From a virus (lineage: Duplodnaviria; Caudoviricetes): a DNA stretch of 64,000 nucleotides. Under the pieces are notes generated by a model that was not told the DNA's origin, made no database searches, and saw nothing but the letters and a program-made list of their open reading frames with translations. The stretch is taken from IMG/VR virus record IMGVR_UViG_3300028833_003296, positions 1 through 64,000 of that record; one strand, written 5' to 3'. Below are positions 1-64,000 of the stretch, in pieces; within the stretch, counting starts at the first letter, position 1, and each line of letters opens with the position of its first letter. Position numbers and translations under genes: made by a program.

Positions 1-302
1 GGAGCGGAGGAAGAGTTGGTGAAAAATATCGCAAACTGGAGCCCTCTTTTTATCACTTTTTATTGACAAACCGAGACACAACACAATTTCATTTCGTATT
101 CACCCTACTTCCTTGTGTCAATGACATGAAACGTAAGCCAAAGACTCTGCAAGGCGAGCATCAACAACTTGGAATGTATCTCTATAGATTGAACAGAATG
201 ACGCGAATAAATACGAGGGAGAGCAACTTGACAAGTTATATCAGCCATGAAAACCAAGTATTTTACGTTTATTCACATTTAATCATTATTTTTTAATATA
301 AA

Positions 303-320
303 TGTAACATAATTGTAACA
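303..320 (+). promoter_or_regulatory. Pho-box-like direct repeat (TGTAACA-N4-TGTAACA) upstream of the first Na/Pi cotransporter
   Basis: TGTAACA at 303 and 314 (11-bp period typical of OmpR/PhoB sites), upstream of a Bacteroidetes -7 box TAACTTTG at 352-359; an OmpR-family regulator is encoded nearby. Confidence 0.5.
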
Positions 321-387
321 TATTGCAGTTGCAGATAATCAATGTTTTTTATAACTTTGCAACATATTTTAAAATTATCATAACTCA

Positions 388-2106
388 ATGGAAACATCTC
401 AAAACTATTTGTTTTTGGTGCTGAAGTTACTCGGTTCTTTGGCGTTATTGATGTATGGTATGAAAACCATGAGTGATGCCTTGCAGAAAATGGCAGGTCC
501 ACAACTGAGACACGTGTTAGGAGCCATGACAACCAATAGGTTTACAGGAATGCTGACGGGTGTGTTTGTGACAGCTGCCGTACAGTCGTCAACAGCAACC
601 ACCGTGATGACGGTTTCTTTTGTCAGCGCAGGACTGCTGACCTTGGCACAAGCCATATCGGTCATCATGGGAGCGAATATCGGTACCACGCTCACGGCAT
701 GGATTATGTCGGCTGGTTTCTCCTTCAACATCACCGACTTTGTTTATCCCGCCTTTTTCATCGCCATTATCCTGATTTATAATAAACGTCGCCGAGTAAT
801 TGGAGATTTCCTGTACGGTATCGCCTTTATGTTTTTAGGATTAGGAACCCTGCGACAGACAGGTATTGACATCAATTTAGGCGAACAGGAAGCGGTACTT
901 AATTTCTTCTCCAGTTTTGATCCAAACAGTTATGTAACCACGCTCACATTCCTTCTCATCGGTGGTATATTGACCATGTGCGTGCAATCGTCAGCCGCAG
1001 TGATGGCTATCACGATGATACTCTGTTCATCGGGTGTACTCCCCATTTACCAGGGTATTGCACTGGTGATGGGTGAAAACATCGGTACAACCGTTACCTC
1101 CAACATCGTTGCCATGTCGGCTGGTACACAAGCGAGACGAGCAGCATTCGCACACATGTTCTTTAACCTATTTGGTGTTTGTTGGATATTGATTATCTTC
1201 CATCCATTCGTCAATATGGTATGCAGTCTTGTGGGATATGACGTAACGATGACAAAAGACACGGTGAGCAATGCCGAATTTCTGGCAAATTCAGCCAAGT
1301 TGAGTTTCGTCCTCGCAGCATTCCACACTTGCTTTAACTTGGTGAACACAGGTATCTTGATTTGGTTCATCCCCCAAATAGAAAAGTTGGTTTGCTTTGT
1401 TATCAAAACCAAGAAAGATGACGAGGAAGAAGACACACGCCTTCAATACATACAAGGTGGCTTGATGAAAACCCCAGAAATCTCTGTGTTACAGGCACAA
1501 AAAGAAATCACGCTCTTCGGTGAACGCATACAACGAATGTTTGGTATGGTCCGCGATTTGGTAGAGGAGAAAGATGGAGATAAATTCAACAAGCTCTATA
1601 GTCGTATTGAGAAATACGAAGGTATCAGCGACAACATGGAAATAGAGATTGCCCGCTATCTGGAGCAAGTGAGTGATGCTCACCTTTCTGACGAGACGAA
1701 AGAGAAGATTCGTAGGATGATGAGGCAAATCAGTGAAATTGAGAGTATCGGTGACGCTTGCTACAACCTGGCTCGCACACTGAACAGAAAGATGCAATCC
1801 AATAAAGACTTCACCGAGAACCAGTATAAGCAAATTCACAACATGATCAAGCTCACTGACGACTCGCTTACACAAATGAACATCAACTTAAAAGGAAGAC
1901 GCGAGGAGCTGGATATCAATGAGACATTCCGTATTGAGAACGATATCAACACATTACGCAACCGCTTGAAGACCGAAAACATCCAAGCCGTAAACGACCA
2001 TCAATACGACTACTCCATCGGTACGATGTACACCGACTTTATCAGCGAATGCGAGAAATTGGGCGATTATGTGGTTAACGTAGTGGAGGCAAGATTGGGA
2101 AAGTAA
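388..2106 (+). CDS. nptA: Na+/Pi cotransporter family protein (NptA/YjbB-like) with C-terminal PhoU-like domain
   Basis: Repeated QSS-(S/A)-A...GANIGTT / GENIGTT motifs in a hydrophobic N-terminal two-thirds; helical C-terminus ending ECEKLGDYVVNV. Confidence 0.9.
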   Translation: METSQNYLFLVLKLLGSLALLMYGMKTMSDALQKMAGPQLRHVLGAMTTNRFTGMLTGVFVTAAVQSSTATTVMTVSFVSAGLLTLAQAISVIMGANIGTTLTAWIMSAGFSFNITDFVYPAFFIAIILIYNKRRRVIGDFLYGIAFMFLGLGTLRQTGIDINLGEQEAVLNFFSSFDPNSYVTTLTFLLIGGILTMCVQSSAAVMAITMILCSSGVLPIYQGIALVMGENIGTTVTSNIVAMSAGTQARRAAFAHMFFNLFGVCWILIIFHPFVNMVCSLVGYDVTMTKDTVSNAEFLANSAKLSFVLAAFHTCFNLVNTGILIWFIPQIEKLVCFVIKTKKDDEEEDTRLQYIQGGLMKTPEISVLQAQKEITLFGERIQRMFGMVRDLVEEKDGDKFNKLYSRIEKYEGISDNMEIEIARYLEQVSDAHLSDETKEKIRRMMRQISEIESIGDACYNLARTLNRKMQSNKDFTENQYKQIHNMIKLTDDSLTQMNINLKGRREELDINETFRIENDINTLRNRLKTENIQAVNDHQYDYSIGTMYTDFISECEKLGDYVVNVVEARLGK

Positions 2107-2130
2107 CAACATTGTAATATCTTCGTAACC
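2102..2130 (+). promoter_or_regulatory. Degenerate Pho-box-like triple repeat upstream of the second cotransporter
   Basis: AGTAACA / TGTAATA / CGTAACC at 2102, 2113, 2124 (11-bp period); -7 box TACCTTTG near 2173. Confidence 0.35.
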
Positions 2131-2206
2131 ATAACTTAATACCATTTGTTATGAGTATCGGCTGAAAGGCAGTACCTTTGTAGCATACTCATAACAAATA
2201 TTTTTT

Positions 2207-3892
2207 ATGGATAATACGAATGATTATTTGATGGTCTCCATGAAGATTTTGGGGGCACTTGGTCTGCTCATCTTTGGTATGAAACTGATGAGTGAATCTC
2301 TACAAAAGATGGCAGGTCCGCAACTGCGACACATCCTTGCCAGTATGACTACCAACAGATGGACAGGAATGCTAACAGGCGTATTGGTGACATGTGCCGT
2401 ACAATCATCATCCGCAACCACAGTCATGACAGTGTCTTTCGTCAATGCAGGCTTACTAACATTGGCACAGGCTATCTCCATCATCATGGGAGCCAATATA
2501 GGAACCACGCTCACGGCATGGATTATTTCTTTAGGTTACAACTTAGACCTGACGGCGGTGGTCTTCCCGGCATTCTTGATAGGTATGATTCTCATCTATC
2601 GGCATAAGCATCGCTTCGTGGGAGAGTTTTTGTTTGGTGTGGCTTTTATGTTTTACTCTTTGGTCATGCTTAGTCAGTCAGGCAAATCACTCGACTTGGC
2701 AAACAATGAAGCAGTAGTCAACTTTTTCGCCTCGTTTGACACGTCAAGCCATCTCACCATTATTGCATTCCTTCTGATAGGTACCATTATTACGTGTATC
2801 GTCCAGTCATCAGCTGCGGTAATGGCTATTACCATCATGCTATGTTCCACCGGCGTATTACCAATATATATGGGTATTGCATTGGTGATGGGTGAAAACA
2901 TCGGAACAACAGCCACAGCCAATCTTGCTGCATTAGGCGCAAACAGACAGGCACGAAGAGCAGCTCTCGCCCACTTGATATTCAATGTGATCGGTGTGAC
3001 TTGGGTGTTATTGGTTTTCTATCCTTTCGTAGAAGGTGTATGTTACCTTTCGGGGTACGATGTAACGGCAGGAGGACAAGCCGAGAAACTGCCTATCGTA
3101 TTGGCCATGTTCCATACTTGTTTTAACATCACCAACACACTATTGCTCATAGGATTTATACCACAGATAGAAAAGGTTTGCAATAGAATCATCCAAAATC
3201 AAAAGGAATCTGATGAGAATATCCTACAATTGAAATATATCCATTCAAACTTGATACAGACACCAGAAATCGCTGTCTTGCAAGCTCAAAAGGAAATCGT
3301 GAACTATGCCGCAAACATACAGAAGATGTTTGGTATAGTGGAGACACTGCTCAACGAGAGGGATAACGACAAACAAACAACAATTTTCAAACAAGTAGAA
3401 CAACTTGAGGGCGAATCTGACAAGGTGGAATTAGACATTGCTGATTTCTTACAGCAGGTGAGCGAATCTACCTTATCAGACGAGACAACGACAAAAATCA
3501 ACCTCATGCTCAGAACTATCGGAGAATTGGAAAGTATCGCCGATTCATCCTATAACCTGGCTCGCATCCTCAACCGACGTACAGAAACAGACAAAGACTT
3601 TACGGCAGATCAGTACATACAACTGAACATGATGACAAGACTGACCAACGAAGCGCTTACGCAAATGAATCTCGTCATGAATGGATTCCGTGAAAACCAT
3701 ACCATCGAGGAGACCTATCGAATAGAAAACGACATCAATACGATGCGCAATAGAGTGAAAGCGGAAAATATCAACAAGCTTGAAGAACATCAATACAAAT
3801 ATGCCGTAGGTGTGATGTACATTGATTTCATCAACGAATGTGAGAAGTTGGGAGATTATGTGGTGAATGTGGTGCAGGCAAGATTGCGTTAA
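2207..3892 (+). CDS. nptA: Na+/Pi cotransporter family protein, tandem paralog
   Basis: Same motifs as 388..2106 and end-to-end similarity to it. Confidence 0.9.
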   Translation: MDNTNDYLMVSMKILGALGLLIFGMKLMSESLQKMAGPQLRHILASMTTNRWTGMLTGVLVTCAVQSSSATTVMTVSFVNAGLLTLAQAISIIMGANIGTTLTAWIISLGYNLDLTAVVFPAFLIGMILIYRHKHRFVGEFLFGVAFMFYSLVMLSQSGKSLDLANNEAVVNFFASFDTSSHLTIIAFLLIGTIITCIVQSSAAVMAITIMLCSTGVLPIYMGIALVMGENIGTTATANLAALGANRQARRAALAHLIFNVIGVTWVLLVFYPFVEGVCYLSGYDVTAGGQAEKLPIVLAMFHTCFNITNTLLLIGFIPQIEKVCNRIIQNQKESDENILQLKYIHSNLIQTPEIAVLQAQKEIVNYAANIQKMFGIVETLLNERDNDKQTTIFKQVEQLEGESDKVELDIADFLQQVSESTLSDETTTKINLMLRTIGELESIADSSYNLARILNRRTETDKDFTADQYIQLNMMTRLTNEALTQMNLVMNGFRENHTIEETYRIENDINTMRNRVKAENINKLEEHQYKYAVGVMYIDFINECEKLGDYVVNVVQARLR

Positions 3893-3977
3893 AATCAAGC
3901 CAATCAAGTTTATATTTCAAAAAAAATAACTATTTTTGCAACAACTATCATTCTTCAATCTTACTGACCCATAAAAT

Positions 3978-4634
3978 ATGAGAAAGATTCTTATCGTAGA
4001 TGATGAAAAAGACCTATGCGACATCTTGTATTTTAACCTGCAAGTTAATGGATATGAAGCGAGAGTGGCTTATTCCGCAGAAAAGGCGTTGGAACTTCTG
4101 CAAGAAAGTAAGTTCGACCTAATGCTACTTGACGTGATGATGGAGGGGATGTCTGGGTTTGAACTCGCCAACCACATCAAGGGGATGGTTCCCATCATCT
4201 TCATCACCGCCAAAGATTCGGAAGAAGACATGCTAAAGGGATTCCAACTCGGTGCGGATGATTACATATCAAAACCATTCTCCGTGCGCGAGGTCTTGGC
4301 AAGAGTAAAGGCAGTAATAAACAGAACGTGTTCGGACGAATCGAAAAACATCAATTACAAAGGTTTAAGCCTGAACATGAACAACAAAACCGTTACGATA
4401 GACGGTGAAGACGTGCAACTGACCAAAACGGAATATGAGATACTGAAACTGTTGATTAGTGAACAAGGACATGTCTTCTCTCGCCAGCAACTCATAGAAC
4501 GTATATGGCCAAAAGACGTTATCGTAACCGACCGCACCGTGGACGTGAACATCACACGACTGCGGAAAAAAGTGGGAGAATATGCGGTAAACATCATCAC
4601 ACGACAAGGATTTGGTTATTACTTTGAAGCATGA
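3978..4634 (+). CDS. OmpR/PhoB-family response regulator
   Basis: Receiver domain (ILIVDDE, LLDVMM, FITAK, GADDYISKPF) plus winged helix (LTKTEYEIL, RTVDVNITRLRKK, TRQGFGY). Confidence 0.92.
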   Translation: MRKILIVDDEKDLCDILYFNLQVNGYEARVAYSAEKALELLQESKFDLMLLDVMMEGMSGFELANHIKGMVPIIFITAKDSEEDMLKGFQLGADDYISKPFSVREVLARVKAVINRTCSDESKNINYKGLSLNMNNKTVTIDGEDVQLTKTEYEILKLLISEQGHVFSRQQLIERIWPKDVIVTDRTVDVNITRLRKKVGEYAVNIITRQGFGYYFEA

Positions 4635-5548
4635 AAAATTTATCCGAAGGACGAAAGATGTTTTTCAGCGTCATGGCTATATTCATGATTTACGCTGCCA
4701 TTTTCATTGTCTTTGAAGACTATGACAGAAACATCAATCAACCCTTCGGAGAACCAAGCGATTGGCATTTGCTGGGATTTTCCATCATCATATTCATTAT
4801 CTTGGCATATATCCTTAAAAGGTATGCTCATAGAATGGATGAGAGAATCAGTAGAGAGCAAGCAACAAAGGAAAACGAGATGCGTAGGCAACTCACACAC
4901 AACATTGCCCATGAACTGAAAACGCCCGTGGCAAGCATCCTCGGTTATACGGAAACCCTACTCGACCATCCAAATATCGATGAGAAGACAAGGCACCTTT
5001 TCATCTCACGCACACAAACTCAGGCACAAAGGCTCACGGCTTTGTTACAAGACATCTCGACACTTAACAGGATGGATTATGCTCCACACGTATTGGAGAA
5101 GGAAAACATCAACGTTTCCATCTTGGTTTCGGAAATAGCACAAGAGACTTCTCTTGCCCTATCACACCGAAAAATGACTCTTCACAATTGTTTGCCTGAA
5201 GATATATGGGTTTACGGAAACCCATCACTATTATATAGTATTTTCAGAAATCTTTTCGACAATGCTATCAACTATGCTGGGGAAAACACGACCATCAAGA
5301 TTTCTGCACATAAACAAGAGCCTTATTGGAAATTCACATTCCACGACAATGGTCAAGGTATAGCCGCAGAGCATCTTCCCAGAATCTATGAGCGTTTCTA
5401 TAGAATAGACAAAGGACGTAGCCGCTCTATGGGGGGAACAGGACTGGGATTGGCAATTGTGAAAAACGCTGTATTGATGCATGGTGGAAACATCTCTGTA
5501 GAGAGTAATAACGGACTCACGTTTACGTTCTCGCTAAAAATAAAATAA
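4631..5548 (+). CDS. Sensor histidine kinase (PhoR-like)
   Basis: Two N-terminal TM segments, H-box IAHELKTP, N-box NLFDNAINY, G boxes DNGQG and GGTGLGLAIVK; ATGA overlap with the regulator. Confidence 0.92.
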   Translation: MKNLSEGRKMFFSVMAIFMIYAAIFIVFEDYDRNINQPFGEPSDWHLLGFSIIIFIILAYILKRYAHRMDERISREQATKENEMRRQLTHNIAHELKTPVASILGYTETLLDHPNIDEKTRHLFISRTQTQAQRLTALLQDISTLNRMDYAPHVLEKENINVSILVSEIAQETSLALSHRKMTLHNCLPEDIWVYGNPSLLYSIFRNLFDNAINYAGENTTIKISAHKQEPYWKFTFHDNGQGIAAEHLPRIYERFYRIDKGRSRSMGGTGLGLAIVKNAVLMHGGNISVESNNGLTFTFSLKIK

Positions 5549-5852
5549 TCTCACCAATGGAAATTGCCACGTTAGAACAATTGGAGAAATAACTTCTTTA
5601 AAGATATTCCATGAGAGTATTTTATCAACCTCATTCATCTCACTCGCTATCGCATAATCAGGTAAAGAAAAGGTGAGATTATTGCTTTGGTATGGATTAA
5701 TATGCCTTTCTTCTCTGTATTATAACGCCATTTCTCGCATGATAAGACTCAAAATCCCATTTGTTTGCTTTATTTTTGAAAAATTCATGTGTTTTTATTT
5801 GTTAGTTCAAAAAAACTTTGTACCTTTGCATTCGCTTTTGCAAGCATAAGTT

Positions 5853-5928
5853 CGGGATTTAGCGCAGTTGGTAGCGCACACGTCTGGGGGGCGCGAGGTC
5901 GCTGGTTCGAGTCCAGTAATCCCGACCA
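5853..5928 (+). tRNA. tRNA-Pro (anticodon GGG)
   Basis: Cloverleaf: acceptor CGGGATT/AATCCCG, D arm GCGC-AGTTGGTA-GCGC, anticodon loop CT-GGG-GG (5886-5888), T loop TTCGAGT, encoded CCA; one A:C mismatch in the anticodon stem. Confidence 0.93.
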
Positions 5929-5976
5929 GATTAAAGTTAAAGGGTTGGTTTCCAACCCTTTAATCGTTGTCGGAGG
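5910..5976 (+). repeat. Left att junction of prophage 1 (18-bp core AGTCCAGTAATCCCGACC plus 47-bp arm)
   Basis: 67-bp direct repeat with 47602-47668, only 2 mismatches (5928-5929); overlaps the tRNA 3' end and precedes the integrase. Confidence 0.9.
5937..5963 (+). terminator. 12-bp hairpin downstream of the tRNA (terminator or integrase arm site)
   Basis: TTAAAGGGTTGG-ttt-CCAACCCTTTAA; identical copy at 47629-47655. Confidence 0.6.
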
Positions 5977-6050
5977 GATGTCGCTCGGACAGATTTAGGA
6001 CAGGAAATTTTACTATAATACATAATTCGGAACTCATTTCGGCAAATGAA

Positions 6051-7226
6051 ATGGGTAAAAAAATGACTTTTTCAGCGGGAATAATTAACCAGGTTAAAGG
6101 TTGGACTCCACCGACTTTTCACCAGGGCAAGGAATGCTACGTCAGTTTCTCGGCATTCGATCCCGTTTCCTCGAAAATGAAGAGAAAGAAAATCATGTTG
6201 GGAAGAATCAAGGGTAAGCAGGCGCAGAAGGTCTATGCCCGTGGTATCATCAACCGACTGACGGAGAAACTGCTTGACGGGTGGAATCCGTGGATCGAGC
6301 AAACGGCACCGATGGAGTATACGATGTTTGCGGATGTTTGCGACAATTACCGTGACTACCTTTACAAACTGGTCAAGGATGACGACATGCGCGAGGATTC
6401 GCTTGCGAGCTATCTCAGCTACATGCGCGTCTTCAGCAGCTGGGCATCGAAGAACAACATGAAGTACATCTTTCAGCTCAACAAGAGAAAGGTGTGCGAG
6501 TTCCTGGACTATGTTTTCGTGGAAAGAAACAACACGCTGCAGACAAGAAACAATTACCTTGCGTGGTTGAAATCCTTCAGCACGTGGCTGCTTCAGCGTT
6601 CTTACCTGACGGTTAGCCCTACCGATGGTTTATCACTGGTACAGCGACGATCAAAGAAGAAAAACCGCGACGTGATACCAGACAAGGATCTGCAGAGAAT
6701 CCACGATTATCTGATGACGAAAAACAAGCACTATCTATTGGCTTGCTACCTGTTGCATTATATGTTCATTCGACCTCACGAAATGACATTTATAAAAATA
6801 GGTGACATCAGACTTTCTGGACCTACCCTAACGCTCCATGGAGAGACAACCAAGAACAGGAACGATGCAGTGCTGACCATTCCAAAGAAGGTGGTGCACC
6901 TGATGTTAGACCTCGATGTTTTCAAGCATCCAAGCAACCATTACCTGTTCAGCGATAAGTTTATGCCAGGAAGGGAAAGGAAGTCTGAGAAGATGTTTCG
7001 CGACTATTGGCTGTCACGTGTCAGGAAGGATTTGAAATTGTCTTCTGCCTATAAGTTTTACAGCCTGAAAGATACGGGTATCACGAACATGCTGAAGGCG
7101 AACCTCGACGTGCTGACCGTGCGCGATCAGGCGCGACATTCATCCATCCTGATTACCGATACCTATACGCCAAAGGACATCAAGGAGGCAAACAAGGTGT
7201 TGCTCAACTATGAGGGAGTGTTATAG
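6051..7226 (+). CDS. int: Tyrosine integrase of prophage 1
   Basis: Catalytic motifs FIRPHE (R), KN (K), YSLKDTG, RDQARHSS, TDTY; adjacent to the att site; start placed at MGKKM (6051). Confidence 0.92.
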   Translation: MGKKMTFSAGIINQVKGWTPPTFHQGKECYVSFSAFDPVSSKMKRKKIMLGRIKGKQAQKVYARGIINRLTEKLLDGWNPWIEQTAPMEYTMFADVCDNYRDYLYKLVKDDDMREDSLASYLSYMRVFSSWASKNNMKYIFQLNKRKVCEFLDYVFVERNNTLQTRNNYLAWLKSFSTWLLQRSYLTVSPTDGLSLVQRRSKKKNRDVIPDKDLQRIHDYLMTKNKHYLLACYLLHYMFIRPHEMTFIKIGDIRLSGPTLTLHGETTKNRNDAVLTIPKKVVHLMLDLDVFKHPSNHYLFSDKFMPGRERKSEKMFRDYWLSRVRKDLKLSSAYKFYSLKDTGITNMLKANLDVLTVRDQARHSSILITDTYTPKDIKEANKVLLNYEGVL

Positions 7227-9059
7227 CATCTCGAAGAAATAGCCCGTCTTCAGGTCTTGAATCTTGTCATCCTTTATCTCCACCTCTATCTTCTCGCACA
7301 GGAACCGCTTGCCACGGATGATGTATATTTTCTTCGGGTCGGGCATTCCTTCGTACAAGAACCGCATCGTGTGGCGGATATGTCCCTCGATGCGACGCGC
7401 GGAACCGTGAAGAGAGCCGATGGTGTTGCTTACCCTGTCGCGGTCGAGAGCCAAGGAATTAACGGGGTAAAGAGAGTCGTACCATCCCGAATAGGCAAAG
7501 GTTTGGGGAAAGCGAATGTTCAGTTTGCAAACCCACCCGTCGCTCGATTCGTCGTGGAAGTTATACTCCACGCTATTTCCCAACGTGAAAATCTCCAGAC
7601 GTTCCACCACCTCGTCATCCTTTTGCGCTTCATCGTCAATCGCCATCTTCACGCTGTAATAAGCTGGCGAATCGTCGTCTTCCTCCACAGGTTCGTCCGT
7701 GCAAGGCAGATTGACAGCATTCTCGTACCATCCCGTAGATAAATTGCCAACCAATCCTTTCATGGCCTTAAACCTGACAAATCCCATTGCCACAGGTGCA
7801 ATGTTGAGCGTAACGGTATCTTCAGCGTTTCCTTCAGTACGTGTGAGGTGTTGCAACTGTCCTGCATCTCGATAGAAAAAGGTCTTTTCGTTGTTTGCTC
7901 CCTCCACGTAATCAGAAAAGAAATATCCTTCAGGACATTTCCATATCGTGGTCATGAGTGTCTCCTCGTCAGATTGCGTAGCCATCCAGTCATTGATAGC
8001 TGCTTGCTTGCTGTCGAACTCCCTGACGTTGAATAACGTCAAAATATCCTCGCTGATGTCAATTCCTGCAGGGTGAGCGTCGCTGAGATTGTATGCGAGA
8101 TTGGATGATCCAACGAGTTTGATGCCGTCGTCGTCGTATTCTGCACTAAACTCATCTACACATTCCACTGCCACTTCATCACTCGACAGGCTGGCATTGT
8201 CCATCATGAATGCCGTGTGCGATTCTTCAGAAAACACGAACGTAACGTTAAACAGTTGTTCCACTTCCTGAAGAAAACGCTCAACGGTCCAATGTGGCAA
8301 AGCCATGGCAACCTTTACGGTTGGTTTCCTGACGTTGCACATATACACATTGGGAAACAACTCGTAAGCCCTCGACTGGATGAGTTGGGCATTGCCAGAA
8401 GGGATGTCGTACTCATACCAGCTTAATTTAAGTTCGTACCCCAATGATTCCATGCACGTGCGCACCACGAACCACAGATTAGGCTGCACTGAAGGATTGT
8501 GCAACGAAATGCGTGTGCCGTTCTCGTAGAACCAAGGCCAGTTGCATACGATGCTGCCCGAATGTATGATCGTGAAGGTGCAATAAGTCAACAGCTCTTC
8601 ATACTTGCTTTCGAATTCTGAGCGAATGTAGCCTTTTGGATTGTTAGATACGGGAAAGTATGTGTATGCTGCAGGCATAACGTAATTCAGACGGTCGATG
8701 TATTCCTGGGCGAAACCTTCCATATACCTGTACTCCTCTTTCCCTGCAAGTATCTGCAGCCTTGCCTCGGTGTCGGATACGTAGGTCACGGTACCCGTTC
8801 CAGTGATGATTCTCGTGTTGCCAGCGTATAGCGTACAGTCTTTGAACTGCGCCTTTCGCCTTGTCACGTCGATGCGGTTGATATGCCCGAACACTTCCAT
8901 GTTCTCTCTCATGCTCAACGGGAAGGTGATTTCCATCGTCCACGTGTCACGAGTCTTAATCATGATATTCTCCTTGGTCAGCTTCACCGACTGGTTGCTG
9001 GCGTGGCACTCGTGGCGTACCGTCGTGCCGTTGGCTGTGATGGGAATGATGCACTTCAT
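7221..9059 (-). CDS. Minor tail (hub/distal-type) protein
   Basis: Directly downstream of the tape measure gene; similar layout to 58748..60883 (N-terminal ...FPL..., ...FLQEVEQLFNVTF...). Confidence 0.6.
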   Translation of the reverse strand: MKCIIPITANGTTVRHECHASNQSVKLTKENIMIKTRDTWTMEITFPLSMRENMEVFGHINRIDVTRRKAQFKDCTLYAGNTRIITGTGTVTYVSDTEARLQILAGKEEYRYMEGFAQEYIDRLNYVMPAAYTYFPVSNNPKGYIRSEFESKYEELLTYCTFTIIHSGSIVCNWPWFYENGTRISLHNPSVQPNLWFVVRTCMESLGYELKLSWYEYDIPSGNAQLIQSRAYELFPNVYMCNVRKPTVKVAMALPHWTVERFLQEVEQLFNVTFVFSEESHTAFMMDNASLSSDEVAVECVDEFSAEYDDDGIKLVGSSNLAYNLSDAHPAGIDISEDILTLFNVREFDSKQAAINDWMATQSDEETLMTTIWKCPEGYFFSDYVEGANNEKTFFYRDAGQLQHLTRTEGNAEDTVTLNIAPVAMGFVRFKAMKGLVGNLSTGWYENAVNLPCTDEPVEEDDDSPAYYSVKMAIDDEAQKDDEVVERLEIFTLGNSVEYNFHDESSDGWVCKLNIRFPQTFAYSGWYDSLYPVNSLALDRDRVSNTIGSLHGSARRIEGHIRHTMRFLYEGMPDPKKIYIIRGKRFLCEKIEVEIKDDKIQDLKTGYFFEML

Positions 9060-9065
9060 GTCTTT

Positions 9066-12000
9066 CTATCTCGTTAATTGTTCGTATCTCTTTTGCTTGG
9101 CTGCCAACCCATCTGGACCATCCAAGTAAACGTCGGCATTGATGCCCTTTGCCAACGTGTCGTTGAGTCTGCTGATGGTCTCGTTCATCGACGATAGAGA
9201 TCTATCCAGTTCGCTGTTGTCGTTATTCACGTTCACGATGGGCGTAACCACGTTTGTACCGCCGTTTCCCATACCGATGTCAACGGGCGTAATCCGTCCG
9301 ATGGTGTTGTTGCGCTGTGCCACGTCGATAGCGCGGAGGATGGGCAACAGGTTGGGATTTGCCACACCGTCATGGTTCACCACGAACTCACCTTCATGCA
9401 CCACGCCGGCACGCTTGCGCCAGTTGTTGCCGCCAGTGAATCCACCCTCGTAATATCCTGCCTCTTCAGCGGCATGTTGTTTCTTGATGGTGGCTATCTG
9501 CATCATACCCGCTGCCGTTGCCATGGCAGCAGCTACGGCACCCAACAGCCAATGTTCCTTCGAAGCCGATGCGTACGAATTGATGGCAGCCATAGCAGTG
9601 GAAGCGAAAGCCTGTGCAATCTCAATCTTCATTGCCTTCTTGTTGTACTTGGTCTTAATCTTCGCCAGTTCCTTTTGCTTCTGCTCCTCTATCTTCTTGC
9701 GACGCTTCTCATTGTTGCCAGCAGCTTCTATCTCACGGTCGTACTTCCTCGTGGTCACGGCTTGCTCGTACTGACTCTGTGCGGCATAGTATGACGATGC
9801 CGCTTGCATCACCTGGTTCACCGACTCGTAGGCTGCCTGAACTTGCGAAACCATGTTGGCAAGGAACTCCGACGTTACCTGTGCCTTTGCCTGCTCGTAT
9901 TCCTGATGGTTTATCTGGTCTTGTTCGCGCATGGTCTGCAGCTGCTGCAGCACGCTACGATATTGTGCCACCTCTCCCATGATGGGATTGTTGGCCATCG
10001 ACATGCCTTTGCCCTTGTCATAACCGCCAGTGGCCCTTGCCTGTGCCAATGTGATAGCGTCGTTCACTTTAGCGTCAAACTCCTCGTTGCGCCGTTCCGT
10101 CGGGTTCTGCGCATACTGTGCTTGGATGGCCAGTTTCATGCGCTGGTATTCCTCTTCAGACAACAGTTGTCTGCGGTGCAAATCCTCCAGTCCTTCAATG
10201 GCAACTCGTATTTGTTCATCGTTGCCCATACGGAGATATTCAGAACGCAACCGCCTAACTGTCTCTTGATACTCTTGCTCACGTTGTATCTTGTTGCGCT
10301 GTTCCGTCTGCTCTAACTCCCACTCGGCATCAATGCGCTCCTTGGAACCTTCCTTATACAGTTCCACCTTGTCTGCAAGGTATGTCTCTTCCAATAGGCG
10401 CAACCGCTCCTGTTTTTCCCGTTCCGTGATTTCGTGGCGAGCCGCTTGTGCCTCTATGATAGCTTGCTCGCGTAGCTTACACCGCTGCAAGTCTTCCAGT
10501 TTCATCTGGTTCATTTGCTGGGTTCCCTTGAAGTCGAGTTCCTCTATCTCCCTGTTCAGTTTCTCATACTCTGCAGAACCCTGTTGATATACATCTCTGC
10601 GTCTCTTCAACCCCTCACGTTGCAAGGCTTCCATGTCTTTGATGTATTGTCTGTAGGAAATCTTTCCCACTGCATACTCATGGGTCTTGGCGGCAATCAT
10701 TGCATCGCTTTCAGCCTTGGCGGCCTGTTCGGCAGCTTTCAGCCTGTCACGCTCTGCTTTCAGCCTTTCTCGTTCTGCCTTTGCGTCATCTTCCTCGTTA
10801 TTGTATCTTCCTTCACGTGTTTCTGGCATTGATGTTTTCGTGGGGTCAATCCCCTTATCTTTCAGATATTTGTTAAGGTCATCGAGTTCGTTTTGCGCTT
10901 CGTTCTTAGACTTGCGTAGTTGGTCTATGCCTATCTGGAGAGCACTCTCCTGCAGTTTACGCGTTCTTTCCAAATACTCACCATACTGTTGGCTATCAGA
11001 CGTGTCCACCACAAATTCCTTTCTTTTCTTCTCCAATTCTTGCTGCTTTTTCATGATTTCCAAATCGGCTTTCATGATGCGCTCTGTAATGTCAGTCATC
11101 TTGCTCATGGCAGCTTGAGCCGTGGCTGCATCCTGTAGTTTCTTGATATAGGCATCTATGGCTTCTGCATTCGAGTTGTACAATCCTCTCTCCTTTGAGA
11201 GGTGGCCGTGATATTCGGGCACTATGCGCCGCAGTTCCTCCAGTGCAGCCTTACGCTTGGCATACGTCTCATTGACATCCTCGACTGTCTTTCGCAAGAG
11301 ATTCACTTTCGCAACCCGCTCGGCACTGGCACGGTTTGCCTCTTCCTCTATCCGCTTGATGTTGCGCAGTTGTTGCTGGTGCTGCTGCAGGGCATCGGAG
11401 TTCTTACGCACGGCACTATCGCCTTTCGAGAATGCCGATATCAGTCCATAGATGGCAGTGCCAAGAGTGAGCACTACAGAGAGTAAGGCTGTATATGGGT
11501 TTGTCTTCATGGCTATGCCCATGGCTCGGATGGCAACGGTAGCCCTTACGACATTACCCGTCAATAAGGCTACTGCTACACGGTAAGCCCCCATCAAGAC
11601 AATACCAGCTTTGCGCAGGGCGTTAAGCGTTGCCTCTTTTGCTGCTGTCAACGCAGTAATGGCAAGGTGTCGCTGCTGCCAGGCATAAAGCACGGCGTAG
11701 GCGGTGGCATATACGGCTAATGCTTTCGCTACGGTCACAATCACTTCCCTGTACCGTAATGCAAAACGTATAGCGGACAGGAATCCCAGCTGCATTTCCG
11801 TGAACAATCCGCTGACGGCACTCTTCATCGGCAACAGTTGCTTGCCCAATGCCACCTGTGCGTTTTGCAGACGTGTGGAAGCCTTGGCCGCACGGTCACT
11901 GGCTGTCTCGGCATACTCGCCCATCGCCTGCATGTTGCGCTCCACTATGTTGGTAACAGCCTTCACGAAGTCTCCAGTCTTGCCCACTTCAGCCTCTATG

Positions 12001-12848
12001 TCCTTTGCGGATATGCCAAGGTTGTCGAGAATGGGCTTCGACTGCCTGCCAAGACCGTTGACGATAGAGGTCACGAGATAGTCTATTGACTCACCCGTAT
12101 CCTTCGCTTTCTGCTGTGCGAATGCCAAGTACTTGCCAAGCTGTTCAACAGGAAGGTTAAAATCCTTGAACTTTACCGCCTGTTTCATCAGTTCCAAATC
12201 TGTCACCGTGCCATGCGTTGCCTCACGCAACCCGTTAAGCAAGTCGGGACGGTCAAGGCGTTGGAATGCCAACTCCACACCCTCGGCAGACTCAGCGAGC
12301 TCGATGGACCTTGTTACAATAGATGTTAACTTGTCGTATACTCCTTGTAACCCACCACTGATTCCAAATATATTAGTTATAGCAAATCCAATTTTGTTGA
12401 ACCTATCCAAAAAACCCTCTTTCTTGGAACCTAATGTATCATCGGCCAACTTTGATTCTGACCTGATATTTTTTAATTCTTGGTTACATCTTTTCAATTG
12501 TTCATTCAGATATTTCCATTCTTCGCTGCCACGAATAATGGCCCCATTGCTCATTTCCTGATTGATGGCTTTAATTGTCTGCCTTATTTCTTTAATGGAC
12601 GCATTGGATAGATTACCCAATACACGGTCAACTTTTTGTGCAGACATTTGCATTTGAACAATCTCCTTGTTAGTTTGGTCAAGTTGCTTTTTTAAACTGT
12701 TGAAGGTAGGCCAATCCCCAGCTTTGGCTGCCTCTTCCTTCTTTTTTCGTAGTTCTTCGACTTTTCGTTGAAGTTCTTCCAATCTTTTCTTTGCCTCCTC
12801 GCTGTTTAGGAAGATGCGAGTGGTGAAGGTTTGTGTGTTATCTGCCAT
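9066..12848 (-). CDS. Tail tape measure protein
   Basis: 1260-aa Ala/Glu/Lys-rich coiled coil with C-terminal GYYEGGFTG...GVVHEGEFVVN motif typical of Bacteroidetes tape measures. Confidence 0.85.
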   Translation of the reverse strand: MADNTQTFTTRIFLNSEEAKKRLEELQRKVEELRKKKEEAAKAGDWPTFNSLKKQLDQTNKEIVQMQMSAQKVDRVLGNLSNASIKEIRQTIKAINQEMSNGAIIRGSEEWKYLNEQLKRCNQELKNIRSESKLADDTLGSKKEGFLDRFNKIGFAITNIFGISGGLQGVYDKLTSIVTRSIELAESAEGVELAFQRLDRPDLLNGLREATHGTVTDLELMKQAVKFKDFNLPVEQLGKYLAFAQQKAKDTGESIDYLVTSIVNGLGRQSKPILDNLGISAKDIEAEVGKTGDFVKAVTNIVERNMQAMGEYAETASDRAAKASTRLQNAQVALGKQLLPMKSAVSGLFTEMQLGFLSAIRFALRYREVIVTVAKALAVYATAYAVLYAWQQRHLAITALTAAKEATLNALRKAGIVLMGAYRVAVALLTGNVVRATVAIRAMGIAMKTNPYTALLSVVLTLGTAIYGLISAFSKGDSAVRKNSDALQQHQQQLRNIKRIEEEANRASAERVAKVNLLRKTVEDVNETYAKRKAALEELRRIVPEYHGHLSKERGLYNSNAEAIDAYIKKLQDAATAQAAMSKMTDITERIMKADLEIMKKQQELEKKRKEFVVDTSDSQQYGEYLERTRKLQESALQIGIDQLRKSKNEAQNELDDLNKYLKDKGIDPTKTSMPETREGRYNNEEDDAKAERERLKAERDRLKAAEQAAKAESDAMIAAKTHEYAVGKISYRQYIKDMEALQREGLKRRRDVYQQGSAEYEKLNREIEELDFKGTQQMNQMKLEDLQRCKLREQAIIEAQAARHEITEREKQERLRLLEETYLADKVELYKEGSKERIDAEWELEQTEQRNKIQREQEYQETVRRLRSEYLRMGNDEQIRVAIEGLEDLHRRQLLSEEEYQRMKLAIQAQYAQNPTERRNEEFDAKVNDAITLAQARATGGYDKGKGMSMANNPIMGEVAQYRSVLQQLQTMREQDQINHQEYEQAKAQVTSEFLANMVSQVQAAYESVNQVMQAASSYYAAQSQYEQAVTTRKYDREIEAAGNNEKRRKKIEEQKQKELAKIKTKYNKKAMKIEIAQAFASTAMAAINSYASASKEHWLLGAVAAAMATAAGMMQIATIKKQHAAEEAGYYEGGFTGGNNWRKRAGVVHEGEFVVNHDGVANPNLLPILRAIDVAQRNNTIGRITPVDIGMGNGGTNVVTPIVNVNNDNSELDRSLSSMNETISRLNDTLAKGINADVYLDGPDGLAAKQKRYEQLTR

Positions 12849-12912
12849 AAAAAAAACTACCTTTACACTATTATTAGTACAAAGGTAGTTGTGTTAAATC
12901 TAAATAAAAATA

Positions 12913-13089
12913 CTAATCTATGGGATGAGAACCCGATCTTGGCACATATCCCCATGGCATATAGGTTGTGTCTTTTAATCGGTAGTGTTTTCCATCAGAG
13001 CACTTAACTATCCTATTGGGGTCATCAGGATGTTTCCATGCAAAGAAGCAAATCGCAAATATAACAATTATCGTAAATAACGTTGCCAT
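12913..13089 (-). CDS. Small membrane-anchored protein with its own promoter (moron-like)
   Basis: MATLFTIIVIFAICFFAWK... one TM segment; -7 box TAGATTTG on the minus strand just upstream; AT-rich. Confidence 0.5.
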   Translation of the reverse strand: MATLFTIIVIFAICFFAWKHPDDPNRIVKCSDGKHYRLKDTTYMPWGYVPRSGSHPID

Positions 13090-13187
13090 AAAAATATATT
13101 CCTTTCTTGTTGCAAATCTACTCATTTCTTCCCATACTTCCAAGGGAATTTCCCTATTTCCGCTTGGGGAATCCCTATTGTATTCCC

Positions 13188-13271
13188 TTTAACAATTTTT
13201 TTGCTATAATAATCGCCGATAATTGATATAATAATCGGCGATTATATTATCAATTATTGGTGAAGATTGAT
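13188..13271. repeat. AT-rich palindromic element, degenerate relative of the 71-bp repeat
   Basis: 12-bp IR ATAATCGCCGAT (13209-13220) / ATCGGCGATTAT (13234-13245); starts TTTAACAATTTTTTTGCTATA and contains GGCGATTATAT like the 30452 and 41855 copies. Confidence 0.55.
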
Positions 13272-13408
13272 ATTACTACGTTCTAACGTTAGTGAGATAA
13301 ATGAAAAATTTGGAGGTGATACGTCGTTGATGACATATCACCTCCTCCATTCCTGGGCACCAATTCCGAGGCTTCCTACGCTTTCAAGCTGAACGCAAAA
13401 GGGTAATT

Positions 13409-13864
13409 CTATTCTTGATTTTTTCGGAAAATCAGCGTTACCATGAGTGTGATGGACGCTATGACAACGATTTCCCCTCCCAACGACTTCCACCAAGGAG
13501 GCTTCTTTTCCACCGTCTTTTCGCTGTCGTGGTTTTGGTTGAGCGCGTGCTTCATGCTGTCGAGCTGGTGCTTATAGTATGCGCTGCTGTCGCGCTCAAC
13601 GATTCGCTCACGGATGTAGTTGTTGTTGACCACCTTCACCGTGTCACCCTTTTGGTTGACGGTAACGATATGCTCCGTGTGGTGGTGAATGGTATCGTGT
13701 ACGGTTCGGTAAACATACAATTGCACCGTATCGACGCGGTGGGCGGTAATCGTGTCGTGGATTTCGAGCAACTCGCTTTTGCTGGACGTGGCGCATCCCG
13801 TTACCAAAAACGTAATTGATGATAAAGCGAGGCAAATATAAATATATGTAAGGCATCCTTTCAT
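13409..13864 (-). CDS. Putative unimolecular spanin
   Basis: Lipoprotein signal (LVTG-C) plus C-terminal TM helix (EIVVIASITLMVTLIF), directly after the endolysin. Confidence 0.65.
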   Translation of the reverse strand: MKGCLTYIYICLALSSITFLVTGCATSSKSELLEIHDTITAHRVDTVQLYVYRTVHDTIHHHTEHIVTVNQKGDTVKVVNNNYIRERIVERDSSAYYKHQLDSMKHALNQNHDSEKTVEKKPPWWKSLGGEIVVIASITLMVTLIFRKNQE

Positions 13865-14466
13865 GGCTTTTGGGTTTTGATGTAATTGACAATCCCGTCA
13901 ACATGCAGTTGAACGATGGCGTTGAATCCCTCTTCAGACAAGAGGTAATCCACGTCGTGGCGGTTGTCCTGGAAGAGGTTTTCGGTGAGCACGGCAGCAC
14001 ACCATGTTTGCGTAAGCATGTAGAAACGTGCCTCCTTGTCTGCATCCACGTCGGTCATGTCCATGCGGATATGGAATATGTTGGGCAGATTGTTGCGTGC
14101 CGATGCGTACAGGCAGTCGGCAAGGCGGTCGCCAGCCGTTCGTCCAGGAGACGTGTATGCCTCCCATCCACGGGCATTGTGCCACTTGCCGTCGTCGGGC
14201 GGTGCTGCATTGCAATGCACCGATACCATCAGTACGTTACGGCTGCCAGCTATCTGACAAACTTGGTTCACCCTCAGTACGCGCTTCTGCAGCGGCACGT
14301 CAGTTTCCTCCGTCACGATCCTGCGGGCATCATACCCCAATCGCGTGAGACGGTTCACTATTTCCTTCGCCACGTCACGGGCGTAGGCATACTCCATCAG
14401 TCGCCCGTCAGGACTCCTCTTGCCCTTCGTGTTGATACCGTGGCCGTTGTCCACCAGAATGATCAT
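13861..14466 (-). CDS. Endolysin, N-acetylmuramoyl-L-alanine amidase (Amidase_3)
   Basis: Zn-binding motifs ILVDNGHG, E-YAYA, VSVHCNA, AVLTENLFQDN. Confidence 0.92.
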   Translation of the reverse strand: MIILVDNGHGINTKGKRSPDGRLMEYAYARDVAKEIVNRLTRLGYDARRIVTEETDVPLQKRVLRVNQVCQIAGSRNVLMVSVHCNAAPPDDGKWHNARGWEAYTSPGRTAGDRLADCLYASARNNLPNIFHIRMDMTDVDADKEARFYMLTQTWCAAVLTENLFQDNRHDVDYLLSEEGFNAIVQLHVDGIVNYIKTQKP

Positions 14467-14722
14467 ATTTTCTTTCCTCCTCTTCCTTTATATTGTTTAA
14501 TTCCCTGCGTATCTCCGTCTTGAATGAAGCCAGTTGGTTGACGAAGTAGGCAGCCACTCCAAAAATGGCAAGGCCGCCAGATATGGCAATCCCTACATAC
14601 GTATTCACCCCTTCTCCCACTCGTTCAATGGTGAGGAACGAAGTGAATACAAGTATGATGGCAGAGGCAATCAATGCCACAGCGGAAATGTATTGTATCC
14701 AGTCTTTAGTGTTTTGTTGCAT
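14408..14722 (-). CDS. Putative holin
   Basis: Two TM segments and a charged C-terminus, immediately upstream of the endolysin. Confidence 0.65.
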   Translation of the reverse strand: MQQNTKDWIQYISAVALIASAIILVFTSFLTIERVGEGVNTYVGIAISGGLAIFGVAAYFVNQLASFKTEIRRELNNIKEEEERKYDHSGGQRPRYQHEGQEES

Positions 14723-14841
14723 AATCGTATTTATTTACTCAATTCTAAAGAGTGACAGGATTAGTTGTTTCCCTGCAGTCTCTCGTGGTACGTATCATTT
14801 TACATTTAGTACTATCCATAGTCGTAAGTTGTTTAATTCTT

Positions 14842-17800
14842 TTAAAATCTTCTGAAAAACTCTACCATTTCAACCCACGCAAGAGGAATGTCCGTGCATT
14901 GGTAGCCCAATGCGGTTGTAGGATTTACAACCAATGCTTCACCGTCAGCTTCCACATCTGCCGCAGACGTCTTATCGACTGCATGGTGTTTTCCTGTATG
15001 GTCAGGCATCCTCCTTATTTCAGCATAACCACCAGTAGCCTTTATCGAATTGACAAAATTAACACTCGCCTGATAGGAAACGTGGTTATCATCTCTTGCT
15101 ATGAATATTTTAAGCGGAACAGAACAAAGACGTTTTACATTAAGATTTGTCTGTCCCCTAAGCCATATACCAGCAAGGTTTTGCACTTCTGGCTGAATGA
15201 TATTCCTTAATGTAGGAACAACTCCTACAAGAAGATTGATATTCTTCAGACAAAGAGCTGAAAAAGCATCAGGGTCCATTCCATTGCCAGATGATGTACC
15301 TATTAAAGTATAAGTTGTTCCATTTATAGTTACTTCTGGGTCAAGTCCTGTATCATCTACGTACATAGCTCTCATGTTAGCCTGATAACCGAATTGTCCT
15401 GCAACTGGGTCTAATTGGGGCGCAAGCGGTACAACAGCCTTGACGGGAATTGAATGTTGGAACAACATGGCAGCGCAAACGATACCTCCAAAAGATTTTC
15501 CAAATACGTAAACTCCACTATTATCTACATTGTAGTGTGAAATAACCCATTCGTAAGCGTTTGTAATACAAGCCATATTTGTTGGAGATGCGAGTCCTCC
15601 ATCTTCAAAAGCCGAATCGTTTGAATATTTATTTGACACAGCAAAACAATCAAATATAGCATACCCTTCTTTTTGAAGGTATTCATAAAACGGAGTGTAC
15701 TTTCCGTTTGGAAATTCAGTTGAACCGACACTCATTTTAGTATATGTTATCTTTTGATATTGCCCACTTGCATGTGCATAGAAAATTAATTTTGACGGTT
15801 TTCCGAATTGATTGTAATTTGGTGGCAAACGTAACAAACCAGAATTATAATATTTTTGTTCTGGTAATTGCTCTATTGTATCATCGTCTACAACAACATC
15901 TCTACCGCAACAAGTATGTACTTGATATATGAAAGGAATTTCGTCAACAGATACATATTTATTCTTTATCTCTTTAAAATTCGTTGTCATAAAAACAACA
16001 GAAGATACGTCATCTACATTGGTTACATCAGAATTAAGAGTTATTCCTATCTTGAAATAAATACACGTACCAACATAATCTTCCGTATCAAAAGAATCTG
16101 AATACTCTACACGTTCAACCAAATCGAAATTTGAATCATAAAGAAATATTGTAGCTGAACAATCTGTCAGTGTCAACGTGAAAGGACACAACTGAATAAA
16201 ATTAGGAGTACGTTTGTGCTGGAAAAAAGTATCTCGTTGTACAATAGTACTCATATTGCCATCGTTTTCTATATATCCATATTCTAATGGTAAACTATAC
16301 TCTTTTAAAGATGCATTATTTCCAAGTACTGAATTTAATGATTCAGCAAAAGACTTGGTAACTTCTTGTAGCGTGGTAAGTTCCAATACTTCTGTTGGTG
16401 CTAAATCTTCTCCATCTATACGCCTTACGTTTAACCAAAAATGATGAACACGAGAACCGAAAGATTTTGCTAATACAGATGCTTTTGTAATATCTGGCGT
16501 TTCCTGACCATCTGGAGCTAATGATTCGTCACCTATATAATAGCCTTCTGCATCTATATATCTACCAGTCCACTTGTATGTATCTTTGTCTAAAATTCTT
16601 ACTTTTACAAAACCGTCAATATCTATCTTCGTTCGGATATGCTTTGCATTGTTTTGAAACAATTGACTTTCCTTTAACCCGCTGTTTGGACTATCTGGTC
16701 TTACAGTACCCTGCTCCATTTTTGATGCAGGAATATTTTCAGATACTGATGTTTGGAATTTCGGAATCCATTCTTCTATTTCATCCGCCTTGTCTTTCGC
16801 TTCTTGTGCAATTGCAATATCATCCTCCATTGCTTCTGCTACTGATTCAGCAAAAGGCTTAATGATTTGTTGTGTAGTAGTAAGTTCGAGTAATTCAGAA
16901 GGTGCAATATCTTCATTGTTATCGGGAATCACAACTACGTAGAGATACCTAATGTCTTCTGAGAAACTCTTAGCTTCAATTGTTTGCCTTGTTGTTTCTT
17001 GATTTGTCGCAACTGCACTTACGTTTCCCAAGAAGTTATCATCTGCATCAGTGCATCTTATAACATATGTATGATTATTTACACCATCAATAAACTTTAT
17101 GGATTGGAATGTCCTGTAGTCAATTTTGGTATAAATTCTATTTGTGGCAGACGTTATCATTTGCGATATGGGAATATCAGTAATAAGCGTATTTCCGTCA
17201 TATTTTAGACTAATACCACCTTGTATCATGCTATCCGCAGGAATCGACGATGTAGTAGTGGAAGGTGATTTCGGAATCCATTCGTCAATATCCGTTACGA
17301 CATCTTTAATGTCATCTATGGCATCAACACAATCTTCTACATCGGTGCTTATTTGTTGCAGACTGTCGTTTATGTTTGTATATCCAGAGTCTATCTTGAA
17401 AACGTTTTCGGTAGGGCTTACGTTTCCACCACCAACTTTCTTGAATTGTACGGCAACACGCTTATAAATATCATCGGAAATGAAATATTCCGAAATACCA
17501 TCTGTATTATTATAAATAGAAGCCAATGCGGTATTATCATAATTCAAACCAGCAATCTGCCTAATATAGTAACCTTCGTTGCAAGAAACTCTAACTGGTG
17601 TCTTTATGATAGCCATGACATTTGTAGAACTCCCCCATGTTTCCAAAACAGAGCCAACGTTAGAACTAAATCCGCCTTGTGTCAAAAGACTATTTGGGTT
17701 AAAACCTCTGTAAAGACCGTCTTTCAAATCAACTATATCAGCCAATGCACTTGACAATCCGCTGCCGTTGTGCCTTGCCATCAATAGCCACTTTGTTTCG

Positions 17801-18348
17801 TCGTAGTCTGCCGACATATCGCCAACGTAAATATATTCAGACCACGTATCACTTCCATTGTCAGGTACTGCGTAAATGGTTTTGTTATCTATTGTTGCAA
17901 TGGTGTTTGGTCTTGTCGGTGTAGCTTCCGTTGTAAACCCACTCTCCCTCAATGATGCAAGAAACTCTTCTTTCGTCTTCCCTTCATTCCCAGGTATAGC
18001 CTTCCAAATCTCATACGCGCTCAAACCATCGTCGCCCTTGGTGCCATGGAAGGAACCGCCGTTTTGGTATTCACCGTCGAGTGTGTCGCCGTCAGTTCCT
18101 ACGTAGAAGTAGATGTTTTCTCCCACTACGTAGCCCGTGCGCTTCTGCTTGTCGGTCAAGTCGCCAGTGGGCAGGTCGTCTATACTGTTAAGGAACTGAT
18201 AACCGCCCACCGCTCCATGGTGTTGCTCCGCCATGTAGAGTGCCATTGCCTTCAGGAGGTTGCCGATGAGCGTATTGGTGTTGGAACTTGGAGCCGTGTT
18301 TTTCGACACGATTTCTGCCAGTCGCTTTATTTTGTCAATAGATTCCAT
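14842..18348 (-). CDS. Tail spike/fibre with duplicated central domain and C-terminal alpha/beta-hydrolase (esterase)
   Basis: N-terminal GDDGLSAYEIW...GKTKEEFLASL tail-fibre motif; repeated (D/E)EWIPK...ELTT..Q...FAES domain; C-terminal FGKSFGG nucleophile elbow, IARDD and GKHH. Confidence 0.7.
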   Translation of the reverse strand: MESIDKIKRLAEIVSKNTAPSSNTNTLIGNLLKAMALYMAEQHHGAVGGYQFLNSIDDLPTGDLTDKQKRTGYVVGENIYFYVGTDGDTLDGEYQNGGSFHGTKGDDGLSAYEIWKAIPGNEGKTKEEFLASLRESGFTTEATPTRPNTIATIDNKTIYAVPDNGSDTWSEYIYVGDMSADYDETKWLLMARHNGSGLSSALADIVDLKDGLYRGFNPNSLLTQGGFSSNVGSVLETWGSSTNVMAIIKTPVRVSCNEGYYIRQIAGLNYDNTALASIYNNTDGISEYFISDDIYKRVAVQFKKVGGGNVSPTENVFKIDSGYTNINDSLQQISTDVEDCVDAIDDIKDVVTDIDEWIPKSPSTTTSSIPADSMIQGGISLKYDGNTLITDIPISQMITSATNRIYTKIDYRTFQSIKFIDGVNNHTYVIRCTDADDNFLGNVSAVATNQETTRQTIEAKSFSEDIRYLYVVVIPDNNEDIAPSELLELTTTQQIIKPFAESVAEAMEDDIAIAQEAKDKADEIEEWIPKFQTSVSENIPASKMEQGTVRPDSPNSGLKESQLFQNNAKHIRTKIDIDGFVKVRILDKDTYKWTGRYIDAEGYYIGDESLAPDGQETPDITKASVLAKSFGSRVHHFWLNVRRIDGEDLAPTEVLELTTLQEVTKSFAESLNSVLGNNASLKEYSLPLEYGYIENDGNMSTIVQRDTFFQHKRTPNFIQLCPFTLTLTDCSATIFLYDSNFDLVERVEYSDSFDTEDYVGTCIYFKIGITLNSDVTNVDDVSSVVFMTTNFKEIKNKYVSVDEIPFIYQVHTCCGRDVVVDDDTIEQLPEQKYYNSGLLRLPPNYNQFGKPSKLIFYAHASGQYQKITYTKMSVGSTEFPNGKYTPFYEYLQKEGYAIFDCFAVSNKYSNDSAFEDGGLASPTNMACITNAYEWVISHYNVDNSGVYVFGKSFGGIVCAAMLFQHSIPVKAVVPLAPQLDPVAGQFGYQANMRAMYVDDTGLDPEVTINGTTYTLIGTSSGNGMDPDAFSALCLKNINLLVGVVPTLRNIIQPEVQNLAGIWLRGQTNLNVKRLCSVPLKIFIARDDNHVSYQASVNFVNSIKATGGYAEIRRMPDHTGKHHAVDKTSAADVEADGEALVVNPTTALGYQCTDIPLAWVEMVEFFRRF

Positions 18349-18351
18349 ACC

Positions 18352-19395
18352 TTAATTGAATGTTGAGTCAAATGAGTTATCGAATATTCGTCCGTGCGAA
18401 CGGAAGTCGCAAATACTGAGTGTGCCAGAGGGTTTGAACTTAAACGTGAATCGCGGCATCTCCGCATCGTCGTTGGTGTAGGATGGCTTTGCCTCGATGA
18501 TGACGACGCGCGTCACCTGTTCCACTGGGGGGTTCTCCTTGTTGTCTGCCAGGAATGTTTCTTTGGATCGCAACATATCTTTCCAGAGGTTCACGCTGCC
18601 GAACGGGATTACGCCGCTGTCGGCCGTGTATTCAATCCTTTCGTCCACGTTGTAGCAAATGAATTTCCCGTTGATCATCGAAGTTTCGTGGGAGAATTCC
18701 GTATTATCCTCGATATTGCCCGTGCAATACACGTACTCCATGCAGCCGAATGCGTTCCTGAAGTTTACACATATCACGTCGTGCAGTGTCTCGCTCTCCA
18801 CGTCGAATTGCTGCGTTCTACTGCCAGCGTTGACGGTGTAGGATACGAGAATGCCGATGGAGTCGTCAACGAAAAGAGACGGCGAAACGTCAACATGCTT
18901 GATGAGCGTATCGTCTGCCACGGGCGACAAATTGAATGTCTTCGTGGAAAGATCATCGTAAACGGCTTGAACGGTCACGTCGTCGTTGCCGATGTAATGC
19001 AATGCCTCGGTGCGATGTAGCGACGTTACGCGACGACCTTGTGCCAAGGTGAGGAAATGGCCGTCGATGACATTTGCTGCAGAACCCAGAAGATGGGCGT
19101 TGCAATGTCGAACGTTGAATGTTACGCTGTCGGAACCATTGTCAGCCGTAACCGATATCGTTACGCTTGCCAATAGCGATTGATCTATGCTTGCACGCAA
19201 GAGGTTTGGCAAGGCACTGAGGAATACGCGACCGCCAACAGCATACAACGTTTCATCATAGATTACCGATGCAGTGCCGCTGATGGGCGTTACTGATACG
19301 ATAATCTCCACTGAAGTTTGGTCGGTGGAAATCTCCATGTCGGGCACTCCTGGAGTGAAGTACAATTGGTCGTATTCCGTTATGATGCTTACCAT
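18352..19395 (-). CDS. Tail protein (homologous to the N-terminus of 53459..58690)
   Basis: NFRNAFGCMEY aligns with LFENSLGGMDT of the prophage 2 protein; tail-module position. Confidence 0.5.
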   Translation of the reverse strand: MVSIITEYDQLYFTPGVPDMEISTDQTSVEIIVSVTPISGTASVIYDETLYAVGGRVFLSALPNLLRASIDQSLLASVTISVTADNGSDSVTFNVRHCNAHLLGSAANVIDGHFLTLAQGRRVTSLHRTEALHYIGNDDVTVQAVYDDLSTKTFNLSPVADDTLIKHVDVSPSLFVDDSIGILVSYTVNAGSRTQQFDVESETLHDVICVNFRNAFGCMEYVYCTGNIEDNTEFSHETSMINGKFICYNVDERIEYTADSGVIPFGSVNLWKDMLRSKETFLADNKENPPVEQVTRVVIIEAKPSYTNDDAEMPRFTFKFKPSGTLSICDFRSHGRIFDNSFDSTFN

Positions 19396-19451
19396 GTCTT
19401 TGCTTATTTAAGGCAAATTTAGTTTTCGTTGCGGGGAAATAAAAATACGCA

Positions 19452-19901
19452 TCACAGATTGCCAACAAGCCCTTTCTTCTCGAAGATGTCTTGCAGGGCT
19501 GTAGCGATGAGTCCATTGTATGCCTGGCCGTAATAGCTTGCCTCGAATTCTGACAAGCGCATCACGCTGGAGTAATATTTTCGAGAGAACCAGTCGCGTT
19601 TCTTCCTGTGCTTGTCGCTGGTCTTCCAGTCCTTCAGGAATTCCAAATCGCCAGGGTTGCCACGATAATAGCCGTTACCAGTTCCTGCGGCTACATAGAT
19701 ACCATACTCAAAGAAACGGTGTTCGATGCTTTTGCCGTTGAGCGTTCCCGTTATCGACCGATACAATGCGCCAGTGCGATAGATGCCGAGCTTCAGCATC
19801 CGCTCGCGCCAATAGACCGTCATCTCCTTGGTCCATTCTTCCTCATACTTGCGCAGGTCTTCCTCGCTAACGGGAGGCTGCATGTTATTCTTCCCATTCA
19901 T
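19452..19901 (-). CDS. Phage morphogenesis (neck/tail completion-like) protein
   Basis: 149 aa, GIYRTGALYRSI...YGIYVAAGTG motif; position in the structural operon. Confidence 0.45.
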   Translation of the reverse strand: MNGKNNMQPPVSEEDLRKYEEEWTKEMTVYWRERMLKLGIYRTGALYRSITGTLNGKSIEHRFFEYGIYVAAGTGNGYYRGNPGDLEFLKDWKTSDKHRKKRDWFSRKYYSSVMRLSEFEASYYGQAYNGLIATALQDIFEKKGLVGNL

Positions 19902-20382
19902 CCGAATTGAAGACTAAGTTTTCGGGGATGTCATTCTCCACCATGAAATACAAACCCGTTGCACCATTGAACGAATATCGGCCCAACTCCTTATAGTAAA
20001 CTTTTTCGAGTGCCAGGTAATACATATCCTGACCATATACGAGCTTTGCTTTGTCGCTGATCATCTTCGACAGGAACTGCTTGAATATTCTCCTGCAGAG
20101 TGCCATCTTCGCCTTCCTGTCTTCTGGGTCGTTGTAAGTGGTACCAGCCAACACCCACACCGTATAGACCGAACGAGTGAACCAACCAGGCTTGTTGTTG
20201 TGCACGTTGTTGTCGGTCATGTCGTCGATGACGATAAAGTTCTCCGTCTTTCTGTATTCCGCCATGATGCCCTCGATGTTGTCGGGACCAGAGCAGAACA
20301 CGGGCTTGAAGCCATGTTGCTTGCAGAGCTTGTTTTTCTTCGCAAGCATCTCGAAATATTCCAGTGGGTTGAATGCGTCCAT
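19885..20382 (-). CDS. Hypothetical virion (tail terminator-like) protein
   Basis: 165-aa ORF translationally coupled within the structural operon. Confidence 0.45.
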   Translation of the reverse strand: MDAFNPLEYFEMLAKKNKLCKQHGFKPVFCSGPDNIEGIMAEYRKTENFIVIDDMTDNNVHNNKPGWFTRSVYTVWVLAGTTYNDPEDRKAKMALCRRIFKQFLSKMISDKAKLVYGQDMYYLALEKVYYKELGRYSFNGATGLYFMVENDIPENLVFNSDEWEE

Positions 20383-20384
20383 AC

Positions 20385-21194
20385 CTATTTATTATATTTA
20401 CGTTTGAATTCCTCTGCCTCTCGTGCCTTCTCGTTGAGTTCGGTCAATGCCCGTAGGCAGGGTATCTGTTCCACGGTCTTTTCCTTGGTTACGTCGCCAT
20501 CGGTCAACACGCGCAACTGTGCGTTGGCTATCTTCAGGAAGTTCACCCTGCCTTGCTCGTTGCCCGTGGCTGGCTTGAAGAAATGCGGGAACATCTTGCC
20601 GAAAAACGCCTTGACGTAGCCAAACCAATAGAGCACAGCCACCTCTTCGGTCTCGTCGAGCTTTATCTTCGCCGGATTTCCCTTCTTGTCTCGATAGAGC
20701 AGACAGGCAAGGTTGTCGATGTGCTTTCGTTCCTTCGTGGAGATGAAAAGCTGGTAGAGCCGTTCCATGTTCAGGTAGTCGATGAATGCTACCTCTCGCA
20801 TGATCACATCGACCGCACGATAGCCACGGATGCGATCCAACCTCACACCCATGTCATCGTACGAGTCGATGTAATCAAACTGGTGTATCAAACTTTGTAT
20901 CTGCCATGTCTTCAGCTCGAAGTAATGCCGTTTGCCACGGCCATTGTTGCGGATATATCCATACACCCCACTGGGAGTCTTTCGCACCACCTTGATTCCC
21001 GTGAACCGGAGCAGCATATATGTTTTCACCTCTTCCATCGTCTGGAAGTGGGAAAGCAGGAAAAACACATAGCGCAGTTGTCTTTGCGTGAGTTCCTTCC
21101 ATGACCGTGGAGCCTTCAGGTTGACCACGTTGCCATTCACGCTGCAGCCTGGTGTGATGAGCCTGTCCATACATCTACATGAATAGCCAGACAC
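20385..21194 (-). CDS. Hypothetical phage protein (possible tail assembly chaperone)
   Basis: 269-aa ORF in operon with P.SW.EL motif; true start may be MDRL at about 21170. Confidence 0.45.
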   Translation of the reverse strand: MSGYSCRCMDRLITPGCSVNGNVVNLKAPRSWKELTQRQLRYVFFLLSHFQTMEEVKTYMLLRFTGIKVVRKTPSGVYGYIRNNGRGKRHYFELKTWQIQSLIHQFDYIDSYDDMGVRLDRIRGYRAVDVIMREVAFIDYLNMERLYQLFISTKERKHIDNLACLLYRDKKGNPAKIKLDETEEVAVLYWFGYVKAFFGKMFPHFFKPATGNEQGRVNFLKIANAQLRVLTDGDVTKEKTVEQIPCLRALTELNEKAREAEEFKRKYNK

Positions 21195-21438
21195 ACAGGA
21201 ACCCGCCGATTACACCGATTTGTCCCCATTGGATGTCCGCCCAGTCGAAGCGTGTTCCCTTGATTACCTTGTCGTAGAATTTCTTGCCGAAGAGAGCTGT
21301 TTCGGAAGCGAGTGCGCCGGTGAGTGCGCAGGCAATGTTCGACCAATCGGCACCACCCTTCAGGGCAAGTGCCACGATAGTTAAGATAATAAAAGCACAG
21401 ATGATGTGCTTGATTTTGTCTAATCCGAATTGTTTCAT
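21175..21438 (-). CDS. 87-aa membrane protein (paralog of 49070..49333)
   Basis: ALALKGGA-WS-I-CA--GA...DW-DI--GQIGV--GFLC-WL-M shared with the prophage 2 ORF. Confidence 0.7.
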   Translation of the reverse strand: MKQFGLDKIKHIICAFIILTIVALALKGGADWSNIACALTGALASETALFGKKFYDKVIKGTRFDWADIQWGQIGVIGGFLCVWLFM

Positions 21439-21450
21439 ATTGATTGTTTT

Positions 21451-22038
21451 TTATTTATCAGGACCAAGTATAAAATCACTTGTTCCAAGTTTCCCAAATA
21501 GTTGACCACTTACTTTGTCGTACACATAACCAACAATACCAATTCTGACAGGAATTAAATTAATACGAATAATTCCATTCTCATCTTTTGCGTAAAAATT
21601 ATAAATATTGTGAACTCCTCCTCTGTTATCTCCAATTCCCCATTTGAACAAATTAATACCATTTATGGTATAATCTACACTCGACACTGTTTTTTTTGTT
21701 TCTGTCCAAGAAAATTTAATTGTATTTCTGTTTACATCAATTTGTATACGTTCGTTGCGCGGTACTGTTATATCGTTATATACATTTTCCGTATTATTAG
21801 TCCAAACGATGCCGTTAGTTTTTGTCCAAAATCCAATTTTATATGGGTTTCCGTATATAATTGCTGCATAGGCGTTTTGATTAGATATTCTCATGAAGTC
21901 AAGATGCCAAGACCAATTGTTATTAATTTTAATAGGTACGTAAATATATTCTGCGCCACTATTTCTTAAATATTCCACCTCTGCGTCATACGGCAAATCA
22001 TTCTGTGATGTTCTCCTTTTCATTAATCCAAGATTCAT
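21451..22038 (-). CDS. Putative receptor-binding / lectin-like tail protein
   Basis: LPYDAEVEYL...G.EYI N-terminus and ...LIPVRIGIVGYVYDKVSGQLFG...DFILGPDK C-terminus resemble Bacteroidales phage tail-tip proteins; AT-rich. Confidence 0.5.
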   Translation of the reverse strand: MNLGLMKRRTSQNDLPYDAEVEYLRNSGAEYIYVPIKINNNWSWHLDFMRISNQNAYAAIIYGNPYKIGFWTKTNGIVWTNNTENVYNDITVPRNERIQIDVNRNTIKFSWTETKKTVSSVDYTINGINLFKWGIGDNRGGVHNIYNFYAKDENGIIRINLIPVRIGIVGYVYDKVSGQLFGKLGTSDFILGPDK

Positions 22039-22049
22039 ACGCTGCCCTC

Positions 22050-22982
22050 CTATGAATTGAATTTAACCACGGTCACTTGCCAACCGCCTCCATTATATAC
22101 GGCATTGACCTCACAAATGTCGCCACTTTTTATTTCGTAACCGTCGGCTTTTAAAACAGTATCCTGAGTGTCGAAGTGAAGACAGTCATCAGCTGCTGCG
22201 GTAAAGAAGAGAAGGAATCCCTCGATGTAATCACTAACCACGGATGGGAGAGTAACGGTGATAGCGCCGCTTTGCGTAATGCGGTAATACTTGCCAGCTT
22301 CTGCTGAGAAGGATAAGGAATTGGGAACGACAATTTGCATTCGGTTTTCCTTGCCGCTGATGTCTTGATGCTGCTTCAGGAAGTTCTGCTCATTCACCCA
22401 TTGCTCTGTGGCATAGCCCGACAACGATTGATGCTCTGTCAAGTAGTGTTGTTCTCTTACCCATTGCTCTGTGGCATAGCCCGACAACGATTGATGCTCT
22501 GTCAAGTAGTGTTGGTCTCTCACCCATTGTTGAGTGGCATAGCCAGTCATGTCTTGGTTTTGGCTACCAATGCCAATCATGTAGCAAATGTTGTATATCC
22601 TCACTTGGTCATCTGGGATATGTTGCTCACTGGTGGCATCCACTATATCAAACGTCTCCCCAACCTTCCCTTTGTATCGCCAGTTATCCCCATTGGCTAT
22701 GCCTTTCACCTCCAGTCCATAACTGTCGATTTGCTGTACGTTTGACGGGATGGTAATGGCGAGTTGCTGCCTGTCGTTCACCGTTACCAACGTCCACCCC
22801 AGCACATGAGCTTCAGCGGTACGGGGAACGGTGATGCGCTTGCCGCACGACGTAAGGATGCAGACATCGGTGGTCGAGTCCACTACTGGTTCGGACACCG
22901 AGTCTTCTGCAGGGAGTTTGCGAGTCAGGTCCAACAACAGTGTGAAGTCGTTGCCCTTGGTGATTGAGAGTATATCTTTCAT
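22050..22982 (-). CDS. Tail fibre/baseplate adaptor protein with YATEQWV repeats
   Basis: N-terminus ITKGNDF shared with 51991..53436 (ITRGNDF); three 21-aa repeats. Confidence 0.55.
   Translation of the reverse strand: MKDILSITKGNDFTLLLDLTRKLPAEDSVSEPVVDSTTDVCILTSCGKRITVPRTAEAHVLGWTLVTVNDRQQLAITIPSNVQQIDSYGLEVKGIANGDNWRYKGKVGETFDIVDATSEQHIPDDQVRIYNICYMIGIGSQNQDMTGYATQQWVRDQHYLTEHQSLSGYATEQWVREQHYLTEHQSLSGYATEQWVNEQNFLKQHQDISGKENRMQIVVPNSLSFSAEAGKYYRITQSGAITVTLPSVVSDYIEGFLLFFTAAADDCLHFDTQDTVLKADGYEIKSGDICEVNAVYNGGGWQVTVVKFNS
22396..22543 (-). repeat. 63-bp intragenic tandem repeat (about 2.4 copies)
   Basis: Units start at 22396, 22459 and 22522 and encode GYATEQWVREQHYLTEHQSLS. Confidence 0.9.
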
Positions 22983-22987
22983 TGCGA

Positions 22988-23821
22988 TTATCCGTTAAAG
23001 AGAAACATGGTTGATTCCTTCGTGTTCTCATGATCCACGAAGTGATTGTATTTATATTCGTCCGAATCCGCGTATGCGGGATAGTCGTCGATGCTGTCGT
23101 CGAGCGTGTTCATCAGTCGTCTGTACATCACTTTCTCTGCCGATTTGTCGCCACTCACGTGCAAGCCAATCAACTGTTGTATGAGCAGGATAATCTTTGC
23201 GTTTTCGGATGATACGGCATCAGTCACCGTCTCCGTCAGCAGCTGCTCCATGTAGGCGTTGCCGATGTGCCTGCGTATGATGCCGTCTGCCTCCATGATG
23301 AGTGGCTGTGCCTTGCGCCAGTCGTTGATGGTGGGAGAATCCACGCCCGCATACTTAGCGAGAAAATCAAACTGCCAGAAGAGCGTAGGAACAAGGCTTT
23401 GGCGCAACGGCAGTGCGCCCCAACCCTCCAATTTGAAGAGCTGGCCAAACAGGGCGCACTCCATGCGTTTTTCCTCTACGTCGAGTTGACTCTTCAGGGC
23501 ATCCGTTCGCATCTTGCTTGCAGGAGCCGTGTCTTGTGTGCTCACCACGCCGAATCCCGTTGCCGTCAGCACGAGGTCAAGACTGCGGAAGTTGCGGAGA
23601 AAGGCACGGAACGAGATGAGTGCCTTTGCCGAGCACACCAAGTTGCCGTCTTCGCCAGTCTCCACAGCTTCCACGCCTACGTTGCCCAATATCTCTGTCG
23701 CCACTTCCTCCGTTGCCCTTCGTATGGCCTTCGTCAACGTCTCGTACACGTCGTTGTTCTTGGTCATGGCCACGGGGAGTGCCGCTTCAAATTCCTCTTT
23801 CGATATATATATGTTAGCCAT
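22988..23821 (-). CDS. Putative head-tail connector (DUF6712-like)
   Basis: Directly follows the portal; LDLVLTATGFGVVS motif. Confidence 0.55.
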   Translation of the reverse strand: MANIYISKEEFEAALPVAMTKNNDVYETLTKAIRRATEEVATEILGNVGVEAVETGEDGNLVCSAKALISFRAFLRNFRSLDLVLTATGFGVVSTQDTAPASKMRTDALKSQLDVEEKRMECALFGQLFKLEGWGALPLRQSLVPTLFWQFDFLAKYAGVDSPTINDWRKAQPLIMEADGIIRRHIGNAYMEQLLTETVTDAVSSENAKIILLIQQLIGLHVSGDKSAEKVMYRRLMNTLDDSIDDYPAYADSDEYKYNHFVDHENTKESTMFLFNG

Positions 23822-25265
23822 TGCCGTTAGGTTTTACCGTTTTCTTTTCCTTATTCTCGTCGAGCGTCGTCAGTACAATCATCGGCACGTCAACGTCCAC
23901 CTTGTCCTGCCACCCGTTAAACCAGATGAGCACCCTGAAGGGATGCAGCAGCATGTCATGAAAGGCGGTCTCACACGCCTGTTTCAGCAGGAACAGCTCC
24001 CGCTTGTCGCTGCCTGAGTTGTTCATCGCGCTCTTTCCTGGCGTTGCGCCTACGAGGTTGGGATGCACGTTGTCGCCATAGCAGATGCTGTTGGCAGCTT
24101 CCTGCACGTCGTCGCTCCAGTCGCCGCCCTCCTTCTTTCCGCTTTCCACGTCGTAGATGCGTACCATTCGCACCTCCTTGCCGCTGGCAGGTTCCACGTA
24201 GTAGCCCGTCACCCATGTCTTACCGATGTTCTCGCTACCCGTCACGAACTGCTCAATGTTGAGTTTCTCCTGCTTGATGCGCTCCTTGCGCTTAGCCTGG
24301 TCGGTGATTCCCTCCTGGTCGCAAAGGTTATCCCAATAATCCTTGTGCACTTCCACCTGAAAGCGTGGCGGTGCCGAGTTGCGTATCTTCGCCCGTTTGC
24401 CCTTGCCGATAAGCTCGTAGATGTCGTACCAAGCATCCTTGAAGATGGCGGCGTAGAACGGGATGGGGTAATACTGATAACCGGGAGTGGGAAAACGGGT
24501 GAGCACGGCAAACTTGCGGTCTCTCGTTGCCCGTCCTGCTGGGTCGCTCTTCAGCGGTTCGCGCTTCTTTCCCGTCTTTGGGTCGGGGTCATATCCAAGG
24601 CGAATGCGCAGGTCTCCCCACGGATCCGTCTCGTCGAGCAACGGAATCACCTCCACCTCGTCGGGGTTCACGTGGTTTTTCCAGTTGGCATAAAACACGT
24701 GTTCTATCTTCCCTCCCTTGTTGGCCTTCTCGAAACGGCAATAGCAACTCTCCTTGTGTCGCATCTGCACGATGTGACAACCTTGGTTGTCGAGGATGAT
24801 CACCGTCACCGTGAAGTAGAAGTATTTCATGTCAAGGCATTGCTCCACGAAGAATCGCTGCAGCATGTTCCTGAAGGCGAACGTCTTGATTTCGCTGTCG
24901 GCGGTCTGCTTCTGCGTGGCGATGTCGAAGAACCTCACCCCCTGCCCGTAGCACGTCAGCACGTTGAACAGCTTGTTTTGGCTCATCACCATGTTCTCTC
25001 CCACCTTCTCTATCACATGGAAGGGCAGTTGGTCGTCGTACCCGAACGGGATATACTCATATTTCTTGTTGCCGATGGTGAGGGGTCTGGCACTGATGGT
25101 ACCGTTGTCATCAAAGATGGTGCTCGAATTCTCCGCGTATTCGGCATTGGCAGTAGAGTGATTGGTCACGTAAGGACCGTTGATTCCCACCCCACCAATG
25201 GCATACACCTCGTTGTCGCCATTCATGCCTATCATCTTCATGCCTTGCTTCTTGTTCTTTGCCAT
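23814..25265 (-). CDS. Portal protein
   Basis: ~484 aa, YIPFG.DDQLP, PTPGYQYYP.P.Y, GVHP-like NVHPNLVGATPGK, SGSDKRELF motifs of Bacteroidales phage portals; start moved to MAKNKK. Confidence 0.75.
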   Translation of the reverse strand: MAKNKKQGMKMIGMNGDNEVYAIGGVGINGPYVTNHSTANAEYAENSSTIFDDNGTISARPLTIGNKKYEYIPFGYDDQLPFHVIEKVGENMVMSQNKLFNVLTCYGQGVRFFDIATQKQTADSEIKTFAFRNMLQRFFVEQCLDMKYFYFTVTVIILDNQGCHIVQMRHKESCYCRFEKANKGGKIEHVFYANWKNHVNPDEVEVIPLLDETDPWGDLRIRLGYDPDPKTGKKREPLKSDPAGRATRDRKFAVLTRFPTPGYQYYPIPFYAAIFKDAWYDIYELIGKGKRAKIRNSAPPRFQVEVHKDYWDNLCDQEGITDQAKRKERIKQEKLNIEQFVTGSENIGKTWVTGYYVEPASGKEVRMVRIYDVESGKKEGGDWSDDVQEAANSICYGDNVHPNLVGATPGKSAMNNSGSDKRELFLLKQACETAFHDMLLHPFRVLIWFNGWQDKVDVDVPMIVLTTLDENKEKKTVKPNGNG

Positions 25266-25268
25266 AAT

Positions 25269-25365
25269 CACTAAAACACTCAACACTAAACACTCAACAC
25301 TAAACACTCAACACTAAACACTCAACACTCAACACTAAACACTCAACACTAAACACTCAACACTA
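25269..25365. repeat. Heptamer tandem repeat (CACTAAA/CACTCAA)
   Basis: About 13 heptamer units, mostly as a 14-bp CACTAAACACTCAA period, between 25363..25617 and the portal start. Confidence 0.9.
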
Positions 25366-25617
25366 CAAATACACCTCGCTGCCCATGAACTCGAAGATGC
25401 AGATGTCGCGAATCTCGCGCACCTGTCCGTTCACTGGGTTCTGCAGTCGGTGGGTACCGCCGTGCCAATGGCTGCCCTTCACCAGCCAACCATTGTACTC
25501 CAGGATATCACCCGTTGAGAGTTTCCAACAGCGCAGGTTTACCGTCTGCCTACGGATGCGTGCAATGTCCAGCTGCTTGCGCATCTCCGTGTAATGTATG
25601 GGTTTCTTGTTGTTCAT
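25363..25617 (-). CDS. Conserved small hypothetical phage protein
   Basis: 84 aa with WKLSTGDILEY...W.GGTHR motif; -7 box TATCTTTG immediately upstream. Confidence 0.65.
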   Translation of the reverse strand: MNNKKPIHYTEMRKQLDIARIRRQTVNLRCWKLSTGDILEYNGWLVKGSHWHGGTHRLQNPVNGQVREIRDICIFEFMGSEVYL

Positions 25618-25668
25618 ATTGCAAAGATACGCTTAACAAGCCCTACTTAAAAATACTGCGACGAAAAA

Positions 25669-25696
25669 AGGCAGCTGCCCTCACGGGTGGCTGCCT
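25669..25696 (-). terminator. GUGA-tetraloop terminator
   Basis: 12-bp stem AGGCAGCTGCCC/GGGTGGCTGCCT (2 G:U), followed by a U-tract on the minus strand. Confidence 0.7.
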
Positions 25697-25862
25697 CTCC
25701 GATTAACATAAAATATAATTATGACAGTTCATCTATGAGACTATTAATCTACAAAACTAACCTTTAACCTAATAACAAAAGTACATTTTACACAAATCAT
25801 TAAAACTTAAACAATATGAAAAAATTAAAATTGGTACTCAATCATTTCCTTGTCTGTAAAAA

Positions 25863-25890
25863 CCCTGTCGCGCCTCACGGCGAGGCAGGG
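25863..25890 (-). terminator. GUGA-tetraloop terminator
   Basis: CCCTGTCGCGCC-tcac-GGCGAGGCAGGG stem, U-tract on the minus strand. Confidence 0.65.
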
Positions 25891-26113
25891 AAAAATTAAC
25901 AAAATTCATCTCAAAAAAAACTATTAACCAAATAACTGTTTTTGAAAAATCCTTTTGACTTATGAAAAAAAAATTACTGAAAAAAATTACTGCGAGTGTA
26001 ATCATCATCCGGGCATCGCCATGCCACGGTTTTTTCACAACTAACTAAAAACTTTATTACCATGAAAAATAATACTCTGCAAATGTACACATATTCCATC
26101 GTCCGAAAAAATA

Positions 26114-26145
26114 CACGGTGCATATCCGTCACGGACGGCACCGTG
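26114..26145 (-). terminator. Hairpin terminator after 26181..26450
   Basis: CACGGTGC/GCACCGTG outer stem with inner TCCG-tca-CGGA; U-tract on the minus strand. Confidence 0.6.
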
Positions 26146-26180
26146 CCTTAGTATTATCTAATGAAATAGGTATCTCTCTC

Positions 26181-26450
26181 TCATCGCAGTCGCCACATCT
26201 GCCATACGGGGCTGCCGTCGCCATCCTGAATGAGCATATAGCCAGCCCATAGCATGTAGTCCACTATCACGCTGTCCTCGATGGTGAGGATGGGCGACAG
26301 GTCGTCCATCACCTGCAGCGTGGTCTTACGCTCCTCTATCAGCGACATGTTCTGGTCGTACACCGTCTGACGGGTGGAGAAATAACTGTCCAACACAGCC
26401 TTCTCTATGTCGCTTGCCTTCAGTTGCTTTTCTTTCCTTGCCATAGTCAA
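26181..26450 (-). CDS. Hypothetical protein
   Basis: 89-aa ORF coupled to the upstream gene. Confidence 0.55.
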   Translation of the reverse strand: MTMARKEKQLKASDIEKAVLDSYFSTRQTVYDQNMSLIEERKTTLQVMDDLSPILTIEDSVIVDYMLWAGYMLIQDGDGSPVWQMWRLR

Positions 26451-26761
26451 TCCTTTCTTACGTTTTCCAATATGATTTCTATGCCTTTTACCTGTTCAAA
26501 CCACCAAACGAACCCTCTCAGTCCGTCCAAACTCTTCATGCACTCTTCTGCCCTGGAGTTATCCTCCCGATAGGCAGCAATGATAAAATCGTCATATTCA
26601 CGAATAGAATCCAAAAGGTCTTCCTTCACGAATTTTATCAAGTCGTACAGGTCTTGGAGGTTTTCTTCCGTAAACTTTGCCGTGTATTTGCCCAGTTTCA
26701 CCTCTGCCGTAGGTACGATGACCGATGTATTGCCGTTCTTTTCCATAGTCGTTCCCTCCAT
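26447..26761 (-). CDS. Hypothetical protein
   Basis: 104-aa ORF in a minus-strand operon. Confidence 0.5.
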   Translation of the reverse strand: MEGTTMEKNGNTSVIVPTAEVKLGKYTAKFTEENLQDLYDLIKFVKEDLLDSIREYDDFIIAAYREDNSRAEECMKSLDGLRGFVWWFEQVKGIEIILENVRKD

Positions 26762-26925
26762 TAAAATAATGTTCCTAAACTATTCGCTATCGCGCCCATC
26801 AAGAGCATGGCGAGCAGCCATGCGTGTACGCTCAACACTTCGCCATGGGTGAAGTTCTCACCGCAAAGAGTGGAAAATGTGTTGCTCCTTTTGCTTAGCC
26901 AATCATTCTTTCTCATAACTTGCAT
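26761..26925 (-). CDS. 54-aa hypothetical protein missing from the ORF track
   Basis: MQVMRKNDWLSKRSNTFSTLCGENFTHGEVLSVHAWLLAMLLMGAIANSLGTLF*; TAA/ATG overlap with the next gene; C-terminal hydrophobic segment. Confidence 0.55.
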   Translation of the reverse strand: MQVMRKNDWLSKRSNTFSTLCGENFTHGEVLSVHAWLLAMLLMGAIANSLGTLF

Positions 26926-27094
26926 GTTTTTAAAGATTCATAAAAAAGATTCTACGTTTGATGGTGCAAATGTAACTATTATTATTCACACACGCAAATT
27001 TTGTGTAACTAATATTATTCTTATTAACATTATTTAGTGAATAATATTAATCACAATTATAATAATTGTGTAACTTTGCTCAAAATTTCAAATT

Positions 27095-27355
27095 ATGGAG
27101 AATCGAATAAAAATCGTGATAAAGGAAAAAGGCTTTACGATTACGAGCCTTGCAGAAAAATTGGGAATGACACGCGAAAACCTTTCAAGAACAATAGTCA
27201 ACCCATCTTCGCCAACATTGGAAAAACTTTCCGAGGCACTTGACGTTCCCGTGTGGCAATTCTTCGCCTCTCGTGAGGATGTTTTGGGCGATTCCGATTC
27301 TACATCCATCACTTGTCCCCATTGCGGCAAGGAGATCCAGATAGAGGTAAAATAA
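27095..27355 (+). CDS. XRE-family HTH regulator with C-terminal CPHC zinc ribbon
   Basis: GFTITSLAEKLGMTRENLSR...PTLEKLSEALDVPVWQFF and ITCPHCGKEI. Confidence 0.85.
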   Translation: MENRIKIVIKEKGFTITSLAEKLGMTRENLSRTIVNPSSPTLEKLSEALDVPVWQFFASREDVLGDSDSTSITCPHCGKEIQIEVK

Positions 27356-27390
27356 AAAAGCCCCAACCTTGCTGGGCTGGGGTTTGGTGT

Positions 27391-27463
27391 TAAAGTGATC
27401 TTTTTAAACGTATTGCGGAACTGGTCTGTCTATCAGGTGACCAGCGTCAATATCCTCTTTATA
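27391..27463 (-). repeat. Cassette 3' flank R2, copy a (coding remnant plus terminator)
   Basis: 63/73 nt identical to 28562-28634; the minus strand reads ...IEKYKEDIDAGHLIDRPVPQYV*; hairpin at 27357-27384. Confidence 0.8.
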
Positions 27464-27616
27464 TTTTTCAATAAATGGCTGAATCGTCTAAACAAGAAGA
27501 TAGATTTAGGCAAAATAAAGCCAAAACTAAAACAAACAAAAATTTTTTCATGTTCAATTGTTATTTGATTTTTTGATTTTAAGAGGTCAAAATCTCATTT
27601 TATTCAAGTGGGATAA

Positions 27617-28306
27617 TTATTTCTTCTTTCTGACATTGAAAGGTCCAAGGCTCGTTATACCGTCAACGTGTTCAAACAACTGTGGCTCAACGTTTGCCTG
27701 CATAGGGTCAAGTATGAAGTCTATACCCTCTCGCCTTGCCAGCTTGGCAGCTGGGACGAAATCGGAATCCCCAGAGAAAAGTACAATGGTATCAACAAAC
27801 CCTTTAAGAGCTAAAGTGGCGATATCCACGCCTATTTTCATATCAATGCCTTTTTGCTGTACGTCCAAGTATACTTCATTTTCCGACAAATCTTCCAGTT
27901 TCTTCTTTCCAGACAGCAATTCTTTCACGCGACCAGGATAAATCTGCCAGTTATGATTGTCTTTCAATGTGCCTATGCGTAAGGCTACCTTGCGCTTTCG
28001 CTTCAACTCCTCCAGCAACTCCATACGGAACTTGTACTCAGCAGTTTTACTGAAGTCGAACAGTTTCTTACTTACAGGATTGTGTACCTTCTTGTCTATT
28101 GGTGGACAGTCATAATAGAAAATACGGTAGAGCGTGTTACTTTTACCTACATGTTTCATCGCCATTGTATAAAGATGGTTGGCCACTTGGGCACCTGTCA
28201 TCTTCTTATCTTTATTATAAAGGGAATTGAAACGCTTTACGAAGAATCCGCCGTCTATTAATACAGCAATCTTCACGGGTGGAAAACTGTTTTCTTTCTT
28301 TTTCAT
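27617..28306 (-). CDS. NYN-domain (LabA/DUF88, PIN-fold) ribonuclease
   Basis: IAVLIDGGFF, RIFYYD, QQKGIDMKIGVD, LFSGDSDFVPA..LARREG catalytic acidic motifs; start MKKKENSF at 28306. Confidence 0.9.
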   Translation of the reverse strand: MKKKENSFPPVKIAVLIDGGFFVKRFNSLYNKDKKMTGAQVANHLYTMAMKHVGKSNTLYRIFYYDCPPIDKKVHNPVSKKLFDFSKTAEYKFRMELLEELKRKRKVALRIGTLKDNHNWQIYPGRVKELLSGKKKLEDLSENEVYLDVQQKGIDMKIGVDIATLALKGFVDTIVLFSGDSDFVPAAKLARREGIDFILDPMQANVEPQLFEHVDGITSLGPFNVRKKK

Positions 28307-28317
28307 TATGCAAAAAA

Positions 28318-28402
28318 TAATGCCCAGGGGTCGGCACATCCATTATCAAGAATAAGCGGCAAAGCAGATTGCGGCTTTCGGATGTGCGTCGCCATGAGCC
28401 TA
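28318..28402 (-). ncRNA. Candidate structured RNA in the 5' leader of the NYN gene
   Basis: Minus-strand RNA GCUCAUGGCGACGCACAUCC...GGAUGUGCCGACCCCUGGGC forms a long interrupted stem (perfect 8 bp GCACAUCC/GGAUGUGC) enclosing AAAGC/GCUUU and UUAU/AUAA hairpins; -7 box TATATTTG at 28412-28419, TTTG at 28440-28443. Confidence 0.5.
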
Positions 28403-28465
28403 ATCATGTTGCAAATATAAACATTTTATATATTTCCTCCAAATTTAGAGGGTGAAAATTATCGT

Positions 28466-28508
28466 TTTCAGTCTAAATTTAATATTTAAATACAAATATC
28501 TGATGTTT
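28466..28508 (-). repeat. Cassette 5' flank R1, copy a
   Basis: 43-bp exact match to 29469-29511 (TTTCAGTCTAAATTTAATATTTAAATACAAATATCTGATGTTT). Confidence 0.9.
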
Positions 28509-28561
28509 TCACGGATGTTTTCTCGTCATAAAAAGCCAGAACATTTCTGCCCTGGCTTACC

Positions 28562-28634
28562 TAAAGTGATCTTTTTAAATGTATTGTGTAACTGGCTTAT
28601 CTATCAGGACACCAGCATCAATATCCTTTTTATA
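28562..28634 (-). repeat. Cassette 3' flank R2, copy b
   Basis: Reads ...IDRYKKDIDAGVLIDKPVTQYI* on the minus strand, followed by hairpin AAGCCAG/CTGGCTT at 28533-28558. Confidence 0.8.
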
Positions 28635-28673
28635 CCTATCAATGAATGTGCTAATCTTATTGATAGTTGTTTA

Positions 28674-29147
28674 TTATCTTCTTAGCTTTTGAGGATAATT
28701 TTCTTCACCATCATTATTTTCTTCCTTGTCTTTTAATCCATCCGAACCAAAGAACATGCCTACAATGGCAAAGAAAGACGAGAAACAAGAAATAGCGGCA
28801 AACCACGGATGGTCGAAGTAAAGTGCAAATGCGGTGAGAAAGATAAAAAGAGCAAGGGAAAGGAAGGCATACAACATCCCACGCCTATTGACCTCCCTGT
28901 CGTCTTTTTGCTGTTGCTCGATTATATCAAGCCGCCTCTCCATATCTTTATGGCGGTTCTCTTGTTCCTTTTTGGTAACGTCGATAAACATATCAACGAT
29001 GCGAGGGTCTATCCTTTGGTAATGTTCAAGTTCTTGGGGAGATGGCAGGGCACTGTCATCCACAGTAAGAGTTTGCTCAGTCTGCTTGCCCGTACCTTGA
29101 ACGGTGGAAACCAATGTCTCCCTTCGATTAATAGACTTCTTAGCCAT
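28674..29147 (-). CDS. DUF2335-like membrane protein
   Basis: LPSPQELEHY..I.P...D....EQ..RH motif followed by two TM helices. Confidence 0.75.
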   Translation of the reverse strand: MAKKSINRRETLVSTVQGTGKQTEQTLTVDDSALPSPQELEHYQRIDPRIVDMFIDVTKKEQENRHKDMERRLDIIEQQQKDDREVNRRGMLYAFLSLALFIFLTAFALYFDHPWFAAISCFSSFFAIVGMFFGSDGLKDKEENNDGEENYPQKLRR

Positions 29148-29379
29148 TTTCCGTTATCACCTTGTTAAATGCTTTTCTTGCGTCGTTTTTAATGAGAGTT
29201 TGGTCATTTCGTAAGTTTTCACCATCACTTTTTGGTGAAAACACCTGTTTTCGCATTTCCTTTATGTCTTCAGATCCGTTCTCATATCTACCATTAGCAG
29301 ACTTTCCTATCATAAAAAGGCCACGAGCTATGGTAAAAAACGATTCAGAGAAAAAACTCGCAATGTTAAACACAATCAA
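29140..29379 (-). CDS. Small hypothetical protein coupled to the DUF2335 gene
   Basis: ...SDGENLRNDQTLIKND.RKAF C-terminus, 8-nt overlap; own -7 box TATATTTG at 29404-29411. Confidence 0.65.
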   Translation of the reverse strand: MIVFNIASFFSESFFTIARGLFMIGKSANGRYENGSEDIKEMRKQVFSPKSDGENLRNDQTLIKNDARKAFNKVITENG

Positions 29380-29468
29380 TCACCTCCTTTCATTTTCGGA
29401 TTACAAATATAGAAATAAAATACGTATCTTCCAAATATTCTGACCATTAAAATTGTTTTTCGTTTAAA

Positions 29469-29511
29469 TTTCAGTCTAAATTTAATATTTAAATACAAAT
29501 ATCTGATGTTT
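29469..29511 (-). repeat. Cassette 5' flank R1, copy b
   Basis: Exact copy of 28466-28508. Confidence 0.9.
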
Positions 29512-29620
29512 ACCCGTCATTTTCGTGCGGTCATGAAAAGGAGAAAGGGCGCGGTGCATCGGCTTGCATCACGCCCAAACTTTACGGTGTGTCATCATTT
29601 TCGTGGGGTCACGAAAATGG

Positions 29621-30058
29621 TTACGGGTTCACGGCATCCTCACCGTCTTCTGCATCCTCGTCGGGGAAATAGATGTCAGCTTCGCGGATTTTCAAGTCCT
29701 TGTAGAGGTCAACGGCCTTGAAACGCTTGCCGAGGTAGAGGTTCATTCGGCATCCCACCACGTTGTCACGGGCATTGAAGTCGTCGGCAGTGTCGGCAGG
29801 CTTCGTCTTCAAGCCAATACTGAAGATACCAAGGTCGTCGATACGTACCGCCTTGCCTTCGAGAAGCAGTTCACGCAGACAGTTCTCCGTCTCGATGAGA
29901 ACACCGCGTATCAATGCCTCAGAGAATGCGCAGTGGTGGTTGGCCATGTGCTTAATGAACTCGTCGAACTCCATGAGCTCGTGGGTAGCGCGTGCGTACC
30001 ATTTTCCCTTGAAGTCGCTACCGTCGCGGTTGTCTTGTCTTACTTTGTAGTGAATCAT
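29621..30058 (-). CDS. HU-like (Bacteroidetes histone-like) DNA-binding protein
   Basis: GKWYARA...FIKHMA...VL......LLLEGKAVRIDDLGIFS motif. Confidence 0.85.
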   Translation of the reverse strand: MIHYKVRQDNRDGSDFKGKWYARATHELMEFDEFIKHMANHHCAFSEALIRGVLIETENCLRELLLEGKAVRIDDLGIFSIGLKTKPADTADDFNARDNVVGCRMNLYLGKRFKAVDLYKDLKIREADIYFPDEDAEDGEDAVNP

Positions 30059-30230
30059 TGTTTGTTGAGTGTTTAATGTTTAGTGTTTAGCGGGAGTTTC
30101 CCACCGATGCAAAGATACGCACCCTCACTGGCGCAAATACGAATGTATGCGGTTACGTGCGTTTATAATCGGGAAATTGTGGTAGTTTGCCGTTTTATTG
30201 TCTTACCTTTGCGGCCGCTTTAAGACACAC

Positions 30231-30449
30231 ATGATGACATTCAGAATTAAACCATACGGCAGAACGGAGCTGGCACAGCTCTACTGCCCTGACATCTTGC
30301 CTGAGTCGGCTTGGAAGAAGTTCCGCCGATGGATGGAGGTACACCCCACGCTCATGGGCGTAATGGAGAAGTCGGGCTACACCCATAGCCAACGCACCTT
30401 CACGTCGCTTCAGGTGAGCCAAATAGTGGCCGCCTTGGGCGAACCATAG
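30231..30449 (+). CDS. DUF4248-like small DNA-binding protein
   Basis: YGRTELAQLYCP...AWKKFRRW...RTFT..QV..IV..LGEP; divergent from the HU gene. Confidence 0.8.
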   Translation: MMTFRIKPYGRTELAQLYCPDILPESAWKKFRRWMEVHPTLMGVMEKSGYTHSQRTFTSLQVSQIVAALGEP

Positions 30450-30451
30450 TT

Positions 30452-30522
30452 TTTAACAAATTTTTTGGCTATATCTTTGGCGATTATATATACAATTTTC
30501 GGCAAAGATATATGCAATAATC
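30452..30522 (+). repeat. 71-bp exact direct repeat, copy 1
   Basis: Identical to 41855-41925; internal 10-bp IR TATATCTTTG / CAAAGATATA. Confidence 0.92.
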
Positions 30523-30976
30523 TGGGAATATACATTTGTAAAGAAAAAGTTTTTTTGTTTCCATCCCGTTTCCAAGCGGAAAACAGAGATGGAAATTTTC
30601 AGGCAATTTCGCAAAAATGTGCCGATGACAATAGGAAATTTGGCATTTTTGACGGGAAGGGAAGCGGAAACGATGGAAATTAAAAAACGAAAGGCCGTGT
30701 TTTGCAACGTTTTTGCACGGTGTATTTTTCTGAAATGGCCATAAACAAAGGGATTTTTGGATTTTGAGACCGAAAAATCCAAAAATCACTCGCGCAACAG
30801 CCCCCACTGCCCTACGCAGACAAAGGCAATTGCCTCTCTGACTTTAACGGAATATGTAAACATTAATTCCCGTGACGCTCAATTTCCCTGTGTGGAAATT
30901 GCCACGCCTCGTTTGCGGTGGCACGAAAAAAATTGCCAAGACGCAATGCCTTGGCAACGACGATGGTATGAGTGTA

Positions 30977-32599
30977 TCAATTCCCACCAAACGAAGAGAC
31001 GACGGCACCAGCCATGCGGAGTTGCAACTTGGGGAACTTCTCCACGCCGATGCAGAGGGTGTCGAAGGCATCGGAGCCGTCGGTGCGGTTCTCCAGCTTG
31101 TCTTCCTCTGTCTCTGCCAGCTTCTCGCCTCGCTTGTCTTTCTTACCCATATAGACACCAGCGGTCTGGATGGAGAGAAGGAGGTCGCGGTTGTTGTCCT
31201 TGTTGATGAGTACCTGGTGCGCTGCCCTGCCCTGCAACATGCGGTTGATGAGTGCCTGCTTCTCGATGTGCCCCATCTGGCGACCGATGCAGACATCATT
31301 GACGTACCAACCTTCACGCCTTAGCCCTGAGACGATGGTGGCGTGGAAGTCGTCGTTGTGCAATGCGTAGTTGTTGGAGATGAACGTGGTATCGTAATAG
31401 AAGATGACCTGCTTGAAGGCATAGTACATATAATAGTTGCAGAAGTCGTCAACCAGTTCGGGAATCTTGCGCTCATACTTCACGTAGAAACTCTTCACCA
31501 CGCGCAGTTTGTTGTCGTCGCCCACCTGACCTACCACGCACCAGTTGATATTGGCATTGGCATCGAAGGCGATGATGAGCGGCAGGCCGCAGTCAACGTC
31601 GGAGTCCATCCTGCAGTCTTCCTTCTGCAATCGCTCGAAGTCGTAATTGAGGTTGTCGAGGTGTGAGATGTTCGGTGCGGTGTAGAGGTTGATGGGACGG
31701 AGGGCACTGTAGAATCCATCCTTCGACATGGTGAGTCGCAGACCGAGGATGGAGGTGGCGAAGGTGAGGGCCGGCAGGTTGCGCTTCATGTCGTAGAAAT
31801 ACCGCTCACCCAGTATGGCAAGGTTCTCGATGCTGGAGTATTCCTTGTAGAGTGTCAGGTTGCCACGAAAGAAATTCAGTTCCTGGTTCAACCGCGACAG
31901 CTTGCGCTGGTAGTATTCCTCCCGTTCGGGGTGCTGCAGCAGCTGCTGCTTGGTCTTCCACACGGCATAGACAAGACCCTCCACCACGGAGAGAACGTCG
32001 GAGTCCATCTGCTGCTCGTAACCAAGGAACCACGAACCCGCCTTGGTGACGGGCATATCGCTTGTGATGGTCATGCCATGATGCAGGTAACACTTGGAGA
32101 AATACATCTCGTTGCCACGGTTAGCCTGAAACGTCTCGTTCTTCAGCTGCTCGAAGTCGATGAACTTTGCCTCGTCTATCATCAAGCCATCGAGCGACAT
32201 GGAGTTGCTGGTACCTACACGATCCTGAGAGATGAGCGTGATGTATGAGCCGTTGTAAAAAGAGATGATGTTGTCGTAGTTCTCTGGTTCCCAGATGGGC
32301 GGTGCCCAATGCCATGCCTTTGCCGGTCGGTGGCCAAGGCAATAGTGTTGGTCCTTGCGATAGCCCCAGCTGTTCAGGTGCATCAGAATAGACGGCAGGA
32401 TGTTGGTGAGACCGCGCTTCACGCTCGGTACCACGAAACCAAGCGAGCAACGAGGCATAGCCTGAAGGAACTGCAAGGCACGTGAAGCCTGTATCACTCC
32501 CTTGCCGATACCACGGCCACAAACCGCCACGAGCGTACGGGGAGACATCGACAGCAGGTAATACTGTGCGTCATTGAGGTATATCTTCTTCTTCTCCAT
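30977..32599 (-). CDS. terL: Terminase large subunit
   Basis: Walker A VCGRGIGKG, Walker B LMIDEAK, C-terminal nuclease IIAFDAN...DGSDAFD. Confidence 0.88.
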   Translation of the reverse strand: MEKKKIYLNDAQYYLLSMSPRTLVAVCGRGIGKGVIQASRALQFLQAMPRCSLGFVVPSVKRGLTNILPSILMHLNSWGYRKDQHYCLGHRPAKAWHWAPPIWEPENYDNIISFYNGSYITLISQDRVGTSNSMSLDGLMIDEAKFIDFEQLKNETFQANRGNEMYFSKCYLHHGMTITSDMPVTKAGSWFLGYEQQMDSDVLSVVEGLVYAVWKTKQQLLQHPEREEYYQRKLSRLNQELNFFRGNLTLYKEYSSIENLAILGERYFYDMKRNLPALTFATSILGLRLTMSKDGFYSALRPINLYTAPNISHLDNLNYDFERLQKEDCRMDSDVDCGLPLIIAFDANANINWCVVGQVGDDNKLRVVKSFYVKYERKIPELVDDFCNYYMYYAFKQVIFYYDTTFISNNYALHNDDFHATIVSGLRREGWYVNDVCIGRQMGHIEKQALINRMLQGRAAHQVLINKDNNRDLLLSIQTAGVYMGKKDKRGEKLAETEEDKLENRTDGSDAFDTLCIGVEKFPKLQLRMAGAVVSSFGGN

Positions 32600-33170
32600 C
32601 GTCCTTGATTTCTACGAATTCCGCATCCTGGATGTCTGCACCCAACTTTCGTTTCATGCGCTGTATCTTGCCGCGCAGGTCCTTGACGGGTGCGATGCCG
32701 ATAACCGTCGGGTCGTCGGTAGGTTCGATTTGGTGAGGGATGATATCGTCGTAGTCGAACGGTTGCTGGTCTATCTCTCCCACACGGTTGTACTTGGCAT
32801 AATCGGCGTTGGCTTTCTCGGCGGCACGGTTGTCATGGTCGCGCATGGCCTGTCGGTAAACCTCATCCGTGCGACGGTTGAACACGAAGCGATGCCACTC
32901 CTTGGTCTCCGCCTCGATGTTGCCGATGAGTATCTTGATGAGCCTGATGTCATCGTATGCCTCACGCTGCTTGATGTCGGGATGCATCGTCATGTCCTGC
33001 TGCACCATCTCTCGCGTGGTCTTCGAGGGGAAGTTGAGCCAGAACGTATAGAGGGCACGCAGTCGAAGCAAGCGCACTTGGATGTGTTGCGGCACGTTGC
33101 GCTCGTTCATGTCATCGACCGATGCAAACAGGTTGAGCTGGTAATCGTCTATCTTAGCTGGTAGGCTCAT
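32571..33170 (-). CDS. Terminase small subunit (putative)
   Basis: 199 aa directly upstream of and overlapping terL; DDPTVIGI.P motif. Confidence 0.6.
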   Translation of the reverse strand: MSLPAKIDDYQLNLFASVDDMNERNVPQHIQVRLLRLRALYTFWLNFPSKTTREMVQQDMTMHPDIKQREAYDDIRLIKILIGNIEAETKEWHRFVFNRRTDEVYRQAMRDHDNRAAEKANADYAKYNRVGEIDQQPFDYDDIIPHQIEPTDDPTVIGIAPVKDLRGKIQRMKRKLGADIQDAEFVEIKDDGEEEDIPQ

Positions 33171-33189
33171 GGGAATTGTGGGTTATGGG

Positions 33190-33327
33190 TTAGAGGTAAA
33201 CGTCGGCACGCCCGACTTGCGGGAGAATCCATCCCAACAAGCCGAGCGTGTGGATGCCAGTTCCGAGGTATGATTGCACGGGGCAATCACTCAGAGGCTT
33301 CAGCAGCTGCTGTATCTGATTGGTCAT
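33190..33327 (-). pseudogene. Truncated N-terminal fragment of a PLD-like phage protein
   Basis: MTNQIQQLLKPLSDCPVQSYLGTGIHTLGLLGWILPQVGRADVYL* resembles, from recall, the start of a larger Bacteroidales phage protein usually found before terS; it stops after 45 codons. Confidence 0.4.
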
Positions 33328-34222
33328 TGCTTTCCTCAGACGGAGACGTAGGCTGCTCTTCAGATGGCTCAAACACGATACCAAGGTCCAGGAGTGATGA
33401 GCGCATCTTGTCTGTCACCATATCGGCGGCAAGGAGGATGTTCACTCTTTCCTGCATACTCTCACGCAACTTGTTGGCTGCAGCGAATGCTTCAGCGGTA
33501 CCTTCCTTGGCGGCAGCTGACACGAGCGAAGCCAACTTTTCGGTGTTCTTGCTGATGTAGCTACGGGCGGAGAGGATGCTGCTGTTTGATTCGGTGTCTT
33601 TAGGGGATGCAGGTTCGGTAGGTGTTGCAGGTTTGGTAGGGGTGTTATCGAAGGCATCGTACTTCTCCATCTGCGACATGTAGCGTTTGTCCATCGACGC
33701 GAGAAGCTGCAGTTTGTCGTAGCGTTGGCACGACGGCAGGTCTTCCATCGACTTCAGTTCCTCGAATGTCGCCTTGATGTCCTTGTACAGTTTGCCGTTG
33801 TCTTCCCACAGCTGCTTGATTTCGTCGGGAAGTTGGTCGTGGTCTTGGCGACGGCCAAGGCGCAAAATGTTCGCTGGTTGCTCGGAGTCAACCGTTTCGG
33901 TACCATCCTCTGGCTGACCAGCGGAAAGAATCTTCTCTGCAGACGGAATCACTTCACGATCGAGACGGTTCACCTGTTCCAAGGTAAGGCCGTCGAGACG
34001 ATACTTCAGGTGTATCTTCAATTCATACTCAATCTTTCCGACGATGCTTTTCGGTCGCTGTACCGCCAACTGGAGGTAACGGCGATAGGCCACGTTGCGC
34101 GGATTGATGCGGAAAAGGAGCTGTGCGCCATCGGCAATGTCATCATTCGACTTCTGCTCGATGTTCAGCCAGTCCTGAATCTGCTTCGTAAATTTGGGGT
34201 CTACTTTCATGTTTTCAATCAT
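33287..34222 (-). CDS. Conserved hypothetical phage head-region protein
   Basis: Long ORF with GA.LL..IN.R, GRR.DHD.LP.EI..LW and PSCQRYD motifs. Confidence 0.65.
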   Translation of the reverse strand: MIENMKVDPKFTKQIQDWLNIEQKSNDDIADGAQLLFRINPRNVAYRRYLQLAVQRPKSIVGKIEYELKIHLKYRLDGLTLEQVNRLDREVIPSAEKILSAGQPEDGTETVDSEQPANILRLGRRQDHDQLPDEIKQLWEDNGKLYKDIKATFEELKSMEDLPSCQRYDKLQLLASMDKRYMSQMEKYDAFDNTPTKPATPTEPASPKDTESNSSILSARSYISKNTEKLASLVSAAAKEGTAEAFAAANKLRESMQERVNILLAADMVTDKMRSSLLDLGIVFEPSEEQPTSPSEESNDQSDTAAAEASE

Positions 34223-34306
34223 TTTAAAAAGGGCAGGCATACGTTTAAGCAGCCTGCCCTCCAACCTAAAATATAAAATTATGACTATCTATCATTTTCC
34301 TGTTGC

Positions 34307-34915
34307 TCAGTTTCCTTGCTGTTGCGTCTTCAGCGTATCGGTTGCACCGTCGATGGTTCCACCTTCGGTGACGATATCGCCAGGATAGAAAGGAGTGGCT
34401 GCCATGTCTTCACAACTCACCTCGATGGTGGTAGTGTTGGCATCGTTGCTGCCCTTTCCCCATGCCTGAGACGGATTGACGGAGACGTTGAATGCTTCAC
34501 TACCGAAGACGCGCACTTGACCGTCGCGCTGTGGAACGAGGATGATCACGTCATCGTTGTTCAGTTCGGTAATCAATCCCGTTACCTTCTTGGCGGTACC
34601 GGGGAGAACGAGAGAGATGGAGTTGTTGAAGTGGAAACTTCCGTAGCTGCCCGCTTGCTCACTCTTTGGTTCGCTTTCGCTGGGAACGAGGTCAACCTTA
34701 TGCCATTTGGCATCAGCTGCCAACCCGAAGTTGCCTTCATAGACGGCTACGTGGTCAAGGTCGGTGGCACCGTTGCGTGGCAATGTTGGCCAAGTTGCGA
34801 TTTCCTTGCGGCGGATGAAATAGAAGTGGTCGCGCACTCCAGGCAGGGAAACCTCGCCTGGGCAGAACTCCACGTCTTCGTAGAGGTTATTGGTATTGGT
34901 GCATGTAGTTGCCAT
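34307..34915 (-). CDS. Probable major tail (tube) protein
   Basis: 202-aa beta-rich ORF following the capsid gene, C.G..SLPGVR motif. Confidence 0.5.
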   Translation of the reverse strand: MATTCTNTNNLYEDVEFCPGEVSLPGVRDHFYFIRRKEIATWPTLPRNGATDLDHVAVYEGNFGLAADAKWHKVDLVPSESEPKSEQAGSYGSFHFNNSISLVLPGTAKKVTGLITELNNDDVIILVPQRDGQVRVFGSEAFNVSVNPSQAWGKGSNDANTTTIEVSCEDMAATPFYPGDIVTEGGTIDGATDTLKTQQQGN

Positions 34916-34950
34916 AGTTACATTCCTTGTCTAATGTTATACATGTTACA

Positions 34951-35904
34951 TTACTGAGCGAGCTTCGCAACGAAGAGACGTTCCTTGCTGATTGACTCGA
35001 ATTCGCAACCGAAGAAGGCTGTCATGATGAACTGCAGTACGAATGCGCTGTGCTTCTCAACGGCAACCGTTTCCTCCTCACCTGTCTGGTTGACACCAAC
35101 AAGCATGTTCTGCTTGGTTGAGAGGTGAATGAATTGGGAGTTGGCCTTGTTGGACAATGCCACAATCTCACACTTGTTTTCAGAGCCTTCGAGGAAGGTT
35201 TGGTTAAACTCCTTGTTGTAGGCGATGGCACCAGTGGTGGCCTTGTAGTCGTCGTTGTAAGCATCGAGGATGCTGGGAGCAACGAAGAGTTTCGTCTTTC
35301 CATCAGTCAAGAGAGGATTAGCGGCACGATAGATGCTCTTCAGCACGTCAACGGCATTGTTTGCCGTGATTTCTTCAGTGAGCTGCAGGAAGTTTCCTTT
35401 TGCTGCAGCAATGTTGGTAGCTGCTATCTCGGTCGCCGTAATGGTGTCGAAACCGTTGAAGAGGTCAACCGTTCCCGTGCCGTTGGCATTGCGCACGGCA
35501 TCCCACATGTGGCGATACAGTCCGTCACCAACTTTCTTGGCAATGAAGTTCAACACCTCACGGGCGATATCCACGTTCTTCAGGCCTTCGCCCTTGGTGA
35601 TGGAATTGCCGTAGATGCTGCTGTAAACCTTGTTGGGAGAGAAGTTCTTCACCAAGCTACCGAAATAGGTATAGAGGGTACGACCTGCAATGGCGATGTC
35701 GCTGTCATCCACGCGAGTTTCGCTGTATGGTCCGAGTTCCGCAACGCCCGAAAGTTCTCCTACCGTCTCGCTGTAGCGAATGCCAGTGCGGAGAGAGACG
35801 TGCTGCAAGAACTTGCCAAGGGCGAAGACTGGCATCATGAGTATCTCTTTGCGATACTTAGCTGCACTCGTTGAGAGTGCCTGGGGAGTGATGTTTACGT
35901 TCAT
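34951..35904 (-). CDS. Major capsid protein
   Basis: 317 aa immediately after the ClpP-type protease; DLFNGFDTI motif. Confidence 0.75.
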   Translation of the reverse strand: MNVNITPQALSTSAAKYRKEILMMPVFALGKFLQHVSLRTGIRYSETVGELSGVAELGPYSETRVDDSDIAIAGRTLYTYFGSLVKNFSPNKVYSSIYGNSITKGEGLKNVDIAREVLNFIAKKVGDGLYRHMWDAVRNANGTGTVDLFNGFDTITATEIAATNIAAAKGNFLQLTEEITANNAVDVLKSIYRAANPLLTDGKTKLFVAPSILDAYNDDYKATTGAIAYNKEFNQTFLEGSENKCEIVALSNKANSQFIHLSTKQNMLVGVNQTGEEETVAVEKHSAFVLQFIMTAFFGCEFESISKERLFVAKLAQ

Positions 35905-35909
35905 AGTTC

Positions 35910-36989
35910 TTAGAGATTCTTAATTCTGTTGAAACTTTTACGAGCTTCCTCCAGGAAGTCGTATTCTTCATGCTCTTCACTGCCAGACGGCTTGCCATCG
36001 GTATTGTCGCCAGGAGCACCCTTCAGGTTCTTGATGGTCTCGTTGGCCGTAGCGAGGTCATCCTGTGCCTTCTTGAGCTTTGCGTTGGCATCGTCGAGTT
36101 TCTTCTGCAAGGCATCCTTTGCCTCGCGCTCATCCTTTACCTCCTGCTCAAGTGCGCCCAATCGGTCATCGATGGTCTTCATCTGGTCTTGAGTCAACGA
36201 GATGCTGCCATCGTCGTTGGGCTTAAAACCGTCGGTAACGGCAAGGAGTGCCATTACGCTCATAAAGATTTTGATCATTGGTTTATCGTTTACTGCGGGG
36301 TCGTTATGGAACATGGACTTAATCGCATCCACCGACTTTCGGAAAAGCGACTTAGTTGGATCTGCGCCTTCCACGGGGACAGGCGGGAGTCCGTACTCCT
36401 TGAATATGTTATTTGAAAAGTTTCGCGCGTTCTTCTTGATGCTTTCATCGTCACGGATGGAGTCGATGAGTCCGAAGTCGAGTGCGTCCTGAGGACTGAG
36501 CCACGCTGCCGTGTCCATTTTCTTCATGCACTCTTCCATGGTCTTTCCCGACTTCTTGGCATAGAGCGACGCAATCACCTTGTCAATGGTGTCGAGGTCG
36601 TTGCGTTCCTTCTTGTATTTCTCGATGATGCGGTCAAGTTCTTGCTTGTTGGCACTCTGCCACTCCATCACTGCCGTACTGCAATTATGGATGAGCATCA
36701 GCGAACCGTCAACCATATCCACCGTCATGGCTCCCATGGTGAGGAAGGTTGCAGCCGATGCCGTCATGCCCAGGATGTGCATGTGCACCTTGCCGTGGTC
36801 CCTTACGAGCTGGTAAATCTCCAAGCCTGCATCGACGTAGCCGCCAGGACTGCTCACTGCAACGTGCACCTCTTCGTCCTTGTGGGCAGAGAGGAAGTCG
36901 CGCACGTCCTTGACGGTGGTACCGCGTTGGCCGGTCCACCAGTCATAACCCATGCCAATTGTGCCTGTTATTACGAATTGATATTCCAT
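35910..36989 (-). CDS. ClpP-like prohead protease with C-terminal scaffold coiled coil
   Basis: SSPGGYV, GMTASAAT (catalytic Ser), MLIHN (His), WLSPQDALDFGLID. Confidence 0.88.
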   Translation of the reverse strand: MEYQFVITGTIGMGYDWWTGQRGTTVKDVRDFLSAHKDEEVHVAVSSPGGYVDAGLEIYQLVRDHGKVHMHILGMTASAATFLTMGAMTVDMVDGSLMLIHNCSTAVMEWQSANKQELDRIIEKYKKERNDLDTIDKVIASLYAKKSGKTMEECMKKMDTAAWLSPQDALDFGLIDSIRDDESIKKNARNFSNNIFKEYGLPPVPVEGADPTKSLFRKSVDAIKSMFHNDPAVNDKPMIKIFMSVMALLAVTDGFKPNDDGSISLTQDQMKTIDDRLGALEQEVKDEREAKDALQKKLDDANAKLKKAQDDLATANETIKNLKGAPGDNTDGKPSGSEEHEEYDFLEEARKSFNRIKNL

Positions 36990-37047
36990 GTGCGACTAAG
37001 AAATATTGATTTATTGCAAAGGTAAACGAGGAAATTTTTTGCTAAAA

Positions 37048-37467
37048 CTACACGAAACCCTTGATTATAGGGCATATTTGCGGTGAAGAATAGGCAACTG
37101 ACACCTCCGTCAACTGCGATTCTGAAGAATCTTTCGGGTGTACGCGCTGCTGGGTGACGATGGGATAAGGCCGTTCGTCGGTACCGATGAGATAGTAAAC
37201 GCCGTCGATGGATCGACAGAGAAACACCAGACGGTCAGGGTTGGGCATCCACTCCACACAGGTTTGAAACGTGAGTTTGGCGGAGTAAATGCGGTTTCCG
37301 TTCTCGATTTTGTCGGAAATCACAAGTTGTGCGGGTCGTTTGATGTGCTCCACGGGCGTAAAGGTGACATCCTTGCTAATCACGGCCTCGGTCTCGCTCG
37401 TGCGACGGAAGCCTGTAATGAGTTGCGAGGGAACGGATGAGATGGAAATGATGTTGTTGAGTATCAT
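37048..37467 (-). CDS. Hypothetical phage protein
   Basis: ORF from MILNNI; G.YYLIGT..RPYP motif. Confidence 0.55.
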   Translation of the reverse strand: MILNNIISISSVPSQLITGFRRTSETEAVISKDVTFTPVEHIKRPAQLVISDKIENGNRIYSAKLTFQTCVEWMPNPDRLVFLCRSIDGVYYLIGTDERPYPIVTQQRVHPKDSSESQLTEVSVAYSSPQICPIIKGFV

Positions 37468-37563
37468 GCTTGCAAATGTTTTGTTTTGTTCGGAAATGTT
37501 CGGGGTTGTTTGGCACTGCCAAAATATCAATATCTTATCCTTTCTTTTTTATGTTAAAAGAAT

Positions 37564-38046
37564 TTAATCGCCTTTTCTGTTGCGACTTTTTTTTCTGAGG
37601 TCGATTCCTCGGCTGGTATAATTGTCGCGCATTCGATAGTAACGTTGCCTGATGGTGTCTGCATAGTCGATGCTGATGCCGTGCTTCTCGCACCAGGCAT
37701 AAATGGCGGTCATGGTCTTACAACCCAAGGCCGACATGTCTCCAAGTTCCACCCATAGGTTTCTGTTGAACAAAAGCTCGCAACATTCCACGACGGCATT
37801 CTTGCCACGTGGCGAAAGGTAGTTGTAATTGGCAGCGGGTTTGGTTTTGCTGTCGGGAATGCGGATGGCCGTCAAGTCGTCGGCGGCTACGTCGGGTTGC
37901 TTGCCTGCTGGCAGACGGTCGATGAAACAGTGAATGGTACCGTTCTCCACGCTCTGTGGCGGAAACTCAACAGGGTTGCCCAACGAATGCTGTAGAAACT
38001 GGCTGACGAAGGGCTGCAGCTTTACATAGATACAAAATTGGCTCAT
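37564..38046 (-). CDS. Hypothetical phage protein (possible late regulator)
   Basis: ORF from MSQFCIYVKL with -7 box TATCTTTG upstream; AW..KHGI...TIRQRYYR helix motif. Confidence 0.55.
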   Translation of the reverse strand: MSQFCIYVKLQPFVSQFLQHSLGNPVEFPPQSVENGTIHCFIDRLPAGKQPDVAADDLTAIRIPDSKTKPAANYNYLSPRGKNAVVECCELLFNRNLWVELGDMSALGCKTMTAIYAWCEKHGISIDYADTIRQRYYRMRDNYTSRGIDLRKKSRNRKGD

Positions 38047-38184
38047 AATCAAGATGTTTAGATGCTGCAAAGATAGCAAGTTTACGGCACTTTTCCAAAG
38101 ATAACGGGAAAATTTCATCATATACATGGAAATTATCTCTCATATTTCCCTCAAAATTTCTCTCGCACGTGTATATATATTTGA

Positions 38185-38403
38185 TGTAGCATTTGTAGCA
38201 TTGTAGCATCAAATACTAATTGATTGATAATCAAAATGTTATGTTTTATACTGATGTTACAATATACTCAAAAGTGCTGCTACATTGCTACAAACTGGGT
38301 GTTTTCGCGTCTCGATGCTACAAAATGCTACAATCGTGCTACAATCATTTACAGAGTTAAACGCTTGATTATCAACGATGCACAAAATGCTACAGATGTT
38401 ACA
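38185..38403. repeat. Putative replication origin (TGCTACA iterons)
   Basis: Three TGTAGCA (38185, 38194, 38202) facing six TGCTACA (38278, 38286, 38316, 38326, 38337, 38388) plus two TGTTACA, around an AT-rich spacer next to the primase gene. Confidence 0.7.
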
Positions 38404-38508
38404 TTCGGTTTTTGCGTATTATCATCAATTCTTTTCGCTTAGAGACGAAAAAAGGCGTCCGACTGGAGCCGAACGCCACTAACGACGAATTGAACAAATA
38501 GCGGTAAT

Positions 38509-41500
38509 TTAGTAAGGTGCCGCTTCCTTTTCTGGTGGTGGAAATGGTAAATCCTCCTCTTTCCTCTCTTCCCTGGCATCTGCCACGTCTTCCATGTCGG
38601 GCAAATCGCCTGTATAACTATCAAGATTGATGCCAAACTTGTCGCTGATCATCTTGTAGTCGAAACATAGCGGGCGGTCTTGATGCCAAATGGTCTTATA
38701 GCCTATCACCTTGTCACCGTCCATCATTTGTTCCAGTATTGCCTGCCCATTGGTGTTGAACTTCTTGAATCTTTCCGGATTAGAGGCGGTACCAAGGTAT
38801 TCTGGTGATATCTGCAAATAGTGAAGGATTGACTCTGAGGGCAACAGTCGTTCGTCCATCTGTCTTCCAAGCTGCCTGTAGGTGGCCAACATGATGTTCT
38901 TTCTTATCATCAGGATTTGGCGGGGTGCCTCGAAGTGGAACGCGTCTTTGCTCTTGTTGGTCTTCAGGCTGTCCTTGGTCTTGATGATATAGTCTTGTCC
39001 ATACATGAAACTGCCTTTTTGCTGGGCACTGCTGATGATGTTCCAGAAGCCCGACACTTCATCGGTGGAAGCGCACATCTCATTCTGCCTGACGATGCCG
39101 TTCACGCAGATAGTGAGCAGGTCTTCGTATGCGAACGGAAAGTCCAACACTCCCTGCAGGGCAAGATAGGCAGAGAGGGGTATAAGCCAGTTGCGCTCGA
39201 TGCGGTCCATAATCTCGCGTCCCTTCAACCTGAATTCAACGTCTGCCTCTGCTTTCTTCCATGCTCCGCCAAACGATGCCTCGAACTTCTCGCGGTGCTT
39301 CAGTATGTCGAGCGTGATATGTGTGGCTCCCATCAGGCGGTAATGCAGCAGTTCAGTGAATCGGTTTCTCTCCTCCTGGGTGTGGTGCTGCTTGTCATAG
39401 GTGAGGTAGATAAGCCGGGTAAACAGGGCGATATCTGCCGTCGGCATTTCCTGACCTGTGATGATCACGCCTGAATCCACGCGAGCTTGCTCACGCTTCT
39501 TGTCCTTGTCCATGTTCATCCTACTTCTACCGATGCCTCCCCACAGGTCTTTCAGCCATTCAATCTTCTTGATGTCAATGCCGTTCTTGTACTCGTCCAG
39601 GTGTATGAGCGCATTGCTCACGCTGGCCACTGCATCGGCCAATGCCGGTACCGATGCCGTTTCGATGTTCTGCGGCTCGTTGTCGGTCATGAAAAATGTC
39701 ATCAACGTCTCTGCCAGTTCGGTCTTTCCCGAACCTTTTGGACCGAAGATGTTCAGCAACGGGAAGAATCTCGCCTTGGGCTTTACGATATCCCTGAACA
39801 AAGTAGCAAGGTAGAACGACAATCCCACCTTCGCATTGTCGCCGAACACTTCTACAATCTTGCTGAAGTATTCGCGTAGGGTGAAGTTGGAATAGTTCTG
39901 GTGACGGAACTTTCTTTCGTTGGTAAACAGTTCGGTGGAGTCCTTATAGAGTTGGCTCATGGCGGGCAGGTAGTATTTGCCAGCCTTCAGGCGAACGATG
40001 CCCATGTTGTCGATGGGCTGCCATTGGCCGTCTTCCTGCGCTCCGTTGCAGAAGCAGAAGAAGCCTTGCTTTTGCCAACCAAGTTGCTTTATCTCTACGG
40101 CGGTCTCTGTCACCTTGGCCAAGTATCTTTGCAACTGTATCAGCGGTTCCTCGCTTGCCAACCACGTGTAGTTACCGATGCCGAGCAGTTTCTTGCGGAG
40201 TGCCTTGGCGGAGGTGAATACCTCCATGTCGAGTTCAATGATTTCCTTCTTGTCTTCTGGATCGTCGTTGTTAATCTCGAACAAGCGCACTGGGCGTATG
40301 TCGTCCTTGATGTGAAAGAGCGGTTTCAAGGTGAAGTTCGACCATTGTATTTCGGCACCCTCCTTGTTGGTACCATAATAGCAATGGTGTTTCTCGATGA
40401 ATCCAAACTGCCTGAGCATGTCGATATCGCCACTCTTGTTGCGTCGGCTCTGCTCTTCCATGCGCCTGCGCTTGGCTGCCTTGAATGCGTTCTGCCACTC
40501 GTCCTTGTGGCCGTAGGTGCCCGATAGCTTGGTGATGTATGCCTTCTGGATGTTCTCGTCGGTAATGAAGACTATCAGGTCGCATATCTTGTTAATCAGC
40601 GACAGGCGGTCCTCGGTGGTGGCTCCGTCATCCCACTCCTTGCGGGCATACCATACCAAGAATTCCTCTTCTCCCATGGTGGAGAACTTGACGGTGTCGG
40701 TGATGTAGCTGTCGGGGTCCAACTTCTTTCCCGTCTCGTTGGGTATCTCGCGCACACTGACGGTAAAGCCTTGCCTTACTGCCAACGAACCGTTCTTGAT
40801 GACGTTCTTGTCACCAGCTCCCATCTTCTCCCCTGCCTTGGGCACGTCGGAGTCGGGAATGAAACAAAGCGTGGCATTGAATCGCCTGAGCATGTCCAAT
40901 TGGCTCTCAGTCCATGCACCGCCGAGCGACGCAACGGTGTTGAGAATGCCGATGCTCTGCAACTTCATCACGTCGGGACCGCCTTCCACCAAGTATAGCT
41001 TTTCCTCCTGGCGTGCCTTGCGTGCGGCGGTGTCGATACCGAAAACGGATTTGTCCTTGTGGTAAATCTCGCTTTCGCTGGAGTTCATGTACTTGCGGTC
41101 TTCATGCTCCGACAATGTGCGGGCCGTCCATCCCGTGATGCGCGAATAGCGGTCGCGGATGGGAATCATCAGCCTGTTGCGGTAGAACGAGTAGAGCTTG
41201 CCCGTCTTCTCGCTCTTGCGGAGCACGCCCATCTCTTCGAGTATCTCCAACTGCAATGCCTTGCCGTCGCACCAGCTGGTGAGGTCGTCCCATGAGTCGG
41301 GCGCAAAACCGATGCGCATCTCCTTGCAGTATTCCTTGTCCCAACGGCTCAACATGTAGCCCTTGGCTGCCTTGGCTTCAGGCGTGTCGGCCTGCAGGCA
41401 CTCCTCGAAGTACTGACAGAGGTAGTCGTTGTAGATAAACATGGTCTCACGTCGCTTCTGCGCTTCCTCCTCCTCTGGCGTAGCCTGGTAGTCGGTCTCC

Positions 41501-41796
41501 TTCAGGTCGATGTGCAATTCATCCTTCAGCAGCTTCTTCACCGCCAACGGGAACGGGAGGTTTTCGGCCTTCATCACGAAGCCGATGACGTTGCCTCCCT
41601 CGTTGCAATTGCCGAAACAATGCCAAGTGCCCTTGGATGGCTGCACACAGAAACTCGGTGTCTTCTCCTCGTGGAACGGGCAACACGCCCAGAGGCGGCC
41701 ACCCTTCTTATGAAACTGACCGCCGATGTAATTAGACACCACGTCTTCGATGTCTATACGGTCGAGAATCATGTCAATGTACTTTTGTTCAATCAT
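38509..41796 (-). CDS. DNA primase-helicase (CHC2 zinc finger, TOPRIM, P-loop)
   Basis: WACCPFHEEKTPSF...WHCFGNC; LVEGGPD...FIPDSD; Walker A FGPKGSGKT, Walker B IHLDEYK. Confidence 0.92.
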   Translation of the reverse strand: MIEQKYIDMILDRIDIEDVVSNYIGGQFHKKGGRLWACCPFHEEKTPSFCVQPSKGTWHCFGNCNEGGNVIGFVMKAENLPFPLAVKKLLKDELHIDLKETDYQATPEEEEAQKRRETMFIYNDYLCQYFEECLQADTPEAKAAKGYMLSRWDKEYCKEMRIGFAPDSWDDLTSWCDGKALQLEILEEMGVLRKSEKTGKLYSFYRNRLMIPIRDRYSRITGWTARTLSEHEDRKYMNSSESEIYHKDKSVFGIDTAARKARQEEKLYLVEGGPDVMKLQSIGILNTVASLGGAWTESQLDMLRRFNATLCFIPDSDVPKAGEKMGAGDKNVIKNGSLAVRQGFTVSVREIPNETGKKLDPDSYITDTVKFSTMGEEEFLVWYARKEWDDGATTEDRLSLINKICDLIVFITDENIQKAYITKLSGTYGHKDEWQNAFKAAKRRRMEEQSRRNKSGDIDMLRQFGFIEKHHCYYGTNKEGAEIQWSNFTLKPLFHIKDDIRPVRLFEINNDDPEDKKEIIELDMEVFTSAKALRKKLLGIGNYTWLASEEPLIQLQRYLAKVTETAVEIKQLGWQKQGFFCFCNGAQEDGQWQPIDNMGIVRLKAGKYYLPAMSQLYKDSTELFTNERKFRHQNYSNFTLREYFSKIVEVFGDNAKVGLSFYLATLFRDIVKPKARFFPLLNIFGPKGSGKTELAETLMTFFMTDNEPQNIETASVPALADAVASVSNALIHLDEYKNGIDIKKIEWLKDLWGGIGRSRMNMDKDKKREQARVDSGVIITGQEMPTADIALFTRLIYLTYDKQHHTQEERNRFTELLHYRLMGATHITLDILKHREKFEASFGGAWKKAEADVEFRLKGREIMDRIERNWLIPLSAYLALQGVLDFPFAYEDLLTICVNGIVRQNEMCASTDEVSGFWNIISSAQQKGSFMYGQDYIIKTKDSLKTNKSKDAFHFEAPRQILMIRKNIMLATYRQLGRQMDERLLPSESILHYLQISPEYLGTASNPERFKKFNTNGQAILEQMMDGDKVIGYKTIWHQDRPLCFDYKMISDKFGINLDSYTGDLPDMEDVADAREERKEEDLPFPPPEKEAAPY

Positions 41797-41854
41797 CGTC
41801 TTTTAATTTCTTGGTGCAAATATAGAAACATGTCCTTTTTTCCGAAAAATACCG

Positions 41855-41925
41855 TTTAACAAATTTTTTGGCTATATCTTTGGCGATTATATATACAATT
41901 TTCGGCAAAGATATATGCAATAATC
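41855..41925 (+). repeat. 71-bp exact direct repeat, copy 2
   Basis: Identical to 30452-30522; lies just upstream of the primase promoter. Confidence 0.92.
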
Positions 41926-42162
41926 CGGAAAGATTGGATATGCTGTTTCACCGTTCTCACTCTCGCTTGACTATCTGCATTTTCCTGATTGCAGGCACAC
42001 GTGATTTCTTTCGCAAAAAAAAATTGCGAAACAAGTAAAAATATATTTGATTTTGTTTGCGTATTTCAAATGGTTTTCGTACCTTTGTATTGTCAATGAG
42101 AGACAAGCAGAGGAATCCGAAAATCTTGAAAAGAGTAGGAAAAACGAAAACCCGAAAGCCTT

Positions 42163-42225
42163 ATGGAAGCCACAATTTTCATTAGGATTTGGAAATTCAA
42201 AATCAAACTCAAAGTTTGGATTTGA
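42163..42225 (+). CDS. 20-aa basic/hydrophobic peptide MEATIFIRIWKFKIKLKVWI
   Basis: ATG at 42163, TGA at 42223; sense -7 box TACCTTTG at 42080; ORF enclosed by a 12-bp IR (42145-42156 / 42255-42266). Confidence 0.5.
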   Translation: MEATIFIRIWKFKIKLKVWI

Positions 42226-42312
42226 GAACCAAAGGGAGGGGAAACCCTCCCACCTTCGGGTTTTCGATGCAAAGATAGTCATATTTTTACTAACAACAAA
42301 ATTTTTAACGCT

Positions 42313-42519
42313 ATGGAATTTCACGCTGAAATCGAAATGCCAGAAAAGAAATCTGGAAGAGGTGGCGCACGCGAAGGTGCGGGACGCAAACGCAAGGGAG
42401 TGCATTACTATGGATTCAGGGCAACCCAAGAGGTGCACGACATCCTCTCGAAAGTAAATGGCTCCAAAGCCGACTTTATCAACCAGTGCATCATTAAGGC
42501 TGTTGGCAACGGTGAATAA
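42313..42519 (+). CDS. Small DNA-binding protein with GGAREGAGRK motif (RHH-like C-terminus)
   Basis: RGGAREGAGRK followed by a beta-helix-helix pattern (YYGFRATQEVHDIL...KADFINQCIIKA). Confidence 0.7.
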   Translation: MEFHAEIEMPEKKSGRGGAREGAGRKRKGVHYYGFRATQEVHDILSKVNGSKADFINQCIIKAVGNGE

Positions 42520-42689
42520 ATACACGGGAATAGTTTGTTTGTATATAATATCATTAGCCATCTTGTACACCTTTCCTCTTGAACGTTCAAGGTTCTCAAC
42601 CCTCCCTGTGCCAAGGTCTTGTTGTTTTTTATCTTGCAAGGTTCGCTTTTTGAGAACCTCTTGCACCAAGACCAAGGCACTTTTTTCGG

Positions 42690-42923
42690 TCACCTTTCAA
42701 TAATATCTTGCAATGTACTGATGATGTCATCTAAGTTGCTTGCAGCATCTTCAAGGTCGCTGACATTATCAGACATAGATTCACCACGTTCTGAGTTTTG
42801 GATGGATTCAGGCAAATTGTCGTATGCCTCCTGTTCCTCTTCACCCACATTCTCAATGTCATTTTTGAGCGATTCAAGCTCAGAAATGATTTTTTCTATT
42901 CTGCTTCTTCTTTCCTTATTCAT
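42690..42923 (-). CDS. Conserved phage coiled-coil hypothetical protein
   Basis: MNKERR...EEQEAYDNLPESIQ.SERGE motif. Confidence 0.7.
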   Translation of the reverse strand: MNKERRSRIEKIISELESLKNDIENVGEEEQEAYDNLPESIQNSERGESMSDNVSDLEDAASNLDDIISTLQDIIER

Positions 42924-43273
42924 GGCTTATCCTCCTTTTCTTCAAATTCTACACACATAGGGTCACTTCCATAACTGCCGCACTCAATGATATCACAGTT
43001 ACCCCATGCGTTCTCGTCTTTTACGTCGTCACTGTCCTTATCCTTATGCCAATGCTTACAGTTCTTGCATATCAGTATCTCAGAAACACTGTTGATATAT
43101 TTGTCAGTAGTGTTCACGCAATGGATAGTATTCGGGGCATCGGCAATATTCTTGTCAGCACAGTGGCTACAAAGCTCGTGAGTTTCATCCACCCACCAAC
43201 AATAACCATGTTCAGGATTGTGACACGGATCTGTTTCCGTACAACCACATTTCTTACAAACTCCGTATGGCAT
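42920..43273 (-). CDS. Cys-rich (zinc-binding) hypothetical protein
   Basis: CKKCGC, CSHC and CKNCKHW motifs. Confidence 0.6.
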   Translation of the reverse strand: MPYGVCKKCGCTETDPCHNPEHGYCWWVDETHELCSHCADKNIADAPNTIHCVNTTDKYINSVSEILICKNCKHWHKDKDSDDVKDENAWGNCDIIECGSYGSDPMCVEFEEKEDKP

Positions 43274-43282
43274 ATTACCTCC

Positions 43283-43471
43283 TTAATCCCAAACTGAGAA
43301 ATAATGCCTCCCATCAGGGCTGATGGCATCGCCAGCTTCCGGGCCACCGCCATTAAACCCGTCAGGGTTACGCACATCTGTTGCTCCTGGTCCCAACTCT
43401 GAGCCCTGCAACAGCCCGATTACAGTTGCCATAACGTAGACGGCTGGCTTCTGATACTTTTTCTTGCTCAT
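43283..43471 (-). CDS. Small peptide with YxKP...LLxGS leader-like motif
   Basis: MSKKKYQKPAVYVMATVIGLLQGS-...-YFSVWD; similar to 49311..49499. Confidence 0.6.
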   Translation of the reverse strand: MSKKKYQKPAVYVMATVIGLLQGSELGPGATDVRNPDGFNGGGPEAGDAISPDGRHYFSVWD

Positions 43472-43481
43472 AAACTCGTCA

Positions 43482-43802
43482 TTACAGTTTGTCCAATATT
43501 TCGTTCACCATGTCATCCACCTTCCGCTCCAGCGCGATGGATGCCCTCAGTGCCTCCTGGCTGCGCGTCTTGAAGTAGGCCTTTTGGAGCCTTCGCATTC
43601 CCTCTACCTCCTTGGCCAATACAAGGCCATCCGGGAAAGGCAACTTGTCAACGGGCCTCCTGTCCAGCTCCCTCTGGACCGGGAGCCACACCCGCCTGTC
43701 CTCCAAGCTCGCACCTCTCACCATGTTCATGAAGGAAACCAAATCGTCACCCTCAATCCCCTCGATGTACACTCTTAATTTTTTGTCTATTGTAACTCTC
43801 AT
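43482..43802 (-). CDS. Hypothetical protein
   Basis: MRRLQKAYFKTR...SIALE..VD motif; in operon. Confidence 0.6.
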   Translation of the reverse strand: MRVTIDKKLRVYIEGIEGDDLVSFMNMVRGASLEDRRVWLPVQRELDRRPVDKLPFPDGLVLAKEVEGMRRLQKAYFKTRSQEALRASIALERKVDDMVNEILDKL

Positions 43803-43819
43803 AACATCCTACTTTAGAG

Positions 43820-44191
43820 TTAATTTATTAATTTGATTTGATATCGCTCTGAAAATAATTCCTTTGCCCAATCTGGAGCATGGTTTAAAAAAACTGCATC
43901 GTTATGTGGTTCGTTATCTGCGTTTTCAAGAAACGTCTCAAGTTCTTTTACGTATTTCTTTACGAGAACTACCAAATCGGCATCAGGAACCTCACTACCT
44001 TGTATATGATACACCTGTTCAATATGATTAATGTCTTGCAAATATTTCATATTATACACAAGTTGTTCATTGTTGCCATGAACGTAGGTGACGGCAAGAA
44101 TACGCGCAGCAGTGTCGCGTCGGATTGCTGGTACTCCGATGTTTTTAAATGCATCGAGCCAATTCTTGTAGATATTCTCTTCACATTTCAT
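43820..44191 (-). CDS. Hypothetical protein (AT-rich)
   Basis: 123-aa ORF coupled to the serine recombinase. Confidence 0.6.
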   Translation of the reverse strand: MKCEENIYKNWLDAFKNIGVPAIRRDTAARILAVTYVHGNNEQLVYNMKYLQDINHIEQVYHIQGSEVPDADLVVLVKKYVKELETFLENADNEPHNDAVFLNHAPDWAKELFSERYQIKLIN

Positions 44192-44192
44192 T

Positions 44193-45071
44193 TCAACGCT
44201 TTCCTTTCCTTAATTTCAATTGTCCATGCTTTCTATATAGATTATTTAAATCAGAATCACAAAGAATTGTGTCATACACCTGTTCGTAGGTGTAGTTTTT
44301 CATTGTGTCTGCAATCTGGGGAATGGTAAGGTCACATTCTATTTTTTTTATCATTTCCTCACGTTGAGTATCGTTAAGTGTAATGATTTGGTATTCACCA
44401 TCCTTGTATTTACTTTCCCTTTCGATTTTTTGCTTCCGTTCTTGTTTTTCAATCATGGCACTACGTTTGATTCCCCATCTGTGTAGCCATCGAGTAATTG
44501 TATTGCGGTCAACGTTGAAGTTTTCGGCAAGTCTTCGCTCTGGAACTCCCCATTTGTATTGCTCAATTACCTTTTCTTTTTGTTCTGGCGTACACATTAC
44601 GTCATCTGCTGTGCGAGAGCCTACAGGTCGTCCAAGTAAAATTCCAAGTTTCATCCTAAGTTTTAATCCTTCCTTGGTACGTTGCCGAATCATTTGCCTT
44701 TCAATTTCTGCAGCGAGGCCAAAAGCAAATGCTAATACTTTCGATTGGATATCGTCATCGAGAGAAAAGTTGTCTTTAACTGTGTATATTTTGCATCCAA
44801 CTTTCATGCAGAAATGAAGAATATCCATTACCATGTATAAGTCACGCCCTAAGCGGCTTATTTCAGCAGCAATAACAATATCATCCTTCTTTAATTTATT
44901 TAAGAGCGGTCCGAGGTTTCTCTTGTTTGGGTCTTTACCGCCGCTAACACCTTCATCTGTTATGAATTCGTCAATTTTCCAGTTTTTATCTTCGGCGAAT
45001 TTCACAACTCCTTGTTTTTGCGAGTTAACGTCCTGTTCATCAGACGATACCCTTAAATATCCATATATCAT
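44193..45071 (-). CDS. Serine recombinase (resolvase/invertase family) with extended C-terminus
   Basis: YGYLRVSSDEQ (catalytic Ser), DEGVSG, EISRLGR, AEIERQMIRQRTKEGL, GRP, HTH ERRLAENFNVDRNTITRWL, plus about 90 extra residues. Confidence 0.9.
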   Translation of the reverse strand: MIYGYLRVSSDEQDVNSQKQGVVKFAEDKNWKIDEFITDEGVSGGKDPNKRNLGPLLNKLKKDDIVIAAEISRLGRDLYMVMDILHFCMKVGCKIYTVKDNFSLDDDIQSKVLAFAFGLAAEIERQMIRQRTKEGLKLRMKLGILLGRPVGSRTADDVMCTPEQKEKVIEQYKWGVPERRLAENFNVDRNTITRWLHRWGIKRSAMIEKQERKQKIERESKYKDGEYQIITLNDTQREEMIKKIECDLTIPQIADTMKNYTYEQVYDTILCDSDLNNLYRKHGQLKLRKGKR

Positions 45072-45132
45072 GTCGTTTCCCTTTCCTTTGGCATTTCATG
45101 TTTAGAAAAATATCCTTGTCTCTTGTCTGCTC

Positions 45133-45345
45133 TTATTGCTGACTTTTGGTACCATATTCCCTGATGATCAGCTCTACATGCACGGGCGAATTGTCGAATC
45201 TCACTTCAGGAAAGTCCGAATCACGGAGCTTCATGTTCTCACCGAAATTAGTCCATATTCCACCCTCACACTTGGGCTTGTACTGCCCGATGTAAAGATC
45301 CACGTCTTCATCCCTTGCCATCCAACCTTCTAATATTCTCTTCAT
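45133..45345 (-). CDS. Hypothetical protein
   Basis: WMARDED..L motif and FPEVRFDNSP.HVEL; in operon. Confidence 0.55.
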   Translation of the reverse strand: MKRILEGWMARDEDVDLYIGQYKPKCEGGIWTNFGENMKLRDSDFPEVRFDNSPVHVELIIREYGTKSQQ

Positions 45346-45357
45346 GATTGTTCCTCC

Positions 45358-45774
45358 CTACAGTTCCAAGTCACATACTCCTTCTTCCTCAATGTATCTC
45401 TTGCATCCGTCGCATTCCTCCCTCTCTGGATAGGGGCAAACAGTCTCTTCCACGTACAAACCATGCACGGGTTTATCTTCTTCTTCGAAATTCAGGTCGA
45501 GACTGTCGTCTCTCATCACTGGCACACCATTGATGGTAACACCAAGCACTTGCCCGTTCTTGTCACGGTAGATTTCAATGTTAACGTCGTTTACTTCCTC
45601 TGGCCACTCAAAAGAAGACAACACAAGAGCCTTGCCTTTAGAATCGTACACGATAATGTCATAGTCGGAATTACCGCCACACAGGAACCACTTAACATGA
45701 TTCTTCTCCAGTCTCACCTCTTTCATTTCTAAGCCAATCTTTTCAATGGCTTTCTCAAATTCATTTACTCTCAT
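45358..45774 (-). CDS. Hypothetical protein
   Basis: Start placed at MRVNEF (45774), overlapping the upstream small ORF; C-terminal C..C..C motif. Confidence 0.55.
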   Translation of the reverse strand: MRVNEFEKAIEKIGLEMKEVRLEKNHVKWFLCGGNSDYDIIVYDSKGKALVLSSFEWPEEVNDVNIEIYRDKNGQVLGVTINGVPVMRDDSLDLNFEEEDKPVHGLYVEETVCPYPEREECDGCKRYIEEEGVCDLEL

Positions 45775-45880
45775 CACAAATCTTATTTTTAGAATATTCA
45801 ATGTATTCGTTACACTTCAAGCAATAAGCACCATTGATGCAGTTGCGCTTTGACTCGCAAATATTACAGTCTTGATGCAT
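45761..45880 (-). CDS. 39-aa Cys-rich protein missing from the ORF track
   Basis: MHQDCNICESKRNCINGAYCLKCNEYIEYSKNKICDESK*; fills the gap exactly between flanking genes. Confidence 0.55.
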   Translation of the reverse strand: MHQDCNICESKRNCINGAYCLKCNEYIEYSKNKICDESK

Positions 45881-45881
45881 A

Positions 45882-46436
45882 CTACAATGTGTTGAGTCGC
45901 ATAACCTTGATAATCTCCCTGCAGTTCTTGGTTCCCAACTTATTCTTGATATTGTGGAGCTGAACCTTTACCGTCTGTGGAGCCTTGCCCAAACGCCGTG
46001 CAATCTCGGTGAACGTGTAGCCGTAAAGGTAGAGTTGCACAACTTCTTTCTCAGCTGGAGAGAGCTTGGTTAAACTCTGCGGTTTACAAATGATGTTTTC
46101 ATCCTTGCAAACTCCACGAAGCGGACATCTCACTTCCTCGAAATTCAAGATGTCGTTTGACATGTCTGGAGTCAACGTGTCAAGCTCGCCAAAGTTGCAT
46201 CGGATGAATCTCTCCACGATTTGGAATGCGGAGATGTCTTTGTCGGCGGCACTATTTGACTTCGGAGGATATAACAGTCTCAACCTTGACCATGCGCCAG
46301 GAAACCTGTTGCTGATGATCTGGATCATCCTTCCGCACAACTCCTTGTTGAATCTCGTCAACCGATTTTCGGTTCCGCCATTCTTCGAGAAGTACACATT
46401 TCCGTCTGGAGACACTCTGAACTCTATTGTTTCCAT
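45882..46436 (-). CDS. LuxR-type C-terminal HTH regulator
   Basis: LSPAEKEVVQLYLYGYTFTEIARRLGKAPQTVKVQLHNIKNKLG; internal E.V.CPLRG.C motif. Confidence 0.8.
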   Translation of the reverse strand: METIEFRVSPDGNVYFSKNGGTENRLTRFNKELCGRMIQIISNRFPGAWSRLRLLYPPKSNSAADKDISAFQIVERFIRCNFGELDTLTPDMSNDILNFEEVRCPLRGVCKDENIICKPQSLTKLSPAEKEVVQLYLYGYTFTEIARRLGKAPQTVKVQLHNIKNKLGTKNCREIIKVMRLNTL

Positions 46437-46636
46437 GACTCTTCCTGTATCGTTCTTATCAAGTTCTCGCGCTCATCGCGTCGAAGCTCGCTAACGGGGT
46501 TCTCCCTCAACTTGCCCGACATTGTTGCAGGTGGATATTCATACCTGAAATTTAGGTATCTCAGAAACTTTCCCTTCTCTTTCTTAGTGAGACTTTGGTA
46601 ATAAACCGTTGGGTCAATAACTTCATTTTTACTCAT
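46424..46636 (-). CDS. Cro-like early protein
   Basis: First gene of the leftward operon, divergent from the repressors. Confidence 0.55.
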   Translation of the reverse strand: MSKNEVIDPTVYYQSLTKKEKGKFLRYLNFRYEYPPATMSGKLRENPVSELRRDERENLIRTIQEESWKQ

Positions 46637-46789
46637 AATTTGCTTGTTTTAATCAATTATTAATATTAAATTTATGTGCAAAAGTAATTAAATTTATTAC
46701 ATTGTAATATTTTAATATTATTATTTATCATTTATTAACGTATGATTTATTACACAAACGTTTATGTAAACAAATCTTAACAAGTAAAT

Positions 46790-47119
46790 TTGGATATGAA
46801 AATTGAAAAGGTAAATCTTGGTGCATTAATACACCAAAAAGTAAAAGAGAAAGGTTGGTCAGATGCCAAATTTGCAAAGGCTATCGGACTACATAGGCAG
46901 AATGTCAAGAAAACTATATTTGACAAGGAAAGTTTAGACACAAACATGCTCTGTATTATATCAGAGCTGCTTGAATGTAATCTTTTTAATTACTTCAAAA
47001 GTAATACTATTAATGACTGCAAGGAGCTGAAGGCAACTGTCACTATCGAGATGGGTAAACAGAAAACCGAAAAGACATTCACCGTCTTCTTCGGTGACAA
47101 CAAAGTAAAGATTGAGTAG
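46790..47119 (+). CDS. XRE-family HTH repressor-like protein
   Basis: LGALIHQKVKEKGWSDAKFAKAIGLHRQNV...LDTNML..IS.LL.CNLF. Confidence 0.8.
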   Translation: MDMKIEKVNLGALIHQKVKEKGWSDAKFAKAIGLHRQNVKKTIFDKESLDTNMLCIISELLECNLFNYFKSNTINDCKELKATVTIEMGKQKTEKTFTVFFGDNKVKIE

Positions 47120-47124
47120 ATATT

Positions 47125-47553
47125 ATGAAATACGTAGCCTTTAATTTAGACAAGTTGAGAGCCATTCTTGATTCTCGCAACCTGAAGGAACGGGATTTAG
47201 CTAAAATGATGTACGGACCTAAGACTCACCAGACCTTTCAGACAATCTTCACCAAATCATTTGGTGTCCAAAAACTGCTCGACATCTGCAATGCCCTGAA
47301 CATTCCAATAGATTGTCTGTTCGACATCGAGTCAGAGGAAAACGAGAAAATTCCCGTGATTAAAGGAAATAACAATAACGTAAATAGTACGGTTATTCAC
47401 AACGATTATACATCCCTGCAGTACGAAAACGACTCTCTCAGGAAACTAATTAATGAAAAAGACAAAAGAATTTCTGACCTGCAAAAAAGCCTGGATATTC
47501 TAAACGCTATTTTGCAGGACAAAAATCGGACAAACAACAAAAAAAATGACTAA
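47125..47553 (+). CDS. HTH repressor-like protein with C-terminal coiled coil
   Basis: LKERDLAKMMY...LLDICNALNIPIDCLF and ...LINEKDKRI..L. Confidence 0.75.
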   Translation: MKYVAFNLDKLRAILDSRNLKERDLAKMMYGPKTHQTFQTIFTKSFGVQKLLDICNALNIPIDCLFDIESEENEKIPVIKGNNNNVNSTVIHNDYTSLQYENDSLRKLINEKDKRISDLQKSLDILNAILQDKNRTNNKKND

Positions 47554-47601
47554 TAGAGTTCCGATAATAAAGGGGGTCTCCCTCCTGTTTATGATGTAAA
47601 A

Positions 47602-47668
47602 AGTCCAGTAATCCCGACCTAATTAAAGTTAAAGGGTTGGTTTCCAACCCTTTAATCGTTGTCGGAGG
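47602..47668 (+). repeat. att junction between prophage 1 and prophage 2
   Basis: Duplicate of 5910-5976 (tRNA 3' 18-mer plus 47-bp arm). Confidence 0.9.
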
Positions 47669-47753
47669 TAAAATGGTCGGTGAAAAATCGGCAGTTACTT
47701 TCTTGTTTTATTATTCTTATCTAACAATAGGCCATCACGCAAAAATTTTAAAG

Positions 47754-48947
47754 ATGGCTAAAAAAAATTTTATCAGTCGCGAAAAACAGAAAGCAATCGA
47801 CGAGATCGTCGGTTGGAAACCGCCTGTGTTTCATCAGGCATCGGAATGCTACGTGTCAGTATCGGCTTTCGATCCTGCACGTGGTCAGTTCAGGATCAAG
47901 AAATTCATGCTCGGGCATGTGAAGGGTAAACGTCAGCAGAAGGTTTACGGTGAAGCACTAATTAAGAGGATTACAGAGAAACTGATGCAGGGATGGAATC
48001 CTTGGATTGAGATTATGCAACCGATGGAATATACTTCGTTCGACGAAGTATGCGAAAAGTACAAGGAATATCTAATGAAGATGCTGAAGGAACGTAGCAT
48101 GAGGGAAGAGACGGTGGCATCATACACAAGTAGGTTGAAGGTTCTGATGGACTGGAAGGTTAAGGAGAAGATAAACCTGTACTACACTTACCAGTTTAAC
48201 AAACGCATAGTTGGGCAGTTTCTGGACTATGTATTCGTTGAACGCAACAACACCATCAGGACCAGGAATAATTACCTGTTGTGGATTAAAGTGTTCTGCA
48301 AATATTTGCATGAACGTGGGTATGTTCCGAGTGATCCCTCCGCAGCTTTCCACAACGTAAATCCAAAAGGGCATCAAGGAAAGAATAGGGACATAATTCC
48401 TGATGACATTCTCCAAGAGTTGCACGATTGGTTGGCAGTACACAACAAGCACTTCCTTTTGGCATGCTATGTATTGCATTATTGCCTGGTGCGACCACGC
48501 GAGATGAGTTTTCTTAAAATACGCGACTTCTCCATAAAGAGACAAACGCTACATTTACATGGCGACACGACAAAGAACCATAACGATGCTGTCATTACCG
48601 TTCCACAGCAGGTACTGAAGTTAATGATTGAACTGAAGGTATTCGATAGTCCAGGGAATTATTATCTCTTTGGAAAGGGCTTTTCTCCTGGAGAAGAACG
48701 ATGCAGCGAGAAACAATTCCGTGACTATTGGCACCATTACGTCAGGAAAAACCTGAAGCTCACAAATCGCTACAAGTTCTACTCACTCAAGGATACTGGT
48801 ATCACGAATATGCTACGGGCAAACACCGACATCTTAACGGTGAGAGATCAAGCAAGGCACAGTAGCATACTCATAACGGATATCTACACGCCAAAGGATA
48901 TCAAAGCTGCCAACGAAATGCTGTTAAATTATCACGGAATGCTCTGA
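47754..48947 (+). CDS. int: Tyrosine integrase of prophage 2
   Basis: LVRPREM, KN, YSLKDTG, RDQARHSS, TDIY; collinear similarity with 6051..7226. Confidence 0.92.
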   Translation: MAKKNFISREKQKAIDEIVGWKPPVFHQASECYVSVSAFDPARGQFRIKKFMLGHVKGKRQQKVYGEALIKRITEKLMQGWNPWIEIMQPMEYTSFDEVCEKYKEYLMKMLKERSMREETVASYTSRLKVLMDWKVKEKINLYYTYQFNKRIVGQFLDYVFVERNNTIRTRNNYLLWIKVFCKYLHERGYVPSDPSAAFHNVNPKGHQGKNRDIIPDDILQELHDWLAVHNKHFLLACYVLHYCLVRPREMSFLKIRDFSIKRQTLHLHGDTTKNHNDAVITVPQQVLKLMIELKVFDSPGNYYLFGKGFSPGEERCSEKQFRDYWHHYVRKNLKLTNRYKFYSLKDTGITNMLRANTDILTVRDQARHSSILITDIYTPKDIKAANEMLLNYHGML

Positions 48948-49008
48948 TATTATTAATTTGTCAGAAAAGATTGCTTAGTTCGCTCTCCTACTTTCCATCT
49001 TTCCTACA

Positions 49009-49047
49009 AAAATATAAGGTGTGAAATATCTTCGCACCTTATATTTT
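49009..49047. terminator. Bidirectional terminator between the integrase and the tail operon
   Basis: 13-bp IR AAAATATAAGGTG / CACCTTATATTTT. Confidence 0.7.
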
Positions 49048-49069
49048 GATGGAATCTTAATCATAAAAA

Positions 49070-49333
49070 TCACATCAGCAACCACGCGCACAGGAATCCT
49101 GCGACTACTCCGATTTGTCCGATGCGTATGTCATTCCAATCCCAGAACGTCTTCTTTTCGAGCAAGTCATAACCCTCCTTTGCAAACAGGGCTACCTCTC
49201 CCCAAAATGCGCCGATTGATGCACATACAATGTCACTCCAACAAGCACCGCCTTTTAATGCGAGTGCTGTCACCGCCATGATGGCAAAAGCGAGAATGGG
49301 GTGAAATAGGTCATTCATATACCTTATCTTCAT
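49070..49333 (-). CDS. 87-aa membrane protein (paralog of 21175..21438)
   Basis: Shared ALALKGGA-WS and GQIGV--GFLC-WL-M motifs. Confidence 0.7.
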   Translation of the reverse strand: MKIRYMNDLFHPILAFAIMAVTALALKGGACWSDIVCASIGAFWGEVALFAKEGYDLLEKKTFWDWNDIRIGQIGVVAGFLCAWLLM

Positions 49334-49499
49334 ATCTTTCCTCCTTATAATTTAATTGTTTTACTTCATCCCATACGGAATACTCTTTTGCGTCGTTGAG
49401 AACGTTAGGTGAACCGATGTCATCAGCATTCGGTCCGCTACCACATAGCAAACCAAAGTCTGCTTCCACGATTGCTATAGTAGGTTTAATGTACCTCAT
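49311..49499 (-). CDS. Small peptide with YxKP...LLxGS leader-like motif
   Basis: MRYIKPTIAIVEADFGLLCGS-...-EYSVWDE; overlaps both neighbours. Confidence 0.6.
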   Translation of the reverse strand: MRYIKPTIAIVEADFGLLCGSGPNADDIGSPNVLNDAKEYSVWDEVKQLNYKEERYEDKVYE

Positions 49500-51973
49500 A
49501 ATCTATCTGCCATAAATGTTATACCATACTGAGCAAGGACAGCAGCAGCAACACATCTACCATGAAGAACACCACCTGCTGCATTATCATGCAACCCATC
49601 ACCTGTATAAGTATCAATAGTGTCTTCACATACACCATCCGACATTACATCAATAAATGTGCATCCGTTGTATAAAGCTGCTGTATGTATAGCATCATTA
49701 TACAAAAAGAGTTTGTCTGCTCTTTCTTTATATTGTTCAGATGTTGTTACAAGTGTCTCGTTCTTTATCTTACACCATTGAACACCTTGTAGAAATATCT
49801 TAACGTTTGGGTATAAACTTCTCAATCTTTTAACAGCATATCTAATAGAATTATGTACTGTTCCCATTTCAGCTATTGTACTATCATCTGCCATAATAGC
49901 AACATCAGGAGAACCTATGGGAAGACCTGCTCCATAATTTGTCAAACTATCATTTATTCCCAATGCAATTATTATTATATCAGGTATCCATTGTTCATTT
50001 ATTCCTGCTATCATATCATCGATTCTGTCACCTACTGCCTTGTTAGGCTCATTACTTCTATAAACCCAAGCAGTGCCATCTACTCCACATACAATTTTAT
50101 TTTTATAACCACAGATATTAAAAAAAGTATTGGGATAATGTTCAACATGGGTAATACTATCACCCAATATGGCAATATTCTTGTTAGATAAAGGTTTTGC
50201 AACTGAAGCTATCTTAGTATTAATGGGTGTTAAGTCGATATTATCACTAATATTATCTATTTCTTCTTTAATTTCCTCAACATCATCAACTAATCCTTTT
50301 TGTATCTCAACAATAGAAAAATTTGTTACAACTACCTTACATCCACCTTTTAAATTGTTATAAGTTACAGTATTTGCTTGATATGTCTCATAATTCAAGA
50401 ATCCTATATATGGTGTAGAGCTTTTAAATGTAAATACTTCATCAATATCTTCTTCTCCTGCCTGATGGAATGTTCCACTTAAAGGTTTAAGGGTAACTCC
50501 AGTATTGCTTGATTGCTGTGATGAAGACATCATCAACCTCCAATTTGCAGTTCCACCACTACCATTGGTAGTAACCGCATGGAATCTGATACGATACTCT
50601 TTGTTATCTTCAAGAGTCGAACAATTCCAAAAAGCACCATACATAGCTTGATAAGTAGACCCAGTTATAGTTACTTTACTTGCCGTAACATTCAGATTAA
50701 TACCTATCGTATTGGCAGCAGTTATTGAACCTTGTTGTATGCCACTGTCTATTTCCTTTCCAAGCACAACTTCTTGCAATTCAGAAGAATCTCCACCTTG
50801 ACCTATGCCTTCAACTGCCTGTTTATATTCATCAGTAAAGTCATTAGAAGACAGCCCTTTTCCGTCAACACCGCTACCGTCTACAAGGCTATTTTTAAAT
50901 TCATCAAGACTTTCTACGGCATCCTCAAGACTTGTAATCTTCTTCTCTATACCGTCTTGAATTGAAATAATTGAGAATTCTGTTACTACAATTTTTGAGC
51001 CACCATAAAGATGAATAGTGCTACTGCTCTGCCAATTCAAGAAACCTATGTAGGGCTTTGTTGCATCGAATGTAAACGTCACATCAATATCCTCTTCTCC
51101 TGCTGTATGATAAGTTGTATTAAGAGTTTGTACAACTGCATTTGAGTCGGATGAAGCAGCTTTACTTGAACACATCAACCTCCAATTAGCTGCATTGCTC
51201 CCATTTGTAGTAACCGCATGAAACCTAATGTGGTATTCCTTGCCAGCTTCAAGAGAGGAACAATCCCAGAAAGCACCGTATTTTCCTTGATATGATGTTC
51301 CAGTTATAGTGACTTTGTTCGTACCTTTCACCACACTTATTCCAACTGCTGATGCTGTACTGATAGAACCGAGAGTTATACCACTGTCTATTTCCTTGTC
51401 ACCTAAATCCGATGTTTGAGTTGATTCTTCCCAATTATTCTCGTTGCTAAACCCACTAAGGTCAGCAAGAATATACCTGTACTGATAATACTTCCCATCA
51501 GTACCAATATATTTTATAGTCATGCCACCCTTTTTCTTGGTAGTGTCAGTGAAAGCCGTGAGTGCCGCTTGCAACGATGCGAATGGCGATGCGTTTGGGT
51601 ATGCCGCACTGATGTCGTACACCCCGTCGCCAGCTTCCCCGCCTCCAAAGTCTTCCCACTTGCTGCTATCAGTCCAATCGCTCAACGCCCCCTTGAACTG
51701 CTTAGTTTCCCAGCTGTCTGAGGCAGTCTGGTATGTGATTACCATTCCGACGCAACGTAGTGTCTGTGGAACGGCTGCAATAGCCGTTGTAATGGTGTAA
51801 TATCCGCTTTGCAATGAGTGTAGCTTGGTAACGTTATACACGCCACCTGCAAGGCTATCCTTGTTGATGTCCGATTGTTTCTTGTTTTCAAGTGCCTCGT
51901 CCTTGATATATTTTGAATCCGCGAGCTTCTGGTTATTCGTAATGGATATAAGCTCTGATGCTACTTGTGCCAT
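49496..51973 (-). CDS. Tail spike with duplicated central domain and C-terminal SGNH/GDSL esterase
   Basis: Blocks ILGDSIT, CGVDG, LGINDS, DGLH; repeated KEIDSGI..GSI...YGAFW.CS.LE...EY.IRFHAVTTNGS domain. Confidence 0.8.
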   Translation of the reverse strand: MAQVASELISITNNQKLADSKYIKDEALENKKQSDINKDSLAGGVYNVTKLHSLQSGYYTITTAIAAVPQTLRCVGMVITYQTASDSWETKQFKGALSDWTDSSKWEDFGGGEAGDGVYDISAAYPNASPFASLQAALTAFTDTTKKKGGMTIKYIGTDGKYYQYRYILADLSGFSNENNWEESTQTSDLGDKEIDSGITLGSISTASAVGISVVKGTNKVTITGTSYQGKYGAFWDCSSLEAGKEYHIRFHAVTTNGSNAANWRLMCSSKAASSDSNAVVQTLNTTYHTAGEEDIDVTFTFDATKPYIGFLNWQSSSTIHLYGGSKIVVTEFSIISIQDGIEKKITSLEDAVESLDEFKNSLVDGSGVDGKGLSSNDFTDEYKQAVEGIGQGGDSSELQEVVLGKEIDSGIQQGSITAANTIGINLNVTASKVTITGSTYQAMYGAFWNCSTLEDNKEYRIRFHAVTTNGSGGTANWRLMMSSSQQSSNTGVTLKPLSGTFHQAGEEDIDEVFTFKSSTPYIGFLNYETYQANTVTYNNLKGGCKVVVTNFSIVEIQKGLVDDVEEIKEEIDNISDNIDLTPINTKIASVAKPLSNKNIAILGDSITHVEHYPNTFFNICGYKNKIVCGVDGTAWVYRSNEPNKAVGDRIDDMIAGINEQWIPDIIIIALGINDSLTNYGAGLPIGSPDVAIMADDSTIAEMGTVHNSIRYAVKRLRSLYPNVKIFLQGVQWCKIKNETLVTTSEQYKERADKLFLYNDAIHTAALYNGCTFIDVMSDGVCEDTIDTYTGDGLHDNAAGGVLHGRCVAAAVLAQYGITFMADRL

Positions 51974-51990
51974 ATTTTTATTCCTTTCCT

Positions 51991-53436
51991 TTAGTTTGCG
52001 ATGATAGTAAATTTAGCCGTAACTCCGGCAAGCATAGGTTCGTCAGAACGGAATATGTTCCAGTTCGTATTGTATTTTCCTTGGTTGGAAAAGTTCACGA
52101 CACCGCCAAATTCATCTTTTATGCTCTTTACCGTCAATGGCGTTACGATATAAAGGTAATCTGCATTGGTAAACGGAACGCTATATGTCGTTGAAATGGA
52201 AGTTGCAAGCGTACTTTGACCTCCAGATACAACGTTAGCCGCACTTGTTCCCGCACCGACATAAGTTCTGTATGTAGAGTTGAAATACCCCGTCGCTGAC
52301 TTCACGGCCACTCCCTTATGCGTTCCTGTTACGGTGAAATTGTAGGTGGTCTTTGAACTTGGCGTAACGGATATAGTTTTTTGCACGTTCGCCGCACCGT
52401 TCGCCGACTGCGCAGTTCCGTCGTATGTAACATTCAACGTATCAATAGACTTGCTTGCAGTTCCCTTGATGGTAACGGATGTCGTCTCTCCAACCTCTAT
52501 GACAGTCTTTGTGGCACTTGCCGAGAGCGTAATGCCTCCGACCGCCAATTCCGTCAGTTCGTTCTTCAACTCGTCGATGGCAGCTTGCGCATTCGTGGCT
52601 TCCATTCCACTCTGAGTATTGTCGTACTTAATCTTCTCCGCTTTGCCTCCTCCGCCTTGGAAGTTCGTGGCTTGATAGTTCGTTCCATCGTAATAGACCT
52701 CTATCACCTTTCCTGCCTCCCACGAGTTTGTCGGACTTGCGATAGCACCGTTGTAGTAGATGGACTTCGCTCCCGTTGCATTGATGTTAAGGGTTGGGGT
52801 GCTTGCGGTGTTGGCATTGGTCATCTTTATCTTCATTGAACCGCCAGTACGCAATGCATAACTGGGTGCCGTTACCGTCTTTGCCGCCGTACCTCCAGCC
52901 GTCGAGCACTCAAAGTATCCAACCGACTGTTCTACCTTTTGAAGAGCGTCATTCATTTGTCCCTTCGTGTAGTAATCAGACATATCCACCAATGTTCCAA
53001 GACCCGTGTTTGCATCTGCCTGATAGGTCATCACGTTCTCTGCAGGCACGAATCCATCCGGAGAAGATTCCACGACGTTAAAACAAGTACCAGGCTCCAA
53101 GTAGAACCGCTTGTCCAATCCACCAACCGTGAATATAATCTCGATGCCATACCTACCGATTGGAAGCTTATCGTAGAAATTAATAATTACGTTGTTTCCT
53201 GGATTAAGATGCCAAGTATTCGAGCCATTTACGGCTTCGCCCTCACTCAGTATTGTTCTGCGTTTGTCTGCAGCCACGAGTTTCACTTCCGATATCGTCA
53301 CCTCTCCTTCTATCTCCCGTTGCTCTATCCTTCGGTATCCAACCACCCTGTTCTCAACGAGATGCACACCAAGTACGAAGTCATTTCCCCTTGTGATACG
53401 GGGAACCTTATCGTTTAGTTCTATAACACTTACCAT
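51991..53436 (-). CDS. Tail fibre/baseplate adaptor protein
   Basis: ITRGNDF N-terminus shared with 22050..22982; CSTAGGTAAKTV...TPTLNINATGAK fibre motif. Confidence 0.6.
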   Translation of the reverse strand: MVSVIELNDKVPRITRGNDFVLGVHLVENRVVGYRRIEQREIEGEVTISEVKLVAADKRRTILSEGEAVNGSNTWHLNPGNNVIINFYDKLPIGRYGIEIIFTVGGLDKRFYLEPGTCFNVVESSPDGFVPAENVMTYQADANTGLGTLVDMSDYYTKGQMNDALQKVEQSVGYFECSTAGGTAAKTVTAPSYALRTGGSMKIKMTNANTASTPTLNINATGAKSIYYNGAIASPTNSWEAGKVIEVYYDGTNYQATNFQGGGGKAEKIKYDNTQSGMEATNAQAAIDELKNELTELAVGGITLSASATKTVIEVGETTSVTIKGTASKSIDTLNVTYDGTAQSANGAANVQKTISVTPSSKTTYNFTVTGTHKGVAVKSATGYFNSTYRTYVGAGTSAANVVSGGQSTLATSISTTYSVPFTNADYLYIVTPLTVKSIKDEFGGVVNFSNQGKYNTNWNIFRSDEPMLAGVTAKFTIIAN

Positions 53437-53458
53437 ATCTATTGTATTTAATCGTTAT

Positions 53459-56400
53459 CTATCCTCTGGTCGTAATGTTTAATGTCCTTTCCCCTTCGTA
53501 AAGATTCAACACGGGATGTCCCATCCAGCAGTCATCGATGCCACGGTGTGAATTGGTCGGGGAATACGTGGGAGCACTTCCGTCATAAATCATTATCTCG
53601 TTGCATGACAATGGTTTTGTCATCGGAACGAACTCAGACGGGTTTTCCACAACCCACACCAATACTTCCTGGTACGTGTCTATCCTCATGATCTGCGAGC
53701 GCAGCTGCAATGATTGACCAGGTAACAGCGCGATGAATCTCGCCTGATAGCCACCGCAGAAGAAAAGTCCGGCGTTCCACTTATAGAGATCTTCCGTCGT
53801 ATTTGGAATAAGCTGCTTGTTTTCGTTCCCGTCATACTCGATATTCTCGAATGCAATGATTCTCGGATCAGCGCAAACCATTACGGCATTACCCCTCAGA
53901 GCCTCTATATACTGACTGTTAGGGTTCGTGAGCAAGGTTGGCCAATTAGCCGTAAAAGTATCGGCTTCGTTTACAATTGTCAGCCTCGTTCCGTTTCTTC
54001 TGTACGCCATCACCCATTTCTTCGAGTCATGAACGCCGTTGTTATCGAATAACCTGAATGGGTAAACTGTCTTTTCGCCAACCACAATACCATTGTCTGG
54101 AAATGCAAGGATTGTGTCACCCTTCCAATCGTATTGACTGTATTGGTTGTAATTGTCCTTTACCTCAATAATTGAGTCATAGAAAGGTAATGCAACCACT
54201 CTCGGCTCACTTGTGTTATTTCCATTGAGAGCTTCGTTTCTTGCCTTGAATTGCACGGATTTTACGGTTACGTTTGCCACATCGGATGGATCCATAAACT
54301 CTCCCATGTTAATGATTACGGGATAGTAGTAATCGTCATAGCCCACCACAGTCACGTTCTCCGTTGTCAAACCCTGTAAGTCCAAATCACCCTCGATCTC
54401 GGTTTTCTTTCCGATGATGGTAACGCTCTGGTTGTTGCCGTTAATACGTACACCAGCCTGCTCCAAGCCATTTCTGGTGACTCTTAGGTTAATCTGGTCT
54501 TTTGTCAGGTCGATTTGTCCTTGCCAATCTTCCTCTGCCCGTCGCCAGTCAGTTGGCAAATTGCCCTTCTCAAGTTGGAGCCCAACGATGCGGAACGATC
54601 CCGTTCCCTGCTTGGTAATGTACATTGGCAGTATCTGTCCGTCACCCTTAATGGTGAAACAAAGTCTTTTCCAAGTTGGGGGTATGGCAGAACTTCCGTC
54701 AGGTATCACGACGGCGTTCGCGGGATTTCCCCTCCTGACCTGAATAGTTGGTACAGTCTCTTGGTTATCCGCCAGTTTCACATAGAAAGACAAGATATAA
54801 TCAGCATCGTCTTCAAGCTTAAGGTTTGGCTGTTTTGTTGCATCAGACGGAATACACAATCCTTTACCAGCCTCGTTGACAGTAACCAACAGGCTTTCTG
54901 TAAACGGTGCCGGTTCGTCAGTGCTGCCAAGGGCGAGATACACGTTTCCGAACTTTTCATAGCGTTTCGGGGCATTGTTTTCACGTTCCTTGAAGTCGGA
55001 GTTGAGCAACAAGTTCCTGCCTCCAATCGTCCTTCCATTCACGGTTTCCGTGATGGAATTGAGCAGCTGCAGTATTGAAGAATCAGCGGTAAGGCTAAAA
55101 ACGGCTTGATATATCCTATCGGTAACGGAAACCACTGCCGCTTGAGCGGAATAAAGCTGTCTCCAAGCAAGTCTCGTAGTATTGCCCTCCGTCTTCTCGT
55201 AACAAATATATTGGTCGTAATAATCTCCTTCCAAGAATTCACGGGTGATTGGATCTGTCAAGTTCTGGCGCACATACCAATAATCACCAACCTTTACGGT
55301 GACATCTGATGGCGGTCTTTGCAATGGATCTTCAGACTGAACGAATGTATGCGGCTGCTCGATTTCCGCACTCATGTCATTAATCGACTTCTGCCGAGCA
55401 TTGGCTATGTCTGTCGAAAGGGTCTGCCTTGCGTTGAAAACATCCTCCCATTTCTCGTTGAAGACCGCACTTGTTATAGTAGTTGAAGCAACATTGTTCT
55501 GCGTGTCTATCAAACTTGGATAAGTGTCCCAATAAGAAATGCCTGGTGCATCTCCATCTTCCGCAGCCACTTTCCATGAACTGTCGTTGTTAAGATATGT
55601 ACCAAGCGCATTAAGGGCAGTTTTCAGCTCGTCAATGGTGACAGTCACCTGACTTCCGCCCACTGTCTTTTGTATGGTTCCGTTAAATGAATCAAGCGCA
55701 CCCAGCAAATCAAAGTATTGCGCCACTTCGTTGGCGAACATCTGCCGCAGCATGGCCTTTTCCTTTGCCGTTATGATATCATCGGATGCGATGTTGTTAA
55801 TCATATCCATTTGGTACGCGTTGATGGCACGTTCCAAATCCCCCATGGCATGATAGAGCGTTGACCACAGCGTATTGTGAACAGTAGCCAGAGTATTAGT
55901 GGCGGTAGGCAATCCTATTCTGCTTGCATACGCATTCCAACCACTAATTAAGTCTGCGTCGGCGAGGTTGACGCTCGTGCCAAGGTTCTCATCGGCTATC
56001 CAAGACGGGATGATGGATGATGTATGTCCCTCTACACTGTAATTGTTGTCAAGGAAAACGTGTAAATAGTAAAACGAACTTTCAAAAGTTCGATAGATTC
56101 GTTCGTTATCATCGCTAATAGAGGTAAAATTCAAGCTACTTTGCTGATTCTGTAATTTCACGTATTCAGCCACCATCTCATCCCATCTCTGCCGTAGTTG
56201 CATCTTCGCGTCGCCGCCAGTGATAAAGTCATCTGACAGAATCTTTTCGACTGACGTTGCCAGGTCATCGTCATTGCCCGATGAAGAGAGGGCATAGAAT
56301 TTTCCATAAATCTTGCTGTCCCTTGCATCGAAGAAAGTCTTACGGTGAGAGGAAAGGTTAAAGTCGTTGATGCCATGGTAGAATGCCAAGAATGGAGCAT

Positions 56401-58690
56401 GTAAATCAGTATCGAGAGCATTGTAAGCAGACAGGTAAACCGCAGCCCTGCGCTCCCTTGCGTCCGCGTCGTTACCCCGATAGCCAAGCATCACAATCTC
56501 ATCACCGATTGTGGCATCCATCGGGTTTCCGTCCCATAGGGGATTACCGTTGTCCCCGTTTCCTAACCCGTCACATGGTATGGGATTCGCGCCGTCTGTC
56601 GTCGGTATGCCGTTAGGTATGCCATCGTCACCTACAGCCCCATATATCGTAATCCAATGACACGGTACGGTTTCTCCGTTGATGATACGGTCCTCGGTGT
56701 TTTCGCTTACGCTATGTACCACTGCCCAATAATATTTGTTGCTCACATGGCGAGAAGCCTGCCCAACTTGTATTTCCTCCACGGAGTGGAACGACCTGCA
56801 AAGTGCTTGGTCGCCTGGTTTCCATGTCTGGTTAACCCTCTTTCCGTTGCTGTCGCTTGCCTTGAAATAGAGGGTATTCCCTTCAAGCAAGCAACCTGTA
56901 TATTGGTCTGGGTCTTGCGGAAACGTTAAGTCAGCTGCTGCTATGTCCACCACGACAAAACCTTCTGCTGGGGTGAGGAATATGGCTCCTCCAACAGCTC
57001 GAACCCTGTCAATTACCAACTCGAAGAAATGTGCCAAGCCCGTAACGACAAGGTTTTTGGTCTTGATGGAATCAGAGTTGGTGATGTTTCCACTCGTTAT
57101 CTCATCGGCTATGAGATTGGCAAACCAGGCAATGCCTTTTCTGATGCCATTTACCGTCATTTCCTTGATATATCCCCAAGGGTTATTGACTGGGCCGAAC
57201 GATGAACCGGACAAGTGGAAGTTTTCCCGCATGAAGGTAATGGCACCCGATGCCACATCATTGACATCCTTTCTCAATATTTTAAGCCAATCCTGACTGT
57301 CATCGGTCAGCTTACTTGCTTCATCAGCCAAAGCAGCATAAATCTTTTGCGAGTTGGCAAGCAGGTATTTTCCGAACATGCCCAAGGATGCCAACACGGG
57401 AAGATTGGCGTGTGAATGCCCCACACCGCTACCTGAAGAAGAGCCGACACTGCCCAACGACTCAAGCAGGTAACTGAGAATAGCCTCGATGGTCGTAACG
57501 GTCCATTCCTCGGAATAGGGATTCTGAACAGGAAAGAGAGCACCGCTGCTCAGCTGAAGCCGTGGATACTCTGCCAGGCGCGGAGCGATATCTAACGACC
57601 CAAGCTCAGGAACATTTACGTTCAGTGCTTTCCGTGCCCGTGTCCGAGGGAGGTTGAGATATGGGCTGTCTTCTGCATATTTATAGGTGAAAGTATAGGT
57701 GCTTGGAAGTTCCTTTTCTTGATAAGTTACGTCGCTTTCGGTTACGACAATGCGACGGATGGAAGAGTCCACATAGATATACTTGGCTATCGACGGGAAG
57801 AAATCGAGTAACCACAGCCGTTCCTTCTGGTCCAGGTAACCGGTGTTCTTCTTATACTTGCGAACGGTGTCCACCCGATATTCCTCAAAGTTATCCTCTA
57901 TCTCCGCCACGTTGTGCGTATGCTCAGCAGTGTTCTCGCTGTCACCGTATGCCCTGAACGTGTCCATTCCTCCCAGTGAGTTCTCGAAGAGCACCCAAAC
58001 CTCCTCTTCGGATTTCATGTCACTGGGCACGTATCGCTGCACGTATGTCAGTCTTTCCTCATTTGCGTTTTCCGCCCATACGTCGTAGAAAATGGGCATC
58101 TGATCGCAGCTTCCGGCAATGGTGGCATATTGCGTAGGTATGGTCATGCATTGGCCAGCGGTCATCACAGCCAGTGTCAACATCTGCGTTGTGCCATCCT
58201 CGAAATGTGCCAGGCAACGAATGGTGGCATCCACCGTGGCATAATAGGTAAGGAATTCTGGTGAGAGATAGGCCACCTGCTTAACGTTTGGTTGCCATGT
58301 CAGGAAGTTCTGCGTAAGGAAAGACACCACGTCTCCGTCAAAACGGTCAACGCCTGCCCTCAACACTCGGAACTGACATGCTTGCGGTTCACTCGAGCCA
58401 TTGTTGACACCCGACATCTCCACCTTGAAATCCTTCACGATATTCGGCTGAAGATAGGACGACTGGGTATCCTGCAGCTTGAAAGACAGCAAGGGTGCAA
58501 TCACGTTCTTCAGGTCAATCTCGATGCTGTACAAATCACTTGGACTATATGTGTGTTGCAATACGTTTGTCCAACTGCCATCCTCGTTAGCCATGTAGAG
58601 GATGAACGAAATGTCAGACGTGGTATTGACGATAATCTTTTTCAAATTGCCCAGCAGGCTAAGCGAATCAGGATTATTGAGTATTTCCAT
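53459..58690 (-). CDS. Large tail/baseplate protein (~1743 aa)
   Basis: N-terminus homologous to 18352..19395; GGRNLLLNSDF...LEKGNLPTDWRRAEED carbohydrate-binding-like module; -7 box TACATTTG upstream. Confidence 0.65.
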   Translation of the reverse strand: MEILNNPDSLSLLGNLKKIIVNTTSDISFILYMANEDGSWTNVLQHTYSPSDLYSIEIDLKNVIAPLLSFKLQDTQSSYLQPNIVKDFKVEMSGVNNGSSEPQACQFRVLRAGVDRFDGDVVSFLTQNFLTWQPNVKQVAYLSPEFLTYYATVDATIRCLAHFEDGTTQMLTLAVMTAGQCMTIPTQYATIAGSCDQMPIFYDVWAENANEERLTYVQRYVPSDMKSEEEVWVLFENSLGGMDTFRAYGDSENTAEHTHNVAEIEDNFEEYRVDTVRKYKKNTGYLDQKERLWLLDFFPSIAKYIYVDSSIRRIVVTESDVTYQEKELPSTYTFTYKYAEDSPYLNLPRTRARKALNVNVPELGSLDIAPRLAEYPRLQLSSGALFPVQNPYSEEWTVTTIEAILSYLLESLGSVGSSSGSGVGHSHANLPVLASLGMFGKYLLANSQKIYAALADEASKLTDDSQDWLKILRKDVNDVASGAITFMRENFHLSGSSFGPVNNPWGYIKEMTVNGIRKGIAWFANLIADEITSGNITNSDSIKTKNLVVTGLAHFFELVIDRVRAVGGAIFLTPAEGFVVVDIAAADLTFPQDPDQYTGCLLEGNTLYFKASDSNGKRVNQTWKPGDQALCRSFHSVEEIQVGQASRHVSNKYYWAVVHSVSENTEDRIINGETVPCHWITIYGAVGDDGIPNGIPTTDGANPIPCDGLGNGDNGNPLWDGNPMDATIGDEIVMLGYRGNDADARERRAAVYLSAYNALDTDLHAPFLAFYHGINDFNLSSHRKTFFDARDSKIYGKFYALSSSGNDDDLATSVEKILSDDFITGGDAKMQLRQRWDEMVAEYVKLQNQQSSLNFTSISDDNERIYRTFESSFYYLHVFLDNNYSVEGHTSSIIPSWIADENLGTSVNLADADLISGWNAYASRIGLPTATNTLATVHNTLWSTLYHAMGDLERAINAYQMDMINNIASDDIITAKEKAMLRQMFANEVAQYFDLLGALDSFNGTIQKTVGGSQVTVTIDELKTALNALGTYLNNDSSWKVAAEDGDAPGISYWDTYPSLIDTQNNVASTTITSAVFNEKWEDVFNARQTLSTDIANARQKSINDMSAEIEQPHTFVQSEDPLQRPPSDVTVKVGDYWYVRQNLTDPITREFLEGDYYDQYICYEKTEGNTTRLAWRQLYSAQAAVVSVTDRIYQAVFSLTADSSILQLLNSITETVNGRTIGGRNLLLNSDFKERENNAPKRYEKFGNVYLALGSTDEPAPFTESLLVTVNEAGKGLCIPSDATKQPNLKLEDDADYILSFYVKLADNQETVPTIQVRRGNPANAVVIPDGSSAIPPTWKRLCFTIKGDGQILPMYITKQGTGSFRIVGLQLEKGNLPTDWRRAEEDWQGQIDLTKDQINLRVTRNGLEQAGVRINGNNQSVTIIGKKTEIEGDLDLQGLTTENVTVVGYDDYYYPVIINMGEFMDPSDVANVTVKSVQFKARNEALNGNNTSEPRVVALPFYDSIIEVKDNYNQYSQYDWKGDTILAFPDNGIVVGEKTVYPFRLFDNNGVHDSKKWVMAYRRNGTRLTIVNEADTFTANWPTLLTNPNSQYIEALRGNAVMVCADPRIIAFENIEYDGNENKQLIPNTTEDLYKWNAGLFFCGGYQARFIALLPGQSLQLRSQIMRIDTYQEVLVWVVENPSEFVPMTKPLSCNEIMIYDGSAPTYSPTNSHRGIDDCWMGHPVLNLYEGERTLNITTRG

Positions 58691-58747
58691 TGCAAATGTA
58701 TTTTTCCACAAAGTTAGGGTGTTTTCGTATAACTGAAAAGGACACCC

Positions 58748-60883
58748 CTAACTGGAAGGAACAACCATAAGATATACCGTCGTACGCGTGTAAGTACCAT
58801 CGACAATCGTATATGATGTTTGCTCATAATAGCGATGGGCAATCATGTATGCACTTGGAACCGGTGGATAAATGACGCGGAATGTCCGCTCCTTGTCTGC
58901 CCCCGAATTGTTGTATTCACTCTCTGATACGCTCTGCCTGTCACCCATGGCAGCCCATTGGTACTGTGCTTTCATGATGGGCAGTACGTCATCAACGTCG
59001 GGAGCTTTGGAGAAAGAGTCGTCAACATGGTACCGCAACGACCGGAACTCACATTCCATCGGACCGTCATTACCGCCAAGGATGAACTTCAATTTCCCAA
59101 CCAGGAAGGGAACGCCTCTTACCGTGACCTTGGAATGGGCAGGCAACGTCTGTTTTTTCGATTGCGGGAGCAGCAGGTTCATCTTCACCGTCTGCAGGGC
59201 GTTTCGCAAAAGCGTATCGTATTCACGGTAGAACTTTTCGAAGATGCCACACGGTCCATAATAATACAAGGCATAACCATACCATATAGACAAAGGAATG
59301 TCATAATTCCACAAGGGTCCCGAAAACCACTTGTCGATCGACGAGAGTGAACCCTTGGTATAGGCGTTGGAATAGCCAGGGTTCATGATATACGAGAATG
59401 CAAGCATCGGGAGAAGTTTGTTGGAATCCTCTTCGGCCTCGCCACCTTCAGCATCATAAACCTCCAACTTGGAGTTAAGCGTAGTGTATTTACCCACATA
59501 GAGCCATTTGCCAAACGTGAAGTCAGCACTTGGAAGCAAGGAAGGAACACCCTCCCATGTCTGGGTTCTCGGTTTCAGTACTCGATACTCAGGAATGCAG
59601 TCAGGAATCTCCACCTTCTCCGCTTCAATATCCTCACCGGTGTCGTATGGCATGGATGCGTCTGCCACCTTCACCTTGACGCGGTTGAAACCCGAGAAGC
59701 CGTCCTTATAGAATGCTCCCGTATATGGATCCAAGTAGGCAGAGGGATTGTCGGCTATAAGCGAAGAGATGTTGTCGTACGTGGTGGCATTCTCATCGTC
59801 ACCGTCGGTACCGAGAGTTTTCTTGGAAGACAGCACGATTCGCTTGTAATCCTTGGGGGCCTTGTACTCAACGGTCGGCTCATCCGTCAGGCAATCCGTA
59901 AGATCCAGCGAAGAATTTGATGCCAATACGTCTTTCAGGAATATGACATTAGCCGTGCGAGTGCCTTCATCCGACGTAAATTCACAGCAAAACTTCTTGC
60001 GAAACACCGTAAGAAACTCTGTGCAAGTAACGTCTGGCAGCAAGTCGGCAATCTTGAGCTGCCCGTTTACGATTGGGTCTATCACGTTGTTCAACAGCAC
60101 CATGTCAACGAAAGGTTCGGTCTCACTGAAGAAGTTGGATTGCAACGTATAGCCGAAATGCTTGAATATCCTCGACAACACATAATTCGTCTTGACGAAG
60201 GGTGAGATGTAATAACCAGGAGTAATCGTGATGGGAACCTGGTTCACGTATTCCGTTCGCTGATAAGCTCCGTAGAAATCACAGGTATCCCCTATTCCGT
60301 TAGGATAGTTTGTTCCTGGCCTGTTGTCTATATCTTTAAATATGGTGCAATAGGCATTGATAACCTTGTAGTTTAAGCCTTCGTCCATACCAGAGTCATC
60401 ATCCACGAGTACGGGGAATATCGCCAAGCGGTCGGAATAACGGCTCCTACCCAATCGTAACTTCCGGCATTCCTCAATGGCTGATTGCACTCGCGCCTCG
60501 ATGTTGTTGCCGCCAAATTGTATGATATCGTCTGCAAATATCTCTTTCAGGCGAACGTTTTGTATGCGCGAATAGAAAGAACCGTCATTGATGTAGAACG
60601 ACGTGGAGATATTGCCCTTGTGTTTGGCCGACAACACGAACTGCCTGCACTGGGCGTAATACTCACCGTCTTGTATGCTGGCGCGGATGGCCTTTGCCTT
60701 GGATTGCGAAGCCAACAAGTCAGGATAGCCAAGGATTCGACGGTTGTGGTCAGAGGCGGGCAGGTCAACGGGTACCGTTTGCTCGCCATACTCATAGAAA
60801 AAGGGATTGGTGCGTTCCACCTCAATCTGCGCACCCTCTGCGAGCTCGTAAGGCTCTCCCTTGTCAAGATTGGTTATTCTCAT
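58748..60883 (-). CDS. Minor tail (hub/distal-type) protein
   Basis: Follows the tape measure; NPFFYEYGEQTVPVDLP and LPDVTC.EFL..FRKKF motifs. Confidence 0.6.
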   Translation of the reverse strand: MRITNLDKGEPYELAEGAQIEVERTNPFFYEYGEQTVPVDLPASDHNRRILGYPDLLASQSKAKAIRASIQDGEYYAQCRQFVLSAKHKGNISTSFYINDGSFYSRIQNVRLKEIFADDIIQFGGNNIEARVQSAIEECRKLRLGRSRYSDRLAIFPVLVDDDSGMDEGLNYKVINAYCTIFKDIDNRPGTNYPNGIGDTCDFYGAYQRTEYVNQVPITITPGYYISPFVKTNYVLSRIFKHFGYTLQSNFFSETEPFVDMVLLNNVIDPIVNGQLKIADLLPDVTCTEFLTVFRKKFCCEFTSDEGTRTANVIFLKDVLASNSSLDLTDCLTDEPTVEYKAPKDYKRIVLSSKKTLGTDGDDENATTYDNISSLIADNPSAYLDPYTGAFYKDGFSGFNRVKVKVADASMPYDTGEDIEAEKVEIPDCIPEYRVLKPRTQTWEGVPSLLPSADFTFGKWLYVGKYTTLNSKLEVYDAEGGEAEEDSNKLLPMLAFSYIMNPGYSNAYTKGSLSSIDKWFSGPLWNYDIPLSIWYGYALYYYGPCGIFEKFYREYDTLLRNALQTVKMNLLLPQSKKQTLPAHSKVTVRGVPFLVGKLKFILGGNDGPMECEFRSLRYHVDDSFSKAPDVDDVLPIMKAQYQWAAMGDRQSVSESEYNNSGADKERTFRVIYPPVPSAYMIAHRYYEQTSYTIVDGTYTRTTVYLMVVPSS

Positions 60884-63800
60884 GTCTTACTTCCTATTTT
60901 GCGTGACTGACTGCGTAGTTTTTGTTGTGCGTCGAGCTCGTCAAGGGCCACGAACGACTTGATGCCCCTTGTCTCCAGTCTCTCCAGAACGGAGAGCAAC
61001 CTCGTTATGGTTTCGGGATTGACGGTCTCCATCTGATTGGTACGCACCACGACGGTACCGCCATTGACACCTTTGGCTGCTGGTTGACTCCCTTGTGCAT
61101 GCCCCGTCATGTAGCCACCCTGTTGCAATCCGCGCACTTGTTGCTGCAGCAAATACTTGCGCATGTCAAGCGTACTGATGGTACCAACACGCTGCGCACG
61201 GTCAATGATGTCAATGAGTGGGGCGACCGTTGGATTGGTGACTGCGGCATTGCTTGCCACCCACTCACGGCTTTTCCCCGTAGGACCTTCACCGACGATA
61301 ACAGTAGGATGGTCAATATACCCGCGTTTGAGCGGATCGTATTTGGCATGGAACATCTTACCGTCTTGCTTGCGTTCTATGTCCATGCTGCCACCACTGG
61401 CGAGACCAGTTGCCATGGGAGCGTCCTTATCCGTCTCCTTGCGACGCTTCTGGGGTTCCTTATTCTTTGGAACGGGAATGCCTTCGCTTTTCTCGTCGAT
61501 GGAACCGCCATCCTCAAGACCCGTGGCGACACGGGAACCCGACACCTGGTTAGACGACGTAGCACCGCTAAGAGTCATTCGCTTCACCTTCTCTCGCTCT
61601 GCATTGGCTGCAGCCAACTGTGCCGCACCCGTCACTCCCATCAGGGCTGCAGCGATGGGACCTGCAATGGGACCGAGTTCCGATATCGCCTTCATGATGC
61701 TGACGGCGGTATCGGCAATGATCTGCGAAGCCTTGATGGCAAAGTTGACATCCGCGTATTTCTTTTGAATCTTCAGCTTCTCGTTGGCTTTCTTGTTCTC
61801 TATGTCGGTGGTATCCTCCCCAGCTTGGCGAGCTGCCTCTATCTCCGCATCGTACTTGGCATCCACATTGGCAATCTCCGCTTCCTGAAGGGCAGAAAAC
61901 GCTGAGCCGAAGAGCTGGGAGTAATAGTCGAACTGCTGCTTCCAGGATTCCATTTTCAGGTTTTTCAGAGCATCTTGATAGTCAACTTCAGAGAGGAACC
62001 CTTCGTCGCGCTGTTCCTGCAGCTGCAGTTTTTGCTTCTCGAAGATTTCCTTTTGGGATATAAGACCATATTGCTCACGGATGGAGAATATCTTATTCTC
62101 ACGGTCTCTCTCCATGTTTTTAACCGCTTCATTGTATTGCTCCTGGGTGAGCTTCTTTTGTTTCAGGTGCTCTCTCAGCAAAGCCAATTCTCGCTCATAC
62201 TGCTCTTGTGCCTTCACAAGTCCGTATTGCTCACGAATGTTGTATTGGGTTTGAGCCGTACTTTCCTCATAATCCCTAATCAGCTTAGCCTTGGCTTGCT
62301 CATACGCCTGGGTAATGCCGTTCACGTCCTCCCCATGAGCCTTGGCATAGTCAACGGCAGCCTTGTAGTAGGCTTCCAGTGCATCAAGTTGCAGTTTATG
62401 GTTGCGTTCACGTCTCTCTTCTTCTGTCATGGCAGCTTCGCTAAGCTGCTTCTGCGCATCGTAGTATTGCTGCATGGCATCAAGATGTTTTTGCTGGAAT
62501 GCCCGACGTGCCTTCTCCTCATTGTCTTGTTGTTGTAAGACGATGCGTTGTTTGTCGTTGCTGTCCTTGATCTGCAGCTGACGTGCCTTTTCAGTAAATC
62601 CCTTCTCAATGTCATAAATCTTTGCTGTATGAGCCATCTCCATGGCCAAAGCTTGGGAATTGTATTGCTCCTGGCTGATTTTCCTCTGGATAAGGTTCTG
62701 CTTGAGAGCCTCCATTGCCTGATTGTAGAGTTTCTCTTGTGCATCCAGTTCTGCATTGCGTTCGTTGGCGAATGCGGATTTTTGTTCCTGTCCCACCTTG
62801 TCAGCGCTACTCCCAGTGTTTTTCTCATGGTTCAAGAAAGTGGGATTCAGAATCGACTGTCCTTGCCCGCCATTCTCCTTGACTATCTTCCAAAGCCTGT
62901 CGTTCTGTGCCGAATAGGCTTTCACTATGGCTTCCTCTTTCCTGATTATCTGGGTACGATCTGCAATGCCCCTTTGTTGCACTTTCAGATATTCAGTCTT
63001 GTCTCCAGGATCCCACGCGTAATTGAGCTTCACTCGGTCAAGTTGACCTTTGTCGTTATGAACATCGTTGAAACGAACCATGCCATCGTCACCAATATTC
63101 TGAGTGTCCAAGTCCACGCCAGTCTTCCTCTTGGCATTAGCCTTGATATTGGTCACGTTTTGTTTCTGTTGGTCGATATTGTCCTGGGCATCCATGATCT
63201 TGCGCTGGTTCTCCTTGATACGCTCGTATGCCACCTCTGCAAGTGCAGCCTGTTTCAATTTATTGATATACGAGTCTATGATCTTCGTGTTTTGCTTGAA
63301 AAGGTTTCCCTCTCCGTTGATGGATGCATGATATCCTGGTACCAGCTTCTGCAAGTCCTGTATGGCAGCCTTACGTTTGTCGTATGATTCGTTGGCATCG
63401 TTGATGGTCTTGCGAAGCGACTTAATCTTGGTAATCTGCTCCGATGTGGTATCGTTGACACTCTTCTTGATGCTGTTGTTCTGTGCTTGGATATCTTCTG
63501 CAAGTTTTTTGTGTAAAGACATAAAGTCAACAACAGCCTTAGAAGCCTCCTTATTACGGGTTATCCATCCATAGAGAGCCGTTCCTGCTGCAATGATGGC
63601 AGTTGCCAATGCCACATAGACGTTGGCCTTACATGTCTTATTGAACAATTTCATGGCAGCAGTGGCTCGCGTGGTGTTACCGCTGAACGTGGCTATGGCA
63701 GCACTCATGAGCAAGCCAATGCCCCTCATGGTGGTGGCTGCTGTCTGCCAGGCTATGGTAACGGCGCGAGCTACTTTGGTCTGTACGATATAATTCCTGA

Positions 63801-64000
63801 TTTGCGCATTGAGTGCTATCATGGCCACACTGAATCCCATAACGGCCACGGTGACTGCCAACATGGTTTTCCTATGCGTGAGCAGATAGGTGATAGCTTT
63901 CAAGATGTTTATCTGGAAGCCACCGAAAGTCTCATCTATCGCTTCTTTCCATGGGAGCAATGCCTGACCGAGTCTCATTTGGGCATTCTGCAAATCCGTG
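60880..64000 (-). CDS. Tail tape measure protein (5' end outside the window)
   Basis: Open to the window edge; coiled coil with C-terminal GL..GG...EWVASNAAV.NP..P.I..ID.AQR.G motif as in prophage 1. Confidence 0.85.
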   Translation of the reverse strand, partial: TDLQNAQMRLGQALLPWKEAIDETFGGFQINILKAITYLLTHRKTMLAVTVAVMGFSVAMIALNAQIRNYIVQTKVARAVTIAWQTAATTMRGIGLLMSAAIATFSGNTTRATAAMKLFNKTCKANVYVALATAIIAAGTALYGWITRNKEASKAVVDFMSLHKKLAEDIQAQNNSIKKSVNDTTSEQITKIKSLRKTINDANESYDKRKAAIQDLQKLVPGYHASINGEGNLFKQNTKIIDSYINKLKQAALAEVAYERIKENQRKIMDAQDNIDQQKQNVTNIKANAKRKTGVDLDTQNIGDDGMVRFNDVHNDKGQLDRVKLNYAWDPGDKTEYLKVQQRGIADRTQIIRKEEAIVKAYSAQNDRLWKIVKENGGQGQSILNPTFLNHEKNTGSSADKVGQEQKSAFANERNAELDAQEKLYNQAMEALKQNLIQRKISQEQYNSQALAMEMAHTAKIYDIEKGFTEKARQLQIKDSNDKQRIVLQQQDNEEKARRAFQQKHLDAMQQYYDAQKQLSEAAMTEEERRERNHKLQLDALEAYYKAAVDYAKAHGEDVNGITQAYEQAKAKLIRDYEESTAQTQYNIREQYGLVKAQEQYERELALLREHLKQKKLTQEQYNEAVKNMERDRENKIFSIREQYGLISQKEIFEKQKLQLQEQRDEGFLSEVDYQDALKNLKMESWKQQFDYYSQLFGSAFSALQEAEIANVDAKYDAEIEAARQAGEDTTDIENKKANEKLKIQKKYADVNFAIKASQIIADTAVSIMKAISELGPIAGPIAAALMGVTGAAQLAAANAEREKVKRMTLSGATSSNQVSGSRVATGLEDGGSIDEKSEGIPVPKNKEPQKRRKETDKDAPMATGLASGGSMDIERKQDGKMFHAKYDPLKRGYIDHPTVIVGEGPTGKSREWVASNAAVTNPTVAPLIDIIDRAQRVGTISTLDMRKYLLQQQVRGLQQGGYMTGHAQGSQPAAKGVNGGTVVVRTNQMETVNPETITRLLSVLERLETRGIKSFVALDELDAQQKLRSQSRKIGSKT

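Follow-up and report, generated by a model that had tools for sequence, protein, structure and literature searches.

A covarying, promoter-bounded leader RNA linked to NYN nuclease genes in phages, plasmids and chromosomes of several bacterial phyla

The NYN nuclease gene of the Caudoviricetes phage analysed here is preceded by a structured RNA of ~95 nt with its own promoter, and the same RNA stands directly upstream of NYN in ~160 loci. (By the window we mean the whole stretch of DNA that was analysed, 64,000 nt in length.) We hold it to be very nearly certain that this RNA is a real functional partner of NYN, and the best explanation overall, which we favour with slightly more than even confidence, would be an RNA-nuclease module in which the RNA holds NYN in check. 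A first, sequence-only reading of the window had proposed for NYN a structured RNA of its own, bounded by a promoter, and no protein partner, a view that is strongly supported by the near-exclusive linkage across phyla. The parts of the cassette are given here in the order of transcription.

28466-28497, minus strand: 5′ flank of the cassette, with an exact repeat at 29469-29500, ahead of a neighbouring DUF2335 cassette
28443-28440, minus strand: −33 promoter element TTTG, read from the sequence
28419-28412, minus strand: −7 promoter element TATATTTG (TAnnTTTG), read from the sequence
28407-28311, minus strand: RNA of ~95 nt between the promoter and the NYN gene
28407-28400, minus strand: predicted 5′ tail (AUGAUUAG) with a conserved AUUA at 28404-28401, from the tail consensus
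28399-28392, minus strand: 5′ strand of helix P1 (GCUCAUGG), pairing with 28329-28322
28391-28388, minus strand: 5′ strand of the internal loop, CGAC (consensus CNAC), from homologue comparison
28387-28380, minus strand: 5′ strand of helix P2 (GCACAUCC), pairing with 28341-28334
28377-28354, minus strand: P3, a variable, optional hairpin (AAGCCGCAA, loop UCUGCU, UUGCCGCUU), from the minimum-free-energy fold and homologues
28353-28342, minus strand: conserved unpaired segment AUUCUUGAUAAU, with loop consensus R-A-U-A-R-Y directly 5′ of the P2 3′ strand
28341-28334, minus strand: 3′ strand of P2 (GGAUGUGC), from covariation
28333-28330, minus strand: 3′ strand of the internal loop, CGAC; most Bacteroidota have CNAC here, other phyla CGAGC
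28329-28322, minus strand: 3′ strand of P1 (CCCUGGGC), from covariation
28321-28311, minus strand: U-run (AUUAUUUUUUG) directly 3′ of P1, from a terminator scan
28306-27617, minus strand: NYN (LabA-like) nuclease gene, 229 aa, from Pfam NYN, phrog_5783 and homologue N-termini
27391-27477, minus strand: 3′ flank of the cassette, an 87-nt repeat with an 84% identical copy at 28562-28648
27361-27382, minus strand: strong terminator closing the cassette, from a terminator scan (stem of 8 bp, 6 of them G-C, and a U-run after it)

Both elements of the promoter that had been read ahead of the leader could be located, with a spacing of 20 nt, and the promoter is, to judge by its motifs, of the Bacteroidetes type; the putative transcription start is placed by promoter spacing. 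The promoter block is common to the window cassette and its neighbour. At the other end, the predicted RNA ends at 28311 and leaves a gap of 4 nt to the ATG at 28306, which, together with the covariation of P1 and P2, upholds the description of a ~95-nt structured leader ending just before the NYN start codon. A longer open reading frame from 28339 was rejected as the start of NYN, since the N-termini of homologues align at 28306. In the window phage the module lies between terminase and portal, and the statement that no protein antitoxin is encoded still applies: besides a 27-codon, signal-peptide-like ORF remnant, the cassette holds no second protein gene. Because one frame, read by eye, stays open to a TAA in both copies of the 87-nt repeat, these look like a gene 3′-end scar.

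The protein belongs to the NYN family (Pfam PF01936; 38.8 bits against a cut-off of 24.2, E 1.6e-9, residues 149-198) and matches phrog_5783 (E 1.5e-84). With the Pfam score above cut-off and five aspartates (D18, D155, D161, D180 and D182) invariant among 13 homologues of 55-100% identity, the earlier assignment as an NYN nuclease with acidic motifs is borne out. The best Foldseek matches of its AF2 model (pLDDT 81) are 2qip (E 2.7e-5, probability 1.00) and the MARF1 NYN domain (5yaa, 6fdl), and a sequence search against solved structures returned no solved relative, only chance matches. Compared with LabA-like NYN proteins (PF01936; PDB 2qip, VPA0982; MARF1 NYN, 5yaa/6fdl), the fold and the acidic active-site residues are alike, whereas the window protein has an insertion of ~70-80 residues (residues ~67-150) and a basic C-terminal tail. 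PADLOC gave no ToxN-type match on the window and a weak match to the HEC-09 profile (E 1e-4, 20 bits), covering only residues 110-192. HEC-09 is an NYN candidate (Hma-embedded) that carries an N-terminal helix-turn-helix-like domain and protects E. coli from none of the phages tested (bioRxiv 10.1101/2024.01.29.577857).

The window leader alone folds no better than its shuffles (z −1.36), 16 of 200 of which do equally well. When 17 leaders are aligned with MAFFT, paired cells make up 91.9% and 9 pairs show double changes, which 0 of 500 shuffles reach; across 60 leaders, 95.4% of cells are paired in two 8-bp helices, with 153 double-change cells versus 45 in shuffles, and slid registers give at most 56% paired. 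The covariation check proposed for the leaders of NYN homologues thus came out in favour of both helices, with the 17- as well as the 60-leader alignment. Double-sided changes occur at six of the eight pairs of P1 and at six of the eight pairs of P2 in the 60-sequence alignment, where 98% of the P2 cells are paired; the eight positions of P1 in the window include one G·U pair and one U·C mismatch. Since G·U pairs are frequent in the leader helices and the plus-sense model reaches 84.5 bits where the opposite strand gives 21.1, the structure is that of an RNA on the sense strand. As far as sequence comparison goes, the fold of this RNA is a stacked P1-loop-P2 hairpin with an optional P3, which replaces the three-way junction drawn initially. 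The CG/CG pairs of that drawing fall on the conserved CNAC/CNAC internal loop, its inner AAAGC-GCUUU hairpin yields to a pairing of AAGCCGCAA with UUGCCGCUU that homologues back instead, and its UUAU/AUAA hairpin is not conserved, GAUAAU being a conserved unpaired segment. P3 pairs 28377-28369 with 28362-28354, has, at the foot of its stem, an A-U pair that changes to U-A in homologues (GAAAGC...GCUUA versus GAUAGC...GCUAA) and is missing in many of them, for example in the short variants L043, L045 and L077.

Outside the helices, the tail has the consensus R-A-U-W-R-Y (A in 88 and U in 83 of 89 sequences), and GAUAAU at 28347-28342 mirrors this tail motif. The RNA is pseudo-two-fold symmetric, a unit of RAUWRY, 8-nt strand, CNAC and 8-nt strand occurring twice; Tandem Repeats Finder detects no tandem repeats in the leader, whose two halves are alike in layout only. 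The symmetry argument is one of sequence resemblance and is confounded by shared ancestry. Outside Bacteroidota, the 5′ strand of the internal loop reads CAGUAC and is sarcin-ricin-like. The idea of the loop as a decoy substrate that mimics the 23S sarcin-ricin loop was dropped as not general, the window clade having CNAC/CNAC and not AGUA/GA. For a pseudoknot between tail and loop (AUUA with UAAU), both segments hardly vary and their mutual information is confounded by clade. We also rejected a leader peptide: an ATG in the tail opens a frame of ~34 codons across the leader, yet this ATG is absent in most homologues, and substitutions keep pairing, not coding.

Of 67 loci, 66 have 7 or more U among the 9 nt that follow P1, the median distance from P1 to the ATG is 18 nt, and in Chitinophagaceae the AUG abuts the U-run. 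Together, P1 and the U-run look like the end of a short RNA, in the manner of an intrinsic terminator. P1 of the window clade closes a loop of >50 nt and carries a mismatch, which bears on terminator strength. Upstream, a TAnnTTTG box aligns in 30 viral homologues, equally far from the RNA in each, other phyla have sigma-70 −35/−10 boxes at the position of the window promoter, and the promoter adjoins the RNA in every phylum examined.

By model R1, NYN is directly preceded by the RNA in ~75 of 80 species genomes, and model R2 finds the RNA at NYN loci of other phyla with 35-55 bits and on a Thermus plasmid copy with 27.5 bits (E 1.8e-5). Both models perform poorly with the enterobacterial and Campylobacter versions, and those leaders were read by eye, as was the RNA upstream of NYN in Paraburkholderia, a Verrucomicrobium and an Arenicellales genome and on Xanthomonas and Campylobacter plasmids. 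The pair is present in Bacteroidota, Pseudomonadota, Campylobacterota, Deinococcota, Verrucomicrobiota and Bacillota. There is one RNA copy per genome, at the NYN locus, and one locus (L087) has a second, orphan copy. Intact RNA without intact NYN is found where the gene is deleted (G164) or decayed (L173 and L175); the converse, an NYN gene lacking the RNA, came up in a single case, Aquaspirillum. A Campylobacter plasmid has no U-run after P1 and a separate hairpin follows there, and the leader of an E. coli phage is without the conserved loop motifs.

A search for conserved neighbour genes around the RNA-NYN pair found none. The pair occurs at prophage ends; in the E. coli lambdoid phage 2B8 it occupies the rexAB slot between cI and N, in a Streptococcus phage it lies between a repressor-like regulator and the integrase, and in Burkholderia phage phiE202 between a toxin-antitoxin pair and the integrase. 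The NYN module is carried by 168 plasmids, 129 of them conjugative and 136 of them Campylobacter plasmid records, and on the Thermus plasmid it sits between a helicase gene and a methylase gene. Many chromosomal copies are found among ordinary metabolic genes. Judged by its setting, the window cassette is prophage accessory cargo, a self-contained unit of RNA and nuclease.

An Rfam scan at E ≤ 1 found no family at the window leader (abiF motif family included) and none at ten distant loci, and no riboswitch family matched in these scans. RF03535 (TEG147; threshold 56.1 bits) has no match at E ≤ 1 in the window record, and the leader of the NYN homologue of Streptococcus phage Javan84 scores 52.6 bits against it (E 1.8e-8), below the threshold; RF03535 and R2 match the same place in that leader. 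RF03535 resembles the Javan84 leader in layout (tail, P1, AGUA-type internal loop, P2, U-run), and it is a narrow family, which the window RNA does not match. On these scores, the firmicute version of the leader RNA nearly matches Teg147 of Rfam RF03535. Teg147 (sRNA85) is listed as a bona fide sRNA of 60 nt in S. aureus HG003 (PMC5826253), is expressed from a genomic island of S. aureus (PMC3053349), and JAR3D predicts a sarcin-ricin loop in RF03535 (PMC13085918). The papers examined that mention Teg147 neither connect it with NYN nor hint at a cross-phylum spread.

To account for these observations, we propose that one promoter drives the ~95-nt RNA and that, because P1 with its U-run is terminator-like, most transcripts would stop there and yield a small RNA, with only read-through reaching NYN, for which a second promoter is not expected because its start codon is too close. 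The RNA would bind the NYN protein, probably as a dimer, and restrain it, in cis through limited read-through and in trans as an RNA inhibitor in excess; in a lysogen, the module may then act in exclusion, abortive infection or addiction. By analogy, restraint through direct binding seems to us a little likelier than the contrary. An antitoxin or abortive-infection role is plausible from the analogy with toxin-antitoxin (TA) systems of type III and AbiF/RCd22, and a true toxin-antitoxin or abortive-infection system would be a rather doubtful, though by no means far-fetched, extension of it. The absence of protection by HEC-09, the lack of tandem repeats and the chromosomal copies among metabolic genes were counted against the proposal, and so were the wide loop and the mismatch of P1, the Campylobacter plasmid with no U-run after P1, the E. 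coli phage leader without the loop motifs and the symmetry argument being confounded by ancestry.

Of the known RNA-nuclease systems, the AbiF_Cd/RCd22 pair of a C. difficile R20291 prophage is, by analogy, a closer functional precedent than ToxIN. [quoted passage not shown] Type III TA systems (ToxIN, CptIN, TenpIN) share with the NYN pair the order of promoter, RNA region, terminator and endoribonuclease gene, and also the occurrence on plasmids and prophages; in these systems the terminator sets the RNA-to-toxin ratio (PMC3401426). At the sequence level the window has the same layout, with the promoter at 28443-28412 and P1 plus U-run at 28329-28311 before the nuclease gene. Tandem repeats are a defining feature of type III TA, whose antitoxin is a tandem repeat array, whereas the NYN leader is one pseudo-symmetric hairpin with its own base as terminator. 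The parallel with type III TA drawn by the sequence-only reading therefore holds for the layout and breaks down at the missing repeats and at the nuclease, an NYN protein outside the ToxN, CptN and TenpN families. That reading knew of no characterised system of this exact type, and searches of the literature on NYN with RNA motifs, riboswitches, type III TA and anti-phage defence likewise yielded no description of an RNA-NYN pair; yet the firmicute version of the RNA is in Rfam, as TEG147.

RNase III, RNase E and Regnase-1 regulate their own mRNAs by binding or cutting them, and the leader might likewise be a purely cis-acting, autoregulatory 5′ UTR, bound or cut by NYN or a host factor, with no role in trans and with NYN as a housekeeping-like or phage RNA-processing enzyme rather than a toxin. 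Such a leader would be expected always within the NYN transcription unit and immediately 5′ of the start codon, as it is, with the AUG even abutting the U-run in Chitinophagaceae, and both the many chromosomal copies outside obvious mobile or defence contexts and the failure of HEC-09 to give defence agree with it. However, a mere cleavage or binding site needs no U-run kept in 66 of 67 loci, intact orphan RNAs outlast the loss of NYN, Teg147 is reported as a discrete 60-nt sRNA (PMC5826253), and the spread by prophages and conjugative plasmids fits conflict systems better than housekeeping; we thus consider a purely cis-acting leader unlikely, if still a serious candidate. Alternatively, the unpaired tail, the internal loop and GAUAAU could form the pocket of a riboswitch or sensor, its ligand being a small molecule or a factor from phage or host that, once bound, would open or lock P1 and so control read-through. 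The architecture is indeed that of a terminator-embedded aptamer, with the most conserved nucleotides in loops and covariation limited to the helices. Against it, wherever the motif occurs, in all phyla and on phages and plasmids alike, it is tied to one and the same gene family, which argues for a protein-specific partner rather than a metabolite, no conserved alternative anti-terminator pairing exists, and the short variants keep only ~25 unpaired nucleotides, all of which makes a sensor improbable.

Strict co-inheritance and a sarcin-ricin-like internal loop, a common protein-docking platform (PMC13085918 for RF03535), would also suit the role of a positive cofactor, the RNA joining NYN in a ribonucleoprotein and being needed for its activity, stability or target choice. 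We give this even less credence than a sensor, because the leader offers no single-stranded stretch that varies as a guide would (what varies is a hairpin, or is missing), orphan RNAs persist without NYN, and one NYN gene does without the RNA. Another reading takes the hairpin for a chance structure, or for no more than the terminator that ends the preceding gene. Its U-run and the non-significant single-sequence fold (z −1.36) might speak for this, but it retains hardly any probability and comparison refutes it: in all phyla examined the preceding gene and the hairpin are separated by a promoter, the loops keep their sequence from phylum to phylum, the helices covary, and the element follows NYN into unrelated contexts.

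Returning to an RNA that holds its nuclease in check, it is tempting to speculate, quite tentatively, on a new phylum-spanning class in which a pseudo-two-fold RNA, its basal helix serving as terminator and its loop of sarcin-ricin type in most phyla, docks on an NYN dimer and silences it, prophages and plasmids using the pair for exclusion or addiction and Teg147 being the first antitoxin RNA of the class to be detected. Should the RNA hold NYN in check, this would add a family of toxins or defence modules that is widespread and RNA-controlled, with a new nuclease fold (NYN) for such systems and a new RNA architecture that has a built-in terminator and no repeats, and the orphan S. aureus sRNA Teg147 would gain a function. 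Being small (60-95 nt), strongly covarying and linked to one protein partner, the RNA would make a tractable model of RNA-protein recognition. Restraint of the nuclease would also explain why the gene occupies sites that temperate phages classically use for exclusion, the rexAB position of E. coli lambdoid phages among them, and why it sits on plasmids, above all those of Campylobacter. The module of phage 2B8 lies in the same lysogen-expressed exclusion slot as lambda RexAB, to which its protein is unrelated.

Folded on its own, the window's leader has a minimum free energy of -29.3 kcal/mol (z -1.36 against shuffles), which is unconvincing. We regard the comparative evidence, as read from sequence alignments, as decisive for a structured leader. 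NYN homologues with 56-100% identity are encoded on 80 viral contigs, nearly all of which carry the same element at the same position. When 17 distinct leaders are aligned with MAFFT without regard to structure, two 8-bp helices (P1, outer, and P2, inner) come out 91.9% paired, with double-sided changes in nine pairs, and none of 500 shuffles of this alignment equalled the observed pairing and covariation. The covariance model R1, built in this analysis, gives a single strong match in the window (28311-28409, minus strand, 84.5 bits; opposite strand, 21.1 bits), and in about 75 of 80 species genomes encoding relatives it matches immediately ahead of the NYN gene. Across 60 leaders from species genomes, 95.4% of cells are paired and 153 cells show double changes, against 45 in shuffles, while registers slid by one to three columns reach at most 56% pairing. 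Since G.U pairs are frequent, the structure is that of an RNA on the sense strand. This comparative evidence excludes a chance hairpin or a foreign terminator. The structured leader noted in the sequence-only reading is thus real and conserved among NYN homologues, with much stronger comparative support than was visible to that reading. Its parts in the window are as follows.

28443-28440, minus strand: -33 promoter element TTTG, Bacteroidetes-type, read from sequence
28419-28412, minus strand: -7 promoter element TATATTTG, 20 nt from the -33 element
28407-28400, minus strand: 5' tail, with AUUA at 28404-28401
28399-28392 with 28329-28322, minus strand: P1, with one G.U pair and one U.C mismatch
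28391-28388 opposite 28333-28330, minus strand: internal loop, CGAC opposite CGAC
28387-28380 with 28341-28334, minus strand: P2
28377-28369 with 28362-28354, minus strand: P3, a variable inner hairpin
28353-28342, minus strand: unpaired segment AUUCUUGAUAAU
28320-28311, minus strand: U-run
28306, minus strand: ATG, likely start of the NYN ORF (stop 27617), read from sequence and homologue N-termini

About 95 nt of non-coding sequence thus lie between the promoter and the NYN ORF. A longer ORF from 28339 was rejected as the NYN start, as it begins inside an RNA helix and finds no support in homologue N-termini. The U.C mismatch in P1 is common in the window's clade; P3 is missing in many homologues, and at its base A-U and U-A are swapped among Bacteroidales leaders. 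Instead of the three-way junction proposed earlier, the fold is a stacked hairpin: the suggested AAAGC/GCUUU and UUAU/AUAA inner hairpins are not the conserved pairings among homologues, nor are the "CG/CG" pairs, whose positions form an internal loop with the consensus CNAC on both strands. Tail and loop segment have a common consensus, R-A-U-W-R-Y, in both cases immediately 5' of a helix strand, so that the unit [RAUWRY][8 nt][CNAC][8 nt] occurs twice. We infer that this pseudo-two-fold symmetry would suit a homodimeric binding protein.

At least seven U are found among the nine nucleotides after P1 in 66 of 67 loci. A median of 18 nt (7-37 nt in most loci) separates P1 from the start codon, too little to accommodate a second promoter. 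In all groups examined, a promoter directly adjoins the RNA: aligned Bacteroidota loci have TAnnTTTG boxes at a fixed distance from it, and Proteobacteria, Verrucomicrobia, Deinococcota and a spirochaete have sigma-70 -35/-10 boxes, which are found 5-10 nt upstream of P1. Given this defined 5' end and terminator-like 3' end, NYN would be expressed only by read-through. On a Campylobacter coli plasmid (L183), some 150 nt ahead of the NYN start codon, GGCAGUAA, GAUAGC and both helices are kept, and P1 is followed not by a U-run but by a separate hairpin with a U-rich tail, so there the terminator is uncoupled from the motif.

The pair is widespread. Leaders of Verrucomicrobia, Gammaproteobacteria, Legionellales, Deinococcales, Geobacteraceae and a spirochaete reach 35-55 bits with a second covariance model, R2, for which 60 leaders of Bacteroidota were used, and a Thermus plasmid copy reaches 27.5 bits (E 1.8e-5) with it; divergent copies were read by eye in Paraburkholderia, a Verrucomicrobium, an Arenicellales genome, and on Xanthomonas and Campylobacter plasmids. 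Its occurrence is sporadic and always single copy: of 151 genomes sampled from Bacteroidales, 5 have it, as do 2 of 151 from another class of Bacteroidota. The leader in Escherichia phage 2B8, an E. coli lambdoid phage (L180:2916-2987), is a long interrupted hairpin with the U-run at the same position; it keeps the layout and lacks the AGUA, CNAC and AUAG motifs, reflecting either strong divergence or a different RNA with the same task. In a Verrucomicrobia genome, a fluoride riboswitch (RF01734, 46.7 bits; L127:2240-2314) precedes the module by about 620 nt and is probably unrelated to it.

No conserved neighbour gene of the pair was found among the examined loci. Bacteroidales copies sit at prophage ends beside the endolysin, in some cases with a Fic gene after them. 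In phage 2B8 the pair occupies the slot that rexAB has in lambda, between cI and N. It is flanked by the genes for an XRE-family regulator and the integrase in Streptococcus phage Javan84, by a toxin-antitoxin pair and the integrase in Burkholderia phage phiE202, and by genes for a helicase and an N6-methylase on the Thermus plasmid. The pair is carried by 168 plasmids, mostly from Campylobacter, of which 129 are conjugative. Such prophage and plasmid sites are the usual homes of exclusion, addiction and defence genes. Ordinary metabolic genes surround some chromosomal copies.

Several loci carry the RNA without a working NYN gene. In one genome (L179:3448-3533) the motif is intact (56.7 bits) and the NYN gene deleted; about 130 nt of low-complexity sequence follow, then the end of a gene read by eye as aspartokinase-like, and a HigB/HigA-like pair, likewise read by eye, lies just upstream. 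In two further loci (L173 and L175) the NYN gene has decayed beside an intact RNA. A Prevotella prophage (L087:4785-4868) has a second, degenerate orphan copy (28 bits) about 1.1 kb downstream of its NYN gene, preceded by genes read by eye as holin and lysozyme and followed by no NYN gene. Only in Aquaspirillum was an NYN gene found to lack the RNA; another apparent case was rejected because a divergent RNA copy is present. The numbers are small, and the asymmetry would be as expected for an antidote and a poison.

An antitoxin-type interpretation is plausible. P1 and the U-run would stop most transcripts, so that a short RNA would be made in excess; this RNA would bind NYN, probably as a dimer, and restrain it, in cis by limiting its expression and in trans by inhibiting the protein. 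We lean slightly towards restraint by direct binding, and consider a true toxin-antitoxin or abortive-infection system possible, at somewhat less than even chances. A plain autoregulatory 5' UTR seems unlikely to us. A switch sensing a ligand or factor is improbable, and an RNA cofactor that activates NYN slightly more so.

Functionally, the nearest precedent is AbiF/RCd22, from a C. difficile prophage. Its structured leader RNA, which has two conserved motifs, reduces toxin expression and, by binding the AbiF nuclease directly, neutralises it in cis and in trans (bioRxiv 10.1101/2025.04.15.648962). Type III loci require a tandem repeat array (Blower et al., PMC3401426); a search of the leader found no tandem repeats and the NYN fold differs from that of type III nucleases, so the pair is not a member of ToxIN, CptIN or TenpIN. 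Rfam 15 has no match to the window's RNA at E<=1, nor to ten distant leaders. The Javan84 leader scores 52.6 bits (cut-off 56.1; E 1.8e-8) against RF03535 (TEG147), with an R2 match at the same place. Teg147 (sRNA85) is listed among the bona fide sRNAs of S. aureus HG003, with a length of 60 nt and a GC content suggestive of horizontal origin (PMC5826253), and its expression is reported to come from a genomic island (PMC3053349); the literature we found reports no function for it. The internal loop outside Bacteroidota, CAGUAC/CGAGC, agrees with the sarcin-ricin loop predicted by JAR3D in RF03535 (PMC13085918). Our literature search found no link between NYN genes and a conserved RNA. The NYN candidate HEC-09, which occurs within Hma systems and protected against no phage tested (bioRxiv 10.1101/2024.01.29.577857), is weakly similar to the window's protein (E 1e-4). 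Apart from a narrow Rfam family without reported function, the RNA is essentially absent from catalogues, and the pair is a new variation on RNA-controlled nuclease modules.

The 229-aa protein matches Pfam NYN (PF01936, 38.8 bits; cut-off 24.2) and no NCBIfam model, and belongs to phrog_5783 (E 1.5e-84), a phage family annotated as of unknown function. Five aspartates (D18, D155, D161, D180 and D182) are invariant in the homologue alignment. The structures nearest to its AlphaFold2 model (pLDDT 81) are 2qip, a LabA-like protein, and the NYN domain of MARF1, from which it differs by an insertion at about residues 67-150 and a basic C-terminal tail.

In the 79.7-kb IMG/VR virus record that contains the window, the cassette is flanked by what we took, by eye, to be a terminase-like ORF and a large putative portal ORF. 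An 86-aa gene (27095-27355, plus strand) with an XRE-type helix-turn-helix (Pfam HTH_3, E 3.8e-7) and a C-terminal CxxC zinc-ribbon-like end converges on it, and is not conserved as an NYN neighbour elsewhere. The ORF-poor stretch 25861-25974 (minus strand) weakly matches the Bacteroides sRNA BTnc231 (RF04180; 25.6 bits, E 0.042, far under cut-off). Two cassettes with common ends are stacked head to tail on the minus strand (27361-28560 and 28525-29563), the former with the NYN gene and its leader, the latter with a 79-aa ORF and a gene for a DUF2335 membrane protein. They share 32 identical upstream nucleotides (28466-28497 and 29469-29500) with a homologous promoter. Downstream, both have an 87-nt block (84% identity between 27391-27477 and 28562-28648) and, after it, a terminator; from sequence, the arrangement looks like a cassette-exchange site. 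Read by eye, one frame is kept in both 87-nt copies and ends in TAA (...YKEDIDAGHLIDRPVPQYV and ...YKKDIDAGVLIDKPVTQYI), and most differences between them are synonymous or conservative; the repeats look like scars of a small gene's 3' end. A 27-codon ORF (27468-27551, minus strand), translated by eye, encodes a lipoprotein-type signal peptide and lipobox (MKKFLFVLVLALFCLNLSSC...); its stop coincides with the start of the repeat's frame, one base out of frame, and it may be a frameshifted small lipoprotein gene.
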